Part shown: positions 1 through 64,000 of the stretch, piece after piece | Numbering within the stretch: the first letter of the stretch is position 1 | How the letters are laid out: each line of letters begins with the position of its first letter | DNA from: a virus | DNA: 64,000 bases | Virus record (IMG/VR): IMGVR_UViG_3300021964_007119 | Span: 1-64,000 of that record | Reading direction: 5' to 3' (one strand) | Notes under the pieces: generated by a model | What the model was told of the DNA's origin: nothing | What the model saw: the letters and a program-made list of their open reading frames with translations, nothing else | The model's database searches: none | Position numbers and translations under genes: made by a program

Positions 1-3000
1 TAATTGGATAAACATTTTCTTTTAATCTTTTATCAGATATACTTGTAAATCCTGTTGTAAATGCTGTAATGTTATCTCTTGCTAATACTTCTCCATCAGT
101 TTTAACTTGGAACAATGTATTTGAACCATTGTGTGCGTGTATCAATACTGATGTTGCTGCACCAGTTGATGTATTACGAACCGAACCTGATGTTACTAAA
201 CCACCAACATTTGCACTACCTGTAATATTTATTTCTCTTGCTATAAGGTTTGAACCACTTATACTTCCGGTTACGATAGCTTGATTAGTGGTTATGTTTT
301 CCACAATCATTCCTCTTATACCAGGTGATGCTGGTATCACTCTACTGCCACCACCATAAGTTCCACCACCAGTTTGTGCGGAAGTTCCGATAACAGCTAC
401 AATGTTATTATCCGCATCTTTGAATACGGTTCCGGCATCATCTCCACTAGCATTTAATTCTATTTCAGATAATCCTAATCCTGTTGCTCCTACTCTTAAA
501 GTATCACCACCAAAAAATCCAACACTATTTCCGTCTTTTACAAAATTAACACCGAGATTATCTATACCGACAAAACTTTGAGTTGCAAATCCACTCGTGC
601 TTGTATTACCGACTTTTACTCCATTCCCATCAACTGCTAATTTTGGAACATTACCATCTTTTAATCTTAATCCAGAACCCGATACTTCAAAGTGAGAACC
701 GGTTGTTACTCCGATTGTTGCTTCACCTACACCAAATTTAGATTGTGTTACTCCTCCTTTTAAGAAAATAAGAGCATTAGTATCTAAACTTGCTGTTGTT
801 TGTGAACCGATAACACTATTTCTTAATTCTATACTTTCACCATAGTCTGCTAATATTTGTCCATTATCTTTTCTTAAAGACATTCCACCACTATTTAAAT
901 CAACTTGAGTTTCATAAGGATTTATTTTTGTTCCTAATGATGATGACGCTGAATTAATGGCGTTGGTTTGTGCTGTTGACGCTGAAGCTGCACTTCCACT
1001 TATACTTGATTTGGAATCTACTGCCGTTGTCAACGAAGCTGTTGCTGAACCAATATTATCAAACACATCTTGTGCTCCACCACCAGTAATGGTTACTTTA
1101 CCATTAACTTCTAATGAACCGGTTTCAAAAGACATATATCCACTTGTAGTTCCACCAACACGAAAAACTGAATTACCTGCCATAAATATACCATTACCGG
1201 TATGTTTGGCTGTTGCACTTCCTAAACGAATTTGATTAGAAGAACTTGCAGCATTTGCTGTTCCAATTAAACGAAGTCCACCTGAATTTATGTCTATTTG
1301 TGCAACATCAACATCTAATGTTGTTCCGTCATATACGATTTTATTATTGTCGTCTTCACCAAATTTAAAATTACCATTGTTTTTAATAAATACTGGCCAA
1401 CTAGAATCACTTGTTGGACTACCAGATTCTTTATATCCTAAGAAAGTTGATGTCAATACTAATCCAGTCGTTCCAGTCAACACACCACTTCCTAAATTAC
1501 TACCAATAATGTCTTTTGCTGTAAATCCTGTAGATGTTAGTCCAACATTTGCTCGTGTAGACCCTGTATAAGAACCAGATGCCATATCAATCACAAGTGA
1601 GTGAGATGCGTTCGCACCAAGTGAACTTGATTGGAATGCTCCGTCTGCGATATCAGCTATATATGAAGCAGTTTGAGCATTTGATGATGTTGCTGTAGCT
1701 TGTAATCCTGCTATAGCTTCACTTGTTGCACCACCGGTAATGGTTACTGAACCATTAACTTCTAATGTTCCACCACTAAATTTTACATAGTTTGATGAAG
1801 CTCCACCTACTCTAAAATCTCCATCACCATCTACATAAAATCCGTCTCCGGTTGTTAAATCTACTGCACTTCCTAAAAGAATTTGATTGGAACCTGTTGT
1901 TGCTAATGGTGAACCAATAATTCGTAATCCACCAGTGTTTATATCTATTTCCGCAACATCAATATCTAATGTACTTCCGTCATATGTGATTTTATTATTC
2001 TGTGTATTTCCAAATTTAAAAGTTCCGTTATTTCTTATAAAAACTGGAAAGTTTGCTTCTGATGTTCCACCTGTTGTTTTAAATCCTAAGAATTCAGAAG
2101 TCATTACTAATCCACTAATTCCAGAAGTTACTGTACTTCCTAAATCACTACCAACAATATCTTTTGCAACATTACCGCCTGGTGATAATCCTACATTTGC
2201 TCTTGTAGACCCTGTATAAGAACCAGATGCCATATCAATCACAAGTGAGTGAGATGCGTTCGCACCAACTGAACCTGATTGGAATGCTCCTTGTGCTAAC
2301 AATGAAGCTGATGCTTCCGCTCCTTGTCCAAACAATGAACCAGATTCAACAATCCCTGTTGTTGCAAATGTAAATGATTCTGACGCTTGTGCATCTATTT
2401 GGGATGCTGACGCAAACAATGATTGAGTTGCGTTTCCAAGTTGACTAATAGATGAGTCTGAAGCTGATACTTGTGATTGTATGGATGCTGTCGTATCTCC
2501 TAAAGAGTTTAATGTTGTTTGTAATGGCCCACCCGAGACTGTGATTGTTCCGTTTACCTCTAAAGTTGCACCATTGAATTTTACAAAGTTTGATGACGCT
2601 CCACCTGCTCTAAAATTACCACCACCATCTATGTAAACACCATCACCACTTGCTATGGCTGTTGCACTTCCTAATAAAATTTTATTACTAGTTCCACTTC
2701 CTTCACCTTGTATTTTTAAACCAGTTGTGTCTAAGTCAAATTTCTTTAATTTTGCTTCAAATGAACCTGTTTGGAAAGATATATGTTCTAATGAACTTCC
2801 TGCGAAGAATGAACCTGTTAAAAATATATTATCTGTTGCTAAACCAAATCCACTTACACTTGCTCCTTCTATTTTACCAAATAAACCAGACAAATCTCCA
2901 ATACGAACCTTTAAATCCGTATCAAAAACACCCGAACCTGTTCTTTCAATAATATCCATATAAGGTGTAAATGTATCACTTGGATTTGCGTTTAATCTAA

Positions 3001-6000
3001 TATATCCCGTGTTAACTCTACCGGTTGAAACGATAACTTGTCCATCTGTGTATGATGAACCTGTTCCTGGTGCTTCACTTATAGATGATGATAATGCTCC
3101 TAGTCCGTGATAGGTACTAGTATCAATTGATTGTGATAGTCTACCCCAAGAACGAGATACGAATAAAAATCCACCTAAATTTTTATCATCATCTGGAAAT
3201 GCTCTTGATGAACTATTTATCCTAACATACTCAGATGAAAATCCTGTTTGTGTTACTTTTTTAATAAGTGCTACTTCTCCGTTTTCAAAACCACTAACAT
3301 TATCTACTGACATTGATGTTGTCGATTTTCCAACTCCAATATCAGAACCACTAATTGTTGTTGAATTCGCTACCCACAATTGTCCACCAACTGCATTTAC
3401 GGTTTCTTTTTCAAATACCGTAGTTCTTAAAGTTCCTCTAATTTTTGCTTCGTGTACTTCTAAAAATCCATCTTTAAATGATGATAATCTAAAACCTCTA
3501 AAGTCTGAAATATAATTTGATGATAAAATATCACCAGATGATGAAATGATTAAATTATTACTACTAATTTTATCACTTCCTAATTCCCAACCACCTATTC
3601 TACCACCACTAAAGAATACATCAGAACCTGATATTCCACCACTTGAACTTAGTATTAATTTATTATCAAAAGATTTTATTTGAGTATTATTTACTGCGAA
3701 ACCACCAATCGATGCTGATACAAATCTTGCATATCCAGCAGTTGTTATTTCTGCTAAAGCATCACCTACAGCTGGCGTTTGTATAGAATTAGCTGAGAAA
3801 GTTCCTTGAACATCAACATCACCTGTAATCGTACCACCAGTAATCAATACATTTGATGCTGTTAAATTTCCGTCTGCACTAACTTGAAATTTGGAAGCTG
3901 ATATAAAGTTATTCTGTTTACCGCCTTGTGTTGGTATTCCTGATGCTGAACCAGATATGTAGAATGAATTAGAACCAGTTGTAAATAAAGCGTTTGAATC
4001 TATATTGAAACTTGCGATAGAACCAGTTGAAAATCTTGCATATCCGTCGGCTAATATTTCTGCTTTAAATGGTGGGCCTCCAACAGGAACTCTAATTTGA
4101 TTTGCTGTTGCAGCATTTACTGTGACACTATCACCAATCACTAATGAACCTGTTATTGTTCCACCAGCTATGTGTATGTTTGAAGCAGAGATATTTCCTT
4201 CTGTATCAAGATAGAATTGAGAAGAACTAATTTCTAAATTACCATTAGAACCACTTATAAATGCTCCATTTGACCCAGACTTTCCAAAAAAGAAATCTTT
4301 TGATTGAACTTTAAATAATGAACCACTAGATTCACCCGTTTCTGTTCTATATTGTAAAAATGAATCATCTCCGTCGTGAAGTTCTAACCCAATACCACGA
4401 TAGTTATCTGAACCAGATAAGTTGGGCAATACTGACCCAGAAAATATCATAAATCCTGAACCAGTTCCGTTTGCTTTCATTGACGCTGACGAGAATCCGT
4501 GATACCCTACTGAACGAATAAATGCTGAATTTGTTCCTCCTATCTCTACACCTTGTCCTATTGTATTTCCTACAAATAATGAACCAGTTAATAAATTATT
4601 ACCACCTTGAATTACTTCGTTTTCTCCTTCAAATTTCACTTTATCTTTAAAAGCAATATAATCTGATTTTTTACCATCTCTGTTTAAAAATTCAAGTCTA
4701 AAATCAAATATATCTGGTTTTACTCTTAATTTTGGCATTGGAGCTACAAATGTGAATTCATCTGGTGAAAAATTAGTATCATTACTTGGAATTAATTCTA
4801 CTCTACCCAAATGTAATTCTCCAGATTCTATTTCTATCTGTAATTTGGTATCATCATTTACAACTACATTTCTTTCAAATGAAGGTCTGAATGGTATTCT
4901 TACAATACTAAAATCTATAAACTCTCCAACTGAATTATTTGATTTTTTTGATTTTAATTCTATAACTTCACCATAATTTTCATCTTCTGTTTTTGTGATT
5001 TTTATCGGGTCACCAAAAGAAGATACAGCATTACCAAGTTTAATACTTGGATTGTTTTGATTAATTTTACTTCCACTAATATAAAATCTTATTTTCGCTC
5101 TAGGTTGTTTTAAAACAGTTCCATCATCTTGAAGAATATCTTTTTCACCTACTTTTAATATTGGTCTTAGTTTTAATTCATAGTCAACATTTGGCCTCAT
5201 TTTTAAATTTGATAATTTTGTTTCAAATACGATAGTCTCGTCCGCTCCACCATTTGAACCAGATATATGAACTCCACCCATCATACTAGGTGTTAATGTG
5301 TCACCAAATGAAATACTACCACTTGTAGAAATACTAGGAACTTTTGACCCTTTTACTCTTCTTTTTAATACCCAATGTTTATTGAGTTGATTTCCACTTT
5401 TAAATACACCTATTTTTTGAGATAATGTTGGTGAACTTCTGTCATTTAAAACATCTGAAGATTCTACCAATCTATCACTTATTAAAGTAAATGGTGTATT
5501 ATTAGTTAAAGCTCTAGTGTATGTTTTTACTCTATGTACATCACCAGAAAATGTTTTCATATTTTTTATGGTGATTTCTGCAAAAGACCTAAATATATTT
5601 ATACTTTCACCAGAACCACTATTTTGTGTTTGACCTGCTGGTTGAAAATCTATTTCATATGAAGTTGATTCATATGGAACTTTAAATTTTGTTCCATAGT
5701 CTTTTTCTCTTCTACTTTCAATTGTAAATGGTCTATCAATTTCCAATAAATCTGGACTATGAACGGCTACAATAGAAGCTGTTAATGATGAACTTATAAA
5801 ACTCTGTCCAGCTACATTACTAATTCTTTCCAAATTAACTTTTGGTTCTGCTCTAAATATACCACCTGCAAACTCACTTCTAAATGAATTAGAACCACTC
5901 GCATAAATTAGTGTTCCTTTTCCTGTCCAATTAGGGTCTGGAATACTTGGTGGTAGGACTACCACCGTGTCGTCTTTTATGGGTGGATATTCATCATCAA

Positions 6001-6853
6001 TAATATCTTCTTCTTTAGGAAATGGTTTATCATTTGGTGGAAACCCGTGTTGATGTTCGTATAAGATATCATCAAAATCATTTTCTATCCCAATACCAAG
6101 TCCATCATCTGAAAGATTATCTATAAATGATGAATAATTATTTAGTGACGAGTTATAAGTAAAATCTGGTTGTTCAAAAGCAAAACCTTCTTCTGTTTCT
6201 GATGGGAAATCATCTATGTCTCTAAATTGTCTAAATGGACTTGCGTTAGCTTCAAAATTACCACCAGTAAATGTTGATTGTGTTACGAATCCTGTTATTG
6301 TGTCTCCACCACTACCACTAGGAACAATAACACCTCTAACTTGTTCTGATATTTCTAAAGATGGTAATCTATATTTATCAAGTTTTCCAAAACCAACAGT
6401 TTCTCCTTGAAATATAATTTTTTCAAGATTTTTTTCTAAAGGGTCTATAAAAACATTTCGTTCCCACTTAACATTATACAAACCTTTCCATTCATCAGGA
6501 ATTTCAGTTCCGTCTGCTAATCTTTCTGCGGAACCAAGTATAGTTAGTCTTCCAACACCTGCTGGTATATTTTTATACACTTCGATTGAGATATGTCTTG
6601 AAGGTTTATCACCTAAATATTTAATAGCTTCTATAAATACTGGTTTACCATTAACATCAAGTAGTTCTACTTTTATTTCGGCTTCAGGTAATAGATATTC
6701 AGAACCCAATATTTGAAAAGAACTTTTACCACCAGGTATAGTTTCCTCTATACTAAAAACATTGAAATATATAGACTCTGTTGTATTGTCTACTATGAAT
6801 GTTTCTATGTTTGTAAGGTCTTGTTTTTTTAATCTTTTTTGTAGTACTGCCAT
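1..6853 (-). CDS. Giant tail fibre / receptor-binding protein (>2280 aa, 3' end beyond window) with C-terminal peptidase S74-type chaperone
   Basis: ATG at 6853 (MAVLQKRLKKQDLTNIETF...); same frame near position 40 reads ...DNITAFTTGFTSISDKRLKENVYPI, the SDxRLK motif at the start of S74 intramolecular chaperones; Ser/Gly-rich repeats; frame spot-checked, not read codon by codon. Confidence 0.85.
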   Translation of the reverse strand, partial: MAVLQKRLKKQDLTNIETFIVDNTTESIYFNVFSIEETIPGGKSSFQILGSEYLLPEAEIKVELLDVNGKPVFIEAIKYLGDKPSRHISIEVYKNIPAGVGRLTILGSAERLADGTEIPDEWKGLYNVKWERNVFIDPLEKNLEKIIFQGETVGFGKLDKYRLPSLEISEQVRGVIVPSGSGGDTITGFVTQSTFTGGNFEANASPFRQFRDIDDFPSETEEGFAFEQPDFTYNSSLNNYSSFIDNLSDDGLGIGIENDFDDILYEHQHGFPPNDKPFPKEEDIIDDEYPPIKDDTVVVLPPSIPDPNWTGKGTLIYASGSNSFRSEFAGGIFRAEPKVNLERISNVAGQSFISSSLTASIVAVHSPDLLEIDRPFTIESRREKDYGTKFKVPYESTSYEIDFQPAGQTQNSGSGESINIFRSFAEITIKNMKTFSGDVHRVKTYTRALTNNTPFTLISDRLVESSDVLNDRSSPTLSQKIGVFKSGNQLNKHWVLKRRVKGSKVPSISTSGSISFGDTLTPSMMGGVHISGSNGGADETIVFETKLSNLKMRPNVDYELKLRPILKVGEKDILQDDGTVLKQPRAKIRFYISGSKINQNNPSIKLGNAVSSFGDPIKITKTEDENYGEVIELKSKKSNNSVGEFIDFSIVRIPFRPSFERNVVVNDDTKLQIEIESGELHLGRVELIPSNDTNFSPDEFTFVAPMPKLRVKPDIFDFRLEFLNRDGKKSDYIAFKDKVKFEGENEVIQGGNNLLTGSLFVGNTIGQGVEIGGTNSAFIRSVGYHGFSSASMKANGTGSGFMIFSGSVLPNLSGSDNYRGIGLELHDGDDSFLQYRTETGESSGSLFKVQSKDFFFGKSGSNGAFISGSNGNLEISSSQFYLDTEGNISASNIHIAGGTITGSLVIGDSVTVNAATANQIRVPVGGPPFKAEILADGYARFSTGSIASFNIDSNALFTTGSNSFYISGSASGIPTQGGKQNNFISASKFQVSADGNLTASNVLITGGTITGDVDVQGTFSANSIQTPAVGDALAEITTAGYARFVSASIGGFAVNNTQIKSFDNKLILSSSGGISGSDVFFSGGRIGGWELGSDKISSNNLIISSSGDILSSNYISDFRGFRLSSFKDGFLEVHEAKIRGTLRTTVFEKETVNAVGGQLWVANSTTISGSDIGVGKSTTSMSVDNVSGFENGEVALIKKVTQTGFSSEYVRINSSSRAFPDDDKNLGGFLFVSRSWGRLSQSIDTSTYHGLGALSSSISEAPGTGSSYTDGQVIVSTGRVNTGYIRLNANPSDTFTPYMDIIERTGSGVFDTDLKVRIGDLSGLFGKIEGASVSGFGLATDNIFLTGSFFAGSSLEHISFQTGSFEAKLKKFDLDTTGLKIQGEGSGTSNKILLGSATAIASGDGVYIDGGGNFRAGGASSNFVKFNGATLEVNGTITVSGGPLQTTLNSLGDTTASIQSQVSASDSSISQLGNATQSLFASASQIDAQASESFTFATTGIVESGSLFGQGAEASASLLAQGAFQSGSVGANASHSLVIDMASGSYTGSTRANVGLSPGGNVAKDIVGSDLGSTVTSGISGLVMTSEFLGFKTTGGTSEANFPVFIRNNGTFKFGNTQNNKITYDGSTLDIDVAEIDINTGGLRIIGSPLATTGSNQILLGSAVDLTTGDGFYVDGDGDFRVGGASSNYVKFSGGTLEVNGSVTITGGATSEAIAGLQATATSSNAQTASYIADIADGAFQSSSLGANASHSLVIDMASGSYTGSTRANVGLTSTGFTAKDIIGSNLGSGVLTGTTGLVLTSTFLGYKESGSPTSDSSWPVFIKNNGNFKFGEDDNNKIVYDGTTLDVDVAQIDINSGGLRLIGTANAASSSNQIRLGSATAKHTGNGIFMAGNSVFRVGGTTSGYMSFETGSLEVNGKVTITGGGAQDVFDNIGSATASLTTAVDSKSSISGSAASASTAQTNAINSASSSLGTKINPYETQVDLNSGGMSLRKDNGQILADYGESIELRNSVIGSQTTASLDTNALIFLKGGVTQSKFGVGEATIGVTTGSHFEVSGSGLRLKDGNVPKLAVDGNGVKVGNTSTSGFATQSFVGIDNLGVNFVKDGNSVGFFGGDTLRVGATGLGLSEIELNASGDDAGTVFKDADNNIVAVIGTSAQTGGGTYGGGSRVIPASPGIRGMIVENITTNQAIVTGSISGSNLIAREINITGSANVGGLVTSGSVRNTSTGAATSVLIHAHNGSNTLFQVKTDGEVLARDNITAFTTGFTSISDKRLKENVYPI
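1557..2268. repeat. 64-bp exact direct repeat (1557-1620 and 2205-2268; period 648 bp = 216 aa) inside tail-fibre gene
   Basis: gtagaccctgtataagaaccagatgccatatcaatcacaagtgagtgagatgcgttcgcaccaa occurs twice; flanking module copies diverged (FR(V/A)GG near 1160, 1810, 2608). Confidence 0.95.
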
Positions 6854-6938
6854 ATACACATAAATATCTTGAAATTAAAAAAGTGTCTTTATTTTATGAA
6901 TTTTGTATGATTTTTTTATGAAAAAACTACTTATTAGT

Positions 6939-7097
6939 ATGGACAAGTTTGTAGACATAAAAATAAGAGCTAAATATAGGGATATGTTAAAGGAATATTG
7001 TAAAGACAATGGTTATAAAATGTATGCTTGTGTTGAGAGTTTAATAGAAAAAAATTGTAGAAAAAAGAAAGTTTTAATTGTGGATAGAAAAAATTAA
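6939..7097 (+). CDS. Small ribbon-helix-helix-like DNA-binding protein
   Basis: MDKFVDIKIRAKYRDMLKEYCKDNGYKMYACVESLI fits beta-alpha-alpha RHH pattern; preceded by TACTTAT motif; only convincing plus-strand CDS. Confidence 0.55.
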   Translation: MDKFVDIKIRAKYRDMLKEYCKDNGYKMYACVESLIEKNCRKKKVLIVDRKN

Positions 7098-7984
7098 AAA
7101 CTAGTTGGTGGTATTGCACCCTTTCCTATATTTTTAATTTGTTTATCTTCATCTTCTTCTAAATCATAATGTAATCCGTCATTTCCATTTTGACCGATTA
7201 TATCCATTCGTTCATCATCTTCAATTAATGTATCTTGTGAATAGATATCTTTCCAATTATCGTGTTGTGTTTTTTTCTTTGGTTTATTCTGTAATAACAC
7301 TTGGTTATATGCTATTACTAACATAACGGCTAACGGGTCAAACACAAAAATAAGAATAAAAATAAAAAACTTAACCACCGTATCTATGTCCGTTCCGAAA
7401 GTTCTTGCTAAATATATCGCGGGCCCCACATCAACTCCTGTTGATACTAATCCGATTTCTAAATCTGCTCGTCTTGTTTTAAATTCTAATAACTCTTGAT
7501 TGATTTGTGTGATTTGTGGATTGTATTCTTCTCGTAGTTTTCTTTTAGCAGTAATATAGTTATCTGGTAATTCAGATATTGCTACTTCTAATTCTTCTTT
7601 TAAGAATACTTTGTCTTCATCTAATTGTTCTATTCGTTCTTCAATCGTTAATAGTTCAGTAGATTGTTTTTCAAATTCTAATGTAGCACCTTGATAAGCG
7701 TTAGATAAGTATCCAAAGATGCCTGCTGATGTAATGAATATCAATACAATAGTTGCTATTGTCATATAAACTTTTTGAAACCAATTAATCACATTCCAAT
7801 AACGATACAAAAATGATGCCGTAACTAATTTACCAAGTTCTAATGCACTTGCCATTATCACTACCGATATAAATGCACCACTAAATAGTTTTGCTAATCC
7901 ATAGACCGAAAATGCAGCGGCACTTCCTGCGATTAATAGTGCGGATAAACCTATCCAAATGTAAAAGTATTTTGAGTTTTCCAT
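7094..7984 (-). CDS. Multi-pass membrane protein with coiled coil (DUF4407-like)
   Basis: Three N-terminal TM segments, coiled coil, C-terminal TM with VFDPLA. Confidence 0.65.
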   Translation of the reverse strand: MENSKYFYIWIGLSALLIAGSAAAFSVYGLAKLFSGAFISVVIMASALELGKLVTASFLYRYWNVINWFQKVYMTIATIVLIFITSAGIFGYLSNAYQGATLEFEKQSTELLTIEERIEQLDEDKVFLKEELEVAISELPDNYITAKRKLREEYNPQITQINQELLEFKTRRADLEIGLVSTGVDVGPAIYLARTFGTDIDTVVKFFIFILIFVFDPLAVMLVIAYNQVLLQNKPKKKTQHDNWKDIYSQDTLIEDDERMDIIGQNGNDGLHYDLEEDEDKQIKNIGKGAIPPTSF

Positions 7985-7985
7985 A

Positions 7986-8171
7986 TTATGAATTTGCTAT
8001 GTTGTGTCTGTTTAGATATATGTAAAGAGCTTCTATCTCTTCCTTTGTAATGTTTTTAAAAGATTTTTTATTATCAACTAAATATTTTAATCTTAACATT
8101 GCTTCTGGATTTGATTTAAACAAATCCTCGTTTTCAATAATCATTTTGAATTTTTTATTAATATCTGTCAT
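7986..8171 (-). CDS. Hypothetical protein
   Basis: ATG at 8171 lies 4 nt after ATATTTAT motif. Confidence 0.55.
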   Translation of the reverse strand: MTDINKKFKMIIENEDLFKSNPEAMLRLKYLVDNKKSFKNITKEEIEALYIYLNRHNIANS

Positions 8172-8205
8172 ACTAATAAATATCAATAAATAAAAAAGCC
8201 CACCC

Positions 8206-8406
8206 CTAATCCCTTGAATCCTGTGTAATCTCTATTTCGGCGTCAATTAATTTTCTGCTGGGATAATAGATATCGTTGTTCTGAAGTATCGTATCGGCGT
8301 TGTAACTTTTTTTCAGAGCTTCTATGTTTATATTAGAAGTAATCGGAATTTCTGCAAGAACTTGATACCTATCATCACCAACTGAAATTAACCTAAGTTT
8401 AACCAA
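8206..8406 (-). CDS. Hypothetical protein
   Basis: ORF overlapping Hsp20 stop. Confidence 0.5.
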   Translation of the reverse strand: MVKLRLISVGDDRYQVLAEIPITSNINIEALKKSYNADTILQNNDIYYPSRKLIDAEIEITQDSRD

Positions 8407-8872
8407 TCTTTACTACTTTTTTCTTTGGTTTCTTTGGTTCAATTTTTGGAATATCAATAGATAATAATCCGTCCTTGAAGTTTGCTTTAATTTTATCTCC
8501 GTCAAGTAAATCTCCTAATTCAAATTGTCTTTTGAAAGATGATTGTTTTAATTCTCTACGAAGAACTTTTGCACCTTCAACATCAAATGTTCCGTGTTTA
8601 TCACCTGAAATTGTAAGTTTTCCGTCTTCAACTTCAATGTTCAAGTCTTTTTTATCTAAACCTGGAATTTCTGCTATTAGTCCAACTTTGTCTTCAAATT
8701 CATAGACATTTACTTTTGGATATGCTGTTCCTTGAAATGGCTTAACTCCAACAGTTTTGGCAACATCTGGAAATGCTGTTTCAACTATTTGGTCAAACAT
8801 TTTGTCAAAGGGTGTTAGAAATTGTTCCCTATCGATTGCAGGGAAGTTCGCGTTGTATATTACTTTAGTCAT
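8399..8872 (-). CDS. Hsp20 / alpha-crystallin small heat-shock protein
   Basis: YPKVNVYE...AEIPGLDK...LTISG...SFKRQF...DGLLSIDIPK; AAGGAG RBS. Confidence 0.95.
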   Translation of the reverse strand: MTKVIYNANFPAIDREQFLTPFDKMFDQIVETAFPDVAKTVGVKPFQGTAYPKVNVYEFEDKVGLIAEIPGLDKKDLNIEVEDGKLTISGDKHGTFDVEGAKVLRRELKQSSFKRQFELGDLLDGDKIKANFKDGLLSIDIPKIEPKKPKKKVVKIG

Positions 8873-8966
8873 TTTATTTCTCCTTGTTTTGTTAACTATT
8901 GTAGTCTAACCGATAACCTCTCTTGAGCGTTATCTACATATAAATATAATGTTATTTAAGAAAACA

Positions 8967-9149
8967 TCATATTTTTTTTAAATAATTTTTCGGTATAAAC
9001 CACACTCTACCCATACTATCTTTTGCTCTTAAATGTCCAGGTTTAACATTATTTGCATAAACTTGAACTATTTCATTTTCATAAAGAGCACCTTCAACAC
9101 TTGTATAGTCTTGGGTCAATTTATATTTTCCCTCATTTACATTCCCCAT
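8967..9149 (-). CDS. Small SH3-like hypothetical protein
   Basis: 60 aa ending GRVWFIPKNYL, SH3-like terminus. Confidence 0.45.
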   Translation of the reverse strand: MGNVNEGKYKLTQDYTSVEGALYENEIVQVYANNVKPGHLRAKDSMGRVWFIPKNYLKKI

Positions 9150-9466
9150 TTTATTTTCCCCGGTAATGTCATTTCGTGAAAACCTATTTGTCTTGCTACT
9201 TTTCTAATTAGACTTATCATCTCCATATTGGTTTTACAATTAAATATGTTATCTAATACTCTATCTGCTTGAGAACAAGTCATTCCTTTTTCGTAAACTT
9301 CTCCACCAAACATATATGTTTTACCTGGTGTTTGTGATATCTTAACTAATGCGTTTTGAACTTCTTTAAACTTTAAATAAGAAGGATAATCAGAAACCAA
9401 CTTACCTTGTCCTTTGTCGCACATTATGATATATTTGTCAAACCCAGAAGCTTGACTAATTTTCAT
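9137..9466 (-). CDS. Hypothetical protein
   Basis: ORF overlapping both neighbours. Confidence 0.6.
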   Translation of the reverse strand: MKISQASGFDKYIIMCDKGQGKLVSDYPSYLKFKEVQNALVKISQTPGKTYMFGGEVYEKGMTCSQADRVLDNIFNCKTNMEMISLIRKVARQIGFHEMTLPGKIKWGM

Positions 9467-9743
9467 TTTTTCTAAATTTTAACTTTGATTTTGTCCAGTC
9501 AATCCAAGATTGTTCCCACTCTCTGTATGCTTCTGATTTTTCTGATTGGATAAAGTTAAAATTTACTTCATTTTCAATTTCTCTATTTCTTACTTCTATT
9601 TTTCTATACTCTTTTTGGTATTCCATTATTAATTCAATATTTGGTTTACCTTCAACTTCAATGTTATTATTTTTTAGAACCTTTCCAAAGGCTTCTAAAG
9701 CATAACCACATTCGTCGCTTTGTTGCTGTAAATTCATTGTCAT
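9456..9743 (-). CDS. Hypothetical protein
   Basis: ORF with AGGAG RBS. Confidence 0.6.
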   Translation of the reverse strand: MTMNLQQQSDECGYALEAFGKVLKNNNIEVEGKPNIELIMEYQKEYRKIEVRNREIENEVNFNFIQSEKSEAYREWEQSWIDWTKSKLKFRKNEN

Positions 9744-9780
9744 TTTACAACTCTCCTATTTACTTTCTTTTGTTATTTAA

Positions 9781-9815
9781 TGGGGTGGGTAAGAAAGGAT
9801 AACAACTCCACCCCA
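9781..9815 (-). terminator. GC-rich hairpin downstream of AAA+ gene
   Basis: TGGGGTGG...CCACCCCA inverted repeat; weak U-tract. Confidence 0.5.
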
Positions 9816-9832
9816 CATACCTCCTAATCTAA

Positions 9833-11011
9833 TTAAGAGGCGTAATCATCATCTAAATCGTTCTGTTCAATCTCATCTTCATTAAACATACTTTCGTCAT
9901 CAGTTCTAGAATCTTTTACAAATCTTTGAACTAATTGTTTTACGAAAGTTCTTTCAGAATCAATTCCACCATCATTTGAATATTGTGGATAGATTGTGAT
10001 TTCAGAAGCTTCTGGAAGTGAAAATCCGTCAAACAATAAACCAGCGATTTCAACCGAAGTTCTCGTGGAAACACCACTTGTTAATCTAGGATTTTCATTA
10101 GAGGCTTCAACTCTTGTTTGATGTGAGATTTGAGAAACAGCGTCTAGTAATTCAACATCAACATTAGGAAACATATATTCAAGTAATCCTAATTCTTCTT
10201 GATTAGTCAGGACATCCATTTCAATAATGGTAAATCTGTCCATTAACGCTTTATCTAAAACTCTCGTGGAAGTATATTCATTACCGATATTAGCAGTAGC
10301 GATAAATGTAACACCTTCGGCAACATTGATAGTTCCTTGACCATCTTGTTCATCAAGTCTTAAATATCTTTGACCACTATCTAAAACGGTCATTAAGATA
10401 TTCCACGCTTCAGGGTGAGCTCTACTTAACTCATCAAGTAGAATTACCGCGTTTGGTGTTTGAATAGCTTTCACGAAAAGTGATTCTGAAAAGTAAGTTC
10501 CTTTACCTTTATCAAAGTGAACATTACCAATCAAGGTAGCTCTTGGGTCTTGAGTAGCACCTAAATTAAAGTAAAAATCTGGACGCTCTAACGCGTTTAC
10601 CAATGACTTAGCGGCTAGTGTTTTACCACAACCAGCTGGACCAGTCATCATAATATTTTTACCACGAACAGCAGAACGAACTAAATACTTCCACTTCAAT
10701 TCTTGCATAACCAAACCTTTTGGTTTCAAAGAATAAGAAGTATGAATATAATTTAGAACCTCATTGTGTTCTTGTGGAACTTCAACATTACCAGTATTAA
10801 CCGGAATAGTGTTGACTTCAAATTCAGACATTGGAACACCCCACCAATAAGTCTTACCGGACTTATTAACTCGTTGTTCTAATGCTGTGTTGTTCTCAAA
10901 AGCTTTCTTACGAGCCCCAATAGAGATTTGAGAAGTATACTTGTTGCCATCAGCATCCCAAGCGTTGAATCTGTTTCCAGACTTCTCAATCCTTACAACT
11001 ACATTGTTCAT
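9833..11011 (-). CDS. MoxR/CbbQ/NorQ-type AAA+ ATPase
   Basis: Walker A GPAGCGKT, Walker B ILLDE, sensor ATAN, arginine finger DKALMDRF. Confidence 0.92.
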   Translation of the reverse strand: MNNVVVRIEKSGNRFNAWDADGNKYTSQISIGARKKAFENNTALEQRVNKSGKTYWWGVPMSEFEVNTIPVNTGNVEVPQEHNEVLNYIHTSYSLKPKGLVMQELKWKYLVRSAVRGKNIMMTGPAGCGKTLAAKSLVNALERPDFYFNLGATQDPRATLIGNVHFDKGKGTYFSESLFVKAIQTPNAVILLDELSRAHPEAWNILMTVLDSGQRYLRLDEQDGQGTINVAEGVTFIATANIGNEYTSTRVLDKALMDRFTIIEMDVLTNQEELGLLEYMFPNVDVELLDAVSQISHQTRVEASNENPRLTSGVSTRTSVEIAGLLFDGFSLPEASEITIYPQYSNDGGIDSERTFVKQLVQRFVKDSRTDDESMFNEDEIEQNDLDDDYAS

Positions 11012-11051
11012 AACATTTCCTTTCTGTTATTTTGTTTATCTATCATACTCT

Positions 11052-11090
11052 AATATATTAATTAATTTTATCAATGTCAAGAGCTTTTTT
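11052..11090 (-). promoter_or_regulatory. Sigma70-type promoter (class I)
   Basis: AAAAAAGCTC-TTGACA-N17-TATATT. Confidence 0.85.
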
Positions 11091-11609
11091 AGTATTTTTT
11101 CCATAAATTTTTATATCAATTAATTCTTGTTTTGTAAAGTTATCAAAGTATTTAGTCTTTACAATACTTTGATGTGCTTCACCTAAGTCAGTAGAACTCA
11201 TAATGTTAATTAAAAAGTAAGGTGAACCGGCTCTGGTCTTGACACCAGCAGCTGTTCTATCCTCGTGTGGACTAAAACAAAGTGCTTTGTAATCTTCGTA
11301 TCCGTTATTTTTCATTAAGTTCTGTAATTTAAGTTGGTAATCTTTTCTTTCAATGTGTTCCCATATTTCACCTAAACAAATAAATAAGATTGAATTATAT
11401 TTGTTTTCTTTAATCCAATCATCTAAACCTTTTTTAAAGTTTGGCCCATACGAATCATCTTGTCCTTTTAAAATTACAAATTTCATATCGTCATTTGTTA
11501 ATTCTTTTTTTAAGAAAGGACAAATACCAAATCCACTAAATTCTTCTCGTGGTTCTGTTAGTTCCCATAACCAATCTTTTGTTTGTTCTATGATTTGTTT
11601 ATCTGTCAT
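11058..11609 (-). CDS. DUF1415-like protein
   Basis: TKDWL...GFGICPF and F-x-P...SPY pattern recalling DUF1415. Confidence 0.55.
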   Translation of the reverse strand: MTDKQIIEQTKDWLWELTEPREEFSGFGICPFLKKELTNDDMKFVILKGQDDSYGPNFKKGLDDWIKENKYNSILFICLGEIWEHIERKDYQLKLQNLMKNNGYEDYKALCFSPHEDRTAAGVKTRAGSPYFLINIMSSTDLGEAHQSIVKTKYFDNFTKQELIDIKIYGKNTKKALDIDKIN

Positions 11610-13738
11610 TTCGTTAAAAACATCTTGTTCATTGTTTTAGCAATCTGAGTAACTGATGAAACATTAATGTTCTCAGCATCTTGACCATACATTGTTTTAA
11701 AATCTTGTAAAGTGGTATCTCTATCGTAATCAGAAATAAAGTAAGATAAAATATTGATACCCATTTTTCTCATTTTGTTAACCATATCTCTAGTGTGATG
11801 AACAGCTTCATCACCACAATAATATAGTGTATCATTTGAATACATTGGCATTCCGTCTGATAAGTTTAAGAAAAAACTATCCATTTTGTCAGTAGTTGTA
11901 ATCATATCGTCCATAATGGCTTCAAAACACAATCCTTCAGGAGTGGTTGAACCACAATGTAAATATCTAAACAACTTTCTAACTTTTGAAATCTTGTCTA
12001 CTCTTGAATCATAAGCATACATAATAACTGGTAAATCACCAGTGTCTTGTGTTCCTCTTAATGAAAACACAACATCAAAGTTTTGAATCATATCAACAGC
12101 TTGAATAATAGCAATAGCACAAGTTAATGACTTGTTAAATTTTTCACCAGACATACTACCACTAGCGTCCAAAGAAATGTGTAAGAAACCATCAGGAAAC
12201 TTGTCTATGTTGATTGTGTGAAATACATTTGAATTACCAAACCCAAGTTCTGCAATAAGTCTTTTATCAATACGACCAGAATTTAATCTTGTGTTTTTTA
12301 GTAATCTTTCTTCACCACGAATTTGTAATTTTTTACCTAACATTTTACCAAGTCTTAATCCTTCAACAACTCTTGTTTGAGTATCTCTCCAAGGGCTTGA
12401 ATCAATCAAACCTCTGAACAAACCTGAATCGACGAGTGTTTGGTTGAAGTTTTTAACAACTACACATTGTTTTTTACCACCAGCATTTCTGTTCATCCAA
12501 CGACTTGACATTTCGTCATACTTTGAATCTTGTAAAATATTTTTTAGTGTAGTTCCAGACTCGGAAATAGCTTGAACTTTTTGTTTATCTTTTTTAGATA
12601 ACTTTCTTTTTGAAATTTGACCTTGTAAAAACTTTCTTTGTTTATCAAACGCTCTATCAAGTTTTTTTCTTAAATCTGATTTTTCATCATCAGTCATTCC
12701 GTTTTCTAATTCTTGATAAAGTTTTTCAACCATATTGGCAACTCTACCACCATCTTGAAGATAAACTGATTCAACTTGAACTTGGTCAAGTAATCTTTCG
12801 TAATCATTTGAGTCTTTGTATTTCTGCATCAAGTCTTTAATACGATTAACTGAATAATCATTAACCATATCGCGATGACCTTCTGAACCACCAGTTCCAC
12901 CACCACCTTGTTGATTTAGTGATTGTTGTAAAGTTTGATTTAATCTTTTTTTGATGTCATCATAAGTTTCAGCTCTATCGGTGTCATCTAAATTTTGTAA
13001 AACAATTTTACCAACTTTGTAAGCTACTTTCCAAGCATCACCAGTAGATTGTAATCTTGAAATGTTTCTTAAATCAATAGTTTTCCAAATATCTCTTAGA
13101 CCAGGTAAAGCATCTAAATTAGTATTTGGATTAGTTAAGTTGATAATTCTAAACATATAAGCGTCTATTGAAGCTTCTGTCATTTCATCTGACTTTAAAC
13201 CTTTGTCAATAGTAGGACTATTGAAATACTTCTGATACATAGATAAATAATAACCTTTGTATCCAGGTGAACTAGATACAACATAGTGGTCAATTCGTCT
13301 ATCCTCAACATAATTCAACATATTCTTAAAAAACTCTTTGATATCTCTTTGTCTCATACCTTTACTCATACCTAATTCATAAGTTGTTTTTGGTATAGAA
13401 GAACCAAGTTGTTTTAAGAAATCAAAGTCTGATAATAAAATATGTGAACCCTCGTGTAGTGCAAGACCAACTGAACTATCAAATAATTTGTCATCAAGTT
13501 TAGAAGATATCGTAACAATTTTTCCGTCAGTATAAGAATCACCTCTTTGTGAAAACTGAACAGGAATACTTTTAGAAGTTACAATATTTACAAAGTTAGA
13601 AATGGCTCTTTGATAACCTGCTAACTTAATGTGGTCAATACCGGGTTTTGTATCTACATCTTTTTCTATAAGTGATTTGTTTTCTAAACTATCACCCAAC
13701 CAAAAAGACGAAAAATTGTTTTGTTTATTTAATTTCAT
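11606..13738 (-). CDS. VWA-domain protein with N-terminal HExxH metallopeptidase-like domain (CobT/NorD-like partner of the AAA+)
   Basis: LALHEGSH and NYVEDRRI; MIDAS DASGSMSG, TTPEG, LSDGMP. Confidence 0.9.
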   Translation of the reverse strand: MKLNKQNNFSSFWLGDSLENKSLIEKDVDTKPGIDHIKLAGYQRAISNFVNIVTSKSIPVQFSQRGDSYTDGKIVTISSKLDDKLFDSSVGLALHEGSHILLSDFDFLKQLGSSIPKTTYELGMSKGMRQRDIKEFFKNMLNYVEDRRIDHYVVSSSPGYKGYYLSMYQKYFNSPTIDKGLKSDEMTEASIDAYMFRIINLTNPNTNLDALPGLRDIWKTIDLRNISRLQSTGDAWKVAYKVGKIVLQNLDDTDRAETYDDIKKRLNQTLQQSLNQQGGGGTGGSEGHRDMVNDYSVNRIKDLMQKYKDSNDYERLLDQVQVESVYLQDGGRVANMVEKLYQELENGMTDDEKSDLRKKLDRAFDKQRKFLQGQISKRKLSKKDKQKVQAISESGTTLKNILQDSKYDEMSSRWMNRNAGGKKQCVVVKNFNQTLVDSGLFRGLIDSSPWRDTQTRVVEGLRLGKMLGKKLQIRGEERLLKNTRLNSGRIDKRLIAELGFGNSNVFHTINIDKFPDGFLHISLDASGSMSGEKFNKSLTCAIAIIQAVDMIQNFDVVFSLRGTQDTGDLPVIMYAYDSRVDKISKVRKLFRYLHCGSTTPEGLCFEAIMDDMITTTDKMDSFFLNLSDGMPMYSNDTLYYCGDEAVHHTRDMVNKMRKMGINILSYFISDYDRDTTLQDFKTMYGQDAENINVSSVTQIAKTMNKMFLTK

Positions 13739-13747
13739 AACTATCCT

Positions 13748-13786
13748 AGTTTAATAATAAAATTTGTTAATGTCAAGAGCTTTTTT
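13748..13786 (-). promoter_or_regulatory. Sigma70-type promoter (class I)
   Basis: AAAAAAGCTC-TTGACA-N17-TAAACT, ATG 9 nt downstream. Confidence 0.8.
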
Positions 13787-13787
13787 A

Positions 13788-14000
13788 TTAATCTTCCAAA
13801 TAATTTACTTGAACTTCATTTAGATGATAATCTCTTTCTGAATATTTGAACTCATCTTTAATGTGTTCTTGTGTTTTTTCAGCAATAGTATCTGCGAACC
13901 ATCTAGCATCTCTATTCTCATTTTTAGTAGATTTCTCACCACAACCTTGTTCTGGAACAAATATCTCCATAGTCATATTAACCCAATATCTTTTAGCCAT
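13788..14000 (-). CDS. Hypothetical protein
   Basis: AAGGAG RBS; co-oriented ORF. Confidence 0.6.
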   Translation of the reverse strand: MAKRYWVNMTMEIFVPEQGCGEKSTKNENRDARWFADTIAEKTQEHIKDEFKYSERDYHLNEVQVNYLED

Positions 14001-14190
14001 AATTTTTCTCCTTTTCTAATTCTTTTTTTAATTCGTTTAAAGTGCATTGAGCACCATTTATAAAAGTTCTACCTTCACTAATTTCTAAGTCTAAACTATC
14101 CAAAGTTCCTTGATACTCTGGTAAGTTGTTTAATCCATTAGTCAATTCTTGTTCTAATGTATTTAATAATTCTTTAATTCTATCTTTCAT
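13993..14190 (-). CDS. Hypothetical helical protein
   Basis: Coupled ORF. Confidence 0.6.
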   Translation of the reverse strand: MKDRIKELLNTLEQELTNGLNNLPEYQGTLDSLDLEISEGRTFINGAQCTLNELKKELEKEKNYG

Positions 14191-14480
14191 TATATCATTC
14201 CTTCCAAAATTTCTATTACTTGTTCATCTGTAAAATCTTTAACATTGTAAGTATCTGTAAAGTCTGTTGGTGTAAAAAAGTCAGTATCATCTAATAACTC
14301 TAAATAACCATATTTGTTTCCACCCTCATTGAAAGCTAAAGTTTCTCTTTTCATCTCATACAAGTTATACAAAGCTTCGTTTCTATCTTCTGTAAACTGC
14401 TCTATATTTTGTTCTACTTGTTCTTTTGTGTAACCCTCAGTTACATTTTTAATTTCTAATGTTTTTCCATAAATCGTCAT
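14190..14480 (-). CDS. Hypothetical acidic protein
   Basis: AAGGAG RBS downstream of class I promoter. Confidence 0.65.
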   Translation of the reverse strand: MTIYGKTLEIKNVTEGYTKEQVEQNIEQFTEDRNEALYNLYEMKRETLAFNEGGNKYGYLELLDDTDFFTPTDFTDTYNVKDFTDEQVIEILEGMI

Positions 14481-14508
14481 AATTTTTTTCTCCTTTACTT
14501 TCTATACT

Positions 14509-14547
14509 AGTATAACTGCCTTAGCATTAAGAGTCAAGAGCTATTTT
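14509..14547 (-). promoter_or_regulatory. Sigma70-type promoter (class I)
   Basis: GCTC-TTGACT-N17-TATACT. Confidence 0.8.
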
Positions 14548-14644
14548 ATCTTTTTTTTAAATTAATTATACAAGGAATACACAGCATTGGATAAAATATT
14601 GTTCCAACGAAGTTATCTGTATTGCAATTATCACATTTTTTCAT
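14546..14644 (-). CDS. 32-aa zinc-finger microprotein
   Basis: MKKCDNCNTDNFVGTIFYPMLCIPCIINLKKR; two CxxC; own promoter 8 nt upstream. Confidence 0.6.
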   Translation of the reverse strand: MKKCDNCNTDNFVGTIFYPMLCIPCIINLKKR

Positions 14645-14652
14645 AACAATAC

Positions 14653-14690
14653 AATATAATGTAGCCCTTTTTTAAAGTCAAGAGCTAATT
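14653..14690 (-). promoter_or_regulatory. Sigma70-type promoter (class I)
   Basis: GCTC-TTGACT-N17-TATATT. Confidence 0.8.
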
Positions 14691-14793
14691 CAATAAGCTG
14701 TGTTATTTTTTTAGAAGTTTTTTTAAAAATTATTTTTTTATCTGATTTCATTGGGTTTTTAGGGTTTTTGGTGGTTTTCAAGCAAACGATTCT

Positions 14794-15081
14794 GGAGATA
14801 AGGATGATGTATTGATTTCTGGTTTTCTCCTGCCCTCCTTCGGTGGTTCTATTGAATAGCATTTAAGACTTGTTCGTTAACAATGACTTTCGTCACCACC
14901 ACACTCTCTCTCTTGGTGTGGACACTTCTCCCGGAATGTATTTCTACAATAAGGACTATTTGTTCAATATAAGCGACTTACTCAGTATGTCCTCTCGTGG
15001 ACTCCTGATGCGAAACTAAGTTTAAATCGATTCTACTCGATAAACTCCTGGTTTATTTTGATTGTCATCATTTTTATCTCC
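14794..15081. ncRNA. Candidate 288-nt structured RNA bounded by a 16-bp terminal inverted repeat
   Basis: GGAGATAAGGATGATG / CATCATTTTTATCTCC; internal hairpins TGAC-TTTC-GTCA and CCACAC...GTGTGG; GC-richer than flanks; no long ORF. Confidence 0.5.
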
Positions 15082-15098
15082 TTGTGTTTTGTTTTGTA

Positions 15099-15160
15099 TA
15101 AAAAAAGAGAGCCGTGATTTTAAGTTTGGTATATGGTGGAAACTAAAATTTGGCTCTCTT
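15099..15160 (-). terminator. Long intrinsic terminator hairpin downstream of the 411-nt RNA
   Basis: AAGAGAGCC...GGCTCTCTT followed by T-run on minus strand. Confidence 0.7.
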
Positions 15161-15168
15161 AAAAATAT

Positions 15169-15579
15169 TGGTGGAATTTATTGGGGATGTGAGGCTAATG
15201 ATTACTCACAATTTTCGTCTTGGATTTTTCATACTCTAAACTTTACATCTATCAGTTACGATAGTTCATCTTAAGGTGGTTATTCCTCATTGATGTGAAT
15301 ACAACTTCTATGCAAATACCTTATCTCTCCAAGTGTAGATTGTTCGGTCATAATAATAGGACTTCAGTTTTACCCTTACCTATAATAGAGTCATAAGAAT
15401 CATCTTATCTTTTTTACGAAAATACATTAGACGATATCTGTCGATATAGACGATTAGAATATTTACCAATCATCAAGTCACCACAACTTCGTCCGGATTA
15501 CTTTATGGGCTTCAAATGTCTACCCATTTTTCAGTCAATCCCATATAGAGTTAATTACTCTCTATACTTTCATAATTCC
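15169..15579 (-). ncRNA. Candidate 411-nt large structured ncRNA, ends paired, 3' ACCA
   Basis: 5' GGAAUU pairs with AAUUCC-ACCA; several internal helices with G.U pairs favouring minus strand; terminator downstream; no credible ORF. Confidence 0.7.
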
Positions 15580-15651
15580 AATTTTCAAATAACTAATTAC
15601 ACTTATATATATAAGTCAAATCGCCCAAAATACATTTTTTCTTGCATTTTT

Positions 15652-18600
15652 TTAATCAAATTTAATTTTACTAAATTCTGTATCTTTCGTGATTTCAAGT
15701 AGTGTATCCACTGCATCTCTCATAGAGTCAACATGCGATACAATCAAAGCAAATTGGAATTGTCCTTTTAGATATTGGAATAAATTATAAACTGAATTTA
15801 TATTATCACTATCCATTGTTCCCCAACCCTCATCAATCGCTAAGAAATTACTTCTTGGTAAATTACTTACATTTATTAAACCAACTCTCATTGCAAGAGA
15901 ACTGATAAATCTTTCCATACCACTTGATAGTTCTAGTGGCCACTGGTTAACATCATCATACACAATATTACTATTAATGTTCTTTCCGTCCATATCTAAC
16001 GACATTTGGAAATCAACTAGTTGTCCTAAGATATTATTTATTTCTCCTTCAATCGTTGGTATTGCTTTTTCTAACAATTCATAAGGAACACTATCTCTTC
16101 TAACAGCATCTAAGTAATAACGATATGCTTGATTTTTGTTTTCTAATTCTTCTATTTCTTCAATCTTCCTGTTGATGTTTTTCATTTCACTATCACCAAC
16201 CTTGATGTCGGCGTGAACTTCTGTTATATCACCAGTTAAGTTTACTATAACATCCTCTACATCATCTAAATTATTTTGAACAACTTGAATATCTTCTTTT
16301 ATTTTTTTATTATATTTGATATTACTTTTTTGTTCATTGTATTGTTTTATATCTTGTTCAATAGTTTCAATTGACGAATTTATATTTTTCTTTCTTTCTT
16401 TAAAATATTGTAGATTAGTTTTTAGTTCTCTTTCTCTAAATTCTGCTTCAACTAAACTTGATTTATATTCATCATAATTTTCTTTTTGCTTGATAATAGG
16501 ATTTAGTGTTTCTATTTCTTCGTCCATTTTGTTCTTTTTCTCAAGATAGGTTGCGGCCAGCTCTTTATCTTTTTCTAAGTTCTTTTCGGTTTCCCTAGCA
16601 TCAATTGTTAATGGATTACTCATACAATGTTCACAATCGTCGTCCCAAGTAACACCTTTTAATTTTTCGGTCTTGTCTAATTTGTTTCTAACCTCTACTT
16701 TTAATTTATCTATTTCTATTTGAAATTCATCTCTACTTTCTTGTAAAGTTTGAAGTTTTGAATATTGTTCATTTATATTATCAGATTCATATTTTGTAAT
16801 ATTAATTTCTATTTCGGTTAATAATTGACTTATGTCATTAAATTCTGAATTTGTTTTATCTATGTCTTTAGTAACTTCTTGAAAATCTTTATTTTGACTA
16901 AGTAAATCATTTTCTAATTTATCTATATCTTGTATATTATCATCAACAACTTTTAGTTTTTTAGTCAAGTTAATAATTTTAGTATTTAATTTGTTTTGTT
17001 TTTCTACTTGTTTTTCTTTTTTGGAAAGTAAGTCTGTTTGTTTAACTTGTAATAAAGTAGTTTGTTTTTGTAATTCTGCTAAGTTTTTACTATAATCAAC
17101 TTTATTAAAATCTCTTAACAAAGTTTGTGTTTCTGATATTTTATCATTAGCAGATTGATACAACGAATCGAAAATATCTGTTCCCATAAATGTAGATAAT
17201 AACTCTTTTCTTTCCTTTTGTGTTTTGTCAATGAACACTGTGAAGTTATTTTGGGTGGATAGTGTTGATAAAATAAAATCTTCGTATGTTCCCACCACCT
17301 GATTAATATTGTAGTTTGTCGTTCGTCTTTGGTCACCATTTAAACTAATAGTCTGTCCACTATCATCAATCATCCAAAAATTAACATTTACTTTTACATG
17401 CCCGTCTCTTTCTCTTTTTGATGCTTTTCTTTCAATAAAATAATCTAAACCACCAACTTCAAAGTTTACTTTACAACTAAAATTCTTTTTCTTGTTATTT
17501 AGAACTGATGCCGCTTTTGTGGTTCTTGATGTAACATCAAATAAACAAAATGATAAAGCATCTAATAAGGTTGACTTACCGGAAGCATTTGGAGCAAACA
17601 TACCAACAATTCCGTCAAGTTGTGTAAAGTCTACATAATTGTTTTCACCATAACAAAACATATTTGAAAATTCAAAGTGTTTTAATTTCCAATTAATATT
17701 TCGTTTAACTCTTGCTGGTGGTAGTTCATTATTGATTTCTTCATTTAATTTTTTAATCTTAACTAATATATTGTCTGTAATGGCGTGGTTTCGTTTTAAA
17801 TAATCTTCAATCAATTCGTATTGATAATCAGTATCATTTACATCACCTATAACCATTTCACTATTAGACCTACCTACATCTCGTCTGTCTACTTTTGTAA
17901 TTGTGACATCTTTAATTCCGTATCTGTGATGAATAATAGCTAAGGCTTTTTTAAGTTCAATACCATTGGTATTGGATACCCTAACTCTTAATCTTGCTTT
18001 TTTAGGCATTCCTTTTACATCAGGAACAATACCTTTATCAATGTCTATTGTGTAGTATCCGTAATCATTTGGTATTTCAATGTATTCTGATTTTTTTGTT
18101 TCTACTTCCCACAACAAATATCCGTGTCCAATACTTTCTCCGTGATTTTGTTGAATCAGAGAACCACAATAAGCAATAGTTTTTTCTTCATTTAAGTATT
18201 GTCTTTTATGAATATCACCAATTAGACCCATATCGTAATCGTCAAAGTAATCTATTGTAACCTTACCTGGTAGTGAAAATCCTACATCAGTTTTTGACCT
18301 ATCAACTGTTCCGTGATATAAAACAACCTTTGTATCAGCTTCAAAGTCTTTTGCTTTAATGTAGTTCTCTTCATCTTCCCAAACATCCCAAACTACAAAA
18401 CTCATATCGGCTATGTCGTAAACGCCTGAGCGTTTTAAGTAATGTAAGTTGGGTAAATTTAAATTATTGATGATAGGTGTTAAAACATCTAATCTATTCA
18501 AGTTATTTAAATTACAATCGTGATTACCCGTTATAACTATCGTAGGACAAATCTCTGAAAGAGATTTTAAAAAACGAGAAGTTTGGTCTACGAGTTCGGG

Positions 18601-18801
18601 GGACATATCGGTTTTTGAGTGTGCTATATCACCACCGATATAAATAATAGAATCCTCACGATTCTGTTTGATTTTTTCATACAACCTTTCAAATACTTGT
18701 TCGTATTCGGCGTGTCGTTTTAAATTTCTAATATGAACATCAGATATGTGGTGTATGTATTTAATTTTTTTTAAAGGAATATCAACTTTTGTTCTTTTCA
18801 T
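15652..18801 (-). CDS. Fused SbcD(Mre11/gp47)-SbcC(Rad50/gp46) nuclease-ATPase
   Basis: Phosphoesterase motifs SDVH, GGD, GNHD, GDIH; Walker A NASGKST; coiled coil with CEHC zinc hook; signature LSSGME; Walker B IDEG; H-loop VSH. Confidence 0.93.
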   Translation of the reverse strand: MKRTKVDIPLKKIKYIHHISDVHIRNLKRHAEYEQVFERLYEKIKQNREDSIIYIGGDIAHSKTDMSPELVDQTSRFLKSLSEICPTIVITGNHDCNLNNLNRLDVLTPIINNLNLPNLHYLKRSGVYDIADMSFVVWDVWEDEENYIKAKDFEADTKVVLYHGTVDRSKTDVGFSLPGKVTIDYFDDYDMGLIGDIHKRQYLNEEKTIAYCGSLIQQNHGESIGHGYLLWEVETKKSEYIEIPNDYGYYTIDIDKGIVPDVKGMPKKARLRVRVSNTNGIELKKALAIIHHRYGIKDVTITKVDRRDVGRSNSEMVIGDVNDTDYQYELIEDYLKRNHAITDNILVKIKKLNEEINNELPPARVKRNINWKLKHFEFSNMFCYGENNYVDFTQLDGIVGMFAPNASGKSTLLDALSFCLFDVTSRTTKAASVLNNKKKNFSCKVNFEVGGLDYFIERKASKRERDGHVKVNVNFWMIDDSGQTISLNGDQRRTTNYNINQVVGTYEDFILSTLSTQNNFTVFIDKTQKERKELLSTFMGTDIFDSLYQSANDKISETQTLLRDFNKVDYSKNLAELQKQTTLLQVKQTDLLSKKEKQVEKQNKLNTKIINLTKKLKVVDDNIQDIDKLENDLLSQNKDFQEVTKDIDKTNSEFNDISQLLTEIEINITKYESDNINEQYSKLQTLQESRDEFQIEIDKLKVEVRNKLDKTEKLKGVTWDDDCEHCMSNPLTIDARETEKNLEKDKELAATYLEKKNKMDEEIETLNPIIKQKENYDEYKSSLVEAEFRERELKTNLQYFKERKKNINSSIETIEQDIKQYNEQKSNIKYNKKIKEDIQVVQNNLDDVEDVIVNLTGDITEVHADIKVGDSEMKNINRKIEEIEELENKNQAYRYYLDAVRRDSVPYELLEKAIPTIEGEINNILGQLVDFQMSLDMDGKNINSNIVYDDVNQWPLELSSGMERFISSLAMRVGLINVSNLPRSNFLAIDEGWGTMDSDNINSVYNLFQYLKGQFQFALIVSHVDSMRDAVDTLLEITKDTEFSKIKFD

Positions 18802-19715
18802 TATATCATACCAAGTTTATGTTTCATTAATTCTCTAAATGAAGTTTCTTCTGTTAAATTTTTCATATCTGTAAATTTTTCATAACCAATATCATTTGGG
18901 TCTTTTTCAGTCATTTTAATCATATGAACTTTTATACCCTCGTTCATTAATTCTTCTACAATTCTCATACTATCTTTTACAGCATCATTATCAAGTGCAA
19001 CATATAGAGTTTTTACTTTCTTTTCTAAAATCTTTCTTTTTAAACTATTCATAATTGTTTTACCAAATAACGGGATAGAATTTATTTTGGTTGATATTGC
19101 ATCTAAGGCTCCTTCAACTAATAATATTGGTTCTTCCCAATTTACAAACAATTCAAATCCAACAATATCTTTTGGTGTTGGTGAATTTCTATATTTAAGT
19201 TTACTATCAAATACATCTCTACCGACAAAAAAATTTAATTTACCCCCACTATCATATGAAGGAATAATAATTCTGTTTGAGTATAGTCCGTCTTCACAAT
19301 AACCAATTGAGTATTTAATCATATCGTCTGATGAAACTCCTCGTGATTTTAAATACTTTAATGCGTGTTTATAAATTGGTGAGTTAGATTTTACCCATAT
19401 AGGTTTGTATTCGTCTGGTAATTTTACTTCTTTGTTTTCTTGTTTGGTTGGAACATACTCAAATGAAAAATCATCTGATAATTCTTTTAGTTCACCATAT
19501 TCTTTTTTGGAAGCTTTGACTTTCTTAAACAACTGAAATAAGTTATGACCACCTTGACCAGATACCCAACAATGCCATTTTCCATTTTTAACATTGACTT
19601 GTAGTTTAGGTTTGTGATGACTAACAAATGGACTCCACCACATATACTCATTTTCTTTTGTTAATTGTTGTCCTTGTGATTTTAATACTCTATTGAGTAG
19701 ATTTACTATCTTCAT
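18801..19715 (-). CDS. DnaG-type DNA primase
   Basis: YLKSRG, RIIIP, GR, KYRN, TOPRIM VEGALDA and DND. Confidence 0.9.
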   Translation of the reverse strand: MKIVNLLNRVLKSQGQQLTKENEYMWWSPFVSHHKPKLQVNVKNGKWHCWVSGQGGHNLFQLFKKVKASKKEYGELKELSDDFSFEYVPTKQENKEVKLPDEYKPIWVKSNSPIYKHALKYLKSRGVSSDDMIKYSIGYCEDGLYSNRIIIPSYDSGGKLNFFVGRDVFDSKLKYRNSPTPKDIVGFELFVNWEEPILLVEGALDAISTKINSIPLFGKTIMNSLKRKILEKKVKTLYVALDNDAVKDSMRIVEELMNEGIKVHMIKMTEKDPNDIGYEKFTDMKNLTEETSFRELMKHKLGMI

Positions 19716-20043
19716 CTAATAATTCTAACAACCTTTCAAACTCTATTGTAGCATAAATTTTACTTCTGTTTCTTTTAAACACTAATAATGGTATGTGTTT
19801 TCCTGCGTTTGTTTCAGCTTGTTCAAGAGAACTCCATATATTTAATTTCTCTTGATTTTTACATTCTGTTGCAAATGGAAACAATTTACGAGCGGCTGGT
19901 GATAATAAAACATCTTCACCACTATCTCCCATAGTAGTTGAACGAACATCATCTTCTTCTAGTTGTGTGAATTTTTCTAAGATTAAATCTCGGACTTTAT
20001 TCTGTAACCTTTTACCTTTGTTTTTAGCACTTCTCGTTTTCAT
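19690..20043 (-). CDS. PD-(D/E)xK Holliday-junction resolvase-like nuclease
   Basis: SAKNKGKRLQ...GEDV...ECKNQE. Confidence 0.75.
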   Translation of the reverse strand: MKTRSAKNKGKRLQNKVRDLILEKFTQLEEDDVRSTTMGDSGEDVLLSPAARKLFPFATECKNQEKLNIWSSLEQAETNAGKHIPLLVFKRNRSKIYATIEFERLLELLDEDSKSTQ

Positions 20044-20081
20044 AACCAATAATAAATATAATTGAGATTACCCAAAATCAA

Positions 20082-21863
20082 TTATTTTTTTCTTAAACTA
20101 TGTTTCCATTTTCCTCTCCACTCTCGTCTAGCCCATCTTTCAGCTGCTATTTCAAATGGGTTGTTGTCGTGGAAATCTTTACCCTTATCTTCTTGTTCTT
20201 GTCCAGCTTGTGTATACATTCTTACAAACTTTTTACGACCATATTTTTTACTATCCATAGCGTGATAAATTTCGTGTAACAAAGTTATCATAAAATCTTG
20301 AACACTTTTATAAAAAGGTCTTAACTTTATAATATCTCTGTCAAAATCATAATCACCTTTTGTTGCTCGTGGACTAAATTCTAATTTTGAATTAACTCTG
20401 TATTTATTCATTATTTTTTTAGCTATTTGTTGAAAGTCTATTCTTTCTAATAATAAAGTTGTTCCGTCTTTTAATGTATATGTTTCTAACATTTTTTGTT
20501 TTCTTACCCAAGACTTACCTCTCGGATTTTTTATTGGTCTTTTGATAAATTTAGATATTCCTTTTTTAACCAACATATTAAATCGTTTTTGTGCTTGTTT
20601 TGGTGAAAGGTCTTTGTTGTTATCAATGATTATAAAGTTATTACCACCAAACAATCCTTGAAATCCACCAATATTTTTTATAACTTCTCTGTGTGAATCA
20701 ACAACTATTTTTTCCGGTAGAACTCTGTCACGATTTTTATTTCTTTTAAGTGCTACTTCTAATGTAGTGTTGACAAATACCATATAACAATCATATCCTT
20801 TTTCCTCTAATTCTTTTTTCTCTTTTGATATTTTTGCATAATCATCACCGGTTCCGTCAATAATCATACCGAGTCTTCCGTTTTGATATAATTTTTTTCT
20901 CACACCGGTTAATTCTTTAGCATAACTTCTCAATCCACTTGCGTCTGGTCCATCACCTGTTAGATTGTCAAATACTTCGTCTGGTAATGCGTCTAAGTTA
21001 GTTCCGAACCCGTATTTTTTTAATAAGAACTTTAACTCTTTATCTGTGTTGACCATTTTCATACCGGTCTGAGATACATTAACTCTTTCTGGTATTCCAA
21101 ATAAACCTTTTGCTACCCAAGTTTTACCACTTCCAGGCCCACCTGCTAAGAAAACTGCTTTTAAAATACCTGGGTCATTGATACCTTCTTTTAAAATCAT
21201 TGTTTCACCATTTTTGGTAAGTATGTTTTCCATATGTTTATAATATTCTTTTTCAAATCCCAACTCAACAAAAGCTGTATAACCTTTTGGCCCTTGTCTA
21301 CCTGATGCTTGTGAAGCTTCTTTTAATGGTAATCTAAATGTTACAACTTTTCTACCATTGATTGTTGGCATTCCGTGTTCATCTTTACCAATAGATTTGA
21401 CTACGGTTTTTTTATTTTTAAATCTACCAGTTAAAATAGTATCTCCAATCTTTACTGGTATATTTACATCTTCTCTAATACTACGATTTAATTTTCCGTG
21501 AATTCTTTTCATTTTTTTTCTTTGTGCTAAACTTGTAGGTATCCAATCTGGTCCAAAAGTATAATCCTTGTTTTCTTTTGTTTTCTTTTTCATCTTGTTG
21601 ATATAAGAACGATAAACCGCGGCTTGAGATGATTTACCCATTTCTTTTGCTCGTTGTTCCATTGCTACAGCGGCTTGAATTTTGTGTGCGTGAGATTTAC
21701 CACTACCCTTGATTTTACTTACTGAAGATTTAGCATCTTTAACAGTTGCAAACTTTAAACCTTTGATTGTTCCTTTTGGATTTTCATCTGTGTATAAATC
21801 TGAATGAGATGAAGAACCTCTATGTTGTCCTTTTTTTCTTGGAACTCTTGGTGTTTCGTTCAT
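20082..21863 (-). CDS. Multidomain protein: basic N-terminal domains + zeta-toxin/AAA_33-like P-loop kinase + HExxH metallopeptidase-like domain
   Basis: AVFLAGGPGSGKT, IIDGTG, RNKNRDR lid; C-terminal LLHEIYH...NPFEIAAE. Confidence 0.75.
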   Translation of the reverse strand: MNETPRVPRKKGQHRGSSSHSDLYTDENPKGTIKGLKFATVKDAKSSVSKIKGSGKSHAHKIQAAVAMEQRAKEMGKSSQAAVYRSYINKMKKKTKENKDYTFGPDWIPTSLAQRKKMKRIHGKLNRSIREDVNIPVKIGDTILTGRFKNKKTVVKSIGKDEHGMPTINGRKVVTFRLPLKEASQASGRQGPKGYTAFVELGFEKEYYKHMENILTKNGETMILKEGINDPGILKAVFLAGGPGSGKTWVAKGLFGIPERVNVSQTGMKMVNTDKELKFLLKKYGFGTNLDALPDEVFDNLTGDGPDASGLRSYAKELTGVRKKLYQNGRLGMIIDGTGDDYAKISKEKKELEEKGYDCYMVFVNTTLEVALKRNKNRDRVLPEKIVVDSHREVIKNIGGFQGLFGGNNFIIIDNNKDLSPKQAQKRFNMLVKKGISKFIKRPIKNPRGKSWVRKQKMLETYTLKDGTTLLLERIDFQQIAKKIMNKYRVNSKLEFSPRATKGDYDFDRDIIKLRPFYKSVQDFMITLLHEIYHAMDSKKYGRKKFVRMYTQAGQEQEDKGKDFHDNNPFEIAAERWARREWRGKWKHSLRKK

Positions 21864-22016
21864 CTATCTATACCCCATTTGATTTGGATTGATACCTAAT
21901 TTTTTTAATTTGGCTTTATATTTTTTATGTTGGTTTGCAGTTCTACCTTCTTTAGCCCATTTTTCATTGAGTTTTCGTCTTCGTTCTTTTCTATCTTTGG
22001 CGTTTCTATTCGGCAT
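21864..22016 (-). CDS. Small basic protein (50 aa)
   Basis: MPNRNAKDRKERRRKLNEKWAKEGRT...; preceded by ATATTTAT; below ORF-track cutoff. Confidence 0.6.
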   Translation of the reverse strand: MPNRNAKDRKERRRKLNEKWAKEGRTANQHKKYKAKLKKLGINPNQMGYR

Positions 22017-22048
22017 ATCTACAATTATAAATATAAAATTTTCGATTA

Positions 22049-23167
22049 TTATGTATCAAATCTAACAATAAAACTTATGTCTAACTCTTTGTCGTTTTTG
22101 ATTGGTTTGGCTAATTTACCCATAGCTAATAAATCATTGTGGTCGTCATAAAGTGCTATGGTTGTAACATATGGTGCGAAATTTGAACCTGTCGCTATAT
22201 CTAACAAAGAACCAGTTCCGGCGTATCCCTCGTCACTATACGAAGAACTTGCTGGCCATATAACTGGTAAATTTAAATGTTCTGTTGAATAAGTTTCGTC
22301 TTCTGGAAATAAATTAGTTGGAACACCAAAACTACCACTATTTCCTGGTGTTAATGTAATATTTGAACTATTGGCAAATTCACCCCTTCCAACATTACAT
22401 TGAATTTCTCTTTCATAAATTGTTCTTGTTGATTTAAAAGTTATATCCCAACCATCATCACCACCCGTATTACCTATATTATAATAAGAACCAGTATCGG
22501 TTATAACAATCAATCCGTAACTATACATAACATTACCTATAATACTACCAGTCGTTTGTCCACCACCATCAGCTTTAAACGATTCTGATGCTACTGCGAA
22601 AGATGATGAATAGTTGTTGTCGTATAGATTTCCTAGTCCATCATCTTTTAATGTATAAGTTATATCTGTACTATTATCTGTGATAGTAACCGATTTTGGT
22701 TTTATTTTTTCACCATAAAATTGTCTTGGAATACTAATGATTGAAGCTGATTTGTGTAATATTCTTGATGAAAAGTTATATGTAAATCTATTAGGGAAAT
22801 CTGATAAAGATGATGATACTATTGCTTTAACTGGTGAATGTGTTTTTTCCCAGTGTGTTAAATCAACTTCACTACTATCTATAACATTGACATCACGATA
22901 GAACATATTGTTTATTGTGAAATATATTGGTGATTCATAAAATGTTGCCCAATATGGATTTTTTCCCATTGAAGATGAGAGAGAATTGTATACCCCAAAA
23001 CTTTGTGAATTTGCTGTTGAATTTTGGAAATTGTAAATACTTCCACTTCTTGCACGAATTCCATAAACTCCACTACCACTGTCGTTATTTGTGAATGTAA
23101 ATTCTTTATGGACTTCAAATGACCTAAGTGATACATCTTCCGGGTTTATATTTTTGTAAATACCCAT
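22049..23167 (-). CDS. Virion (baseplate/tail-collar) protein
   Basis: C-terminal PYVTTIALYD...LLAMGKLAKPI shared with neighbour; structural module. Confidence 0.7.
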   Translation of the reverse strand: MGIYKNINPEDVSLRSFEVHKEFTFTNNDSGSGVYGIRARSGSIYNFQNSTANSQSFGVYNSLSSSMGKNPYWATFYESPIYFTINNMFYRDVNVIDSSEVDLTHWEKTHSPVKAIVSSSLSDFPNRFTYNFSSRILHKSASIISIPRQFYGEKIKPKSVTITDNSTDITYTLKDDGLGNLYDNNYSSSFAVASESFKADGGGQTTGSIIGNVMYSYGLIVITDTGSYYNIGNTGGDDGWDITFKSTRTIYEREIQCNVGRGEFANSSNITLTPGNSGSFGVPTNLFPEDETYSTEHLNLPVIWPASSSYSDEGYAGTGSLLDIATGSNFAPYVTTIALYDDHNDLLAMGKLAKPIKNDKELDISFIVRFDT

Positions 23168-23180
23168 TTGTATAACCTAA

Positions 23181-24278
23181 TTAAAAGTCTAACTTAACTT
23201 TAATAAGTGCTTCTCTACTTCTTGATTTTAAAATTGGTTGACTTAGTTTTGCAATAGCTAATGGTTCTGCTGTTTCTTCACCATAAAGTGCTACAGTTGT
23301 AATATAAGTTTTCGGGTCATTTTTAAATGCTTCAATTTTTATATCACCAGAACTTGACACATAAGTTGGATTTGTGCTTGAATTAAATTCACTATTTCCA
23401 ACTCTACAAAAGTAATGTGTTGAACTAATTGTTTCTTCTCTACGAGCTTGGAACAATGAACCAGAATCTATAGCTTCAACCATTCTATGTAAACTATGCG
23501 ATATTCTTGAATTTATTACATTTGAACCTGTTTTGTTCGCTAGATAAAATAAAGGGTCTTGTTGTGGAACTGATAATGTATGAACATCAGCTACACTTCC
23601 AAGTTGTGTAGATTGTAATCTATGAGCACTTAGGATAAGTAATCCAAAGTCTGGATAAAACTTACCATAAGAACCACTTGCAGCTCCTTCAGATGAAGCG
23701 GCTGTATCAATTGTTGTTGAACCACCTTGTATAGAACCAGAAACAATATTATATTCTGTTACTCCAGCTGAGTTTATAGGGTTCGTATTTGTTGAACTAT
23801 CATCAATCAATTTAACTTTTATTGTTGACTTATGACCACTCAAATTTAGTTCCCAATTTCCAGGGTCAACTTTTTCTCTCATACGACTTCTGTCAAGTGA
23901 TAAAGCGTATATATGTTGTTTAGTAACATCTGTTCCTTGTTCAAAAGTAAATAATTCTGTTTCAGGTGGTTGGGTTAAATTTAACATCTGTCCATAAACA
24001 GTTGCTGTTTCTCTATTACCATCAACACCAGCTTTTCCTAATGAACCACTACCACCTTTGTGTCCATATAAAACTGAAAATTGTTTTTCTGATGTAGAAC
24101 CAGAAACATCTGTGTTAAATAATTGTAAGTAATATTGTCCATTTGAACTAGACTGTACTGAAGATGTATAAACATTAGTAAGAGTTGATACTCCACTTGA
24201 CCATATTCCCGAAGAAACTGTTTGGTTCACCTCTCTTACGATATCATTTTCTTCCACTAATGGTTTTTGATAACTCAT
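23181..24278 (-). CDS. Virion (baseplate/tail-collar) protein, paralog of 22049-23167
   Basis: TYITTVALY...LAIAKLSQPILK. Confidence 0.7.
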   Translation of the reverse strand: MSYQKPLVEENDIVREVNQTVSSGIWSSGVSTLTNVYTSSVQSSSNGQYYLQLFNTDVSGSTSEKQFSVLYGHKGGSGSLGKAGVDGNRETATVYGQMLNLTQPPETELFTFEQGTDVTKQHIYALSLDRSRMREKVDPGNWELNLSGHKSTIKVKLIDDSSTNTNPINSAGVTEYNIVSGSIQGGSTTIDTAASSEGAASGSYGKFYPDFGLLILSAHRLQSTQLGSVADVHTLSVPQQDPLFYLANKTGSNVINSRISHSLHRMVEAIDSGSLFQARREETISSTHYFCRVGNSEFNSSTNPTYVSSSGDIKIEAFKNDPKTYITTVALYGEETAEPLAIAKLSQPILKSRSREALIKVKLDF

Positions 24279-24289
24279 TATTTATCCCC

Positions 24290-24973
24290 CTAAGTTCTTG
24301 TTAAGTTAATTGTTAAACTATCTAATTTACCAGTCTGAAGACCTCTAGCAGTTAAAACTACTTGTCTGTCTTGACTTCCAAGAATTGCGGTAGGTCTACA
24401 TTTAATAGTAACTGATGTTCCTATTGTACTTGTTGTTCCTGATGGATTTCCTCCTCCACCAGTACCAGTATATCCACCACTTTGACCTGGAGTGACTTGA
24501 CCTAGACCACCACCTGTTTCTTGTTCTACTTGTGGAACTGAACGATTTGGTTGAGAAGTTGTTACGATAGTAGCATATTGACTTGAACCTAATACAAATT
24601 CATATAACTCTCCTGCAGCATTATCAGTTTCTGCTGTGTATACACTTGATTTTCCTGCTTGGATAGTAGAAGCTCCTGTAAGTGTTATTATTGGTGCTGT
24701 TCCACTATTTTGATTTGCATTATTATTTAAAAAGTATTTAACTGCTAAAGTTTGATTTGGAATAGCTTCTAGAAGATTCATACTCTCTATCGCTTGTCCA
24801 TAAAAGTTTGAACCATTAGGATGTGTGATATCATATAATCCATAATCAATCTCATCATCTGCTAATGCAAACTTTGTAATTTTAAATTTTCCTTCTCCTT
24901 GTGCTAATAACTCACGACCTTTTTTAGTTAATATAGCATCTACCGTTATGGTTGTGTTATCTAAAACTCCCAT
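24290..24973 (-). CDS. Virion protein with tail-collar-fibre-like N-terminus
   Basis: AILTKKGRELLA...ITKFALAD resembles DUF3751 N-terminus. Confidence 0.6.
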   Translation of the reverse strand: MGVLDNTTITVDAILTKKGRELLAQGEGKFKITKFALADDEIDYGLYDITHPNGSNFYGQAIESMNLLEAIPNQTLAVKYFLNNNANQNSGTAPIITLTGASTIQAGKSSVYTAETDNAAGELYEFVLGSSQYATIVTTSQPNRSVPQVEQETGGGLGQVTPGQSGGYTGTGGGGNPSGTTSTIGTSVTIKCRPTAILGSQDRQVVLTARGLQTGKLDSLTINLTRT

Positions 24974-25064
24974 TTTTACTCCTAATTGTGATTAAATTTT
25001 GATTTCATTTTGAAACTACTTCGGTGTCAATTATAAATATATGAAAACAAAATTTTTAGTTAAA

Positions 25065-28000
25065 TTAATTATTTTTTACTACCTCAAGTCTTTTACCAGT
25101 ACTAGTCTGTTTAGTGACTACGGCTGTCTGTGATGTTGCTGATACAATAAATGGAAGTTCCCCATCTATTGTAGTTTCAATCGTATTTTTTACCCCCTCA
25201 AAATGAATTTTTCTATATCCACTCAAATAATCTGAAGGTGGTTGGTATTCAGCCTTTTTAAATGATGATGAATACGCGTGAAGTGCAGAACTTGAATATT
25301 GTGCATAAATCTGTTGACTTAAACTTGTAGTTAAAGGTTCTCCGACAGCACCTGAACCAGTATAGAATATATCTCTTACTTCAAATCTATCACTTAATCT
25401 TGATGATGAAATAAATGGTGATAATGCTTCATTGAACAATACATCAGGAACTTTTACACCTTGTACAATAGAACCCGTTTTATAAGTAGTTGAACTTCTT
25501 ACAAAAGAGTCTTTGTATCTACTACTATTTAATGATGATGATAATGACGCACTTCCAATCAAATAAAATGAAGGTTCTTGGAATAAACTCTCTGATACCA
25601 CACCAGTATAATCATTTGTTGAACCAGAAGCAGATATTATTGCTCTACGGAGTGATTGTGTTGCTTCTAACAAACCTACATTTATTTCTCCCTCTCGTAA
25701 CAAACTTTCAATACTTGGTGTCTTACCTATTATTTCTTTTGGTCTTTCTAATATAGTAGGTTCGATTAATAAACCAAAATTAAACTTGGTTCTTGCTGGA
25801 ATTACTTTTTTAATTTGTTCAAATATTGCTTGGTCATAAAATTTTATTAACCTTATATATTCCCAAAAATTATTTGTTTTTGTATATTTTTGGAAATAAG
25901 ATTCAGCTAGTTCTCTTAAACCTCTATAAAATAATTCTTGTTCATCTCTCGGGTCTCCAATCTCTTTGTCAATGTCTATGTCTGCTACTGATTCAATTAT
26001 ATCTCTGTTAATAACATCTGTTGGTGAGAAGAACACACCGACCTTATTCGAATCAATTGGTGCTGTATCATATGAACTTTGTTCTGTTCTATAATCAACT
26101 GATAATCCAGAACCACTATTTATCCAATTTCTTTCTATACGAACTTTTGAATTTGATAGTTTATATCCTATATTTGGCGTAAGAGATTTTTCTTCTTGTT
26201 CTACATTACTAAATGTATTTGCGGTAAATCCAACTGCACTACCTGACTCAAACGCTCCGTCAGAGTTAGCAAACAAGTTTTGGTCTGGTGCTATATTGTT
26301 TAAAGTTGGTGATGTTGATAAATTTTTGTTATCATCTAATCTTAATCTAAATACTAAATCTGTAAATGATGATGATGCGTGATTACCATTTATTGCTTTT
26401 GGAGCTCTTGTATGGTTGTTAAATGCTGATTCTGTTAGTGGTGAATTGTAATATCTTATTTCTTGTAAAGAACCTGTAAACTCTCCACCTAAATCACCAA
26501 AAGAACCTGTTGAACCAAAGAACATATCACCACTTGCAGTCCATTGTCCGTTATGTAGTGATGAAGTTAATCCTGCTCCTGTGGTTGAACCACTTAAAAT
26601 CATTGAAGTTGATGAATCATAAAGTATTTTACTTCTGCCAGCTTCATATTGTTTTACAAATAAATTATATTTTATACTTGATGTTGTCTCAAATTCGTTC
26701 TTTACTTCTTGGTCATATCCACTACTTAGTTCTCTTGTAATACCTACTGACCAAAACTCATTATTGTAAACTGGGAATAAAGATGAAGTAACACTCGTTG
26801 TTCCTAGTGAACTTGTGATTAAAAATTCTACTTTACCTTTATTATCTGTGATTGAACCTTGTTCTAATAATCTTACTGCAAATCTTTGGTCTTTGGCTAC
26901 CAATACTTGATTGGAACTTGACGCGGCTCTAAATCTAAACTCAATAGTATCCGGTGTTCTTAAACTACCTGATGTTTCTTTCCATTGTGTTTGAATATGT
27001 TGACTATTTTTAAAATCTAACGCTCTTGTAAATCTTTGTCTAATATCAAATGTTGGTTGATATTCTTTTACATCTGGTCCACCATACTCATTAATTCTTA
27101 ATATTGTTGGTGGAATACCATACGCATTAACAAGAGCTTGAATTGACTCTTTTGTTCCTTTTCTTTTTAAAATATAAGGCATACTCGATAACACACGACC
27201 CCATATTTCTCTTTCAATATCTTTTTCTGATTCTGTTGAGTAAACTTCATATGTTGATGAAGTTGCTGAACCACTTAATTGGTATCCTTTTATGTATCTA
27301 TGTAGTTCTACTAGTTCTTTACCTGATGGTTGTTTCCAACCGAATGCATCTGATATAGTCCAAACTAAATCTTTTGATAATCCTTCTGTTAATTTTTCTC
27401 GTCTATCATAGGTGTCTTCAAATGCTTTAATGTAAATTAAAAAGTTGTCAAAGTAATGTCCAACCATATCTAAGAAATCTAAAAATGGTTGATTTTCAGA
27501 ATCTCTTATAATGTGCTCTGGAATTAAATTGACTAAACGATTTGGATTGTTTTGGTCATAGATAGAAGCGGAAGTTATATTGTTGTTATACCAAGTTGTA
27601 GCGGCTGATGCTGTTACATCTGCTATTGTATATGGTTTAGAAGAATTTGTCTTTGGCCAACTTGTGTCAAATTCTAACCCAAATGAACTTGTGTTGGCTG
27701 ATGAGCTTTCATAAAATAAATACTTTTCGTAATGGTCAAAGTTATTTACAATACCATTTTTTAATTCTTCATTTTTGGCTATTGCTGAATCATATACTGA
27801 TGATGTTGTTGTGGCTTTTACTGCGAAAGATGCACTTTCTAATGAGTATGCTTCATATTGTTGTAATTTTGTTCTAAAGTTTTGTAGTCTTTTTTCTACC
27901 GAACCAAATGTTGAAAAGTTTTTATATTCATTATAGTCAACATTTATTTTTACTGAGTTACTACCGCTTTGTAATTCATTAAATAAAGAACTTGATAAAA

Positions 28001-28889
28001 AATTATTATTAGTATAAATGTCTTCTAAACTTTTTTGTCCTGTTTTAGAATTGTTAATATAGTCTATTGATTGTTCTGTTGGTTGTCTTAGTATAGGGTC
28101 TCCTAATTCAGCATCTTCAAATGGATACAGTCTTATAGTTTCTCTAATTGGTTCAGACATTTCTTGAACAATATGAACATTTTGTTTTACTTGAACATTA
28201 TTTGGAACTTCATCATAAGTTTTTAAAACTACCGAGTGTGGTGCTATTTTTACACTATCAACATCAGTTTGTGAATTTACAATTACTGATTTTTGATTAT
28301 TTCCAAAATCAATTAGTGTGTTTAGTTTTTTATAATCAAAATTATTATATTTAATAGCCCAATTAATACTTTGGTCATATGTTTTTGGATTTAAATTATC
28401 ATCAAGTTTATCTTTTAAAGCATCTTGTGTAGTTATGATACCTTGTTCAACATCTACATTTGTAATTTTTGAAACAAATCTTTGATATATTTTTTTTGGG
28501 ATAGATGAACTACCACCAGTACTTCCACCACCAGTTCCAGTTCCACCACTACTATTAATAACTTTCCAATTACCAGGAATTTCATATACCACTTCTTTAG
28601 TCGAATCTGGTCCAGATTGTTCTCTAGTGAATACTCTAGCTACAACATTCCAATTACCAGTATAATTCTCGAAGTCTAGTGTTAGTTTTGAATTACTACT
28701 TGGTGGTGATGGACGAAAAGTTTGACCATTGTATGAAAGAAGAAATTGATAATTCGTTATTTGTATTCCAGAATCATTTTCGGTTGTTTCTACTTCAATA
28801 GTTCCTTTTTTAATTGAATCACTAACGACAAATGTTTGTAATCCATTTACAATTGAAAAATTTTCTCCATATGTTAGTTTAAGTTGCAT
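25065..28889 (-). CDS. Large baseplate wedge protein (gp7/P2 gpI-like segment plus LamG-like domain)
   Basis: ILKRKGTKESIQALVNAYG; FTGSLQEIRYYN; baseplate context. Confidence 0.7.
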   Translation of the reverse strand: MQLKLTYGENFSIVNGLQTFVVSDSIKKGTIEVETTENDSGIQITNYQFLLSYNGQTFRPSPPSSNSKLTLDFENYTGNWNVVARVFTREQSGPDSTKEVVYEIPGNWKVINSSGGTGTGGGSTGGSSSIPKKIYQRFVSKITNVDVEQGIITTQDALKDKLDDNLNPKTYDQSINWAIKYNNFDYKKLNTLIDFGNNQKSVIVNSQTDVDSVKIAPHSVVLKTYDEVPNNVQVKQNVHIVQEMSEPIRETIRLYPFEDAELGDPILRQPTEQSIDYINNSKTGQKSLEDIYTNNNFLSSSLFNELQSGSNSVKINVDYNEYKNFSTFGSVEKRLQNFRTKLQQYEAYSLESASFAVKATTTSSVYDSAIAKNEELKNGIVNNFDHYEKYLFYESSSANTSSFGLEFDTSWPKTNSSKPYTIADVTASAATTWYNNNITSASIYDQNNPNRLVNLIPEHIIRDSENQPFLDFLDMVGHYFDNFLIYIKAFEDTYDRREKLTEGLSKDLVWTISDAFGWKQPSGKELVELHRYIKGYQLSGSATSSTYEVYSTESEKDIEREIWGRVLSSMPYILKRKGTKESIQALVNAYGIPPTILRINEYGGPDVKEYQPTFDIRQRFTRALDFKNSQHIQTQWKETSGSLRTPDTIEFRFRAASSSNQVLVAKDQRFAVRLLEQGSITDNKGKVEFLITSSLGTTSVTSSLFPVYNNEFWSVGITRELSSGYDQEVKNEFETTSSIKYNLFVKQYEAGRSKILYDSSTSMILSGSTTGAGLTSSLHNGQWTASGDMFFGSTGSFGDLGGEFTGSLQEIRYYNSPLTESAFNNHTRAPKAINGNHASSSFTDLVFRLRLDDNKNLSTSPTLNNIAPDQNLFANSDGAFESGSAVGFTANTFSNVEQEEKSLTPNIGYKLSNSKVRIERNWINSGSGLSVDYRTEQSSYDTAPIDSNKVGVFFSPTDVINRDIIESVADIDIDKEIGDPRDEQELFYRGLRELAESYFQKYTKTNNFWEYIRLIKFYDQAIFEQIKKVIPARTKFNFGLLIEPTILERPKEIIGKTPSIESLLREGEINVGLLEATQSLRRAIISASGSTNDYTGVVSESLFQEPSFYLIGSASLSSSLNSSRYKDSFVRSSTTYKTGSIVQGVKVPDVLFNEALSPFISSSRLSDRFEVRDIFYTGSGAVGEPLTTSLSQQIYAQYSSSALHAYSSSFKKAEYQPPSDYLSGYRKIHFEGVKNTIETTIDGELPFIVSATSQTAVVTKQTSTGKRLEVVKNN

Positions 28890-30244
28890 TAGAAGTTAAT
28901 TCCTTGTCTTACAAATTGTTGTGCAAATTTTAAGTTTTCAGAACCCTCTGATACATTATAATCTGGTATTACTGTAAACAAGTTTGGTCTGTAAATAGTA
29001 AATCCTCTTTTTGTGTTATTCAAGTTAAAATTTAAATTAAATTCTACACTATATAGTCCACCAAATCTTTTGTGGTCAGTTGGGATTGGTATTGTTCCTG
29101 TTGTTCCATTACCATTAAATTTTTGTTTTGACTCTGATACAAACTTATCATTACTTACTAAATCAATACCATATAATTTAACTAAAAGTTCTGGTTGTAA
29201 AAATTTTATTTTATCCAAATCTGATATTGTTGTATTTATTTTAAATGGAAAACCAACTACATTAGCTGTCTTATAACCCATTATAAAAGCTCCGTCAAAA
29301 AGTTTAAGTCCACTATCTTCTTTAACTTCTAGTGCTATATCTCTAAGTTTTCTATTATTATCTTGATTCGAATCAATTCCTAATTCATTGAAAGTATCTA
29401 TAAAATTAATATCGTTTGACCCTTCTTGGTCTCCACGATTAATATACGCTCCACCACCAGGCCCATAGTTTGTATTTGCTCCCTTATTACCTATTGTTAT
29501 TTGGAATCCATCATTTTCTACTGATAAAGATTCTAAATCCATAATTTCAAACGCATCATTAATAACAAAATTACCACCAACCATACTATTGTCTAATTGA
29601 ATAGAACTATCAGTTCCAAGTGTAAATTGATTTGAATAATTTGAATTTGGATTATCAAAGTTTACTATATCTTCAGTTGTATTAGCATAAGTTACAATTT
29701 CTTGTTCTGTTAGGGAATTGAATTGTTTTTTATATTCTTCATTTTTTATCGGTAAAGTTGCTAATCTTATTTCCTTTTTACTATTTGATATTTGGTGAAC
29801 ATAGTATTTATAGTCTATTTCTCGTAGTGGTTTTCCTGTTGTTCTTTCAACAACACTACCATCAATCAATACATCATACTCACCAGTATAAATTTCGTTA
29901 TTTTGATTTACTAAAACTGATTCACTACTTCCGGCTACCTCTCTTAAAAAATTAAATTGTATTTCATAATCTCCTGAAAAATAACCATTTCTTCTCATTA
30001 TTATTCCTGGATTTATTTTAAACTCACCACTTTTATCAATGTATTTATTTATTTCATTAAGCCTTATGGAATCCAATAATGTTCCGTTGGTGTTAAAAAT
30101 GTTCATTTCAATATAATCTCTTGATGATTTACCAAATTCTGTTCCTTCTTTTTTTCCAAGCGTAGTCTTTCTACCAAGAGAAATTATATCATAATCTGTA
30201 TCTGATATATTTGTTTTATATTTTTTATTTAAAAAGTGTGCCAT
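28889..30244 (-). CDS. Putative virion/baseplate protein
   Basis: Coupled within baseplate operon. Confidence 0.6.
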   Translation of the reverse strand: MAHFLNKKYKTNISDTDYDIISLGRKTTLGKKEGTEFGKSSRDYIEMNIFNTNGTLLDSIRLNEINKYIDKSGEFKINPGIIMRRNGYFSGDYEIQFNFLREVAGSSESVLVNQNNEIYTGEYDVLIDGSVVERTTGKPLREIDYKYYVHQISNSKKEIRLATLPIKNEEYKKQFNSLTEQEIVTYANTTEDIVNFDNPNSNYSNQFTLGTDSSIQLDNSMVGGNFVINDAFEIMDLESLSVENDGFQITIGNKGANTNYGPGGGAYINRGDQEGSNDINFIDTFNELGIDSNQDNNRKLRDIALEVKEDSGLKLFDGAFIMGYKTANVVGFPFKINTTISDLDKIKFLQPELLVKLYGIDLVSNDKFVSESKQKFNGNGTTGTIPIPTDHKRFGGLYSVEFNLNFNLNNTKRGFTIYRPNLFTVIPDYNVSEGSENLKFAQQFVRQGINF

Positions 30245-30246
30245 AA

Positions 30247-30996
30247 TTAACCTGCATTATAAATCATTGGTGAACCTAATGGAATAGAATCTAAATCTTC
30301 TCTTTCAACTACTAAAATTTCTAATTCAATGTATAGAGACAAAAGTGTTCCCACATAAGAATTAAGAATTTCTTGTGTTGGAAATTGTCTTCTAACATTA
30401 TTTTCTAAATAATAAACTTGTAAATAATTATCAATTTTCTCTTCGTCGGTACTGACTAAAACTTCATTCCAACCATTTGGTGCTATTATATCACCATTAA
30501 CTAAATCAATTGTGTATCCGTTAGTTCTTTCATCTGGAGTTTTTCTTGATGGTGTTAATAGTGTTGGTGTTACTATTGTTCCATCATCATCTACATTTTG
30601 AAATAATCTTGGTTCTAATACATTGTCTTGTGGTTGATTAGCTAATCTAATGGTAGGTAATGATGTTGGTTGATTTACTAACTCATCTATTCTTGTATCA
30701 ATTGTTAAATTAAATTTTTCACCAGATGAATAAACTGGATATTGATTTGGTTTGATAATATTTTGGTCTTCTCTATCTAATCCAGCTCTTTTAAATGGTT
30801 CTTTTAATCTAACTTCATCATTAATATTTTCGAAACTTAACAAAGTCCCGTTTTCGTCAATTATATGATTTCTTATTTCATTATCAATTTGGTCTTGTTG
30901 AGCTTCATCAAGATATAAATTATATTCATCTTGTCTGGCTTTTTTTCTATCTTGATACCATTGATAGTTTTCTAATTCTTCTCGTGTGTAAGGCAC
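30247..30996 (-). CDS. Hypothetical protein of structural operon
   Basis: GTG-start ORF in operon. Confidence 0.55.
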   Translation of the reverse strand: MPYTREELENYQWYQDRKKARQDEYNLYLDEAQQDQIDNEIRNHIIDENGTLLSFENINDEVRLKEPFKRAGLDREDQNIIKPNQYPVYSSGEKFNLTIDTRIDELVNQPTSLPTIRLANQPQDNVLEPRLFQNVDDDGTIVTPTLLTPSRKTPDERTNGYTIDLVNGDIIAPNGWNEVLVSTDEEKIDNYLQVYYLENNVRRQFPTQEILNSYVGTLLSLYIELEILVVEREDLDSIPLGSPMIYNAG

Positions 30997-31000
30997 TTGT

Positions 31001-32101
31001 TTACCTCGTTACTTTAAATATGTGGTCATTGTCTACAATATGTTCTACTCTTGTGTTTCCACTACCACTAACTACCTTGTAAAGAAAACGATAATGTCTT
31101 TCTGGTTGAAATGCGTTTAAATCTAATCTGAAAAAGTTTCCAGTTCCATCACAACTTAAGTAAGAACCTGTTGAAAATGGAATAATAACATCTTCTGTCA
31201 AAGCATCTCTAACTGAATATTGACTTTGACTTGGAATAAATTTCACAGTTAAATTTTGTGAACTTGTTGAATAAGTTCTTGTTGGAAATCTTTCACGACC
31301 ATATACTCTAAATTTAACTTTTGATTTTTCTTTATATTCTTCTCTTAAACCTGACATATAAACCATAACTTCATCAACATCATCTGCGTCCAATGTAGAT
31401 AGTGAACCAGTATTAAATACTGAATCATCATATTCTACTTCTAACTTTGGTGGATAAATTGTATGTGTGTCTCTTGAAAAGAATGCAAAATGTCCAAGTC
31501 TATTCGTACTTCCCTCGTCTAATGAAGATGATGTATTACCTACACTACCAGAGCGTTTTACCATAAATCCTTCGTTTGCTATAGAACCACTTAACCATAG
31601 TTTAGTGATGTCAGTTACATCCATTCTCATATCGGTTGTTTCGTGATTAAACGATTGTGATGCTTCATATTGATTAAACCAAGTTCCACCAGTATTGTTT
31701 GAACCACTAATCCATTGTGTTCCAGTTGTTTCTCCGTCACGATATCTCCAAGAACAACCATCAGTAGTTGCTGGTTGGTCGAAGAATCTACCATCACCTT
31801 GAACCCAAGACTGACTTACTGGATAAGCAAATAATAATTGACTTGTTGTTAATTCTTTTGAGTTAGCGTCATATAAATTTAAATAATATCTTGCATTTTC
31901 AGGAATAATTCCTGCTACAATTGATGACGATATATCTGCTAAATCAAACTTTATTAAAGCTCTTGAAACATTTACAACCGAACCATCGGCGTTCATATCT
32001 TTACGAACTTCTAATATTTCATCTAACCCAGTATTTCTACTTTGAGTAGCACTACCTTCGTATAGTGTTGAATCTTTTTCTGCAAATGAAAAGAAATGCA
32101 T
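31001..32101 (-). CDS. DNRLRE-domain-like virion protein
   Basis: KDSTLYE...NTG...SRALIKFDL...DVTDI...NEGF...PKLEVEY. Confidence 0.7.
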   Translation of the reverse strand: MHFFSFAEKDSTLYEGSATQSRNTGLDEILEVRKDMNADGSVVNVSRALIKFDLADISSSIVAGIIPENARYYLNLYDANSKELTTSQLLFAYPVSQSWVQGDGRFFDQPATTDGCSWRYRDGETTGTQWISGSNNTGGTWFNQYEASQSFNHETTDMRMDVTDITKLWLSGSIANEGFMVKRSGSVGNTSSSLDEGSTNRLGHFAFFSRDTHTIYPPKLEVEYDDSVFNTGSLSTLDADDVDEVMVYMSGLREEYKEKSKVKFRVYGRERFPTRTYSTSSQNLTVKFIPSQSQYSVRDALTEDVIIPFSTGSYLSCDGTGNFFRLDLNAFQPERHYRFLYKVVSGSGNTRVEHIVDNDHIFKVTR

Positions 32102-32103
32102 TA

Positions 32104-34071
32104 TTAGTATCCTCCTTGATTAGTGTTTGTTCCAACGACTTCTCCACGAATATCTTTTAGTGGAAACTTAAGTTCAAATATACTTGGGTCTAATGATGGA
32201 TATAGAATCCCATTTTTTAGGGCTGTATCAACATCATATCCATTACCACTATATCCTTCTGATGTTTCAAATTTATTTACTATTTTAATATCAGTTACTG
32301 AAGCTACACCATCTACTAATGATATTTCGTATCCTAAATCACTCAATACTATTGGTTGATTTATTTGCCAATTATCAATATTAAAAAATTCTGATACTCT
32401 TTCATTTGCTAAACCAAGAACTTGTTCTTGTGAGAAGTTTGATTTGGTAATGATTTTATATTGAACACCTATGTTAATTATGTATCCGTTTTTAATATTT
32501 ACTGCGTCAGTAATTGGTCTAAATCTTGTTAAGTAAGTTTTTAAATTTTGTTTTACTGCATCATTTACAAGTGATAACTTTCTATTAGAGTTATACCCCA
32601 ATACATATAGGTTTAATGCTAATGGATTAGGTATTCTGTTTTGTATTTCTGAAAGTGGTTTACCAACATCTTCTTGTGTTATTTCATAACTTGATTGTGG
32701 TGTTCCACTTAGTTGGTCATCTTGAACTATATAAGCTTTTGCAATGTTTCCATATTTGTCAGGTAATGCATAAGTTCTAATGATATAATCTTCTTTAGTA
32801 ACTGCTCTACCTTGAGCTTGAAAATAAGCTTTAATATTTTCTCTCAACTCGTCAACACTTTCTGCACCAAGACCACCTGACGATGCTTCTGGATTAGAAA
32901 TTCTAACTGATTGTTTTACGGTATCTAATGTTGATTGACTTAAGTTAGTAGAATCTATTTCTAATGTGATACCAGCAATCTTATTAATTTCATCAACACC
33001 AACATTGTCTTGAATACCACCACCATATTGATAAGTAATTGATAGTGTTGTGTTGGAAGGTGCTAACCCGTAAGTTTTTGTTTTTAAAAAATTACTTGGG
33101 TCAAATGTTTCATAAATTTTTGAAGGACTATCTGGTAGATTAGAACCAACATTATCAGGATTTGGAATAATGTCTTCATCTGCATTATCACTAACACCGG
33201 CTCCAAATCGTAATTCTGTTTTTCCATCTGGTCTTCTGTAAGTTGTAAATCTTCTTGATACTCTTTTTAATTTTAATAGATAAGGAACATCATCTGAGTA
33301 TTGTGCTAATCCTGGGTCATTGTTTGAATTATTTTCTACTTCATCAAATACTGTATCTTGTGCTAAAGAATCAACTTCGTTCCAATTGTTTCCGTCTGAA
33401 TCTACTACACTTATAATGTCTATGATACTAGTGTTTGATAATTTAATTCTTGAATATTTTTTAGCACTTGTAAAAGTAAAATCTTCACTTGTAATAGCAC
33501 CACTTTGTGCTTGAACTTGTTTTTTTAACAAATAAAATGTTGGTGAATCATTACTATCGGTTTCAAATACCGTAGTAACTCTTGGTGAAGAAGTTGTGTT
33601 GTTGTATCTAAAATCACAACCTTGTATTGTTCTGAAAGTTACTCCGTCTGATGTTTCAACGCGAGCTCCTACTGGAATATTTAATGCATAATCATAATCG
33701 GGTTCTATACTAGATGCTGTTCCTTTTGCTGGAACTAATTGAAATATGTCTAGTGTTACTTGTGAAGGAGCAGTTAATCTTGGTTTATATCCAAATGTTT
33801 GAGCCATTGAATATAAAGTTCTTAATTCTTCCGAATATCCTAATAAAGATTCTTTGAATTGTGAATCAACATAATATGACATAACATCACCAACATAAGA
33901 TGCCATTTCAATAAACATCATACCAGGTGATGATTCGTTAAAATCTTTGTAAGTGTTTGGATAATATTGTTTTGAAAACTCAATCAAGTTATTTCTAATT
34001 TGAGAGAAGTCTTTATTTAAATACCTCACTTCTTTATTTACTTTTCCAGTTTTATTACTTCTGTATGCCAT
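32104..34071 (-). CDS. Baseplate wedge subunit (T4 gp6 / baseplate J-like)
   Basis: KDFSQIR...DFNESSPGMMFIE...GYKP; ELRFG; GGLGAES...RAVTKEDY. Confidence 0.9.
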   Translation of the reverse strand: MAYRSNKTGKVNKEVRYLNKDFSQIRNNLIEFSKQYYPNTYKDFNESSPGMMFIEMASYVGDVMSYYVDSQFKESLLGYSEELRTLYSMAQTFGYKPRLTAPSQVTLDIFQLVPAKGTASSIEPDYDYALNIPVGARVETSDGVTFRTIQGCDFRYNNTTSSPRVTTVFETDSNDSPTFYLLKKQVQAQSGAITSEDFTFTSAKKYSRIKLSNTSIIDIISVVDSDGNNWNEVDSLAQDTVFDEVENNSNNDPGLAQYSDDVPYLLKLKRVSRRFTTYRRPDGKTELRFGAGVSDNADEDIIPNPDNVGSNLPDSPSKIYETFDPSNFLKTKTYGLAPSNTTLSITYQYGGGIQDNVGVDEINKIAGITLEIDSTNLSQSTLDTVKQSVRISNPEASSGGLGAESVDELRENIKAYFQAQGRAVTKEDYIIRTYALPDKYGNIAKAYIVQDDQLSGTPQSSYEITQEDVGKPLSEIQNRIPNPLALNLYVLGYNSNRKLSLVNDAVKQNLKTYLTRFRPITDAVNIKNGYIINIGVQYKIITKSNFSQEQVLGLANERVSEFFNIDNWQINQPIVLSDLGYEISLVDGVASVTDIKIVNKFETSEGYSGNGYDVDTALKNGILYPSLDPSIFELKFPLKDIRGEVVGTNTNQGGY

Positions 34072-34080
34072 TATTTACTC

Positions 34081-34524
34081 CTAATATCCACCACTAGTTG
34101 TTGTTGACTCTGATGTAGTGTCAAAATTTAATGTGATAGAATTAAATCTATTTGGTTCATAGTTTAAAGAAAAATCAATATCTACTTTTGTTTCTGTTGG
34201 ATTGGTTTCGTTTTGAATTACATCAACTTTCGCTATATCAATGTATGGTAACCAAGTAGACATTGCTTCTTGTATTTCTTGTTTTATTCTTTCGGTTAAA
34301 TCTTCTGTATATTGTTCAAACAATAAATCTCTTAAACGAGAGCCGAAGTTAGGTTGCATTACTCGTTCACCTTTAGCGGTTAGTAAAAGGTTTTTTATGT
34401 TAGAACCCGCTTGTTCTAATGTTGTTTCCGTTTGTGGAAATAAACCTGACTTTCCTCTATTGAAAGGTAGTTTTAAACCGATACGAATATCTGGGTTTAA
34501 ATCATTTTCTCTTGCACTTGCCAT
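34081..34524 (-). CDS. Baseplate wedge gp25-like protein
   Basis: NIKNLLLTAKGERVMQPNFGSRL...LFE. Confidence 0.92.
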   Translation of the reverse strand: MASARENDLNPDIRIGLKLPFNRGKSGLFPQTETTLEQAGSNIKNLLLTAKGERVMQPNFGSRLRDLLFEQYTEDLTERIKQEIQEAMSTWLPYIDIAKVDVIQNETNPTETKVDIDFSLNYEPNRFNSITLNFDTTSESTTTSGGY

Positions 34525-34949
34525 TATTTACCTTTTTTCTTATCTATAGCTTTTATTAAATCTGAATAGTCTCTTGTCAAAGCGTTCTTTAAGTGCTCTG
34601 GAGCTGCTTCTGGATTCATACCCGCACTTTTCATTGTGCTTGCGGCCGCTACTTCTCGTTTAACTTCTTTATTTCCCAAACCACCGCCGTATCCTAACAT
34701 TTCGGTCATACGACTTGTATCAAAAGTTCCCCCGCCTAATGTTGGGTATTCTTCTTGTTGTTGAGCAGTTTCGTTTAGAATTTTATTAAGAACCGAGTTG
34801 TCTGTAAACTTCTGTTCCTTAACTTTTTTCTTAACTACTGGTTTTGTTTTGGGAATATTTGTTTCGTTAATAAGTATATCGGTTATCTGTTTTTTAACCT
34901 CTTGTTTGACAACTTCTTTTATTAATGATACTAATTTATTCGATTTCAT
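34524..34949 (-). CDS. Hypothetical protein
   Basis: Coupled ORF. Confidence 0.65.
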   Translation of the reverse strand: MKSNKLVSLIKEVVKQEVKKQITDILINETNIPKTKPVVKKKVKEQKFTDNSVLNKILNETAQQQEEYPTLGGGTFDTSRMTEMLGYGGGLGNKEVKREVAAASTMKSAGMNPEAAPEHLKNALTRDYSDLIKAIDKKKGK

Positions 34950-34957
34950 TTTTACTC

Positions 34958-36214
34958 CTAATCTGTTATGATATCCCTTCTTAAAAAATCTCCTTTTGCA
35001 AATTTACTAATTACTTTTGTAAGTTTACCAAGTGCTATTGCAAAACCAACTGGGTCTGTTGCAGCTTTCGGTGTTGCTTGTTCTAAACCTTTTTGAGCAT
35101 TTTTATATTCATTTTCTAATTTTACAAATTCATCTGTTTTAAGTGTTGGTCTTAAATTTGTTATTTGTCCTAAAGTTTTACTTGGGTCAATTTTTATATT
35201 GTTTAACTTTTGTTGTAATTGTTTTAGTTCTTCAAATTCTTTTTGTGGAACATTACCAAGTTTTTTAATTTCTTCAATACACTTTTGAATTTCTCTTTTT
35301 ACAGCTTCAATAGGGCCGTTTCTTAAATTATCTAAAATCTTTTTGGTTTCACCAGTAAATATTGTTCCGTCTTTTTGATTATGTTTTATTTCAACATTTT
35401 TTCCAATAACTTCATTAAGTTCTCCTGATTGTTGTCTAAGAACTTGTTTGGCGTTTAAAACAATATAATCGGCATCCAACACAATTACTGAACCTTTAGT
35501 ATAAATATCACTTAAATCTGGATTTGGATTTTTTATTTCTTGACTACTACCTCTACCTTGAACATAAATTGAAGCTTCATCTTTTTCTAAATCGTGTTTT
35601 ACTGGTTCATTTACTTCAAGTTCTTCGGTGTTGTGTCCGGCTACTATTTGAACACTTGGAACTAAATCGTTTTCACCAATTTTTATAGAACTAGCATATC
35701 TACCAGTTAAAACTAAATCACCACGATTAGCTTCTATGTTTCTTTGATATCTAAAATCTTCATCTGTTGTTTGTATAGAAATTTTTGTGTTGTTTCTATC
35801 ACTTAGTCCTGTTTTAATATTATTGTTTGGATTGTTTTTTATATTGATAATATCACTATAATAAGTTTGTCCAAAATAATTTACACATACAACATTTTCA
35901 CCAACAACAGGATATCTTTTTATTTGTGTATCTATTGGCAGTATGTGGACACCATCACCTAAAATTTGTTGGTCTTTATTGTTACACCAACTTCCTTTTA
36001 TAGCTCCGTAATATTTGTAGTTTGGTTTTCCATTAGATTTTTTTGGAAGTTTATTTTTATCTAGTAAAACTTCTTTTACTTCTAGTGGTTCAAGTTCATA
36101 AAAATCATATTCTCTTGAATCCATTATTCTATGAATATCAGAGTGAATTCTTTGAACTTGTGAATTACCAAAACTTGTTATGTTTGATGATTTGGTTTTT
36201 CTTCTTTCGGCCAT
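34958..36214 (-). CDS. Putative baseplate hub/spike protein (gp5-like N-terminal OB fold)
   Basis: YPVVGENV, GDLVLTGRYASSI; position upstream of gp25. Confidence 0.55.
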   Translation of the reverse strand: MAERRKTKSSNITSFGNSQVQRIHSDIHRIMDSREYDFYELEPLEVKEVLLDKNKLPKKSNGKPNYKYYGAIKGSWCNNKDQQILGDGVHILPIDTQIKRYPVVGENVVCVNYFGQTYYSDIINIKNNPNNNIKTGLSDRNNTKISIQTTDEDFRYQRNIEANRGDLVLTGRYASSIKIGENDLVPSVQIVAGHNTEELEVNEPVKHDLEKDEASIYVQGRGSSQEIKNPNPDLSDIYTKGSVIVLDADYIVLNAKQVLRQQSGELNEVIGKNVEIKHNQKDGTIFTGETKKILDNLRNGPIEAVKREIQKCIEEIKKLGNVPQKEFEELKQLQQKLNNIKIDPSKTLGQITNLRPTLKTDEFVKLENEYKNAQKGLEQATPKAATDPVGFAIALGKLTKVISKFAKGDFLRRDIITD

Positions 36215-36215
36215 T

Positions 36216-36605
36216 TTATTGTTTAGATTCTATATCTTTTCTAATTTTATCAGATGTTTCTTGCAAATCTTTTGTATCGTGTTCTAATATAGTGTTCATA
36301 ATATCTTGTTTTTCTATTTCAGATAAACCAAATTCACTTTCTGCTTCACCCTTACTTTCTGCAGAAATAATTTTCTGAACAATGTTAGCTAACTTTACTA
36401 ATAACTCATCATTACGAACATTGATTTCTAAATACTCTTTAATCATTGGAACTATCTGAACAGCTGTATCTCCGTCTTTAATCATAGAAGTAATGTTCTT
36501 AGTTAAGACATCTAATTGTTTTCTGTTGTAGTTTTGATTTTCGTAAATATCTTGAAACAACGACGATAATGACTTTCCTTTAAATATTTCATAATCGTTT
36601 GACAT
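36216..36605 (-). CDS. Hypothetical helical phage protein
   Basis: First gene of structural operon after ATATTTAT motif. Confidence 0.65.
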   Translation of the reverse strand: MSNDYEIFKGKSLSSLFQDIYENQNYNRKQLDVLTKNITSMIKDGDTAVQIVPMIKEYLEINVRNDELLVKLANIVQKIISAESKGEAESEFGLSEIEKQDIMNTILEHDTKDLQETSDKIRKDIESKQ

Positions 36606-36638
36606 AATATAATCCTTTAACTATAAATATATGGAAAC

Positions 36639-36680
36639 AAAAAAAGGGAACAAAATAAATTAATACTCTGTCCCCCTTTT
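36639..36680 (-). terminator. Intrinsic terminator
   Basis: AAAAGGGGGA...TTCCCTTTTTTT on minus strand. Confidence 0.65.
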
Positions 36681-36725
36681 CAGTTTAAGTAATATGTAGG
36701 AAATATTACTTATTATTTCGCGTTC

Positions 36726-36947
36726 CTACTTACGAATTAGACCTAATAATATCACTAATGTGATGAAACCAGCAAAACCGCTTTCACCAAACATATTAAC
36801 AAGTGACATTAAATTAGCTATAACATCTAACCCAAATAATCCGCCTTGGAATATAATTCCTGCAACGGCACCCAGGCCAATAAGAGAAATAAGAACTGAC
36901 ATTAAGTCGTCTACATATCCCTTTATTAATTTAATGATGTCTTTCAT
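36726..36947 (-). CDS. Small membrane protein (73 aa)
   Basis: GGAGG RBS; hydrophobic Gly-rich helices; own leader hairpin and terminator. Confidence 0.75.
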   Translation of the reverse strand: MKDIIKLIKGYVDDLMSVLISLIGLGAVAGIIFQGGLFGLDVIANLMSLVNMFGESGFAGFITLVILLGLIRK

Positions 36948-37021
36948 AGTTTGTTTCCTCCGTATTGTGAACAAATATACCCCACATACGCGGGGTAATC
37001 CTAAATAACTATCTATATTTA

Positions 37022-37738
37022 TTAGTTATGAATAACAAAAGACCCAGTGGTCTTTGTGTCAATGAATCCATTTACTTGAAATTCCTTGTAAATACCTTTC
37101 TGATACTTTTTCATTACATTGATAACTCGTGTAATGTGTTGTGTGTTTGATTGTGTCATTTCTCTAATTAAGATGTATAGAGCTTTTTTATTAAACAATT
37201 CTATATTACCTTTGATTCTAAAAATATGTAATACTGCATCAGCAACTCTTACATCTTTTTGTCGTCTAAATATTACATTCATATTGTTATCCCAATACTC
37301 TAACATCTGTTGAACAAATTCATTAAACTCTTGGTTTGTATTTTTTTGAGAAATCTCTGTTTGAATACTTCTATCCCAATCCATAACATCAATCTTGTCG
37401 TGTGTTTTCATTTTTTTATAATTGTTGTTGTTATGTAGGATTAAATAATTTTTAGCTACGATACTAAAATATGAAAATGCTTTTCCTTTACCTGATGTAA
37501 ACTTATGCATATTCATAACTAAAAAACTTACTACTTCATTTTTAACTTCTTCTGATGAAACATCAAAATAATAAAACTTAAATGTGTGAATTATGTTTTC
37601 ACATAATTTATCAAAAGCATCTTTTATGTGGTCGTTGTATATTCTATTTCTCATAGCAGGTCTTTCTTCGTTGTTATAACGAATAATTGCTTTTTCTGTT
37701 ACATCTGTAAAGTAATAATTTTTTCTCTTACGGCCCAT
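37022..37738 (-). CDS. Phage sigma factor, T4 gp55-like (late transcription)
   Basis: NYYFT start, region-2-like KF..GKGKAFSYFSIVAKNY. Confidence 0.7.
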   Translation of the reverse strand: MGRKRKNYYFTDVTEKAIIRYNNEERPAMRNRIYNDHIKDAFDKLCENIIHTFKFYYFDVSSEEVKNEVVSFLVMNMHKFTSGKGKAFSYFSIVAKNYLILHNNNNYKKMKTHDKIDVMDWDRSIQTEISQKNTNQEFNEFVQQMLEYWDNNMNVIFRRQKDVRVADAVLHIFRIKGNIELFNKKALYILIREMTQSNTQHITRVINVMKKYQKGIYKEFQVNGFIDTKTTGSFVIHN

Positions 37739-38005
37739 TTAGTTCTCCTCAGTAATTTCTGTTAATTCCTCAAGTGATTGAACTTCTTGTTTTATTTGTT
37801 CAAACACTTGACCCACCTCATCATCAACTTCAAAGTATCCTTTGTAATCAATCTTTCTAATATTTGTATTTACTTCATTAATCTTATCAATATAATCTTC
37901 AACCCAATCCTCAAGTTGTTCTTGTTTAACCAATAAGTTATAAACTGCATAAATTAATGATACTGAAAGTATTACAAAAAATCCTAATGTTATTTCTAAT
38001 ATCAT
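37739..38005 (-). CDS. Membrane-anchored acidic protein
   Basis: N-terminal TM, coiled coil. Confidence 0.65.
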   Translation of the reverse strand: MILEITLGFFVILSVSLIYAVYNLLVKQEQLEDWVEDYIDKINEVNTNIRKIDYKGYFEVDDEVGQVFEQIKQEVQSLEELTEITEEN

Positions 38006-38790
38006 TTTTTATCTCCAAATAATTCATCAAATAAGTCATTAGATATTTTACCAGGTTTATCTTGTAGTTCTACTGGTTTATCATTACTACCTAAAACTTC
38101 TTTGATGTTTTTTATTTTTTCAAATGTTTCTGTTTCTTCTTTTTCAATTGATTCTTTTGTTAAACGACCCTCTATCTGAGCGGCCATCATATCAGCTTGA
38201 TGAAGAATATATTGTATTGTAGAACGAAGTTGAAACTCTGATTTATACGCTACTAAATAACTTTTATTTGCTTCTTCATACATTCCGTCTGTTAATCTGA
38301 TTCCGATAAATTCTTTTTTAGTAATTGGTATATTATAATGTTGTAGTAAAAAGAAAGCTCTATCTGTTACTGACATATATTCACACTTTGGATTGTGTGT
38401 AAATATTTCCCCCATATTCTTTCTTCTCCACTCGTTGTCTTGTGGAATATAATAATCATTTTCTAAATCACCAACTTTACCTAAGTCGTGGTGTAAGGCC
38501 GAAAATACTAATTCTTCATCTGTAAAATCTATTTTACAATTACTTTGTTCCCACAACTCTTTTACTTTTAATGAAAAATCTACTACTCTTAATATATGGT
38601 CTACATAACCACCTAACATTGCGTTATGATAGTGTTCTTTAGCACTTGCGGGAGCCATCATAAATCTATCTTTCATATCTTCATACATCTTTAATACTTT
38701 TTCTTTCCTATCACCAGTAATGTGAAGTTGGATTGTATTAATTAATGAATCATAATTCTGTTGTATTTGTTCTGCTGTAAGTTCTCTCAT
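38002..38790 (-). CDS. HD-domain phosphohydrolase
   Basis: APAS...HNA..GG..DH; ALHHDLGK; LHQAD. Confidence 0.85.
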   Translation of the reverse strand: MRELTAEQIQQNYDSLINTIQLHITGDRKEKVLKMYEDMKDRFMMAPASAKEHYHNAMLGGYVDHILRVVDFSLKVKELWEQSNCKIDFTDEELVFSALHHDLGKVGDLENDYYIPQDNEWRRKNMGEIFTHNPKCEYMSVTDRAFFLLQHYNIPITKKEFIGIRLTDGMYEEANKSYLVAYKSEFQLRSTIQYILHQADMMAAQIEGRLTKESIEKEETETFEKIKNIKEVLGSNDKPVELQDKPGKISNDLFDELFGDKK

Positions 38791-38791
38791 T

Positions 38792-40267
38792 TTACCACCA
38801 TTGGTTTTCTTTATCATTAAAAGTCGGGTCTTTTAATGAGTGTTCTAATTTTTTACCATTTTCCCCGAGACCACCTGCGTCATCAACTATCTTTTGTATT
38901 TCATCTCGTCTTTCATCAGGTATCCATAGTCTTGTAAATTCTTTTGTTGGGTCATCTAATACACCTTTACTCATACACCACAATCTAATCTTCTCCCAAG
39001 AGTTGCTTAAAAATAAATTTGGGTGTGAGTTGTGAAGTAAGTTTTTCTTATATCCGTTTCCTTGTAAAATATGATACAACCACTCTACACCAGATTTTGT
39101 ATTCTTAACTTGTTTCTTTTTACTATCTAGTGCACTAATTAAATCACCAACCAAGTTTTCTTCAAATTGTTTGTCGTGTTCTGGTAAAGTCCAATCTAAT
39201 GTTTGTCCAACTGATACATTGTCTAACATTTCTTTAAATGATTTTTTATCTTTAAAGTATAAAGGATAATCTTTACCTAATACATGCTCGTGTGTATCGT
39301 GTTTATAAGTTAAACTTGGTCTACCAACTTTAATAGCATCTTGGACTGATAAATTCCAAGTCATATAATCATCTACTAAACATAAACTTGCAAAACATTT
39401 GTCCAATAGATAGCGATAGTTTCCGCCACTTGGTAAGTTCTTAACCATCATCCAATCTGGTGCTGGTGCACCTGCTTTAGGTTTTTTAGCTTCATCATCA
39501 GTTACCCAAACTAACCACTCATCTCTATCTAAATCTTCTGTAAACTTAATTAATTTTTTTATACCGGTTGTGTTGTTCCACCTATGGTTAAATACTAAAA
39601 TCTTTTTATCTGGTAATGGAAATGGTTCTGGGTCAGGTAAATCTCCAACACCTAATGGAAAGTAATTTATTTTTTCTTTCATTACTTCTTCGTCAACACC
39701 TTTTGATGTATGTTTATTTTTATCCCAATTAGATTTCATATAATCTAAACTAACAGGACAATGGAAGTAAGAACGATAAGACAAATCAATGGCTTCTAAT
39801 TGTCTGAAAAATCCAACAGGATAGCCACCAGTTGGTCTACTCTTTGCACAATCAACCCAATGGAAAAAGTTAAATGACTCTACTGACATACCATATCTAC
39901 CAGTTAATAATGCATTATAAACATTGTATAATAATTCTGGTTGATGATTGAACACAAAATCAAAATCTTTTGCTCTCCAATCCGTATGTTTAACTAAATG
40001 TCTTCCGTGAAAGAACCCACGATTAAACAATACTGATTGAGCATAGGGGAATGGAACTAATGTTACATTATCTCCTAAATCTGGTATTGTATGATTTTCA
40101 GGGGTTAATATTGTGTGATGACACATAGGTAGCCATTTAATAGTTTTGGCCATTACCTTATAGTTTGAATCTGCGTGAACGATATGTTTACTACCTTTCC
40201 ACCTGACTGGCGACATTATATGTAGTATTCGTCTTCCGTATAGTTTGTGTGTATAACCTGTTTTCAT
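38792..40267 (-). CDS. GT-B fold glycosyltransferase-like protein
   Basis: FNHQPE; LVFNHR; TWNLSVQDAIKVGRP resembles GT4 donor-binding motif. Confidence 0.65.
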   Translation of the reverse strand: MKTGYTHKLYGRRILHIMSPVRWKGSKHIVHADSNYKVMAKTIKWLPMCHHTILTPENHTIPDLGDNVTLVPFPYAQSVLFNRGFFHGRHLVKHTDWRAKDFDFVFNHQPELLYNVYNALLTGRYGMSVESFNFFHWVDCAKSRPTGGYPVGFFRQLEAIDLSYRSYFHCPVSLDYMKSNWDKNKHTSKGVDEEVMKEKINYFPLGVGDLPDPEPFPLPDKKILVFNHRWNNTTGIKKLIKFTEDLDRDEWLVWVTDDEAKKPKAGAPAPDWMMVKNLPSGGNYRYLLDKCFASLCLVDDYMTWNLSVQDAIKVGRPSLTYKHDTHEHVLGKDYPLYFKDKKSFKEMLDNVSVGQTLDWTLPEHDKQFEENLVGDLISALDSKKKQVKNTKSGVEWLYHILQGNGYKKNLLHNSHPNLFLSNSWEKIRLWCMSKGVLDDPTKEFTRLWIPDERRDEIQKIVDDAGGLGENGKKLEHSLKDPTFNDKENQWW

Positions 40268-40360
40268 AATAAATTTTTAATTGTTAATTATTCTACTAGT
40301 AATAAATATCATTTAACTTTGTCAAAATACAAAATATTTTTTCCAATGTCAAGAACTTTT

Positions 40361-40897
40361 TTAGTTATCAGTAATAAATATAATATCTTCGTTTAAATTT
40401 GCTTTCTTAATCTTAGCATCTGTAAACTTATATGGTTTAGTTCCTGGTGATTCCAAGATATCAATACGATTTACAAATCGTTTATTCATAGTATCTTTAA
40501 CTTGGTAAACTCCGTCCTTTCCGTCTGTTCCACTCAACACAATAAAATCACCATAGTCTAACCAACCACCCCAACGCTTTAAAAGGTTTCTACTAACAGC
40601 AACATATTTGTATTCTGATGCTTTATGTATTGTAATTTTAGTTCCGTCGGCTAATATATTTGGTGTTCTATCAGTTTGACCTCTTACTGGGTGATACATT
40701 GTAACCACAACATCAAGTCCGTCTAATCTATAACCATTTTCTAATTCATCAATTCTTAATTGCAATCTAACTCTATCGTCTTCTAGACTATCAATTGTCT
40801 GTAACCAATATTCACGATATCCTTTAAATAAATCTATCCAGATGTATCCATTGAATATCATAAAGATTGTTAAAAATATAATAAAATATTTTTTCAT
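40361..40897 (-). CDS. 3D-domain (MltA-like) peptidoglycan-active protein with N-terminal TM anchor
   Basis: VTMY...ADG...VAVSR...YQVKDTM...RIDI. Confidence 0.8.
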   Translation of the reverse strand: MKKYFIIFLTIFMIFNGYIWIDLFKGYREYWLQTIDSLEDDRVRLQLRIDELENGYRLDGLDVVVTMYHPVRGQTDRTPNILADGTKITIHKASEYKYVAVSRNLLKRWGGWLDYGDFIVLSGTDGKDGVYQVKDTMNKRFVNRIDILESPGTKPYKFTDAKIKKANLNEDIIFITDN

Positions 40898-40929
40898 AAT
40901 AAACTCCTGTGTTCTTATTATCTTAAATA

Positions 40930-41079
40930 TTAATATATGTCAATTTCGTCATCAGTTTCAAATTCATCATATTCTGACTCACCTTTGATAACTCTTATTG
41001 CTTCTTCTACTAATGACCAATCTTCTCTTTCAATCGCATCATAAAGTAGTTCTAATACTTGTTGTTTGTCAATTTCCAT
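40930..41079 (-). CDS. Small acidic hypothetical protein (49 aa)
   Basis: MEIDKQQVLELLYDAIEREDW...; overlaps def stop. Confidence 0.55.
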   Translation of the reverse strand: MEIDKQQVLELLYDAIEREDWSLVEEAIRVIKGESEYDEFETDDEIDIY

Positions 41080-41662
41080 TTATAACCCAACCTTTCTCCA
41101 AATAAGGAATAGCTTTTTTATACTTCATTGTTAAAGTTTCTTTGTCTTTCGTAATTGTAACTTTTTCGTTTCTACCAATCTTTAATTCGGTTCTACGAAA
41201 ACTTTCTCTTTTAAATTCTCTATCGTAAATAGTCTTACCATTTAAGTGGTCTATCTCGTGTTGAACACAAACTGATTCTAATATTAGTAAATCATTATCA
41301 ACTTGATTATCTTTTTCTGGACCAAATATCATTGTTCCCTCAACATTGTCTGCTTCAACTTCAATTCTCTCGTATCGTTTTGTCGTAACCATTTTGTCCG
41401 GTATAGACAAACAACCTTCTTTATAAATTATTTCTTTTTGTTTTTTAACAATAACGGGATTCAATAAGAAAAAAGGATTCGTAACATCAACAACACAAAC
41501 TGATTTATCTTCTCCGATTTGATTTGCTGATAATCCTAATCCACCCTCTTGTTTTAAGGTTTTAAACATCTCAACCGCTAATTTTTGAGCAGTCTTTAAG
41601 TCTGTTTTCTTTGTTGGTGTAGTTAATATATCATTTGGATATACTACAATTTCTTTTATCAT
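41069..41662 (-). CDS. def: Peptide deformylase
   Basis: GLGLSANQIG, EGCLS, QHEIDHLNG. Confidence 0.96.
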   Translation of the reverse strand: MIKEIVVYPNDILTTPTKKTDLKTAQKLAVEMFKTLKQEGGLGLSANQIGEDKSVCVVDVTNPFFLLNPVIVKKQKEIIYKEGCLSIPDKMVTTKRYERIEVEADNVEGTMIFGPEKDNQVDNDLLILESVCVQHEIDHLNGKTIYDREFKRESFRRTELKIGRNEKVTITKDKETLTMKYKKAIPYLEKGWVINGN

Positions 41663-41669
41663 ATAACCT

Positions 41670-41894
41670 CTATTTAAATTTCTTTACTATTTTCTTGGCT
41701 TTTTCTAATTGTTCTTTATTCAATTCAATGTCCCAGGCAATATCATCACCCTCTCTCATATAAACAGCCGGTTTGAACTTTCTATCTCTTTTAAGTTTTA
41801 AAGTATCTCTAATTTCTTTATAGATTTCCCAACTAGGTATATGCATTTTCCATTGACCTTCTCCAATACTCCAAGTTTTTATTTTACTTTTCAT
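41670..41894 (-). CDS. Hypothetical protein
   Basis: Co-oriented ORF. Confidence 0.55.
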   Translation of the reverse strand: MKSKIKTWSIGEGQWKMHIPSWEIYKEIRDTLKLKRDRKFKPAVYMREGDDIAWDIELNKEQLEKAKKIVKKFK

Positions 41895-42813
41895 AACTTT
41901 CCTTTATAAATGGTTGTATCGCTAATTCCTTGTGTTTAGCCTCCACCATTACATCTACCTCTTTTCCATAAGTATTAGGAAGTTCATTTATTATGTCAGA
42001 ATGTGCTTGTGGTTTAATTGACTCATCTAATTGATGTTCTGCTTTTGATTCTGAATAATGAACTACTGGAACAATATCTTTTGGCCAAGTTGATAGAGCC
42101 ATTTCTAAGGCTTCTTGTTCTGTTTGTCCACCTGTATTAAACTTAAAGTGGTGGTAATCAAACACAATAGGAATACCAATTCTTTTGTGAATACCCTCGT
42201 ATAAATCTTTTACTGAATACATAGAAGCTTTGTCGTCATTTTCGACGGTAAGTCTTGTTTGAACTGACTCTGGTAGTTGTTCAAAATTTTTACAAAATCT
42301 ATCTAATGCTGACTCCTTATCACCATATACCCCGTTACAATGTATATTGAGTTTGTTGTATGGTGTTCTTGATAAACCCATAAAGTCAAATATGTCTGCG
42401 TGGATAGTCAAATCTGTGATTGTGTTCTGAACTACATTTTCATTTGGTGATACCAATACATTGAAAGGCCCCGGGTGTGAAGTTAGTCTATGTCCATACT
42501 TTGTTGCTAAATCTCCACAATCTTGTAGTATGTTTTTAATCTTATCAATGTTTGGAAAGTTATTCCAATCTTGGTAATACTCAGAAGCCCAAGGAAACAT
42601 TTCTGATGATAAACGAAAGAACTTAATATTGTTTTGTTCGTTCCACTCTATAATAGAATATAAGTCTGTTACATTTTTTAGAACTAATTCTGATGTATAG
42701 TCCAAACCTTTCTCTTGGAAAGTTCTTTTAATCATTGTTCTATTCGTGGTAATTCTATCATCACCCTTACGAGAACTTAATTCTGTGTTGATACATGCGT
42801 AACCTAAATTCAT
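41884..42813 (-). CDS. uvsE: UV-damage endonuclease (UVDE)
   Basis: LGYACIN, FRLSS, HPGPF, ENDD, DYHH, HYSES, AHSD, EAKHKE. Confidence 0.95.
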   Translation of the reverse strand: MNLGYACINTELSSRKGDDRITTNRTMIKRTFQEKGLDYTSELVLKNVTDLYSIIEWNEQNNIKFFRLSSEMFPWASEYYQDWNNFPNIDKIKNILQDCGDLATKYGHRLTSHPGPFNVLVSPNENVVQNTITDLTIHADIFDFMGLSRTPYNKLNIHCNGVYGDKESALDRFCKNFEQLPESVQTRLTVENDDKASMYSVKDLYEGIHKRIGIPIVFDYHHFKFNTGGQTEQEALEMALSTWPKDIVPVVHYSESKAEHQLDESIKPQAHSDIINELPNTYGKEVDVMVEAKHKELAIQPFIKESYEK

Positions 42814-42819
42814 ACTTAT

Positions 42820-42858
42820 AATATAACCTATTTATTTTCGTTTGTCAAGAGCTTTTTT
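42820..42858 (-). promoter_or_regulatory. Sigma70-type promoter giving leaderless uvsE mRNA
   Basis: AAAAAAGCTC-TTGACA-N17-TATATT-N6-ATG. Confidence 0.85.
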
Positions 42859-43065
42859 AAAACTTTTTTCAATCCAATAAATAACTACCATAACTTGTTC
42901 TTCTAATAGTGTTCCTAAAAACCAACTTAATGCTGGAAATACTATTAAAAAAGGTATCCACCAAAAGAAATATGCTATTAAATATATAACATATAAAACT
43001 AATAGTGTTGGTAGAAATCCAATTGTTATAAATTTAAAGTCTTCTTGTTTCAATTTTAATTTCAT
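42832..43065 (-). CDS. Small membrane protein
   Basis: Two hydrophobic segments. Confidence 0.55.
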   Translation of the reverse strand: MKLKLKQEDFKFITIGFLPTLLVLYVIYLIAYFFWWIPFLIVFPALSWFLGTLLEEQVMVVIYWIEKSFKKALDKRK

Positions 43066-43066
43066 A

Positions 43067-43630
43067 CTATCCTACTTCTATAATGTTTTTAATTTCTAAC
43101 AAATGATTAATTCTGTATTTAGAATCTACATCTTTATTATACTCTCTATTAAATACAATAAAGTTATCTTTGTCTTCTCTGTTTTCAACCCAATGTTTGT
43201 GATTGACGGGTGAATCATCAATTAAATAATCTATATCGTGTATCCATTTAAATCTACTTTTCTCAAATATAACTTGATTTGGATTTAAACCATACTTACC
43301 TAACCAAGTTAAAGTGTGATGAAAGTTTCCTTTGAATTGAGATGTTACGATAATTAACTCGTGTCCGTTTTGTTCTGCCCATTTTTCAAGTGTCCAAAAG
43401 GCCGGAACTACTTCTGGAAAAGGAAGTGCTTCTTCAAAACATTCTCTTGAAAATTTATGTTTGTAAATTTCTTTTAGTTCATCTCTTGTTAATCCGGTTA
43501 TATCGTTTTCAAATTTCCAAGACGATATAATTTCCGGGAACACAACATCAGGGTGTTCTTGTCCAACAACCTTTTTAAAAGCTGCTATGAAGTCTCTTAA
43601 CACTCCGTCTACATCAATTCCTATTCTCAT
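43067..43630 (-). CDS. HAD-family 5'(3')-deoxyribonucleotidase (NT5C-like)
   Basis: IGIDVDGVL, IVTS, LIDDSP. Confidence 0.85.
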   Translation of the reverse strand: MRIGIDVDGVLRDFIAAFKKVVGQEHPDVVFPEIISSWKFENDITGLTRDELKEIYKHKFSRECFEEALPFPEVVPAFWTLEKWAEQNGHELIIVTSQFKGNFHHTLTWLGKYGLNPNQVIFEKSRFKWIHDIDYLIDDSPVNHKHWVENREDKDNFIVFNREYNKDVDSKYRINHLLEIKNIIEVG

Positions 43631-43854
43631 TATCTCTCTCCGTATAAGTCAAATGTTTCTATTACTGGTTCAACTTCTACCCCGTCATCAATCATTATCA
43701 CACCTTTTTTAGCATCAATGTGAAAATCTGATACCTTGTATTGTAAATAAATTGAATTAAGTGCTTCTGTTAAAGATGTAAACAATACATCTGAACCCTC
43801 TACTTTCCACCTATCTCCTGGTGGTTGTCTAAATGCTATCTCTTTGTCTGCCAT
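43630..43854 (-). CDS. Hypothetical protein
   Basis: GGAG RBS; PPGDRW motif. Confidence 0.6.
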   Translation of the reverse strand: MADKEIAFRQPPGDRWKVEGSDVLFTSLTEALNSIYLQYKVSDFHIDAKKGVIMIDDGVEVEPVIETFDLYGER

Positions 43855-43858
43855 AATC

Positions 43859-44209
43859 TTACTCCACTAAGTTTGTTACTTGAATTAATATAATTGCTAT
43901 TGCTAATATAATACATATAAAAGTTTTTAGTGTTGGTATTTCATCTAACATAGTCCAACTCATAATACCAAACACAATTGTTCCTACTCCGAATCCTATC
44001 ATACGCATATTCCAAGTGAAACCAAAATACTCATAACATAATTTTGTTGCTATAAAAAAAGCATATCCAACTGGTATCCCGAATATTGACATATAATATG
44101 GATTGTTCCAAAATGCACTTTCAGTCCATTTGAATTGTGCGTTTAATTGATACCACGCTAAAATATTACTTATAATTAATATTACGATTGTTAAAAAAAG
44201 CTTGTTCAT
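43859..44209 (-). CDS. Four-TM membrane protein (SMR/DMT-like topology)
   Basis: Four hydrophobic helices in 116 aa. Confidence 0.6.
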   Translation of the reverse strand: MNKLFLTIVILIISNILAWYQLNAQFKWTESAFWNNPYYMSIFGIPVGYAFFIATKLCYEYFGFTWNMRMIGFGVGTIVFGIMSWTMLDEIPTLKTFICIILAIAIILIQVTNLVE

Positions 44210-44269
44210 TTATTTTTTTTCCCGATATTTACCTTTGGTAATAACAAAAAGGAAGAATGATATACCTCG

Positions 44270-45169
44270 TCAACTACCAATTTTTTTCACCACATAATTT
44301 ACTATTTTTTCCCCAACATTTACTTTCGTAAACTTTTCCATACCTTCAAACCCTGGTGCAGAATTTACTTCACAAATTGTATAAGTTCCTTCATTGAATA
44401 ATAAGTCTACTCCTGCAATATCTAAGTTTAATAATCTAGAACACTCACCTGCTATCCACTCGATATCTTCATCAACTTGATAAGGAATCGCTTCTCCACC
44501 ACGAGTTAAGTTTGCTCTAAAATCTCCGTCAACTGATTGTCTCATCATACAACCTACGACTTTTCCGTTTACTACTAATACTCTTAAATCTTTTCCGTAA
44601 GAATCCTGAATAAACTCTTGTAAAATAATATTATAACTTGGTTTGGTTAGTTCTGCCATTTTCATCAGTTGTCTAAATTGTTTTCTGTCCTCAACTAGAA
44701 ATACTCCACTACCATATGAACCACTTAAAGTTTTTACTATCATTGGATATTTTAAATTCTTTTCAACTAGTTCCAGATTAATAGGGTGTTTTACCAACAT
44801 AGTTTTTGGAACTGGTAAATTTGATTGTCCAAGAATTTGTTGTGAATATAATTTATCTTTAACATTATCTATAGCATCACTTCCGTTAATCATCACAACA
44901 CCTAGTCTTTCCATATGTCTAATAATGGCTTTAATAAAGTAAGTTGTTCCAGAACCTGTTCTTGGAAATACAAAGTCAGGTAATTTTCTTGGTTTACCAT
45001 CAACGATAATAGATTTTCTATCATCTCTGTCTACAAAGATATCTACATCTTGTGGATTAACTACACGAATATCTACTCCTTGTTTTTCAAATTCATCTAC
45101 AAGTCTTTTGACTTCGTGGTTCTCACCCAATTCTTTTTTATGTATTATCCAACCTGTTAAATTCGCCAT
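44270..45169 (-). CDS. rimK: RimK-family ATP-grasp ligase
   Basis: KDKLYSQQIL, PVPKT, GSYGSGV, QEFI, DLRVLVV, FRANLTRGG, AGVDLL, EVNSAPGFEG. Confidence 0.9.
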   Translation of the reverse strand: MANLTGWIIHKKELGENHEVKRLVDEFEKQGVDIRVVNPQDVDIFVDRDDRKSIIVDGKPRKLPDFVFPRTGSGTTYFIKAIIRHMERLGVVMINGSDAIDNVKDKLYSQQILGQSNLPVPKTMLVKHPINLELVEKNLKYPMIVKTLSGSYGSGVFLVEDRKQFRQLMKMAELTKPSYNIILQEFIQDSYGKDLRVLVVNGKVVGCMMRQSVDGDFRANLTRGGEAIPYQVDEDIEWIAGECSRLLNLDIAGVDLLFNEGTYTICEVNSAPGFEGMEKFTKVNVGEKIVNYVVKKIGS

Positions 45170-45372
45170 AATCTATCTTCCTCTGATTTGTCAGGATTTG
45201 TATCTTCTGGTTTTAATTCTTTGATGTATTGTATTAGTTCTACATAATCACTATCACTTACAACTTCAGATAGGTGTTCTACATATTTTAAAGCATTATC
45301 TTTACCACCATTCTGATACTCGTGTAGTGCCTTTCTTTTAAACCAATCTATACTTAACCAACTCTTGTTCAT
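45157..45372 (-). CDS. Hypothetical protein
   Basis: Coupled ORF. Confidence 0.55.
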   Translation of the reverse strand: MNKSWLSIDWFKRKALHEYQNGGKDNALKYVEHLSEVVSDSDYVELIQYIKELKPEDTNPDKSEEDRLWRI

Positions 45373-45752
45373 TTATTTTCTGTTTCCCATTCTTCCCCGA
45401 AGTGTCCTATCGGTACTCGTATCTCATCTTCTACATCATACTTTCTTGTTACATAATATAATAATATAGAGCCTGGTTCTAATGCTTTATATCCGTGATA
45501 AATACTTGGTGTTATCTCTAATACTCTTGGATTTTTGTCTGAAAGATATTCAAACTTACAACCATCTTCTTCTGTTGCTAATCCTACTTTAAATGAACCT
45601 TTTATACATACCCAATAATCTGTTTGTAGATTATGTTTATGCCATGCTACAATATGACTCGTATTATTTACATACGAAACATTTACTTGTCCTGGTAAAG
45701 TATCAAAGACATCTAATAGTCTTTGTGCTCTATCATCTTCATTATACATCAT
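45369..45752 (-). CDS. Cupin, dTDP-sugar 3,5-epimerase/isomerase-like
   Basis: AWHKH..QTD, YHGYKAL, LLYYVT..Y...DE. Confidence 0.75.
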   Translation of the reverse strand: MMYNEDDRAQRLLDVFDTLPGQVNVSYVNNTSHIVAWHKHNLQTDYWVCIKGSFKVGLATEEDGCKFEYLSDKNPRVLEITPSIYHGYKALEPGSILLYYVTRKYDVEDEIRVPIGHFGEEWETENK

Positions 45753-46246
45753 TTTAATACCAACTTTCTTTGTTTTCTATTTAACATATGTATTGTGGTT
45801 AAGTAGTTTACACAATTTTGTTTCGTTGTTAAATTAATTTTATTTGTTTTAAATAACTCGGATAAAAATTCTAATGATTTATCATAACCACTTTGTTTAT
45901 AAGTATCTCTACACTTTACAAAAACATCAGAAAACTTTTTATGGTTATATCTTACAACCTTTGATTGTTTTTTTGTTTTTGGTTGTGGTATAGGTTCTGA
46001 CATTTTCCACTCGCGAGCTTTTGGTGCATTAATCTTACCACCAACTTTAACTGCTCGTCTATCTAATCTGTCTAAATTCTTTTTTGTTTCTGACGATACT
46101 GGTTGTATAAATGCTCCAGTCTTGTGTGGATATACAATATGTGCTGAATAAGCTTCTACTGATGAACACTCAACACATTCACGATACCCAAGATGAACTC
46201 TTTCATCAGGTATTTTAGTATCACATTTTATGCACTTATCAATCAC
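45749..46246 (-). CDS. Protein with TraR/DksA-like C4 zinc finger
   Basis: CIKC..KIPDER....YRECVEC. Confidence 0.6.
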   Translation of the reverse strand: MIDKCIKCDTKIPDERVHLGYRECVECSSVEAYSAHIVYPHKTGAFIQPVSSETKKNLDRLDRRAVKVGGKINAPKAREWKMSEPIPQPKTKKQSKVVRYNHKKFSDVFVKCRDTYKQSGYDKSLEFLSELFKTNKINLTTKQNCVNYLTTIHMLNRKQRKLVLK

Positions 46247-46676
46247 ATTTAGTCCATTTGTTATTTATCTTTTTAAATTTTGTAACTCGTTCTGTTAATG
46301 GAACAATTAGAAAATTACAATATTCTGGTTTCCAACCATTACAATCTCTGTATTCAACATCATATTTATTTATCCAAGTTCTCATTTTTTTATCAGATAC
46401 AGCAATACATTTTGTTTTTTGTTTATTAAACAAAACATAATGACAAGGTTTTTTTCTTTTCCAATATCTTAATTTTCTATCTTCAATTCTCCACTCGGTT
46501 CTTCTGTTATCCTGGATAGTAGTAAATGCTACTTCAACATCATAAGAAGTAGAAACCAAGTCCACATCTTTTACTGGTCCATTTACTAACCTATCATTAG
46601 AACCCATATCTTTCCATAGTCGTTTAGTTTCTTCACGATATGGTTTGTCATTGTATGTTACATCTTTATGTTTCAT
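46239..46676 (-). CDS. Hypothetical protein (possible PD-(D/E)xK fold)
   Basis: ATG at 46676 just after tRNA-Lys; VDLV...DVEV pattern. Confidence 0.55.
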   Translation of the reverse strand: MKHKDVTYNDKPYREETKRLWKDMGSNDRLVNGPVKDVDLVSTSYDVEVAFTTIQDNRRTEWRIEDRKLRYWKRKKPCHYVLFNKQKTKCIAVSDKKMRTWINKYDVEYRDCNGWKPEYCNFLIVPLTERVTKFKKINNKWTKCD

Positions 46677-46678
46677 AG

Positions 46679-46752
46679 TGGGAGCACAAGGACTCGAACC
46701 TTGAACCAAGAGCTTAAAAGGCTCCTGCTCTACCAAATTGAGCTATACTCCC
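46679..46752 (-). tRNA. tRNA-Lys(UUU)
   Basis: GGGAGTA/TGCTCCC acceptor, anticodon loop CT-TTT-AA, GGTTCGAGTCC; no encoded CCA. Confidence 0.95.
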
Positions 46753-46764
46753 GTATACAACATT

Positions 46765-46801
46765 AATATACAAAATTAATTGTCGTATGTCAAGAGTTTT
46801 T
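46765..46801 (-). promoter_or_regulatory. Sigma70-type promoter of tRNA-Lys
   Basis: TTGACA-N17-TATATT. Confidence 0.8.
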
Positions 46802-48603
46802 TATAATATTTGTTTATTATTAAGTTCTTGATACTTTTTATTTCTTGTTTCGCGAACAACATTATCATCTTTATGTATAACCTTCATATATTCAGAAAGT
46901 CTTAAAACTCCCATTCTTAAATTATGGTGTTGACTCATAGCTCTACAATTCGTATCAAAGTCAAATACATCACCAAGACCTTCTTCTTGAAAAGCTTTAT
47001 TTCTTTCTTCATCAGTCATACGACTTAATTCCATATCTGAAATTATATGTCCACCAACTGGTGTTGATAGTAATTTGTTTCCGTCAATATCGTAGTGGTT
47101 GTTATCTTCCAAAGAATCTAATATGACTTCTCTACTAAATGTTCTATTTAATCCTGTTGGATTTGGAACTATACCTATTGTTTTTAAATACTCATCTTTG
47201 TAAAGACCTTTTAGAAACTCTTTCTTAATTTCATTGTAAACTAGTTTCATTTGACCTTGACCACTATTACGAGTATTTAATCCAAACTTTGTTAAAGACC
47301 CCTCATTATCAACGGCTCTATTTCTATAAAACTCATTGAAACAACTCACAAAAGTTACTGGGTCATTAATAGTAAATTGTGTATCTTCAATATCTCTATT
47401 CATTAATAACAATTGTAAAAGATATTGTCTTTTAGGAAAAGGTTCTGACTCCTTAGTAGTTCTTAATGAAGAAATCATATCATATAAAAAATCTAATTGG
47501 GTTTCAATTTCATCAAAGAAATTTATATCATCAGATTTATTATCAAATGCATTTCTATTGTTGTATTGTTCGATTAATTTAAAATCACTAAGGTCTACGG
47601 CTTTTTTATTAGAGTCAACAAAACAACCCACCATAGTTGAAACAGCTAAAGATTGTAATTTAACTCTTTCTTTTTCTGACATCAACTCATATAGTGGATG
47701 ATAGTTTGATTCCATAGCTCGAAACTCAACATACTTTGGTGATGACATTCTTAATATCTTCTTCATAAAATTACTTGTTTCTGCATGAAACATTTGTAAA
47801 TCAGATTTTGGTGAATGAACATTGACTTCTTTAAAGTAGTTCTTTGTTTCTTCTGGACTATAAAATGGAAGTATTGTAAAATTAAATTTATTACCATACC
47901 AGTAATCATTTAATACTTCATCTTTTGTTATTGAAACTCCTTTTGATTCGGCTTCTTTTATGATGTCTTCTAAATACATTCTGTTAACTTTGAATCCTCT
48001 AACGGATTCTTTATTTTGTTCGTCCCATTCTTCTGGTAATTGTTCATTATAATACCAAAGATTTTGTTTAGCATCAACTTGAACTAAACCTAGTGGAAAA
48101 CCAATTAGTCCCCATAGACGATGTTCAACATCACAAGGTTCTAACACAACTTTACCATTGTTGTATCTTGTCATATTAAATGTTCCAGAACTAATCCATT
48201 GAGAATCACTTTTTATTCTTTTATTGTCTTTGTTATACCTGATTGTCCAACCCCAATGTCTTCCAGCGTGTTCACAAGCACTTCTATGGTTTGGTGCTGT
48301 ATAAACCTTTGGGTCTTGACCGGTTTCTGGTTGAGAAAATAATTCTCCATTTATATATTTGTCAACTAATGGTTTTGGTGAACTTGAAAACTGGTATGAA
48401 CCATATGATTCGTGTGGTTTTAAATTCTTCACATCAACATCAAATATCAATCCAATATTTTTTATAATTTGTTCTGTATTAAATGATTGTTTTAAAGATG
48501 GATAATTTTTAAGATATTTTCCATATTCATCTTCTGTTAACCAGTCTGGTGCTGATTGTTTGATTAGTTTGTTGAGTATCTCTCTCTTTTCTTTTTTAGT
48601 CAT
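46801..48603 (-). CDS. Divergent GmrSD-like (DUF262 + HNH-like) protein
   Basis: CDVEHRL resembles DGQQRL; YFKEVN; C-terminal GGHIIS...NCRAM...HNLRMG. Confidence 0.5.
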   Translation of the reverse strand: MTKKEKREILNKLIKQSAPDWLTEDEYGKYLKNYPSLKQSFNTEQIIKNIGLIFDVDVKNLKPHESYGSYQFSSSPKPLVDKYINGELFSQPETGQDPKVYTAPNHRSACEHAGRHWGWTIRYNKDNKRIKSDSQWISSGTFNMTRYNNGKVVLEPCDVEHRLWGLIGFPLGLVQVDAKQNLWYYNEQLPEEWDEQNKESVRGFKVNRMYLEDIIKEAESKGVSITKDEVLNDYWYGNKFNFTILPFYSPEETKNYFKEVNVHSPKSDLQMFHAETSNFMKKILRMSSPKYVEFRAMESNYHPLYELMSEKERVKLQSLAVSTMVGCFVDSNKKAVDLSDFKLIEQYNNRNAFDNKSDDINFFDEIETQLDFLYDMISSLRTTKESEPFPKRQYLLQLLLMNRDIEDTQFTINDPVTFVSCFNEFYRNRAVDNEGSLTKFGLNTRNSGQGQMKLVYNEIKKEFLKGLYKDEYLKTIGIVPNPTGLNRTFSREVILDSLEDNNHYDIDGNKLLSTPVGGHIISDMELSRMTDEERNKAFQEEGLGDVFDFDTNCRAMSQHHNLRMGVLRLSEYMKVIHKDDNVVRETRNKKYQELNNKQIL

Positions 48604-48745
48604 TATAGACTCCTATGTTTATGAGGTTCTACCTCTTTTATAAATGTTACTTTTAATGGTGAACATTACTAACCATATATCAATAAGTATATGTTAATAC
48701 GCCTAAACAATCAAGCTATTTTAATCATATAAAACTTACAATTAT

Positions 48746-48785
48746 AATATAATACTTTTTTTGTTGTTTGTCAAGAACTATTTTT
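48746..48785 (-). promoter_or_regulatory. Sigma70-type promoter (class I)
   Basis: TTGACA-N17-TATATT. Confidence 0.75.
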
Positions 48786-48939
48786 CTCTAATACGGTTTA
48801 TGTATTTCTTTATCAGTCGTTCTCTAAACGAAACTTTATCTTGTGAATGACCTGGATTCTGTTTAGTCCTAGTCAGTCTTTTTTGTAGTTGGTGAATCTT
48901 TCTAAATAATTTTGACTTGTATTCAAACTTCTTACTCAT
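48778..48939 (-). CDS. Small basic protein (53 aa)
   Basis: AGGAG RBS; MSKKFEYKSKLFRKIHQL... Confidence 0.55.
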   Translation of the reverse strand: MSKKFEYKSKLFRKIHQLQKRLTRTKQNPGHSQDKVSFRERLIKKYINRIREK

Positions 48940-48970
48940 TGCATTCTCCTATCTAAATTGTGATTTTATT

Positions 48971-49351
48971 TCAATATTCGTTTTTGTTTAATTTCTTTTT
49001 ATGGATTCTATACTTCCACAAGTTTTTTGGATTAAATGGAACATCTGGTATTTTGTCTACTTCTGCTTTCAATTTCAATATACTTGGTATCTGTACTACA
49101 TAAGTATCATCAATAACATTGAACCTACAAAGTTTATTTGTTTTATCACAAATACCCACTAAATCACCTTCTTTGGTTTCTATCAAATGTTTTCTATCAC
49201 TTGGTAACCCATACATATTTACATACTCTCCGCCTTCACTTGGAACTGAATGAAATATGCTTGGTTTAGGTGAACCATTATACTCAGACACATATGTCAA
49301 ACACAATAGTTCATCTTCTGGTGTTTTGGTTGTTTGGTTATACCTTTTCAC
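48971..49351 (-). CDS. Hypothetical protein
   Basis: Coupled ORF. Confidence 0.6.
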   Translation of the reverse strand: MKRYNQTTKTPEDELLCLTYVSEYNGSPKPSIFHSVPSEGGEYVNMYGLPSDRKHLIETKEGDLVGICDKTNKLCRFNVIDDTYVVQIPSILKLKAEVDKIPDVPFNPKNLWKYRIHKKKLNKNEY

Positions 49352-49806
49352 TATCTACGAAATGCATTTGGTTCATCATATTCGACTAATCCACTAAATT
49401 CTGATGATGAACGAATTTTCTTTCCAAGACCTTGTTGAAAATCAATTCCTAATTCACCACATACTTTTACTTCTGGTGAATTTGAAGCATCTCTATCACC
49501 ACCATTACAAAATATTAGTTTGTCCATAGGTTTAAATCTGTGAATCATCTTAATAGTTTCACATACTGACTTATCTTCATCAATTGATATGATAGCTTCA
49601 TCAACCATATCTAAATGATATACGATTTCTAATCTATCGTGTTCTATCATAAATTCATCACCTTTCTTTAACAAACATTGTTCACGATTATTTACAATAA
49701 CCACCAACTCATCTGCTAATTCTTTAGCTAATTTAAAGTATTCTAAGTGTCCTATGTGTAGTGGGTCAAAGTATCCACTAACTATTGCTGTTTTTTTTCT
49801 TTTCAT
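49351..49806 (-). CDS. HIGH-motif cytidylyl/adenylyltransferase
   Basis: SGYFDPLHIGH, NGGDR, RSSS. Confidence 0.9.
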   Translation of the reverse strand: MKRKKTAIVSGYFDPLHIGHLEYFKLAKELADELVVIVNNREQCLLKKGDEFMIEHDRLEIVYHLDMVDEAIISIDEDKSVCETIKMIHRFKPMDKLIFCNGGDRDASNSPEVKVCGELGIDFQQGLGKKIRSSSEFSGLVEYDEPNAFRR

Positions 49807-49808
49807 TA

Positions 49809-50717
49809 TTACTCCTTTATAATAAGTATTTCGTGAGAATCCTTTTGATTACTGATTCCCATCTGTTTTCTGTTTTTTCCTATTCTCGTTTCACCCGTTC
49901 CCATAGAATAATTCCATTTAGGAAATACTTGGTGAAAATCTTTATACCATTCTCTAATGGTTTCACAATTATTATATGATAGAACAAATGAACCTTCGTG
50001 GTCATATAACATATCTCTCAACTTCTCGTGGTCAAATCCGTCGTGATGAACGGGTATATTCCTCATTGGATAAATACCATTGAACATCTTGTTGTCTTTG
50101 TCTTGTTCCAAATAATAAGGTGGGTCTAAATATAATAAATCTTTTTTGTGATTAGGTATCACATCTCTATAATCTGCTTGTTGAACTGACAAATTGGGGC
50201 ACAAAAAGTTATTGATGTTTTTGCACATTTGTTTCCACTTATCTGCTTGTAAATATACTGAACTACCCCAACCGAGATAACCCGGCCCATAAGAAGTATT
50301 GTGGTTAAAGTAATAAAGAGAAGCTCTTTCTAAATCAGATAACGATATCACATTGTCTCGTTTGTAAGAATCTGTTTTCCAATCTGCTAGCATATCTTGT
50401 GTTTTATCTAATGACATAAGAATTTCTTTTACTTCTTTATAAGTCTTATCATCAGGGGTAATCTTGGAAAGTTCCTTTGACAACTCTTGTGGTTGTGATA
50501 AAAGAACTTCCCAAAAATTAACCAACATATCGAACACATCATATCCAATAACTTCAATATCCAATTCATTAGCCCAACGAACCTCTAACGAACCACCACC
50601 AATAAATGGCGATATAATTCGTTTAGGTTTAGGCCAAAATGGAATGTAAGTTGAGATAAATCCATACGCTCTGGACTTACCACCTGCATATCTTAATGGT
50701 GTTCGACTATGTTTCAT
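49809..50717 (-). CDS. D12-class (Dam-like) N6-adenine DNA methyltransferase
   Basis: PLRYAGGKS, SPFIGGGS, YLDPPY, LSYN. Confidence 0.92.
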   Translation of the reverse strand: MKHSRTPLRYAGGKSRAYGFISTYIPFWPKPKRIISPFIGGGSLEVRWANELDIEVIGYDVFDMLVNFWEVLLSQPQELSKELSKITPDDKTYKEVKEILMSLDKTQDMLADWKTDSYKRDNVISLSDLERASLYYFNHNTSYGPGYLGWGSSVYLQADKWKQMCKNINNFLCPNLSVQQADYRDVIPNHKKDLLYLDPPYYLEQDKDNKMFNGIYPMRNIPVHHDGFDHEKLRDMLYDHEGSFVLSYNNCETIREWYKDFHQVFPKWNYSMGTGETRIGKNRKQMGISNQKDSHEILIIKE

Positions 50718-50899
50718 TATTTATTTTCTTCAACTGAAGCTTTACGATACTCAGTAACTAACTTTTTTACTTCACCAATCGCTTTACGAGCTCTCGTTCC
50801 AGCGGCTTTGTTTCCAGTATTTAAGTTAGTTTGATGATTCGTTGAAAAGTCTGTAAACAAATCATTCAGTTGTGAATATAACTCATCTAATTTACTCAT
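50717..50899 (-). CDS. Histone H1-like protein (Hc1 family)
   Basis: GNKAAGTRARK...YRKASV. Confidence 0.85.
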   Translation of the reverse strand: MSKLDELYSQLNDLFTDFSTNHQTNLNTGNKAAGTRARKAIGEVKKLVTEYRKASVEENK

Positions 50900-50944
50900 T
50901 GTAATCTCCTTAAGGTTTGAGTTTTAGTTTTTCCTTTTCTTATG

Positions 50945-51016
50945 AGGCGTGTGTAGGAATCGAACCTACGAACAATGGTTTTGCAAACCACGACATTGCC
51001 ATTCTGTCAACACGCC
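50945..51016 (-). tRNA. tRNA-Cys(GCA)
   Basis: GGCGTGT/ACACGCC, loop TT-GCA-AA, U73. Confidence 0.93.
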
Positions 51017-51020
51017 GTTG

Positions 51021-51105
51021 TGGTAAGTGATGGATTTGAACCACCGTATCTCATACGAGAGTCAGATTTACAGTCTGATGCTTTTAACCGCTCAGCCAAC
51101 TTACC
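51021..51105 (-). tRNA. tRNA-Tyr(GUA)
   Basis: Loop CT-GTA-AA, long variable arm. Confidence 0.95.
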
Positions 51106-51106
51106 G

Positions 51107-51180
51107 AGCTTCCAGTAGGATTTGAACCCACGACATTCTCATTACAAATGAGATGCTCTACCAAACTGAGCTATGGAAGC
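51107..51180 (-). tRNA. tRNA-Thr(UGU)
   Basis: GCTTCCA/TGGAAGC, loop TT-TGT-AA. Confidence 0.95.
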
Positions 51181-51185
51181 GTTTG

Positions 51186-51257
51186 TACTCCGACGGGTAG
51201 TCGAAACCCGATTTTATGGATGAAAACCATATGTCCTAACCATTAGACGACCGGAGC
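51186..51257 (-). tRNA. tRNA-Glu(UUC)
   Basis: GCTCCGG/TCGGAGT, loop TT-TTC-AT; T-stem closes U-A instead of G-C. Confidence 0.9.
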
Positions 51258-51480
51258 ATTACTTATAGAAGCTTTGTTATGTCCTTGAAGAATAGCATTT
51301 AAGTCTTGTTCTGACAAGGTGTGGAATTATTTAATCGGTTTTCCAATCATTTCCGAACTACCTATAAGTGTTTAATTTAAAGGTTAATTTTTCTCAGACC
51401 TCTGTTTATAACCAGTCCAATACAAAAACCTAATAATACTAATAATATTTCTTGCATGTTTATCTCCTTTTATATGTTTG

Positions 51481-51553
51481 TGGAGCTGACAGGAATCGAA
51501 CCCGCGACCTACGCAGTGCAAGTGCGTCGCTCTTCCAACTGAGCTACAGCCCC
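51481..51553 (-). tRNA. tRNA-Ala(UGC)
   Basis: GGGGCTG/CAGCTCC with G3.U70, loop CT-TGC-AC. Confidence 0.96.
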
Positions 51554-51625
51554 ATATCTGTTTATCTATTAACTATTAAGTTAAATAAAATTACACTCGC
51601 TAATACACCAGTCATTTCTACCATA

Positions 51626-51778
51626 CTATCTCCTTTTCTTATATCTGTTCAAAGTTTTCTTAGGAACTGCTCCTAAGTGTGTTTGTGGTTTCGTTCCAAA
51701 CTTGGTATTCTTTCCTTTACCTTGTCTGGTTTTTTTCTGACCATTACCCGTTCTACTATCACTTGTTAATACTGCCAT
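51626..51778 (-). CDS. Small basic protein (50 aa)
   Basis: AAGGAG RBS; KKTRQGKGKNTK. Confidence 0.6.
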   Translation of the reverse strand: MAVLTSDSRTGNGQKKTRQGKGKNTKFGTKPQTHLGAVPKKTLNRYKKRR

Positions 51779-51787
51779 ACTCTCTCC

Positions 51788-52054
51788 TTATACTTTCCAA
51801 AAATCTTCTTCTTTATATGTGTTGGTAAATGAACCTTCTCCGTGTACTTCTTCAGCACCTTCGGTTGAACTATAATAGTTAACAACAGCTCCTTTAATAT
51901 CAACAACCTTACCTTCTTCTTTTGGATTGAAGTTTCTATTACTTGGTGGAATCTTTATGTGGATATGTTCCACTTGTCCTACTCTTCCAGTATCTGAACA
52001 CTTCTTTCGTAGTCCTTCTAAATTAATTCCTTGATTTCTTCTTCTTCTTGGCAT
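51788..52054 (-). CDS. Hypothetical protein
   Basis: GAGGAG RBS. Confidence 0.6.
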   Translation of the reverse strand: MPRRRRNQGINLEGLRKKCSDTGRVGQVEHIHIKIPPSNRNFNPKEEGKVVDIKGAVVNYYSSTEGAEEVHGEGSFTNTYKEEDFWKV

Positions 52055-52520
52055 TTTTGCTCCTCGTTTTTAGTTTTACTTCTGAAGTTGTCTTTTCTCT
52101 ATGACACTTCTTACATAGTGTTTGTAAATTTTCTAATTTATAATAATTCCAATCTAAATCTTTTTCTTTTACACCCTTTTGTTCTACCAATGGTTTGATG
52201 TGGTCTGCTTCCCAATGTAAATCAAAGTATCCACATTTTTTACAAATACCTTCATCACGATTCCATAGTTGAGCTCGTTGTTCTCCACTATGATAGATTA
52301 ATAAGTATTCAGTTGCACAATCTTCGTGCCAACTTTTACGGGTGTTAATCGTATCTTCTTTCTCATTCAATATAACATTACCACACCACCTACAATTACC
52401 TTTGGTCTTGGTATAGTAATGTTTTGGTTTTGGTGGTTTACGGAAATCTCCGTTCCACTTCTCTTTTTTCTTTTTTCCAAATGTCTTCTCGTGTCGTGAA
52501 CTCCACCTACTTAACGGCAC
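52023..52520 (-). CDS. HNH endonuclease
   Basis: CKKC...EADHIKP...NLQTLCKKCHREKT. Confidence 0.88.
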   Translation of the reverse strand: MPLSRWSSRHEKTFGKKKKEKWNGDFRKPPKPKHYYTKTKGNCRWCGNVILNEKEDTINTRKSWHEDCATEYLLIYHSGEQRAQLWNRDEGICKKCGYFDLHWEADHIKPLVEQKGVKEKDLDWNYYKLENLQTLCKKCHREKTTSEVKLKTRSKNAKKKKKSRN

Positions 52521-53086
52521 ATAAACTCCTTTGAAAGACGCGGGCCGTGGGGGCCGTCATAAACATCTGCCTTTGCCTCCCGAACCATTTTATTTTAAAT
52601 CCTCATATAAGTTTAATAATATCACATATACAGCTATTCCACATATCAACAAAACAAAGCTTGTGACAATCCATTGTATTATCGTAAATATTAAACTAAA
52701 CATTTATAACTTTCATTGTACTCATAATTTTTTAAAACTCGGGTAATAATAAAACTAAAGAAGCTCACCCTCATAACTATCGTCGTCCGTATCGTCCATA
52801 GGTATATCTATATTAAGATGTGATACAATATTCACATATAAAAAGAATACCCCACACCCTATACCGATGATACCGGTTAATAATTCTAATCCGTTCATTT
52901 CTTAAACATTTGGATACACAATTGTAACATAGATATCAGTTTAGACTTTAACGAAGTCGATTCTGATATAATGTTAGATTGTAATTCCGATGCCGTTTTA
53001 TTTTTCTTTTTCTTAAACATATTTATCCACTCTATTACATTAACCCACATTTATAAATATCAGGTAAGCCTTCCAAACCACCAGGC

Positions 53087-53419
53087 TTACGCGTCTATTT
53101 CTCTCTGGTCTTCTAAAGGTCTTTCATCTATTTCTTGTTTCCAATCTAAGATTTCCCAAGAAAAGGCCTTTCTATTTCTTTGAAACTCAGTCATAGACCA
53201 ATTAATGTTATCAGTTGTTAATGTCACGACCTCTGTATTGTGATTCTCATAATACATAATTTCAATCAGATAACTTTTTCTCTGTGATATTCTACTATTC
53301 ATATTCTTTCCTTTATTCTTTATTAATACTATTCCTAAATCATTCATCTTGATATAACCCACGCCATACCAATTATAATTAGTATGTTCATAAACATTTC
53401 CATTAATAATTTCTCCCAT
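53087..53419 (-). CDS. Hypothetical protein
   Basis: ORF track; may be two fused mini-genes. Confidence 0.5.
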   Translation of the reverse strand: MGEIINGNVYEHTNYNWYGVGYIKMNDLGIVLIKNKGKNMNSRISQRKSYLIEIMYYENHNTEVVTLTTDNINWSMTEFQRNRKAFSWEILDWKQEIDERPLEDQREIDA

Positions 53420-53785
53420 ACTTATCGGCGTTTCTCATTGCCCATAAAGTAAACACTATTAAACCTAATCCATATATTGTATATCCTAATATCTCCATTA
53501 TCCTATCCTCGTTAAAATATAAAATTGTAAGAACAACACCATCAGTGCAATGATTGTTCTGATAAACTCCATTAAATGATTATGTCTATCGAAGAACCTT
53601 TCAATTCTATACCATATACTATCTCTGTAATCCATACTATTACCTATTCCTTCCCTTGACACCTTGTGTCAAAAAACCTATGTGTTAAAAATACTCCCGA
53701 GTTTTGCACGACCTCGAGATAAAAATCAGTCAGAGCCTCCTCTATAAATCTTGCGACTTTGCAATCACGGTTAAATGCTCCCTAT

Positions 53786-53826
53786 AATATACGACATCTA
53801 TTTCTCAATGTCAAGAGCTTTTTTTA
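53786..53826 (-). promoter_or_regulatory. Sigma70-type promoter (class I)
   Basis: AAAAAAGCTC-TTGACA-N17-TATATT. Confidence 0.85.
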
Positions 53827-54015
53827 TTATCCTATTCCTATTTGAAATCCTAATTCTTCTGCGTTTTCTTTAAACTCCCATATACCTTGAACTAAGCCCT
53901 CTACTTCTTTATCGGACTTTTCCCAGAATTTGGGGTCGTGAAAGTCTTTTTGTATATCTTTCATTACTTGTTTCATCATATGTTGTAATTCTTTATCGTC
54001 TATATTACTTCTCAT
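53827..54015 (-). CDS. Hypothetical protein
   Basis: ORF following a long hairpin leader. Confidence 0.55.
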   Translation of the reverse strand: MRSNIDDKELQHMMKQVMKDIQKDFHDPKFWEKSDKEVEGLVQGIWEFKENAEELGFQIGIG

Positions 54016-54171
54016 AGTAGGAGCTTCTTTACCTTTATACTTACCCGTGATATACCAAGCCTCGTGGATTTACGATATTAACACCACGAGAACTTGACGA
54101 ACCTATTTGTTTATAATGTTTTCTTAGAACATTTATGTAAATCACTTATCCTTTTGTTAATAAAATTTTTG

Positions 54172-54368
54172 AGGGTGTTGTAGGATTCGAACCTACACGC
54201 TCCAATACTAACTCGTTACTTAGGTGAATATCACTATGGGTTCTCACACCCTACTTATCTAGATTCAGTATCACCGACCTTCGTCTTATTCTCGTCAGTC
54301 CCCTATTGGACTCGCACCGATTTTCATAACTCGTGTTCTTGACGACAAAACCAATCGTCATAACACCC
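54172..54368 (-). ncRNA. 197-nt tRNA-like RNA with oversized central insertion
   Basis: Acceptor GGGTGTT/AACACCC, D-like stem GACGA/TCGTC with GG loop, T arm GTAGG-TTCGAAT-CCTAC; no canonical anticodon arm. Confidence 0.8.
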
Positions 54369-54386
54369 AATTTTCAAATACATCTT

Positions 54387-54427
54387 AACTTACTACAATT
54401 ACCCGTAAAAGTCAAGAGCTTTTTTTA
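54387..54427 (-). promoter_or_regulatory. Sigma70-type promoter of tRNA-like RNA
   Basis: AAAAAGCTC-TTGACT-N17-TAAGTT. Confidence 0.75.
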
Positions 54428-54429
54428 AA

Positions 54430-54873
54430 TTATTTCGGATAGATAGCAAAGGTATCAGCATACTCAGCCAGACAATGCCCTTGAGCTCTCTCGTATCCGT
54501 ATTGTTCTTTACTACAACCTCTATACTTAATTCTATAATTCCCCGTTTTCATCATATTCCTAATCGTAGGATTATACCTAACTCTCATAGGAATACCTTT
54601 GTACAACGCTTGTTCAAAATAACCAGCTTCATATTGTTCCAACCTAATTGCTGGTTGATTCTGATTTAATCTATACAACTCCATAGGATTATGAGCATAT
54701 CTATAACTCGTTATCTCGTGAGTTCCGTTCTCAACATACTCTCCTTTATCATTATAATAACCATAAAAATTTTGAATATATCGTGTACATAGTGTATCTT
54801 CATAATTCCTCATAGGAATACCAAAAGTATCAGTTTGAATTTCCATATTTTCCTCGTTGTTTTGTTCTATCAT
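54430..54873 (-). CDS. Hypothetical protein (leaderless)
   Basis: ATG 5 nt after -10 box of TTGACT-N17-TAATAT promoter (54879-54907). Confidence 0.7.
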   Translation of the reverse strand: MIEQNNEENMEIQTDTFGIPMRNYEDTLCTRYIQNFYGYYNDKGEYVENGTHEITSYRYAHNPMELYRLNQNQPAIRLEQYEAGYFEQALYKGIPMRVRYNPTIRNMMKTGNYRIKYRGCSKEQYGYERAQGHCLAEYADTFAIYPK

Positions 54874-55021
54874 ACTCTATATTACGAATACCCGAACTAA
54901 AAGTCAAGAGCTTTTTCACATATTTCTCAGCTTTTTCCCCCAAAATCCCCTATGCCCCACACAGGCCGCAGTCTGTCATTTTGTCATACATCAGATTTTT
55001 TTACTTTTTTTCAAAAAGCAC

Positions 55022-55050
55022 TTGACAATAACGGCCATTTTTAGTAAATT
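55022..55050 (+). promoter_or_regulatory. Plus-strand sigma70-type promoter facing DnaA boxes
   Basis: TTGACA-N17-TAAATT with A-tract upstream. Confidence 0.65.
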
Positions 55051-55126
55051 ATAAGTTAAGCTGTATTATGTATCTGCAAGATTAGGATTGTCGCTCTAAT
55101 ATCTAGTAGCTCTTTCTTTTTGTATA

Positions 55127-55146
55127 TGTGGATAAGCTGTGGATAA
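55127..55146. promoter_or_regulatory. Two tandem consensus DnaA boxes (candidate origin)
   Basis: TGTGGATAA-gc-TGTGGATAA in a ~590-bp non-coding gap. Confidence 0.6.
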
Positions 55147-55464
55147 GTGTATGTCATTGTGTCATATCAGGGAAAAAAATCGCAGGGCTCAACACGAACA
55201 TATTATATTTCTTGTTATGATATTAAGAACTTGGTGGTCTGGTTGGGAAATTATGTGTGAAAAGTGGGTTGAATTCCCTTACTTTCCCTATTTTGATAAA
55301 AATGATATGTAGATTGGTGATGCACCAAATGAGTTTATAGGATTAAATATAATGATAGATTACTTTTTATTTGATATATGACAACCTTTTTTTATAAAAG
55401 TGTCTTAAAGGGGTATTCCCGTTCCAAATTTACCTATACCCGTTGATGAAATTTTGTTTGTGAG

Positions 55465-55629
55465 TTATTTCTTGATGTCGAACCAAATCGTTTCGTCGTC
55501 TTGATTTTTTGGTTCTTTTTTCTTGGTAGGTTTATCACTCCAGATGAGTAATAAAATTCCGATAATGAGTAGGATATGCAAGAATATTCCTATCCATTGA
55601 TAGTCTGATATGTGATTTAAAAAATCCAT
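55465..55629 (-). CDS. Small membrane protein (54 aa)
   Basis: MDFLNHISDYQWIGIFLHILLIIGILLLIW...; ATAGTTAT motif upstream. Confidence 0.55.
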   Translation of the reverse strand: MDFLNHISDYQWIGIFLHILLIIGILLLIWSDKPTKKKEPKNQDDETIWFDIKK

Positions 55630-55800
55630 AGTTGAGTATAACTATTTAGATATATTAATTATCTATCAGTTTTTTAAGTGAATACAATACCCACGCGGAT
55701 ATAGTTAAAGATGAGATTGCTATGATAAAGTGTTCCATATACTATTCTATAATAGATGAGATTCCTAAACATAAAATCGTTCCTATGTAAATTATTAATG

Positions 55801-56022
55801 CTATCGTTTCAACAACCATAGTTTTTTCTCCTGAAAATGTTTGATGTGTTTACAAGGTTTCCCTCGTCTAAATTTGTATCCTGGACAAGTACAAGTCCAC
55901 TCCAATACTCTTGGATTAAAAGTTATATCGTAGTCTTTATCTTTGATTTTTAGGTGTTGAGTTCCGTCGTCTTCTACCCATACTCCACCTATTAAATCAA
56001 TGAGATAATTATAATTGTTCAT
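55801..56022 (-). CDS. SWIM zinc-finger protein
   Basis: WTCTCPGY....PCKHI. Confidence 0.8.
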   Translation of the reverse strand: MNNYNYLIDLIGGVWVEDDGTQHLKIKDKDYDITFNPRVLEWTCTCPGYKFRRGKPCKHIKHFQEKKLWLLKR

Positions 56023-56197
56023 TAAAATCCTTTTGGTATAATTTTACTAATTCTTTGTCCATACGCATCCACCTTTTGAAATCTTTAACTTCCAATACCA
56101 TTATATCCAAACACTCTTCTATTTGAGTATCTGAATATCCTAATTTCAATAGGTGCTCAATTAAATCTGATAATGTGTAATTATTCTTCAAAACCAC
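56009..56197 (-). CDS. Hypothetical protein
   Basis: Overlapping ORF. Confidence 0.45.
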   Translation of the reverse strand: MVLKNNYTLSDLIEHLLKLGYSDTQIEECLDIMVLEVKDFKRWMRMDKELVKLYQKDFNEQL

Positions 56198-56405
56198 CTA
56201 AATATTCGTGTATTTCGTCATCAGTCATTCTGTTATCTTCTTGAAGTCTTTCAACCATTTCATCATAGGTTAAAGGTCTTCCATTGTTATAAACTGGTCC
56301 AATATTGGTTTCCATTTGAAACTCAATATCGTGTTGAGGTAATTTACCATTATCCCTATTCAATTCATAGTTCATACAACCCATAGCGAAAGTTCCCATA
56401 TCCAT
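56181..56405 (-). CDS. Hypothetical acidic protein
   Basis: AGGAG RBS; class I promoter at 56441-56469. Confidence 0.65.
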   Translation of the reverse strand: MDMGTFAMGCMNYELNRDNGKLPQHDIEFQMETNIGPVYNNGRPLTYDEMVERLQEDNRMTDDEIHEYLGGFEE

Positions 56406-56529
56406 AATTTAAATTCTCCTATTCATTATCATTACAATACAATATAGGAGCTTCCTCATTCAAAGTCAAGAGCTTTCTTTAAAAAAGATGAATTTTAATG
56501 CGAAAAATCTTTGATTTTTCCAATATATA

Positions 56530-56744
56530 TGGTGGGCCTATTAACATATATCTATAATATTATCAGAATTGACTCTTTCAGTCCAGTGTATAGGTACGAT
56601 ATGTGATTAGTGTGATGTATGGAGATTCTGATATATGGGAATTCTCAAATCAAGACAGTTCCCGCGGGGGGAACTGTGGTTGAATGGGAAAAGAGCTTCT
56701 ACTTATACTCATCTATTAGGGATATTTTCACGGGATGTAGACCC
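56530..56744 (-). ncRNA. Candidate 215-nt structured RNA with 7-bp terminal helix and 3' ACCA
   Basis: GGGUCUA / UAGGCCC-ACCA; helices ACAGUUCCC/GGGAACUGU and UAUCAGAAU/AUUCUGAUA. Confidence 0.6.
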
Positions 56745-56940
56745 TTATTATGATGTATGTAAGTGTAAGCTACTTTCCTTTTTATAATTCTTTACACAAG
56801 AACTGTCTATTTTTTGTGGACTTTTTTATTTCGTGTGATTACTTGATTACTATTACTATATGTAGTGGCTTCTATACTATCTATATTATTATTACCCGAG
56901 ATGGCTCATATATCCATATTCTTTACCACCATAAAAGTCG

Positions 56941-57081
56941 TTAGACTTTTTTGGATTGGGATTTGAGTATTTTCGTTGTTCCTTTGGTATGTTTCGGGTC
57001 GTAAGGGCACATTTTACAACCACTCCCGCAACAATAACCACGAGCCAAGTGTTTCTCTCTTGACATTACTTTCTTTTTCAT
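56941..57081 (-). CDS. DUF5522-like Cys-rich microprotein (46 aa)
   Basis: HLARGYCCGSGCKMCPY; below ORF-track cutoff. Confidence 0.8.
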   Translation of the reverse strand: MKKKVMSREKHLARGYCCGSGCKMCPYDPKHTKGTTKILKSQSKKV

Positions 57082-57088
57082 TTTGATT

Positions 57089-57397
57089 TTAGTTTGAGAA
57101 CATATCCCAGAACATATCACCTATTAATGCGATTAAACCACCACCAATTATAGTTCTCCACATAGTTGTGTTTTCTCTAAATTGTGTGTTTTGTTTGGTT
57201 TCCGCCCATAGGCCTTCATTGGGATTGAATAGATTTTCTTTGATAAATGAAATATCTTGGTGTATTTCATCAAATTTTGATGTGAAATGTTTTTCCAACT
57301 TTTGAACTGATTTATCTTGTTCGTTTAGTCGGTATAGTATTAATTCTAAATCTTGTTTGTCTTGTTTATTCATAGGTTTTTTTAATCCTTTTTTCAT
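57089..57397 (-). CDS. Coiled-coil protein with C-terminal TM (XhlA/holin-like architecture)
   Basis: Coiled coil then WRTIIGGGLIALIG. Confidence 0.5.
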   Translation of the reverse strand: MKKGLKKPMNKQDKQDLELILYRLNEQDKSVQKLEKHFTSKFDEIHQDISFIKENLFNPNEGLWAETKQNTQFRENTTMWRTIIGGGLIALIGDMFWDMFSN

Positions 57398-57420
57398 CTC
57401 AAATATAAATATAACATTTA

Positions 57421-57777
57421 TTATTTTTGAGTAGGATTCGGGTCATTTTCTTCACGGGGTTCGTTATTATTTTTACCACGAAGTGTATCTATTGGGCCTC
57501 CAACACCACCCATACCTGTTACTTTGGTTTTTTTACTAAAATCATTTATTTTTGGTTTCATATTTACCTCTTTTAATTCCTCTTTTGTTAATGGTCTATC
57601 TAACATTGGTATTTCTTCATCACATTCACAAATGTTACAACCACATTCTTCTTGATTAACTATTTTTTTGTTCTCATTCATAACTTGCATAATTATCCAA
57701 CCACTCATCAATACGATTGTCACCGAAATAAAGATAAATAATAAAAATCCTAATAATATGCTTAATAATGTGTTCAT
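57421..57777 (-). CDS. Membrane-anchored protein with Cys cluster
   Basis: N-terminal TM, CGCNICEC. Confidence 0.55.
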   Translation of the reverse strand: MNTLLSILLGFLLFIFISVTIVLMSGWIIMQVMNENKKIVNQEECGCNICECDEEIPMLDRPLTKEELKEVNMKPKINDFSKKTKVTGMGGVGGPIDTLRGKNNNEPREENDPNPTQK

Positions 57778-57874
57778 TTCGTCTATAAGTATTTGTTTTT
57801 GTTATTTTCTTCTATAATAAACAACACTATTAATGTTAATATTACGAATATCGGGAAGGCAGAGGCAGATAACA

Positions 57875-58072
57875 TTACACCGAGCCCCCTTTGTATTCAA
57901 ACACCACCTCGTATTTATATTCTGGTTCTGATTGTTTTAATCTATTGAGTTCTGTGTCGATATCTTTTGTCGTTATCCACTTTTCTTGAACTTGATTATT
58001 GTTTTTGTCTGTGATTTTAACAATAAATCTTGAGTCAATCTCTCTTTTCTGTTGTTCTGTTAATTCTTCCAT
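57875..58072 (-). CDS. Hypothetical protein
   Basis: AAGGA RBS before ATG 58072. Confidence 0.5.
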   Translation of the reverse strand: MEELTEQQKREIDSRFIVKITDKNNNQVQEKWITTKDIDTELNRLKQSEPEYKYEVVFEYKGGSV

Positions 58073-58250
58073 TGTCGTCCTTTTGTTTAGTGCTCCAAAC
58101 TCCGTCGTCATAACACACTTTTTTGTGTATTTTTAAATCTTCTCTATCTTCTAATTCTGAATCTATTGTGTCGTAGTAGTCTTCGCTTTCTCTAATTAAT
58201 TTTGTAAATGTCTCTCCGCCGTTCCATATTCCTTTCTCGGAATCACTCAT
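58035..58250 (-). CDS. Hypothetical protein
   Basis: Coupled ORF. Confidence 0.5.
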   Translation of the reverse strand: MSDSEKGIWNGGETFTKLIRESEDYYDTIDSELEDREDLKIHKKVCYDDGVWSTKQKDDNGRINRTTEKRD

Positions 58251-58890
58251 TATCGTTGTCCTTTCCTTTATCTTCCCAAGTTTTCATTTTTTTAATAGTC
58301 CAACCCAAATTATCGGGACTTTTTGGGGTTTCCATAATCTTTTTTTCTTTCGTGTTTAATATGAAAAAACAATTATAACACAATGTTCTTAAATTACTTA
58401 AATCTCTGTTTGACTTATCTTTGTCAATATAATCTAAGATTAACGGCGATTGTGAGTCTGATTTTCTAAATTCTGAATATCCACAATTGGAACATTCTTG
58501 AATTAACCAACCCACTTTGATTAATCTATTTAATAATTTGTGGTCAGGATAGTTAGGGTGATTACCACTTAATATACTGGATAACCAGCCCTCGGTATTA
58601 AACCTATCCCCACCTTTGTTAACACCAACTCCTGCGGCATTCTTATTTTGTTCAAATAAGTCATACATTTTCGCATACTTCTTAAATGTATTATAGGATA
58701 CTCCTAAAAACTTTGAGGCGGCTCGGATAGACCTCGTGTTTTGAATAGCCCACTCAATTTTAGATTTTGGAATTGGTTTACTTCTAAAAGGATTTTTCTT
58801 ATGTCTTTGTGGTTGAACTAATCCTCGTCCAAAAGCGTTTTCAAGTTCTTCCAAACTCTCTTGATGTTCTTTTTTTACATCTTCACTCAT
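58243..58890 (-). CDS. HTH plus degenerate HNH-like protein
   Basis: SIRAASKFLGVSYNTFKKY HTH; CSNC...LDYIDKD..N....NLRTLCYNC with Tyr at the usual His. Confidence 0.7.
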   Translation of the reverse strand: MSEDVKKEHQESLEELENAFGRGLVQPQRHKKNPFRSKPIPKSKIEWAIQNTRSIRAASKFLGVSYNTFKKYAKMYDLFEQNKNAAGVGVNKGGDRFNTEGWLSSILSGNHPNYPDHKLLNRLIKVGWLIQECSNCGYSEFRKSDSQSPLILDYIDKDKSNRDLSNLRTLCYNCFFILNTKEKKIMETPKSPDNLGWTIKKMKTWEDKGKDNDNE

Positions 58891-58892
58891 TT

Positions 58893-59105
58893 TTACTTTT
58901 TATATTTCTTTTTAAAAGGTTTCTTTTTATATCTTTTTTTAGGTTTTTGTTTTAATAGTTCGTCTTTTAACATTTTTCTTTGTATTCTTAAACTAATAAC
59001 TTCATTATCTAAATCACTCATTTTTCCTGATGATACTATTGCTACTGCTAAACTACCACCAATACTACCTATTAATAAACCTATTGTAAATAAAATCCAT
59101 TCCAT
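58893..59105 (-). CDS. Small membrane-anchored basic protein
   Basis: GAGGAGG RBS, TM then Lys-rich tail. Confidence 0.6.
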   Translation of the reverse strand: MEWILFTIGLLIGSIGGSLAVAIVSSGKMSDLDNEVISLRIQRKMLKDELLKQKPKKRYKKKPFKKKYKK

Positions 59106-59106
59106 T

Positions 59107-59295
59107 TTATTCCTCCTCTAAATATTCACTATTCTGATGTATTATAATTAACGAGCCACTATCTTCGTTTGGATTTTCTTCATAATCCAATCGGACATTT
59201 ACTGCTTCATCAAAAATAGTTTTTTTTAATTCAGTTAATTCTTTATCAGAATTTAACTCTTGTATTTGTTTCGTCTTTTTCTTTTTTAACTTCAT
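59107..59295 (-). CDS. Hypothetical protein (start uncertain)
   Basis: ORF ending EYLEEE. Confidence 0.45.
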   Translation of the reverse strand: MKLKKKKTKQIQELNSDKELTELKKTIFDEAVNVRLDYEENPNEDSGSLIIIHQNSEYLEEE

Positions 59296-59434
59296 ATAAC
59301 CTCTCAAAATCATCTTTACTTGGTATTTGTTTTTTAAAGTAAAAGAATTCTTTTGCTTCTTCCATATCTGTTAAATTATCTTGGACATCTACTACTTCTT
59401 TTGCTGTTTTGTTGATTAATCTATATCTACCCAT
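59246..59434 (-). CDS. Hypothetical protein
   Basis: Coupled ORF. Confidence 0.6.
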   Translation of the reverse strand: MGRYRLINKTAKEVVDVQDNLTDMEEAKEFFYFKKQIPSKDDFERLYEVKKEKDETNTRVKF

Positions 59435-59651
59435 ATAATTTCATTAAATCCGTATAACCACCGATAACTTTTTCATTCACAACTATTGTTGGAATTGCTA
59501 ATCTACCGGTTAATTCCATTAATCTGTTTCTACTTATTCCTTGCGAGTCTATGTTAATTTCTTCATAAGGAATGTTTTTCTCGTCGAGAAATCTTTTTGC
59601 GGATACACAACCAGAACACCAATCTGCTGAATATATTACTATCTTATCCAC
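59427..59651 (-). CDS. Glutaredoxin
   Basis: WCSGC, IPTI, IGGYTDL. Confidence 0.92.
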   Translation of the reverse strand: MDKIVIYSADWCSGCVSAKRFLDEKNIPYEEINIDSQGISRNRLMELTGRLAIPTIVVNEKVIGGYTDLMKLYG

Positions 59652-60027
59652 CTAAAACCTTTTTCTTTCCACCATCATATTCGTATGCGTGTCCATTATC
59701 TATCAGTAATTGGTTCAATGATTTATCTTCACCTTCAATAAAGATTTCACCAAGTAATCTACCATATTTTCCAACCCCGTGTGATTTCACTGTGAATTTA
59801 CCATCATTTCTTGATAACATTTCTAATGTGTATGCTTTCGCTTTTAAACCTAATTTTTTTTCTTCAAGGTTTCGTGTTCTACTTTCCCAGGTATCAACAC
59901 CCATAAATCTAATTCTTTTCTTTACTTGTGTATTGAATCCTAAATCTATCCATGCATCGGCGGTATCTCCGTCAACTCCTTTTATTAATCTTGCATTATA
60001 AATCCACGGGTCTAATTTTTTACCCAT
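59644..60027 (-). CDS. Thermonuclease (SNase-like) family protein
   Basis: VDGDT, RFMGVDTWE, GKYGRLL, NQLLIDNGHA. Confidence 0.88.
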   Translation of the reverse strand: MGKKLDPWIYNARLIKGVDGDTADAWIDLGFNTQVKKRIRFMGVDTWESRTRNLEEKKLGLKAKAYTLEMLSRNDGKFTVKSHGVGKYGRLLGEIFIEGEDKSLNQLLIDNGHAYEYDGGKKKVLGG

Positions 60028-60076
60028 TTTATTTCTCCTGATATTGTGAACATTTCATATAGTAATAAATATCATT

Positions 60077-60313
60077 TTATTTAATTTTTAAGCCTTTTAT
60101 TTTATCTAAAAACTCTTCTATTGTATAATCTTTAACTTGTTGGTCTATAATACGAACTTCTTCTAATTTTTCTGGATATTTTTCTACCAAGTTCATTAGA
60201 ATTTTAAATCCGTCTTCGGTATGAAATGTGTTGAAACTAATCTCACCCAATGTATTTGTTGAGTTGATTGCATCCTTTTCGGTATCACCTTTCATTAAAA
60301 TATAGAAAGTCAT
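60077..60313 (-). CDS. Hypothetical protein
   Basis: Coupled ORF. Confidence 0.6.
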   Translation of the reverse strand: MTFYILMKGDTEKDAINSTNTLGEISFNTFHTEDGFKILMNLVEKYPEKLEEVRIIDQQVKDYTIEEFLDKIKGLKIK

Positions 60314-61233
60314 TCTGAATCAAATGGTATTTCTAATTGTTCTGACTTTTCCCAAGCAACACCAGTATCATTGTCTTCCCAATCTTTTTCCGGTCTTACT
60401 TCTAAATTGGTATTCCACACACCACTTAAAGTGTGCATATCCAATCCTAATTCATTACCAAATGAAATCATTGCACTAATATCTTTTGGAAAACATTTAC
60501 CACCAAAACCAAACTTTCCATCTGGTCCTGGAACATTCATATGTGAGTGTCCTATTCTTCCGTCTCTTATGAAACCTTCAACTGCCATATTCCAATCTGC
60601 TTCACACAAATCAGAAACTTGTCTCATTTCGTTTAAGAAAGATACTTTAGTTGCAAAGAAACAATTATTCATATATTTTATTAGTTCTGCTGTTTGATAA
60701 TTTGTTTCAATAACTGGGATAGTATCACCAAATCTCCAACGATATAAATCTGCTACTTTATTTGTATTTTCTTTATCACCACCCAATATATAACGAGTTT
60801 GATTTATAAAATCAAAGTTAGCACTTCGTTCTGTTAAAAACTCTGGATTAAATACCAAGTTTAAGTTTTGATATTTTTGTTGAAGCTTTTTGGTTGTTCC
60901 AGGTGTTATGGTGCTTCTTATCAATACAATGTTATCAACTGCTGGAACTAATTCTAAATGTTCTGGTTCTATTTCAGCAGTTATTTTAGATATTTCTTGT
61001 AATGCATCTTCTACATAACTTAAATTTATACTTCCGTCTGAATTTGATGGTGTTGGTACTGATAAAAATATAAAGTCAGAATATGCAACTACATCTTCCA
61101 ATGTGTGCAATGACCTTGATTTGTCTTTATCGTAGATATACATTTCATCTACATCACAACCCGTTTGTGGTGAAAATCCAAACTCTACCGCTGAACCTAC
61201 AAATCCTCTACCTACTATACCAATTTTATACAT
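60310..61233 (-). CDS. UDP-glucose/GDP-mannose 6-dehydrogenase family (short form)
   Basis: GRGFVG, VPTP, NPEFL, AELIKY..N, GFGGKCFPKD; lacks C-terminal domain. Confidence 0.9.
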   Translation of the reverse strand: MYKIGIVGRGFVGSAVEFGFSPQTGCDVDEMYIYDKDKSRSLHTLEDVVAYSDFIFLSVPTPSNSDGSINLSYVEDALQEISKITAEIEPEHLELVPAVDNIVLIRSTITPGTTKKLQQKYQNLNLVFNPEFLTERSANFDFINQTRYILGGDKENTNKVADLYRWRFGDTIPVIETNYQTAELIKYMNNCFFATKVSFLNEMRQVSDLCEADWNMAVEGFIRDGRIGHSHMNVPGPDGKFGFGGKCFPKDISAMISFGNELGLDMHTLSGVWNTNLEVRPEKDWEDNDTGVAWEKSEQLEIPFDSE

Positions 61234-62140
61234 CTAATCCCATCTCCTTTTTATATTTTGGAATCCAAGTATCAATATTTCCTTTTGGTTTCCAACCCAA
61301 CAATTCTTCTGCTAATGAATTGTCTGCTAATGTTTCTGGTGGTTCAATTACTGGGTCTACATTAACTTTATCTCCACCAATCATATCTGCGATGTCATTA
61401 ATTGAACGATTATCACCATTACCAATATTGATGACTTCACCATTACCAACATTTTCAGATTGAGATGCTAGTATGTTTGCGTTTACAACATCACCTACAT
61501 AAGTGAAATCTCGTCTTTGTTCTCCGTCGCCTCTAATTGTCATTGGTTTTCCATTTAATAATTGGTCTACGAATATACCAATAACCATTGCGTAAGCTCC
61601 ACCAACATTTTGTCGTTCACCATAGATATTAAAATATCTTAATGATACGGTTTCTAATCCGTATACTTCGGAAAACATTTTACACATAACTTCACCATAA
61701 TATTTTTGTGCTCCATACGGGGACAATGGATTTACCGGGTCTGATTCTTTTGATGGTAATTTCTCGGTATTTCCGTAGGCTGATGATGACGCACTATATA
61801 CGACTCTCCTCACACCTGCGTCTGAAGCACATTTTAAAACATTTAAAGTTCCGATTGTATTATTAGTTTCATATTCAACAGGTTCTTCGATTGAAGGTTG
61901 AACTCTCGCTTTAGCGGCTAGTAAAAATACTGAATCCGCTCCCTTCATAACTTCTGTCATATTCTTATCTTGTTTAGGGTCACTAATATCCATATACTCT
62001 AACTGAACTTTTGGATTAATATTCTCTCTCTTACCCGTTGATAAATTATCTATTACTACTACTTCGTGGTTCTGTTCTACAAGTTTATCTACGATATTAC
62101 TACCGATAAAACCTGCACCACCTACTACTACATATTTCAT
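61226..62140 (-). CDS. NAD-dependent nucleotide-sugar epimerase/dehydratase
   Basis: GGAGFIGS, SSSAYG, YGAQK, LRYFNIYG, RDFTYV. Confidence 0.93.
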   Translation of the reverse strand: MKYVVVGGAGFIGSNIVDKLVEQNHEVVVIDNLSTGKRENINPKVQLEYMDISDPKQDKNMTEVMKGADSVFLLAAKARVQPSIEEPVEYETNNTIGTLNVLKCASDAGVRRVVYSASSSAYGNTEKLPSKESDPVNPLSPYGAQKYYGEVMCKMFSEVYGLETVSLRYFNIYGERQNVGGAYAMVIGIFVDQLLNGKPMTIRGDGEQRRDFTYVGDVVNANILASQSENVGNGEVINIGNGDNRSINDIADMIGGDKVNVDPVIEPPETLADNSLAEELLGWKPKGNIDTWIPKYKKEMGLDV

Positions 62141-62811
62141 TGTTTTTTCTCCAATTTACTATCATATTTTTTTGTTTCTTCCGAATCATTTGTTCTATTG
62201 TTGTCGTGGAAACGATAACGATATAATGGCATTCTCAAATGATACATTTTATATTTATCTAAAAATCTTTTATTCAAGTCGTGTCCTTCTCTCATTTTGA
62301 AACTCTCATCATAAAAACCAAGATTTGCAAGTGATTCGTAAGTATACATTATACCACACGCAACAAATTCTTCTTTTGAATTGTGTCTAGATAATAATTC
62401 GGCCGTGTCATTGACTTTAAAATAATCACACGCTACTGCTTGATAATTACAATCTGTGTTCATTACTCTTGGTCCAGAATTTGACTTTAAAAAGGTTGAC
62501 AAGACATATAAAAAATGACTTGAAACATAATCATCACAATCCACTCTTACAAAATACTTTGACATTGATGTTTTTAAAATTTTGTTTAATGATGTTGGTA
62601 ATCCTAAGTTTTTTTCGTTATTGATTACCCTAATGTTCATATGTTCTTTAAAAATATCAGTAACATCATCTAATGTTTCATTTGGGTCATCATTGACTAC
62701 TACAACTTCATATCTTGATTTTTCTAATGTTTGTGAGTTTAAACTTCTTAAACAGCGGTGTAACCACTCTTTTTGTTTATAAACACAAACTGCTACAGTG
62801 ATTTCATACAT
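62137..62811 (-). CDS. GT2 glycosyltransferase
   Basis: CLRSLNSQT, VVVNDD, NLGL, RVDCDD. Confidence 0.9.
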   Translation of the reverse strand: MYEITVAVCVYKQKEWLHRCLRSLNSQTLEKSRYEVVVVNDDPNETLDDVTDIFKEHMNIRVINNEKNLGLPTSLNKILKTSMSKYFVRVDCDDYVSSHFLYVLSTFLKSNSGPRVMNTDCNYQAVACDYFKVNDTAELLSRHNSKEEFVACGIMYTYESLANLGFYDESFKMREGHDLNKRFLDKYKMYHLRMPLYRYRFHDNNRTNDSEETKKYDSKLEKKQ

Positions 62812-63725
62812 AATTCTAATATACTCCTAAATGCTATTTCTTGACTATCTGTCGTTACACCAGCAACATGCGGTGTTAAAGTTAAATTTTCATACTTACC
62901 ACTTTGATACAATTGAAATAATTCTGAGTGGAATGGTGTGTTTTCATTTTGTTCATCTACAATTACATCAGCAGAATAATAAATTTCTCTTGACTTTATC
63001 AATAAACTTATGTATCTTTCATCAACGACTTCACCTCTTGAAGTATTAATGACCACAAGACCCTTTTTAAAGTCTTTAAAGGTATCATATGTGATTAAAT
63101 TTCTACTCGTATCATTTAACCCACAATTAATTGATACAATATCTACATCTTTTAATGATTCAATATTTGGAACTTTATTTTTTCCTCGTAAAACATTTGG
63201 GTCATAGAATTTATAATTCATACCGAAAGTTTCTGCATATTTTGAAACATTTTTACCTATTCTACCATAACCAATAATACCAATGGTTTTTCCATATAAT
63301 TGTTGAGTTCTTAAATTTTCTTCGTTATTTTTTTCTCTCCAATGTTTTGTATTGTTAGTTGCTTCTCTAAACTTTCTCATAGCATTCATAATATGTAACC
63401 AAGTAAATTCTGATGAAGCTGTTATTTTATCTAATGATTTTCTATCATCTAATAATGAATAAAATTGTATTCCTCTTTTCTTTAAATAATCTAAATCAAT
63501 GTGTGTATTACCGGTTGAAGGTGTTGCTACTATTTTTAAGTCTTTACACCACTCGTTATTAAGTGAACTTTTATCATATTTAAAATCACTACCAGGATTA
63601 GTTATTAATATTTCTGGATAAATACTTTCTTCTAATCCTAAATCAAATAATAAATCATCTTTAATATTAATAAAATCTGTTGGACAATCTATTTGTATTT
63701 TAGTTCGTTCTTTTTTCCAACTCAT
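62793..63725 (-). CDS. D-isomer 2-hydroxyacid dehydrogenase (SerA-like)
   Basis: GIIGYGRIG, INTSRG, TPHVAG. Confidence 0.9.
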   Translation of the reverse strand: MSWKKERTKIQIDCPTDFINIKDDLLFDLGLEESIYPEILITNPGSDFKYDKSSLNNEWCKDLKIVATPSTGNTHIDLDYLKKRGIQFYSLLDDRKSLDKITASSEFTWLHIMNAMRKFREATNNTKHWREKNNEENLRTQQLYGKTIGIIGYGRIGKNVSKYAETFGMNYKFYDPNVLRGKNKVPNIESLKDVDIVSINCGLNDTSRNLITYDTFKDFKKGLVVINTSRGEVVDERYISLLIKSREIYYSADVIVDEQNENTPFHSELFQLYQSGKYENLTLTPHVAGVTTDSQEIAFRSILELCMKSL

Positions 63726-64000
63726 TAACTTCTCTCTATTGCTTCTTTTATGTTTAACATTACTTCTGCTATTCTTAAATCTATTTCACTATCTATGTTG
63801 ATTGAATATTTATCTTCCATTACATAAGGTCTTGAAATTTTTCCGTGTCTTGTTTTTTCGTTCATTAGTGTATCTCTTTTCATTGAATAGATACCACCAT
63901 TTCTAATATAACACGGCTCTAAATCTTGTCTTCTACCAGCATCTCCCTCTGGATATTCTGAACAAAAGTCTTCAATCAAATCATCATCAGTAATTCTTTT
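63725..64000 (-). CDS. Acylneuraminate (CMP-nonulosonate) cytidylyltransferase, C-terminal part
   Basis: [14 protein letters not shown]...[10 protein letters not shown]; 5' end beyond window. Confidence 0.85.

What the first reader, a model, noticed from the sequence alone, without database searches (positions are those of the whole stretch)
15169..15579. 411-nt ornate non-coding RNA ending in an acceptor-like helix plus ACCA
Seen: GGAAUU...AAUUCC-ACCA closes the RNA. Helices include GUAUAGAG/CUCUAUAU, GGAUUG/UAAUCC, AUGGGU/GCCCAU, UAGG/CCUA, CUAUC/GAUAG and GUGAG/CUCAC, with G.U pairs indicating the minus strand; a terminator follows. There is no T arm or G3.U70 (unlike tmRNA) and no GAGGAAAGUCC (unlike RNase P RNA). 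Known: phages carry large RNAs of unknown function such as GOLLD and ROOL. Inference: a compact relative of these or a new class.
Basis: partly seen in the sequence, partly recalled or inferred. Interest (0 to 1): 0.8.

Follow-up and report, generated by a model that had tools for sequence, protein, structure and literature searches.

The report
Double-core manA RNA in marine phage
This 411-base stretch of an uncultured marine phage encodes a real, intricately folded RNA, but it is a two-core version of the known manA RNA (a family recently reported to build RNA-only cages), not a tRNA-like molecule or a new RNA class.

Summary
The RNA is real and lies on the minus strand. It is not a new class. 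Rfam's manA model (RF01745) matches it twice in tandem: 51.0 bits at 15184-15372 and 21.4 bits at 15383-15566 (gathering score 55.2). A close relative scores 57.3 and others up to 73.4.

I collected 67 distinct full-length homologues from viral contigs. On these, 99 proposed pairs are 97.9% paired, against about 40% when the partners are slid, and 61 pairs change on both sides.

The fold is nested, not two beads on a string. One outer manA scaffold (P0, P1-P9, pseudoknot) carries a second manA core (P1'-P7') on a new helix set into P8. A covarying pseudoknot and complementary loops tie the two cores together.

The closing helix covaries. The ACCA tail occurs in only 3 of 67 sequences, so there is no tRNA-like end. 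A covarying terminator follows, and no antiterminator was found.

Best reading: a self-contained phage RNA gene, a new architectural variant of manA, whose loops suit RNA-RNA assembly.

This scan found the same double manA on two other genomes (e1-6074940, e1-6078515).

The parts
15603..15629 (-). Conserved upstream block TTTGGG-N10-TATATATATAA (promoter-like; inferred, not shown)
   Evidence: A block of this form lies upstream in 61 of 72 homologues that have enough upstream DNA. It is the only TTTGGG..TATATAT match in the 64-kb window. The sigma-70 consensus scan found no promoter here.
15582..15593 (-). Conserved single-stranded leader GUUAUUUGAAAA (GUUUUUUGACAA in most relatives)
   Evidence: A leader of this form is present in 71 of 72 homologues: GTTTTTTGACAA in 38, GTTTTTTGAAAA in 12, and close variants in the rest. 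Its role is unexplained.
15574..15580 (-). P0 closing helix, 5' strand UGGAAUU
   Evidence: Pairs with 15172-15178. The helix covaries across 29 distinct strand pairs.
15543..15567 (-). P1 hairpin of the outer core (GUAUAGA/UCUAUAU)
   Evidence: helix 1: 98.1% paired; pair 42-61 reads GC 31, CG 19, UA 14, AU 2, UG 1.
15538..15542 (-). PK1 5' strand GGGAU (manA pseudoknot)
   Evidence: Pairs with AUCCC at 15184-15188. Paired in 67 of 67 but never varies. It sits at the pseudoknot position of the Rfam manA consensus. The canonical S-CREM1 manA has GGAUG/CAUCC there.
15500..15535 (-). P2 (ACU/AGU) and P3 hairpin (AUGGGU/GCCCAU), flanked by the manA signatures UGACUGAA and AUAAAGU
   Evidence: helices 3 and 4. 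The signatures align to the manA consensus.
15429..15494 (-). P4 multi-stem of the outer core, enclosing P5 (loop GUGGU), P6 and P7 (loop GACA)
   Evidence: helices 5, 6, 8 and 9. All five P4 pairs change on both sides.
15416..15423 (-). P8 5' strand AUUUUCGU (long-range helix)
   Evidence: Pairs with ACGAAAAU at 15211-15218. Six fully complementary haplotypes; all pairs standard in 59 of 67.
15393..15408 (-). P8 inner hairpin (AUAAG/CUUAU) with loop L8 AUGAUU
   Evidence: The stem covaries (AUAAG/CUUAU, ACAAG/CUUGU, AAUAG/CUAUU, UAAAG/CUUUA, AACAG/CUGUU). Its loop is complementary to L9 (KL1).
15386..15390 (-). P10 5' strand CUCUA (new helix that carries the inner core)
   Evidence: Pairs with UAGAG at 15234-15238. 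Standard pairs in 66 of 67; five complementary haplotypes.
15243..15383 (-). Inner manA-like core: P1' (conserved 17-nt loop), P2', P3', and P4' enclosing P5' (loop GUUGUA), P6' (loop ..UAACCAC) and P7' (loop GUAACU)
   Evidence: helices 13-19 (97.7-100% paired, most with changes on both sides). Inner P6' stem. This core forms the body of the 51.0-bit manA hit.
15219..15223 (-). PK2 3' strand CCAAG, pairing with L3' CUUGG (15329-15333)
   Evidence: Paired in 67 of 67; six haplotypes, all complementary (CUUGG/CCAAG, CUCAG/CUGAG, CUCUG/CAGAG, CUUCG/CGAAG, CUUAG/CUAAG, UUUGG/CCAAG).
15189..15209 (-). P9 hairpin (GUGAG/CUCAC) with loop L9 UAAUCAUUAGC
   Evidence: helix 20. L9 AAUCAU (15198-15203) is complementary to L8; the pairing covaries as AUGAUU/AAUCAU (36), ACGAUU/AAUCGU (19) and GCGAUU/AAUCGC (5).
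15184..15188 (-). PK1 3' strand AUCCC
   Evidence: See the PK1 5' strand.
15172..15178 (-). P0 closing helix, 3' strand AAUUCCA
15169..15172 (-). ACCA after the closing helix: a lineage-specific tail, not a CCA end
   Evidence: Present in 3 of 67 distinct sequences (the window and two near-identical relatives).
15100..15160 (-). Intrinsic terminator: outer stem AAGAGAGCC/GGCUCUCUU, conserved inner hairpin (UUUUAGUUUCCACC..AAACUUAAAA), then U7
   Evidence: Folds at -16.2 kcal/mol, z -7.04, with 0 of 200 shuffles folding as well. Of 77 homologues with at least 110 nt downstream, 59 have the inner motif plus a covarying outer stem plus a T-run.

Best explanation
The element is a stand-alone phage gene for a roughly 411-nt 'double-core' member of the manA RNA family.

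Architecture (shown by covariation). It is a single interlocked fold. An outer manA scaffold consists of closing helix P0, P1, the GGGAU/AUCCC pseudoknot, P2-P7, P8 with its inner hairpin L8, and P9. P8 is opened into a three-way junction. A new helix, P10, carries a second manA-like core (P1'-P7') from that junction. The inner core is pinned by a second pseudoknot between its L3' loop and the P10/P8 joining strand.

Gene structure (shown). An intrinsic terminator follows in most members, and its outer stem varies with no matching change in the RNA body. The same module (leader, RNA, terminator) sits in two unrelated gene neighbourhoods.

Loops (complementarity shown, use inferred). Three loop pairs are complementary:
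- L8 with L9, which covaries
- outer L5 GUGGU with inner L6' ACCAC
- outer L7 ACA with inner L5' UGU

How it works (inferred). The RNA is released as a free, end-clamped particle. It acts through its shape and loop-loop contacts, within one molecule or between copies. This follows single-core manA RNAs, whose L5-L7' and L8-L9' kissing loops build pentamers, decamers and a 60-mer cage in vitro. I matched the preprint's loop numbers to the Rfam consensus myself; the L6 GNRA loop fits.

Its role in infection is not known. I give about 0.85 to 'self-contained double-core manA RNA gene' and about 0.35 to 'forms multimers in the cell'.
For: Family assignment:
- Two tandem full-length manA matches lie on the minus strand: 51.0 bits (E 6.5e-12) and 21.4 bits (E 0.004).
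- These are the only two manA matches in the 82,179-nt record.
- 19 of 42 related records have manA matches, and 9 of 42 score over the cut-off.

Structure:
- RNAalifold, run de novo on the 67 sequences, predicts 91 pairs, 56 of them with compensatory changes, including the long-range helices.
- For my 99-pair model, 97.9% of cells are paired against 81.8% in shuffles and 39-42% when slid. 61 pairs change on both sides, and 0 of 500 shuffles reach the covariation score.
- P8 has 6, P10 has 5 and PK2 has 6 complementary haplotypes; KL1 has 3.
- P0 covaries.

Gene structure:
- Terminator.
- There is no excess complementarity between the RNA body and either terminator strand. Mean longest match is 6.95 vs 7.61 in shuffles, and 5.38 vs 5.72, over 55 sequences.
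- Context differs between clades. An SSB-like gene lies downstream in 56 of 67 loci, while the window clade (5 loci) has the RNA after an SbcC-like gene and small ORFs downstream.
- The window holds no SSB, UvsX or exonuclease homologue at E 1e-5.

Comparators and expression:
- The canonical manA of cyanophage S-CREM1 (96.6 bits) sits between tRNA-Leu and tRNA-Asn with 1 and 0 nt of spacing, which means it is a released RNA rather than a 5' UTR.
- In vitro self-assembly of manA is reported in preprint 10.64898/2026.07.01.735769.
- Contigs of four metatranscriptome-labelled runs cover the RNA at 95-100% likeness. These are contigs only, so this is a weak hint.
Against: - The window copy scores 51.0 bits, just under Rfam's gathering score of 55.2.
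- The transcription start was not determined. The sigma-70 scan finds no promoter on the minus strand at 15580-15660, so co-transcription with the SbcC-like gene, whose stop lies 59 nt upstream of the leader, cannot be excluded in the window.
- PK1 never varies, and KL2 and KL3 rest on one small covarying clade each (3 sequences). These three are therefore compatible with the data, not proven.
- GGAUU can alternatively pair locally with AAUCC (98.3% paired).
- The sequences are related, so cell counts overstate the number of independent events.
- In 56 of 67 loci the RNA lies about 180 nt upstream of a co-oriented SSB-UvsX operon. That position would also fit a cis-regulatory leader.
- No raw reads were on hand, so expression, RNA ends and strand are not shown.
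- Self-assembly of this longer form is untested. The preprint's constructs are all under 200 nt.
Confidence: 0.8

Rival explanations
1. A cis-acting riboswitch or attenuator. The folded RNA senses a ligand or a protein and controls read-through of the terminator into the downstream genes (SSB-UvsX-exonuclease in most relatives).
For: manA was first proposed as a riboswitch candidate in 5' UTRs (PMC2864571, passages read). In 56 of 67 loci a co-oriented SSB-like gene begins about 180 nt after the RNA. A terminator follows directly. GGAUU has two mutually exclusive partners, AAUCC locally and AUCCC at the 3' end, which could in principle act as a switch.
Against: No segment of the RNA body is more complementary to either terminator strand than shuffled strands are. 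The terminator's outer stem changes freely while the RNA's 3' end stays constant. The window clade has different neighbours on both sides. In several relatives a block like the RNA's own upstream block recurs after the terminator, ahead of the SSB gene (alignments). The canonical phage manA of S-CREM1 sits inside a tRNA array.
Confidence: 0.12
2. A tRNA-like or tmRNA-like RNA whose closing helix acts as an acceptor stem and whose ACCA end is aminoacylated or recognised by tRNA enzymes.
For: In the window the 7-bp terminal helix is followed by ACCA. Phages do embed manA among tRNAs.
Against: ACCA occurs in only 3 of 67 sequences. The sequence runs on into a terminator. ARAGORN finds no tRNA or tmRNA here. 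The Rfam scan at E up to 10 lists no tRNA, tmRNA or RNase P match in 14900-15900. There is no T arm.
Confidence: 0.02
3. A new RNA class, or a compact evolutionary relative of GOLLD or ROOL.
For: It is a large, ornate, phage-borne RNA of unknown function. A blastn search against 50,697 phage records finds nothing.
Against: Both halves give full-length manA matches, and relatives score above the family cut-off. No GOLLD or ROOL match appears at E up to 10.
Confidence: 0.02

Closest known systems
manA RNA motif (Rfam RF01745; Weinberg et al. 2010, PMC2864571)
   Same: Shared features:
- P1 followed by the pseudoknot 5' strand
- the UGACYGAA and AUAARGU signatures around the P3 hairpin
- the P4 multi-stem with three hairpins
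- the L5 GUGGUG loop
- a UAACCA loop
- the P9 hairpin followed by the pseudoknot 3' strand
- L8/L9 complementarity
- a marine phage habitat
   Different: - It has two cores in one chain of about 411 nt, against about 190-215 nt for canonical manA.
- P8 is not a local hairpin. It is a three-way junction that carries the second core on a new helix, P10.
- There is an extra closing helix P0 and an extra pseudoknot PK2.
- GUGGUG sits only in the outer core and UAACCA only in the inner core, in L6' rather than L7.
- The window copy scores 51.0 bits, under the cut-off of 55.2.

I found no description of such a form. Searches. The word 'tandem' occurs 0 times in the preprint's main text.
Cage-forming manA RNAs of Ren et al. 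2026 (bioRxiv 10.64898/2026.07.01.735769)
   Same: Same family. The loops the preprint names as intermolecular contacts (L5-L7', L8-L9', L3-L8') have counterparts here that are complementary, and L8/L9 covaries. My mapping of their loop numbers onto the Rfam consensus is an inference.
   Different: Their constructs are under 200 nt and single-core. Here the partner loops are split between two covalently joined cores, so the contacts may form within one molecule. Assembly of this form is untested.
manA of Synechococcus phage S-CREM1 (OP535465, 10215-10429)
   Same: A phage-borne manA that is a released RNA rather than a leader. It has the same pseudoknot position (GGAUG/CAUCC) and the same core signatures.
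   Different: S-CREM1's copy is single-core and scores 96.6 bits. It is cut out of a tRNA array, with tRNA-Leu 1 nt upstream and tRNA-Asn 0 nt downstream. The window RNA instead has its own leader, a closing helix and a terminator, and lies about 31 kb from the window's tRNA cluster.
GOLLD and ROOL RNAs (Kretsch et al. 2025, PMC12286853)
   Same: Large, ornate RNAs of phages and prophages with unknown function. They form RNA-only multimeric cages in vitro (passages read). This is a 'works like' comparison only.
   Different: No sequence or structure similarity: no Rfam match at E up to 10. GOLLD and ROOL are longer (659 to over 800 nt) and often lie near tRNA islands.

Membership tests
manA RNA (RF01745) | Covariance-model score at or above Rfam's gathering score (55.2 bits) | tested here: inconclusive
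   The window scores 51.0 bits (E 6.5e-12, full length 1-192), just under the cut-off. A relative whose neighbouring SbcC gene is 99% identical scores 57.3, and others up to 73.4; 9 of 42 related records are over the cut-off.
manA RNA (RF01745) | P1 hairpin followed by the pseudoknot 5' strand (GGGaG), which pairs with the 3'-terminal CuCCC after the last hairpin | tested here: met
   GGGAU (15542-15538) directly follows P1, and AUCCC (15188-15184) directly follows P9. They are paired in 67 of 67 sequences but never vary. S-CREM1 has GGAUG/CAUCC at the same places.
manA RNA (RF01745) | Conserved UGaCUGAAUAA ... UAAgGU flanking the P3 hairpin | tested here: met
   Outer core: UGACUGAAAAA...AUAAAGU. 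Inner core: UGACCGAACAA...AUAAGGU.
manA RNA (RF01745) | P4 multi-stem enclosing three hairpins, with L5 = GUGGUG and L7 = uaACCA | tested here: inconclusive
   Both cores have the multi-stem, with covariation. The outer core has L5 GUGGU(G) but L7 GACA. The inner core has L5' GUUGUA, and its UAACCA lies in L6' rather than L7'. The two signature loops are therefore split between the cores.
manA RNA (RF01745) | P8 as a local two-part hairpin | tested here: not met
   The P8 outer stem pairs 15423-15416 with 15218-15211, across 197 nt. It encloses the L8 hairpin and, on helix P10, the whole inner core. This is the architectural departure that makes it a variant.
manA RNA (RF01745) | P9 hairpin whose loop is complementary to L8 | tested here: met
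   AUGAUU pairs with AAUCAU. All six pairs are Watson-Crick in 60 of 67 sequences, with three covarying haplotypes.
tRNA-like / tmRNA | Acceptor stem with a conserved 3' CCA, a T arm, and detection by ARAGORN or Rfam | tested here: not met
   ACCA occurs in 3 of 67 sequences. ARAGORN finds nothing at this place. No tRNA or tmRNA row appears at E up to 10.
GOLLD / ROOL | Match to the family covariance model | tested here: not met
   Neither family is among the 6 matches listed at E up to 10 for 14900-15900, nor in the gathering-threshold scan of the whole window.
Terminator-type riboswitch | An alternative (antiterminator) pairing between the aptamer and the terminator | tested here: not met
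   The longest complementarity between the body and the terminator strands is no greater than for shuffled strands, in 55 sequences.
Terminator-type riboswitch | Ligand-dependent change of structure or of termination | not testable with these tools
   This needs in-line probing or in vitro transcription.

The most novel reading that the evidence does not exclude
The double-core manA is a natural gene fusion that turned quaternary contacts into tertiary ones. The kissing loops that hold neighbouring single-core manA subunits together in rings and cages have been divided between two covalently joined cores: GUGGU in one and ACCAC in the other, plus ACA and UGU. The molecule is then either a closed 'pre-paired dimer' or a directional building block for an RNA-only assembly with a new geometry. 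Marine phages would make it as a free particle during replication.
Probability: 0.3. Interest if true: 0.8.

Novelty: new variant of a known kind. Interest (0 to 1): 0.55.

Why it matters
manA has been an orphan 'riboswitch candidate' since 2010. In 2026 it was reported to form RNA-only cages in vitro.

A widespread natural form bears on that finding. I collected 79 distinct sequences from viral contigs, and one Pelagibacter-labelled MAG contig also holds it. In this form a second core is built into the first, and the partner loops are split between the two cores. That gives a ready-made test of whether those loop contacts matter in nature, and a new cryo-EM target.

It is also a worked example of an RNA family evolving by nested duplication.

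The fact that it is a portable unit of leader, RNA and terminator, found in two gene neighbourhoods, argues that phages need the free RNA. That shifts the question of manA's function away from gene control.

For annotation, it shows that Rfam's model reports this form as two tandem sub-threshold or borderline hits. One of those hits is a chimera of the inner core with the outer P9 and pseudoknot.

Tried and rejected
Searches that found nothing:
- blastn ('distant' mode) of the window RNA and of a major-clade RNA against 50,697 phage records gave no match.
- I looked for the RNA in the nearest named phage, Microcystis phage Mel-JY01 (SbcC 38%, UvsX 54% identical), and in the huge phage LR756508. 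Neither has any manA match over the whole record. Mel-JY01 has only 116 nt before its SSB-like gene and no gap after its SbcC-like gene.
- 19 records with SbcC relatives at 43-46% identity gave 0 manA matches. They are fragments, so this is not proof of absence. L012 was not held and was not searched.
- The genome-contig scan returned 2 stretches. L146 (a Bacteroidales MAG) has no manA match and is a chance pattern hit.
- The sigma-70 promoter and terminator scan found nothing at the RNA. Its terminator rule allows loops of 3-8 nt, so it cannot see this long hairpin.

Ideas rejected or left weak:
- TTGACA in the leader as a -35 box. A start downstream of it would leave out the P0 and P1 5' strands, which covary.
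- GAUU (L8) pairing with AAUC at columns 417-420, as RNAalifold drew it. Those pairs never vary, and the AUCC there is taken by the covarying PK2.
- The all-against-all scan for covarying columns was swamped by G.U-tolerant pairs that track phylogeny. I used it only as the lead to PK2 and inner P6'.
- The single-sequence fold is only weakly better than shuffles (z -2.10, 4 of 100 shuffles as good).

Metatranscriptome contigs:
- In X5, X6 and X10 no contig was laid on 15602-15750 (the SbcC coding part).
- One X10 contig ends at 15579.
- Contigs cannot show RNA ends or levels, so I draw nothing from this.

Other:
- Supplements of PMC2864571 and of the 2026 preprint were closed. They may show manA variants that I could not see.
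Full report
WHAT IS THERE

On the minus strand, the window reads 5'-GGAAUU (15579-15574) ... AAUUCC (15178-15173) ACCA (15172-15169). A long hairpin and a U7 run follow. The stretch lies 59 nt downstream of the stop of a 1049-aa SbcC-like gene (phrog_77, E 1.1e-50). It holds no minus-strand ORF longer than 29 aa. The window is part of an 82,179-nt IMG/VR virus record estimated to be 44% complete. The nearest named phage by SbcC is Microcystis phage Mel-JY01, at 38% identity.

KNOWN-FAMILY SCANS

At Rfam's gathering thresholds the whole window gives only six tRNAs. ARAGORN gives the same six tRNAs and no tmRNA.

A permissive scan of 14900-15900 (E up to 10) lists six matches.
- Two are full-length, tandem, minus-strand matches to manA (RF01745, gathering score 55.2): 15184-15372 at 51.0 bits (E 6.5e-12) and 15383-15566 at 21.4 bits (E 0.004).
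- The other four are weak, far sub-threshold hits to eukaryotic or enterobacterial families.
- GOLLD, ROOL, tmRNA and RNase P are not listed.

The two halves align to each other and share the manA signatures UGACYGAA, AUAARGU and GAAGUUGU. These are the only manA matches in the whole record.

RELATIVES

- Twenty-three viral contigs encode SbcC relatives. The four closest (76-99% identity) keep the RNA in the same place, with compensatory changes.
- Scanning the records behind 42 loci with the manA model gave matches in 19 of 42, and 9 of 42 were over the cut-off. The strong hit (up to 73.4 bits) was always the downstream half, and in six records a weak hit lay directly upstream.
- Two pattern scans of viral contigs returned 47 and 81 stretches, giving 79 distinct extended sequences.
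- Seven were cut off by contig ends. After trimming and removing duplicates, 67 distinct full-length sequences including the window were aligned as A3.
- One more copy lies on a 16-kb contig of a MAG labelled Candidatus Pelagibacter sp. TMED203 (55.5 bits). That is a weak host hint, because MAG binning can capture phage DNA.
- blastn finds nothing among 50,697 deposited phage genomes. Mel-JY01 and the huge phage LR756508 have no manA match at all.

STRUCTURE

RNAalifold on A3, with no input from me, predicts 91 pairs, 56 of them with compensatory changes. Its key result is that the RNA is not two beads on a string. Two segments in the outer half, AUUUUCGU (15423-15416) and CUCUA (15390-15386), pair with ACGAAAAU (15218-15211) and UAGAG (15238-15234). 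Together they enclose the whole second core.

My 99-pair model, counted on A3, gives 97.9% of cells paired. Column shuffles give 81.8%, and sliding the partners by 1-3 columns gives 39-42%. Sixty-one pairs change on both sides, and 0 of 500 shuffles reach the observed covariation score. Because the sequences are related, these cell counts overstate the number of independent events. The haplotype counts are the fairer measure:
- P8 has six fully complementary versions.
- P10 has five.
- PK2 (L3' CUUGG with CCAAG) has six, all complementary, in 67 of 67 sequences.
- L8/L9 (AUGAUU/AAUCAU, ACGAUU/AAUCGU, GCGAUU/AAUCGC) has three, with all six pairs Watson-Crick in 60 of 67.

The inner P8 hairpin also covaries. 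MAFFT misaligned the closing helix P0, so I tested it with a script. It is 7-12 bp in 61 of 67 sequences and 6 bp in the other 6, with 29 distinct complementary pairs, against 4.3-5.6 bp for shuffled flanks.

Three contacts are less secure:
- The pseudoknot GGGAU/AUCCC is paired in 67 of 67 but never varies.
- GUGGU/ACCAC is paired in 63 of 67, with one small covarying group (AUGGU/ACCAU, 3 sequences).
- ACA/UGU is paired in 67 of 67, with one covarying group (AUA/UAU, 3 sequences).

READING IN manA TERMS

The Rfam consensus printed has P1, the pseudoknot, P2, P3, a multi-stem P4 with hairpins P5 (loop GUGGUG), P6 (loop gaaa) and P7 (loop uaACCA), a two-part hairpin P8, and P9.

The window RNA has all of these once, as an outer scaffold. 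In addition:
- a closing helix P0;
- a P8 opened into a three-way junction, whose third arm (P10) carries a second P1'-P7' core;
- PK2, which pins that inner core.

This means the 51-bit Rfam hit is a chimera of the inner core with the outer P9 and pseudoknot.

The signature loops are split between the cores. GUGGU(G) occurs only in the outer L5 and UAACCA only in the inner L6'. The outer L7 (GACA) is complementary to the inner L5' (GUUGUA).

- Five of the six named internal helices are confirmed.
- GGAUUG/UAAUCC can form (98.3% of cells paired) but shows no change on both sides. It also conflicts with pair 73-110 (GC 33, AU 32, CG 2) and with the pseudoknot.
- ACCA follows the closing helix in only 3 of 67 sequences. 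In most relatives the helix simply runs on as UUUGGAAUU/AAUUCCAAA. The tRNA-like reading therefore fails.

ENDS AND CONTEXT

The hairpin after the RNA folds at -16.2 kcal/mol (z -7.04) and is followed by U7. Of 77 homologues with enough downstream DNA, 59 have a conserved inner hairpin, an outer stem of at least eight different sequences, and a T-run. No part of the RNA body is more complementary to the terminator strands than shuffled strands are (55 sequences). I therefore see no antiterminator.

Upstream, a TTTGGG-N10-TATATATA block occurs in 61 of 72 homologues. A leader of the form GUUUUUUGA(C/A)AA occurs in 71 of 72. Most relatives have a variable, covarying small hairpin between the two, which the window lacks. 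That the block is a promoter is my inference. The consensus scan sees none, and no raw reads were available.

Gene neighbours differ between clades. In 56 of 67 loci a co-oriented SSB-like gene (phrog_1192) starts about 180 nt downstream and is followed by genes for a UvsX-like recombinase, an exonuclease, a DnaB-like helicase and ribonucleotide reductase. The window clade (5 loci) has the RNA after SbcC, with small ORFs downstream. The window has no homologue of the SSB, UvsX or exonuclease genes. The same module of leader, RNA and terminator thus sits in two neighbourhoods.

Contigs from four metatranscriptome-labelled runs cover the RNA at 95-100% likeness. Contigs cannot show transcription, RNA ends or strand.

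WHAT IS KNOWN

- Weinberg et al. 2010 (PMC2864571; passages read) described manA as a riboswitch candidate from marine metagenomes and T4-like cyanophages.
- Rfam 14 (PMC7779021; passages read) corrected its structure.
- In cyanophage S-CREM1 (PMC9964418, passages read; record OP535465) the canonical manA (96.6 bits) lies between tRNA-Leu and tRNA-Asn with 1 and 0 nt of spacing. There it is a released RNA.
- A July 2026 preprint (10.64898/2026.07.01.735769; outline, passages and section 8 read) reports cryo-EM structures of manA RNAs under 200 nt forming octamers, decamers and a 60-mer icosahedral cage. These are built from pentamers held by L5-L7' and L8-L9' kissing loops (or by L6-P6' GNRA-receptor and L3-L8' contacts).
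- The preprint's loop numbers fit the Rfam consensus: L5 GUGGUG, L6 gaaa, L7 uaACCA, and L8/L9 complementary. That mapping is mine.
- GOLLD and ROOL cages are described in PMC12286853 (passages read).
- I found no description of a double-core manA in three full-text searches. 'Tandem' occurs 0 times in the preprint's main text. The supplements were closed.

VERDICT

The element is a self-contained phage gene for a nested, two-core variant of the manA RNA. Its architecture is well supported by covariation. How its loops are used, and what it does in infection, are inferred.

Two earlier follow-ups of this scan reached the same 'double manA' reading on other genomes, there upstream of ssb (e1-6074940 and e1-6078515). 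I saw those notes only after my own structure was built, and they are not independent evidence.

This window adds three things: a second genomic context (after SbcC), the demonstration that ACCA is lineage-specific, and the negative antiterminator test.

Noticed in passing
window 15135-15148 (minus strand), inside the terminator: The inner part of the terminator hairpin (UUUUAGUUUCCACC...AAACUUAAAA) is conserved in sequence in 59 of 77 relatives, while the outer stem changes freely. Its loop CCAC resembles the ACCAC of inner loop L6' and could pair with L5 GUGG. I have no explanation for it.
   Followed up: partly
window 15582-15593 (minus strand): The leader GUUUUUUGA(C/A)AA just before the closing helix is more conserved than the helix itself (71 of 72). 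It contains a perfect TTGACA in most relatives, yet cannot be this RNA's -35 box. Its role is unknown.
   Followed up: partly
window 15356-15383 (minus strand), the P1' loop: The 17-nt loop of P1' (UAAGGGUAAAACUGAAG) is nearly invariant across the 67 sequences. The canonical manA has a 4-nt loop there. Its GGG could compete with GGGAU for the 3' AUCCCC.
   Followed up: no
window 15033-15071 and 14794-15081: Directly after the terminator comes AAGGAG plus a 12-codon micro-ORF (MMTIKINQEFIE*), inside a fold-back element that another note of this scan had flagged (e1-6114947). Close relatives L004, L005 and L048 keep a similar RBS and micro-ORF start.
   Followed up: no
window 15354: Contigs of all four runs laid, and the relatives L004 and L048, lack one base that the window has in the joining strand after P1'. 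The window's extra base is a minority variant or an assembly slip.
   Followed up: no
L150 (Synechococcus phage S-CREM1, OP535465 10132-10501): The canonical manA RNA is packed between tRNA-Leu and tRNA-Asn with 1 and 0 nt of spacing, within a run of tRNAs, wcaG and abiF RNAs. tRNA-processing enzymes would release it, which argues against the 'cis-regulatory' label in that record.
   Followed up: partly
L145 (NHJA01000041.1, MAG Candidatus Pelagibacter sp. TMED203) 4250-4760: A complete double-core manA with leader, 5' hairpin and terminator lies on a 16-kb contig binned with a SAR11 genome. It could be a prophage, a binned phage contig or a host hint.
   Followed up: partly
L035, L082, L106, L112, L117, L120, L132 (flanks of the RNA): A subgroup of relatives lacks the TATATA block and the conserved terminator. 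Instead they carry other conserved flanks: upstream ...GACTCGACTCGTAAG, and downstream GGTGAGGCTTTCTTACATATAC-like motifs. These may be a different promoter type.
   Followed up: no
window 46678-46752 and 50944-51553: Six tRNA genes (Lys, Cys, Tyr, Thr, Glu, Ala) lie on the minus strand, about 31-36 kb from the RNA. Unlike manA in S-CREM1, this RNA is not in the tRNA cluster.
   Followed up: no

What the first reader, a model, noticed from the sequence alone, without database searches (positions are those of the whole stretch)
54172..54368. tRNA chassis carrying a ~140-nt structured insert instead of anticodon and variable arms
Seen: perfect 7-bp acceptor, 5-bp D-like stem with GG, canonical T arm, and own promoter. 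The insert has UCCAAUA/UAUUGGA enclosing GGGU/ACCC and GUGA/UCAC hairpins, plus a repeated ACGAGUUA. It has G3-C70 and is about half tmRNA length; the insert is shorter than typical group I introns. Inference: a new tRNA mimic keeping the elbow for RNase P, EF-Tu or ribosome recognition while displaying another domain (compare YrlA Y RNAs).
Basis: partly seen in the sequence, partly recalled or inferred. Interest (0 to 1): 0.85.

Follow-up and report, generated by a model that had tools for sequence, protein, structure and literature searches.

The report
Phage tRNA-like RNA carrying a conserved insert
An uncultured estuarine and marine phage carries a conserved gene for a 197-base RNA that keeps the outer shape of a tRNA but has a new folded domain where the anticodon arm should be, so it looks like a natural version of the tRNA scaffold that engineers use to make foreign RNAs stable.

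Summary
On the minus strand, 54368 to 54172, lie a 7-bp acceptor stem, a 6-bp D-like hairpin with a GG loop, a canonical T arm, discriminator U and an own sigma-70-type promoter. ARAGORN at default settings and Rfam give no real match.

A metagenome scan found 24 homologues, all in syntenic relatives of this phage. The RNA is better conserved than the flanking ORFs: 91.9% against 83 to 87%. Positions 62-95 and 40-60 never vary. Six base pairs in five helices change on both sides and stay paired.

The two ACGAGUUA copies are the two strands of one 8-bp helix. GGUGA/UCACC replaces the GUGA/UCAC hairpin. UCCAAUA/UAUUGGA can only form as a pseudoknot and is untested.

The chassis resembles the phage's own tRNA-Cys. 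RNA-library contigs from four runs cover the gene without a splice joint.

Best reading: a tRNA-scaffolded stable non-coding RNA whose working part is the insert, target unknown. The closest precedent is T4 species 1 RNA (rnaC), with no sequence homology. I class it as a new RNA family within a known kind.

The parts
54410..54415 (-). -35 hexamer TTGACT, inside the recurrent word GCTCTTGACTTT at 54408-54419
   Evidence: Invariant in all 21 homologues whose sequence reaches this far.
54387..54392 (-). -10 hexamer TAAGTT, 17 nt after the -35
   Evidence: It is TATATT in nine of the homologues, while the spacer between the hexamers varies freely.
54369..54380 (-). 5' leader UAUUUGAAAAUU, ending in U at -1 just before G1. 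Inferred to be the RNase P leader.
   Evidence: Invariant in all homologues that reach it; one (L063) has a 9-nt duplication just before it. RNase P cleavage is an inference.
54172..54368 (-). The whole 197-nt tRNA-like RNA, from G1 to discriminator U197
54362..54368 (-). Acceptor stem, 5' strand (RNA 1-7)
   Evidence: 7 of 7 pairs invariant in 14 of 14 distinct sequences
54173..54179 (-). Acceptor stem, 3' strand (RNA 190-196). Discriminator U is at 54172.
   Evidence: The next base is C, as after all six true tRNAs.
54340..54360 (-). D-like hairpin (RNA 9-29): 6-bp stem 9-14/24-29, loop with invariant GG
   Evidence: Stem invariant. The loop varies at five alignment columns, but GG is fixed.
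54327..54334 (-). Helix H3, 5' strand (RNA 35-42, ACGAGUUA)
   Evidence: Pairs with RNA 151-158. G39-C154 becomes C-G in 6 of 14 distinct sequences. A tandem G.A/A.G becomes G-C/A-U plus a 1-nt bulge.
54211..54218 (-). Helix H3, 3' strand (RNA 151-158, UAACGAGU)
54274..54326 (-). Invariant core (RNA 43-95), including the T-loop-like GGUGCGAGUCC and the purine-rich GACGAGAAUAAGACGAAGG
   Evidence: One variable position in 53 (C61U) across 14 distinct sequences. Positions 66-87 are fixed by how the homologues were found; the other 31 positions are not.
54304..54310 (-). UCCAAUA (RNA 59-65): candidate pseudoknot strand, or part of the local hairpin 57-61/68-72
   Evidence: Undecided.
54201..54207 (-). 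UAUUGGA (RNA 162-168): candidate partner of 59-65. It sits where the 3' strand of a tRNA anticodon stem would be.
   Evidence: Invariant, while 159 and 170-172 vary. 98 of 98 cells are paired but there is no double change.
54223..54275 (-). Three-way junction domain (RNA 94-146). It holds H4 (94-98/142-146), H5 (99-102/114-117), H6 (118-121/128-131) and the invariant linker AUAGUGAUAU (132-141).
   Evidence: One double change in H4, one in H5 and two in H6. RNAalifold predicts the same three helices on its own.
54197..54200 (-). Variable-loop analogue (RNA 169-172). Its last three positions (170-172) are the most variable stretch; G169 does not vary.
   Evidence: Five versions of 170-172 after the fixed G169: CGU, GCC, UGC, GC, CUU.
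54180..54196 (-). T arm (RNA 173-189): GUAGG-UUCGAAU-CCUAC
   Evidence: A175-U187 becomes G-C in 3 of 14. Loop positions 183 and 184 vary; UUCGA is fixed.
54016..54171 (-). Conserved trailer and intergenic stretch up to the 62-aa ORF. No terminator-like site. It holds two hairpins.
   Evidence: 93.0% mean identity. No minus-strand terminator in 53500-55000. One hairpin covaries.

Best explanation
This is a real, selectively maintained gene for a tRNA-scaffolded non-coding RNA, specific to one lineage of uncultured estuarine and marine myoviruses.

A copy of the phage's tRNA-Cys kept the parts that make the tRNA L-shape: acceptor stem, D hairpin with GG, T arm, and discriminator U followed by C. 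The anticodon arm was replaced by a folded domain of about 130 nt. That domain has an 8-bp entry helix, a 53-nt core that is almost invariant, and a three-way junction.

Proposed working, all of it inferred:
- An early-type sigma-70 promoter transcribes the gene, and transcription reads on into the downstream ORFs.
- Host RNase P cuts before G1.
- A 3' tRNA-processing nuclease cuts after U197 or C198, and the CCA-adding enzyme completes the end.
- The chassis therefore gives exact ends and resistance to nucleases, as in engineered tRNA scaffolds.
- The invariant insert is the working part. It most likely binds a host or phage protein or a small ligand, acting as a decoy, sponge or sensor. The target is unknown.
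For: Shown by tool results:
- The chassis elements are present.
- The promoter word recurs in the window and is conserved in homologues, while the spacer varies.
- 24 homologues were found in syntenic relatives at 77 to 100% nucleotide identity.
- Mean identity to the window is 91.9% for the RNA, against 83.1% for the 147-aa gene and 86.8% for the 62-aa ORF.
- 38 of 202 alignment columns vary. 24 of these are in loops or linkers. The 14 in helices are six compensated pairs plus the two columns where the tandem G.A becomes Watson-Crick.
- 96.7% of cells are paired, against 91.9% in shuffles (0 of 500 reach it). Six pairs change on both sides, against 0 to 1 when the partners are slid.
- G.U pairs fit only the minus strand: G121.U128, U102.G114, U61.G.
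- The 3' part of the chassis matches tRNA-Cys at 23 of 26 aligned columns, against 11 to 18 of 25-26 for the other five tRNAs. After the RNA itself, model R1's next hit in the own record is tRNA-Cys at 21.2 bits.
- The base after the discriminator is C, as for all six true tRNAs.
- Contigs from four RNA libraries cover the whole gene with no joint across the insert.

From papers:
- In the engineered tRNA scaffold, acceptor stem, T arm and D arm are kept, the cargo sits in the anticodon stem, and the cell processes and protects the RNA (PMC3753655, passages read).
- RNase P cuts several tRNA-like RNAs that are not tRNAs (PMC11143913, passages read).
- T4 RNAC and RNAD are stable RNAs from the tRNA region with unknown roles (PMC3014915 and PMC9697503, passages read).
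Against: - No direct evidence of a discrete stable RNA. All laid runs were contigs, which cannot show ends, strand or level, and DNA carried into RNA libraries is not excluded.
- Processing by RNase P, a 3' nuclease and the CCA-adding enzyme is inferred only.
- Four of the six double changes sit on the single split between the two sequence groups, so independent events are few, about three to four.
- All homologues are close (86.5% identity or more), and positions 66-87 are fixed by how they were found.
- No terminator follows the gene and the next 156 nt are even more conserved (93%). The element could work in cis, as part of a longer transcript.
- The whole RNA folds only modestly better than shuffles (z = -1.72; 12 of 200 shuffles fold at least as well).
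- No partner or target was found. Antisense matches in the 82-kb record are at chance level: two 12-mers found, about 1.9 expected by my own estimate.
- Position 8 is A, not the usual U.
Confidence: 0.55

Rival explanations
1. A cis-acting tRNA-like leader. The element is the 5' part of the mRNA for the downstream small ORFs (the 62-aa ORF and beyond). Cleavage by RNase P or a 3' tRNA nuclease at the tRNA-like fold sets the mRNA's 5' end, stability or translation. The RNA piece itself is a by-product or a cis sensor.
For: There is no terminator-like site on the minus strand between the RNA and the 62-aa ORF. The 156-nt stretch between them is 93.0% conserved and holds a covarying hairpin. The next promoter word lies only at 53807-53818. 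RNase P is known to process some mRNAs (PMC11143913, passages read).
Against: A cleavage signal needs only an acceptor and T-arm mimic. That does not explain a 53-nt near-invariant core, a covarying three-way junction or a retained D loop with GG. The T4 tRNA, rnaC and rnaD genes are also closely packed, and stable RNAs still come from that region.
Confidence: 0.17
2. A chargeable tRNA mimic. After CCA addition the RNA is aminoacylated (cysteine is the candidate, because of the tRNA-Cys-like acceptor and U73). It then acts through EF-Tu or the ribosome, or as an amino-acid donor or a decoy for toxins that attack charged tRNAs.
For: The acceptor stem and U197 are invariant in 14 of 14 distinct sequences, while the T stem covaries. 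That suggests the acceptor is read by its sequence. The chassis resembles tRNA-Cys. The 3' end has the same N73-C form as the real tRNAs. From recall, not from any call: U73 is a main cysteinyl-tRNA synthetase determinant and acts even in minihelices.
Against: No anticodon GCA is presented anywhere. There is no G3.U70 and no tag reading frame as in tmRNA (ARAGORN in tmRNA mode finds nothing even at a relaxed threshold; Rfam). Position 8 is A. Nothing here tests charging.
Confidence: 0.1
3. An intron-containing tRNA gene. The insert is removed, by itself or by proteins, to give a working tRNA.
For: Group I introns are known in bacterial and phage genes, including bacterial tRNA genes (PMC3984707, search listing and start of abstract only). 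At a relaxed threshold with the intron option, ARAGORN draws a tRNA-Asn(att) with a 106-nt intron.
Against: That ARAGORN model appears at the relaxed thresholds tried (-ps80, -ps90) but not at the default threshold with the intron option, and it has two mismatches in a 5-pair anticodon stem. No group I or other ribozyme family matches at E up to 10. The insert (106 to about 140 nt) is shorter than the smallest group I introns I recall. The tRNA parts are interrupted at two places: 29 nt after the D arm, and about 96 nt in the loop. No joint across the insert appears in contigs of four RNA libraries, although contigs can miss a spliced form.
Confidence: 0.04
4. A decaying tRNA-Cys pseudogene broken by inserted DNA, with no function.
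For: It resembles tRNA-Cys. It lies in a region rich in HNH endonuclease genes and small shuffled cassettes. No homologue was found outside the lineage.
Against: It is conserved above the flanking ORFs, its changes are compensated, its core is invariant and its promoter is kept.
Confidence: 0.03

Closest known systems
Bacteriophage T4 species 1 RNA (rnaC / RNAC)
   Same: Both are phage-encoded, lie beside or near the phage tRNA genes, and have a canonical T hairpin just before a 3' end that pairs with the 5' end. Both have a large structured insert instead of an anticodon arm and no anticodon. Both give only a weak sub-threshold tRNA-Sec match in Rfam: 17.5 bits for rnaC, 16.5 bits here. The role of rnaC is still unknown (PMC3014915 and PMC9697503, passages read).
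   Different: No homology was detected: model R1 does not hit rnaC. rnaC is 139 nt, and its predicted fold shows no D hairpin with GG. rnaC lies directly next to rnaD and tRNA-Arg, whereas this RNA has its own promoter about 2.6 kb from the tRNA cluster.
Engineered tRNA scaffold for recombinant RNA
   Same: The design is the same: acceptor stem, T arm and D arm are kept, and the cargo is inserted in place of the anticodon stem-loop through a helix. The scaffold is recognised, processed and protected by cellular factors, and cargoes up to about 250 nt work (PMC3753655, passages read).
   Different: That is a laboratory construct. Here the arrangement is natural, conserved and carries a cargo of unknown function. 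There are also 5 unpaired nt between the D hairpin and the entry helix, and a possible pseudoknot with the variable-region side.
tmRNA (SsrA)
   Same: A tRNA-like acceptor and T-arm domain joined through a long helix to a large internal domain that may include pseudoknots.
   Different: G3-C70 here instead of G3.U70. No tag reading frame was detected by ARAGORN and no Rfam match. It has a true D hairpin.
Bacterial Y RNA YrlA
   Same: A tRNA-like module fused to another functional module.
   Different: No Rfam match. No Ro (TROVE) gene in the 82-kb partial record. From recall: in YrlA the free ends lie in the Ro-binding stem and the acceptor-like stem is closed, the opposite of this RNA.
The phage's own tRNA-Cys (window 50945-51016, minus strand)
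   Same: The T arm matches at 16 of 17 positions. Both have discriminator U followed by C. The acceptor strands differ by one indel, and the D stem is similar (GAC-/-GUC).
   Different: There is no anticodon arm. A 130-nt domain stands in its place. The interior shows no significant similarity to any of the six tRNAs.

Membership tests
Canonical tRNA (Rfam RF00005 / ARAGORN) | 7-bp acceptor stem with discriminator, and a 5-bp T stem with a UUCGAAU-type loop | tested here: met
   Conserved or covarying in 14 distinct sequences.
Canonical tRNA (Rfam RF00005 / ARAGORN) | D arm with G18 G19 | tested here: met
   GG is invariant. The stem has 6 bp rather than 4, and position 8 is A.
Canonical tRNA (Rfam RF00005 / ARAGORN) | 5-bp anticodon stem with a 7-nt loop at the standard distance, and a score above the family threshold | tested here: not met
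   No ARAGORN call at default settings. No RF00005 match even at E up to 10. The relaxed model has mismatches in its anticodon stem.
tmRNA | G3.U70 alanine identity pair | tested here: not met
   G3-C70 in 14 of 14 distinct sequences
tmRNA | Tag reading frame with resume codon; detection by ARAGORN in tmRNA mode or by Rfam | tested here: not met
   ARAGORN -m at -ps80 finds nothing. No Rfam tmRNA match at E up to 10.
tRNA with group I intron | Group I catalytic core | tested here: not met
   No intron family among 4227 Rfam models at E up to 10
tRNA with group I intron | Joined exons form a standard tRNA; the spliced form is seen in RNA | tested here: inconclusive
   No good exon join. No joint across the insert in contigs of four RNA libraries, but contigs can miss a spliced form.
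YrlA / bacterial Y RNA | Match to the family model | tested here: not met
   No match
YrlA / bacterial Y RNA | Ro (TROVE) protein gene in the same genome | tested here: inconclusive
   No PF05731 match, but the record is about 44% complete
T4 species 1 RNA (rnaC) | Sequence and structure homology to rnaC | tested here: not met
   In the T4 tRNA region, R1 hits only two true tRNAs weakly, not rnaC
T4 species 1 RNA (rnaC) | Architecture: a phage RNA near tRNA genes, with a T hairpin, paired ends and a large insert | tested here: met
   compared
Hammerhead ribozyme (considered because of CUGACGAG...CGAA) | Three helices around a CUGANGA / GAAA / UH core | tested here: not met
   No Rfam hammerhead match at E up to 10. 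Read from the sequence: stem II would be a single G-C pair, position 15.1 would be G, and no partner exists for stem I.

The most novel reading that the evidence does not exclude
The RNA is a working tRNA mimic born recently from a phage tRNA-Cys. It is CCA-tailed and aminoacylated through its invariant acceptor stem and U73. It is then carried by EF-Tu to the ribosome, or to another enzyme that uses aminoacyl-tRNA, where its invariant 130-nt domain acts. That would be a second natural class, besides tmRNA, of large charged tRNA mimics, and this one would be encoded by a virus.
Probability: 0.07. Interest if true: 0.9.

Novelty: new variant of a known kind. Interest (0 to 1): 0.6.

Why it matters
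Phage-encoded stable RNAs that look like tRNAs without an anticodon have been known since T4 species 1 RNA, and their roles are still unknown. This element is a second, unrelated example, and a cleaner one:
- It has a full tRNA elbow.
- Its likely parent, tRNA-Cys, is identifiable in the same genome.
- Its cargo is invariant and supported by covariation.
- The phage occurs in many estuarine and marine samples.

It suggests that phages arrived on their own at the tRNA-scaffold trick for making a foreign RNA domain stable. It also gives a defined cargo of about 130 nt whose binding partner can be sought. If the cargo proves to be a decoy for a host defence or a tRNA-handling enzyme, it would add an RNA-based layer to the known interplay between phage tRNA genes and host tRNA-directed defences.

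Tried and rejected
Homologues beyond the lineage
- Exact 26-mer of T arm plus acceptor, and the 22-mer core, in viral contigs: 0 loci each.
- Gapped core pattern in viral contigs: 2 loci, both in GC-rich sequence with no tRNA-like features.
- The same pattern in genome contigs: 35 loci. None matches model R1; the single 18-bit hit lies elsewhere in its locus.
- blastn and tblastn of the 147-aa protein against isolated phages: no match.
- The three nearest records by baseplate protein are Microcystis phage Mel-JY01 (46.8% aa identity), uncultured LR756508 and a Flavobacterium Immutovirus. Searching them whole with R1 gave only one tRNA-Met and noise.
- The 40 IMG/VR loci that share the 147-aa gene lack the RNA and share nothing else with the window (6 of the 40 compared).
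- The search for related loci with the 600-aa neighbour: none.
- Earlier scan notes, searched by sequence: none.

Ideas dropped
- Hammerhead or another ribozyme.
- Insert flanked by an 8-bp target-site duplication: the 'repeats' pair with each other, and removing the insert gives no tRNA.
- Interior as a second, decayed tRNA copy: local alignment scores are at shuffle level.
- Kinship of the interior with the ~110-nt element beside the 147-aa gene in other phages: scores at shuffle level.
- Antisense targets in the 82-kb record: at chance level.
- Shared 12-nt leader as a motif: 3 matches against 5.1 expected.
- No Pfam, PHROG or PADLOC family for the immediate neighbour ORFs at each library's cut-off (only a SWIM zinc finger in the 73-aa ORF at 55801-56022); the protein atlas gave one hit at 0.76.
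- No CCA-adding enzyme gene in the partial record.

RNA runs
- Stretches without cover (54840-55500 in all four runs) and contig ends near 54170-54173 are not evidence of transcript ends.
- Habitat labels of runs that I did not lay are not used as evidence.

Limits
Supplements of PMC10690425 (10,006 candidate viral RNAs) could list this motif; I could not check.
- That this RNA is not in print rests on Rfam and searches only.
Full report
WHAT IS THERE

Read on the minus strand from 54368 to 54172, the window gives a 197-nt RNA (RNA position = 54369 minus window position).
- Positions 1-7 (GGGUGUU) pair perfectly with 190-196 (AACACCC).
- After A8 comes a hairpin with a 6-bp stem (9-14/24-29) and a loop that holds GG.
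- Positions 173-189 form a textbook T arm, GUAGG-UUCGAAU-CCUAC.
- U197 is the discriminator. The next base is C and then an A-rich trailer. All six true tRNAs of the window show the same 'N73, C, then no CCA' form.
- Upstream lie TTGACT (54415-54410), 17 nt, TAAGTT (54392-54387), and a leader of about 12 nt ending in UU.
- The extended -35 word GCTCTTGACTTT recurs 15 times in the window with up to 2 mismatches, against 6.3 expected; 0 of 100 shuffles reach 15. Nine of the 15 are on the minus strand, which carries most ORFs. I read it as the phage's sigma-70-type promoter class.

NOT A KNOWN FAMILY

- ARAGORN at default settings and Rfam at gathering thresholds report only the six tRNAs.
- A permissive Rfam scan of 53900-54700 at E up to 10 gives only tRNA-Sec at 16.5 bits and a snoRNA at 13.1 bits.
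- ARAGORN with introns allowed finds nothing at its default threshold. At the relaxed thresholds tried (-ps80, -ps90) it draws a tRNA-Asn(att) with a 106-nt intron and two mismatches in the anticodon stem. Its tmRNA mode finds nothing.

GENOMIC SETTING

- The window is part of an 82-kb IMG/VR virus record, estimated 44% complete.
- It has myovirus-type baseplate genes.
- Its nearest isolates by baseplate wedge protein are Microcystis phage Mel-JY01 (46.8% aa identity, 190 kb) and Flavobacterium Immutovirus phages (37.8%).

HOMOLOGUES

Scans of IMG/VR found nothing. A scan of metagenome contigs with RNA positions 66-87 returned 24 loci. All are syntenic relatives of this phage, 77 to 100% identical over their flanks, and each carries the full RNA; one (L060) is cut at its 5' end.

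There are 15 distinct sequences in two main groups. Mean identity to the window:

| Region | Mean identity | Loci compared |
|---|---|---|
| The RNA | 91.9% | 23 |
| 147-aa gene upstream | 83.1% | 13 |
| 62-aa ORF downstream | 86.8% | 23 |

In the structure-guided alignment A4 (window plus 22 loci, 14 distinct rows; L053, identical to the window, and the truncated L060 were left out), 38 of 202 columns vary.
- 24 lie in loops or linkers: D loop, the loops of H5 and H6, the variable-loop analogue, T-loop positions 59 and 60, and single positions 61, 148 and 159.
- 14 lie in helices.
- Positions 24-38, 40-60, 62-95 and 132-143 never vary. Only 66-87 are fixed by how the loci were found.

STRUCTURE FROM COVARIATION

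I built model R1 on seven nested helices, aligned the homologues to it and counted pairs.
- 96.7% of 546 cells are standard pairs, against 91.9% in shuffles; 0 of 500 shuffles reach the observed value.
- Six pairs change on both sides and stay paired. When the partners are slid by 1 to 3 columns, 0 or 1 pairs do.

The double changes are:

| Helix | Pair | Change |
|---|---|---|
| H3 | G39-C154 | to C-G |
| H4 | U96-A144 | to A-U |
| H5 | U102-A114 | to C-G (also U.G once, and one G.A exception) |
| H6 | G119-C130 | to A-U |
| H6 | U121-A128 | to G.U |
| T stem | A175-U187 | to G-C |

In H3, the tandem G37.A156 / A38.G155 of group 1 becomes G-C and A-U with a one-base bulge in group 2. The helix then has eight Watson-Crick pairs; duplex energy goes from -4.7 to -7.3 kcal/mol.

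Four of the six double changes fall on the single split between the two groups. Independent events are therefore about three or four. This is a real limit of the evidence.

RNAalifold run on the same alignment recovers the acceptor, D, T, H4, H5 and H6 helices by itself, but not H3. G.U pairs fit only the minus strand. The same G119A plus C130U double change also appears together in one RNA-library contig.

- The two copies of ACGAGUUA are the two strands of H3 (35-42 with 151-158), offset by two bases.
- The GUGA/UCAC hairpin loses a pair in 6 of 14 distinct sequences. These are the same six where H4 compensates.
- UCCAAUA (59-65) and UAUUGGA (162-168) cross H3, so they can form only as a pseudoknot. 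All 98 cells are paired, but the only change is C61U, which gives U.G. A competing local hairpin, 57-61/68-72, fits that change equally well.
- In favour of the pseudoknot, by inference: UAUUGGA lies exactly where the 3' strand of an anticodon stem would be, just before a hypervariable variable-loop analogue of 3 to 4 nt, and it is invariant while its neighbours vary.

ORIGIN

- The T arm plus acceptor 3' strand plus discriminator matches the phage's tRNA-Cys at 23 of 26 aligned columns. The other five tRNAs match at 11 to 18 of 25-26.
- The 5' part also fits tRNA-Cys best: 20 of 31, against 14 to 16 of 29-30.
- In the whole 82-kb record, model R1 hits the RNA itself (256.5 bits), then tRNA-Cys (21.2 bits, E 1.8e-4), then two other tRNAs.
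- The interior shows no significant likeness to any tRNA.
- I infer that the chassis descends from a tRNA-Cys copy. R1 finds no homologue in the three nearest complete relatives, so the element looks young and specific to this lineage.

SPLICING AND EXPRESSION

Contigs of four RNA libraries from four studies cover the gene. One 515-nt contig spans 54033-54547 and one 250-nt contig spans 54173-54422. No joint across the insert is reported.

Contigs cannot show ends, strand or level, they can miss a rare spliced form, and DNA may be present in RNA libraries. This result is therefore compatible with an unspliced RNA but does not prove one.

No terminator-like site follows the gene on the minus strand. 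The next 156 nt are 93.0% conserved. Transcription therefore probably runs on into the small ORFs, and the RNA would have to be cut out, as tRNAs are.

HOW IT MOST LIKELY WORKS (INFERENCE)

The conserved parts are those that RNase P, 3' tRNA nucleases and the CCA-adding enzyme read on a tRNA: the stacked acceptor and T helices, and the D-loop/T-loop elbow.

The engineered 'tRNA scaffold' keeps exactly these parts and puts a cargo in place of the anticodon stem-loop. The cell then processes the chimera precisely and does not degrade it, for cargoes up to about 250 nt (PMC3753655, passages read). RNase P is known to cut several tRNA-like RNAs that are not tRNAs (PMC11143913, passages read).

I therefore read the element as a natural tRNA-scaffolded RNA whose near-invariant 53-nt core and three-way junction are the working part. 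The acceptor stem is invariant while the T stem covaries, which hints that the acceptor is read by its sequence. This keeps a charging model alive at low odds. No target was found: antisense matches in the record are at chance level, and the neighbouring small ORFs have no family apart from a SWIM zinc finger in the 73-aa ORF at 55801-56022.

COMPARISON WITH WHAT IS KNOWN

The closest precedent is T4 species 1 RNA (rnaC, 139 nt).
- It lies beside the T4 tRNA genes.
- It folds with a canonical T hairpin, paired ends and two long internal hairpins.
- It gives the same weak tRNA-Sec signal in Rfam.
- Its role is still unknown (PMC3014915 and PMC9697503, passages read).
- It is not homologous to the present RNA.

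tmRNA membership fails on G3.U70 and on the tag frame. YrlA fails on the model match and, from recall, on topology. Canonical tRNA fails on the anticodon arm. [quoted passage not shown] None of them is matched here in Rfam.

VERDICT

This is a real, conserved, structured RNA gene, and a new RNA family. The kind, a phage tRNA-like stable RNA with a replaced anticodon arm, has a 50-year-old precedent whose function is also unknown. Its internal fold and its functional guesses do not yet.

Noticed in passing
window 54430-54873 (-); L002-L041: The 147-aa ORF just upstream has no Pfam, PHROG or PADLOC family. It occurs at 66-79% aa identity in 40 IMG/VR contigs; the 6 of them that I compared with the window share nothing else with it. 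It behaves as a roving gene.
   Followed up: partly
L002-L041, just after the 147-aa homologue; window about 54058-54088 (-); L046, L054, L056: In the other phages the roving gene is followed by GGTGTTAATATCGTAA right at its stop, by a conserved ~110-nt element plus terminator, or by both. In the window the 16-mer sits in a hairpin after the tRNA-like RNA. In three relatives of the window phage that hairpin is replaced by part of the ~110-nt element. The promoter plus RNA therefore looks inserted between the gene and its usual 3' element.
   Followed up: partly
window 54016-54171 (-), hairpin about 54105-54130: The intergenic stretch after the RNA is 93.0% conserved, more than the ORFs around it. 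One hairpin (AAUGUU / AACAUU) changes to AAGGC / GUCUU and ACGAC / GUUCGU, while its loop CUAAKAA stays the same.
   Followed up: partly
window 54295-54327 (-), RNA 42-74: A 10-codon ORF (AUG at RNA 42-44, reads MKIGASPIGD, then stop) lies inside the RNA. It varies only at C61U (seen in L058 and the cut L060), which falls in a codon's second position; every third codon position is fixed. That points to constraint on the RNA rather than on a peptide.
   Followed up: no
window 46678-51553 (-): All six true tRNA genes end with the discriminator, then C, then a base other than C. The first C of CCA is encoded but the rest is not.
   Followed up: no
window 15580-15591 (-) and 54369-54380 (-): The 12-mer TATTTGAAAATT stands directly before the first GG of both this RNA and the 411-nt RNA candidate noted earlier. 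There are only 3 matches in the window against 5.1 expected (with up to one mismatch), so the count is not enriched, but the placement is curious.
   Followed up: partly
RNA 10-14, 73-77, 84-88 (window 54355-54359, 54292-54296, 54281-54285, minus strand): GACGA occurs three times. Each copy could pair with UCGUC (RNA 24-28), the 3' strand of the D stem, which raises the possibility of alternative folds. All copies are invariant, so this cannot be tested here.
   Followed up: no
P0049 (homologue of window 53087-53419): A homologue of the 110-aa ORF lies on a 180,669-bp ENA contig, probably a near-complete relative of this phage.
   Followed up: no
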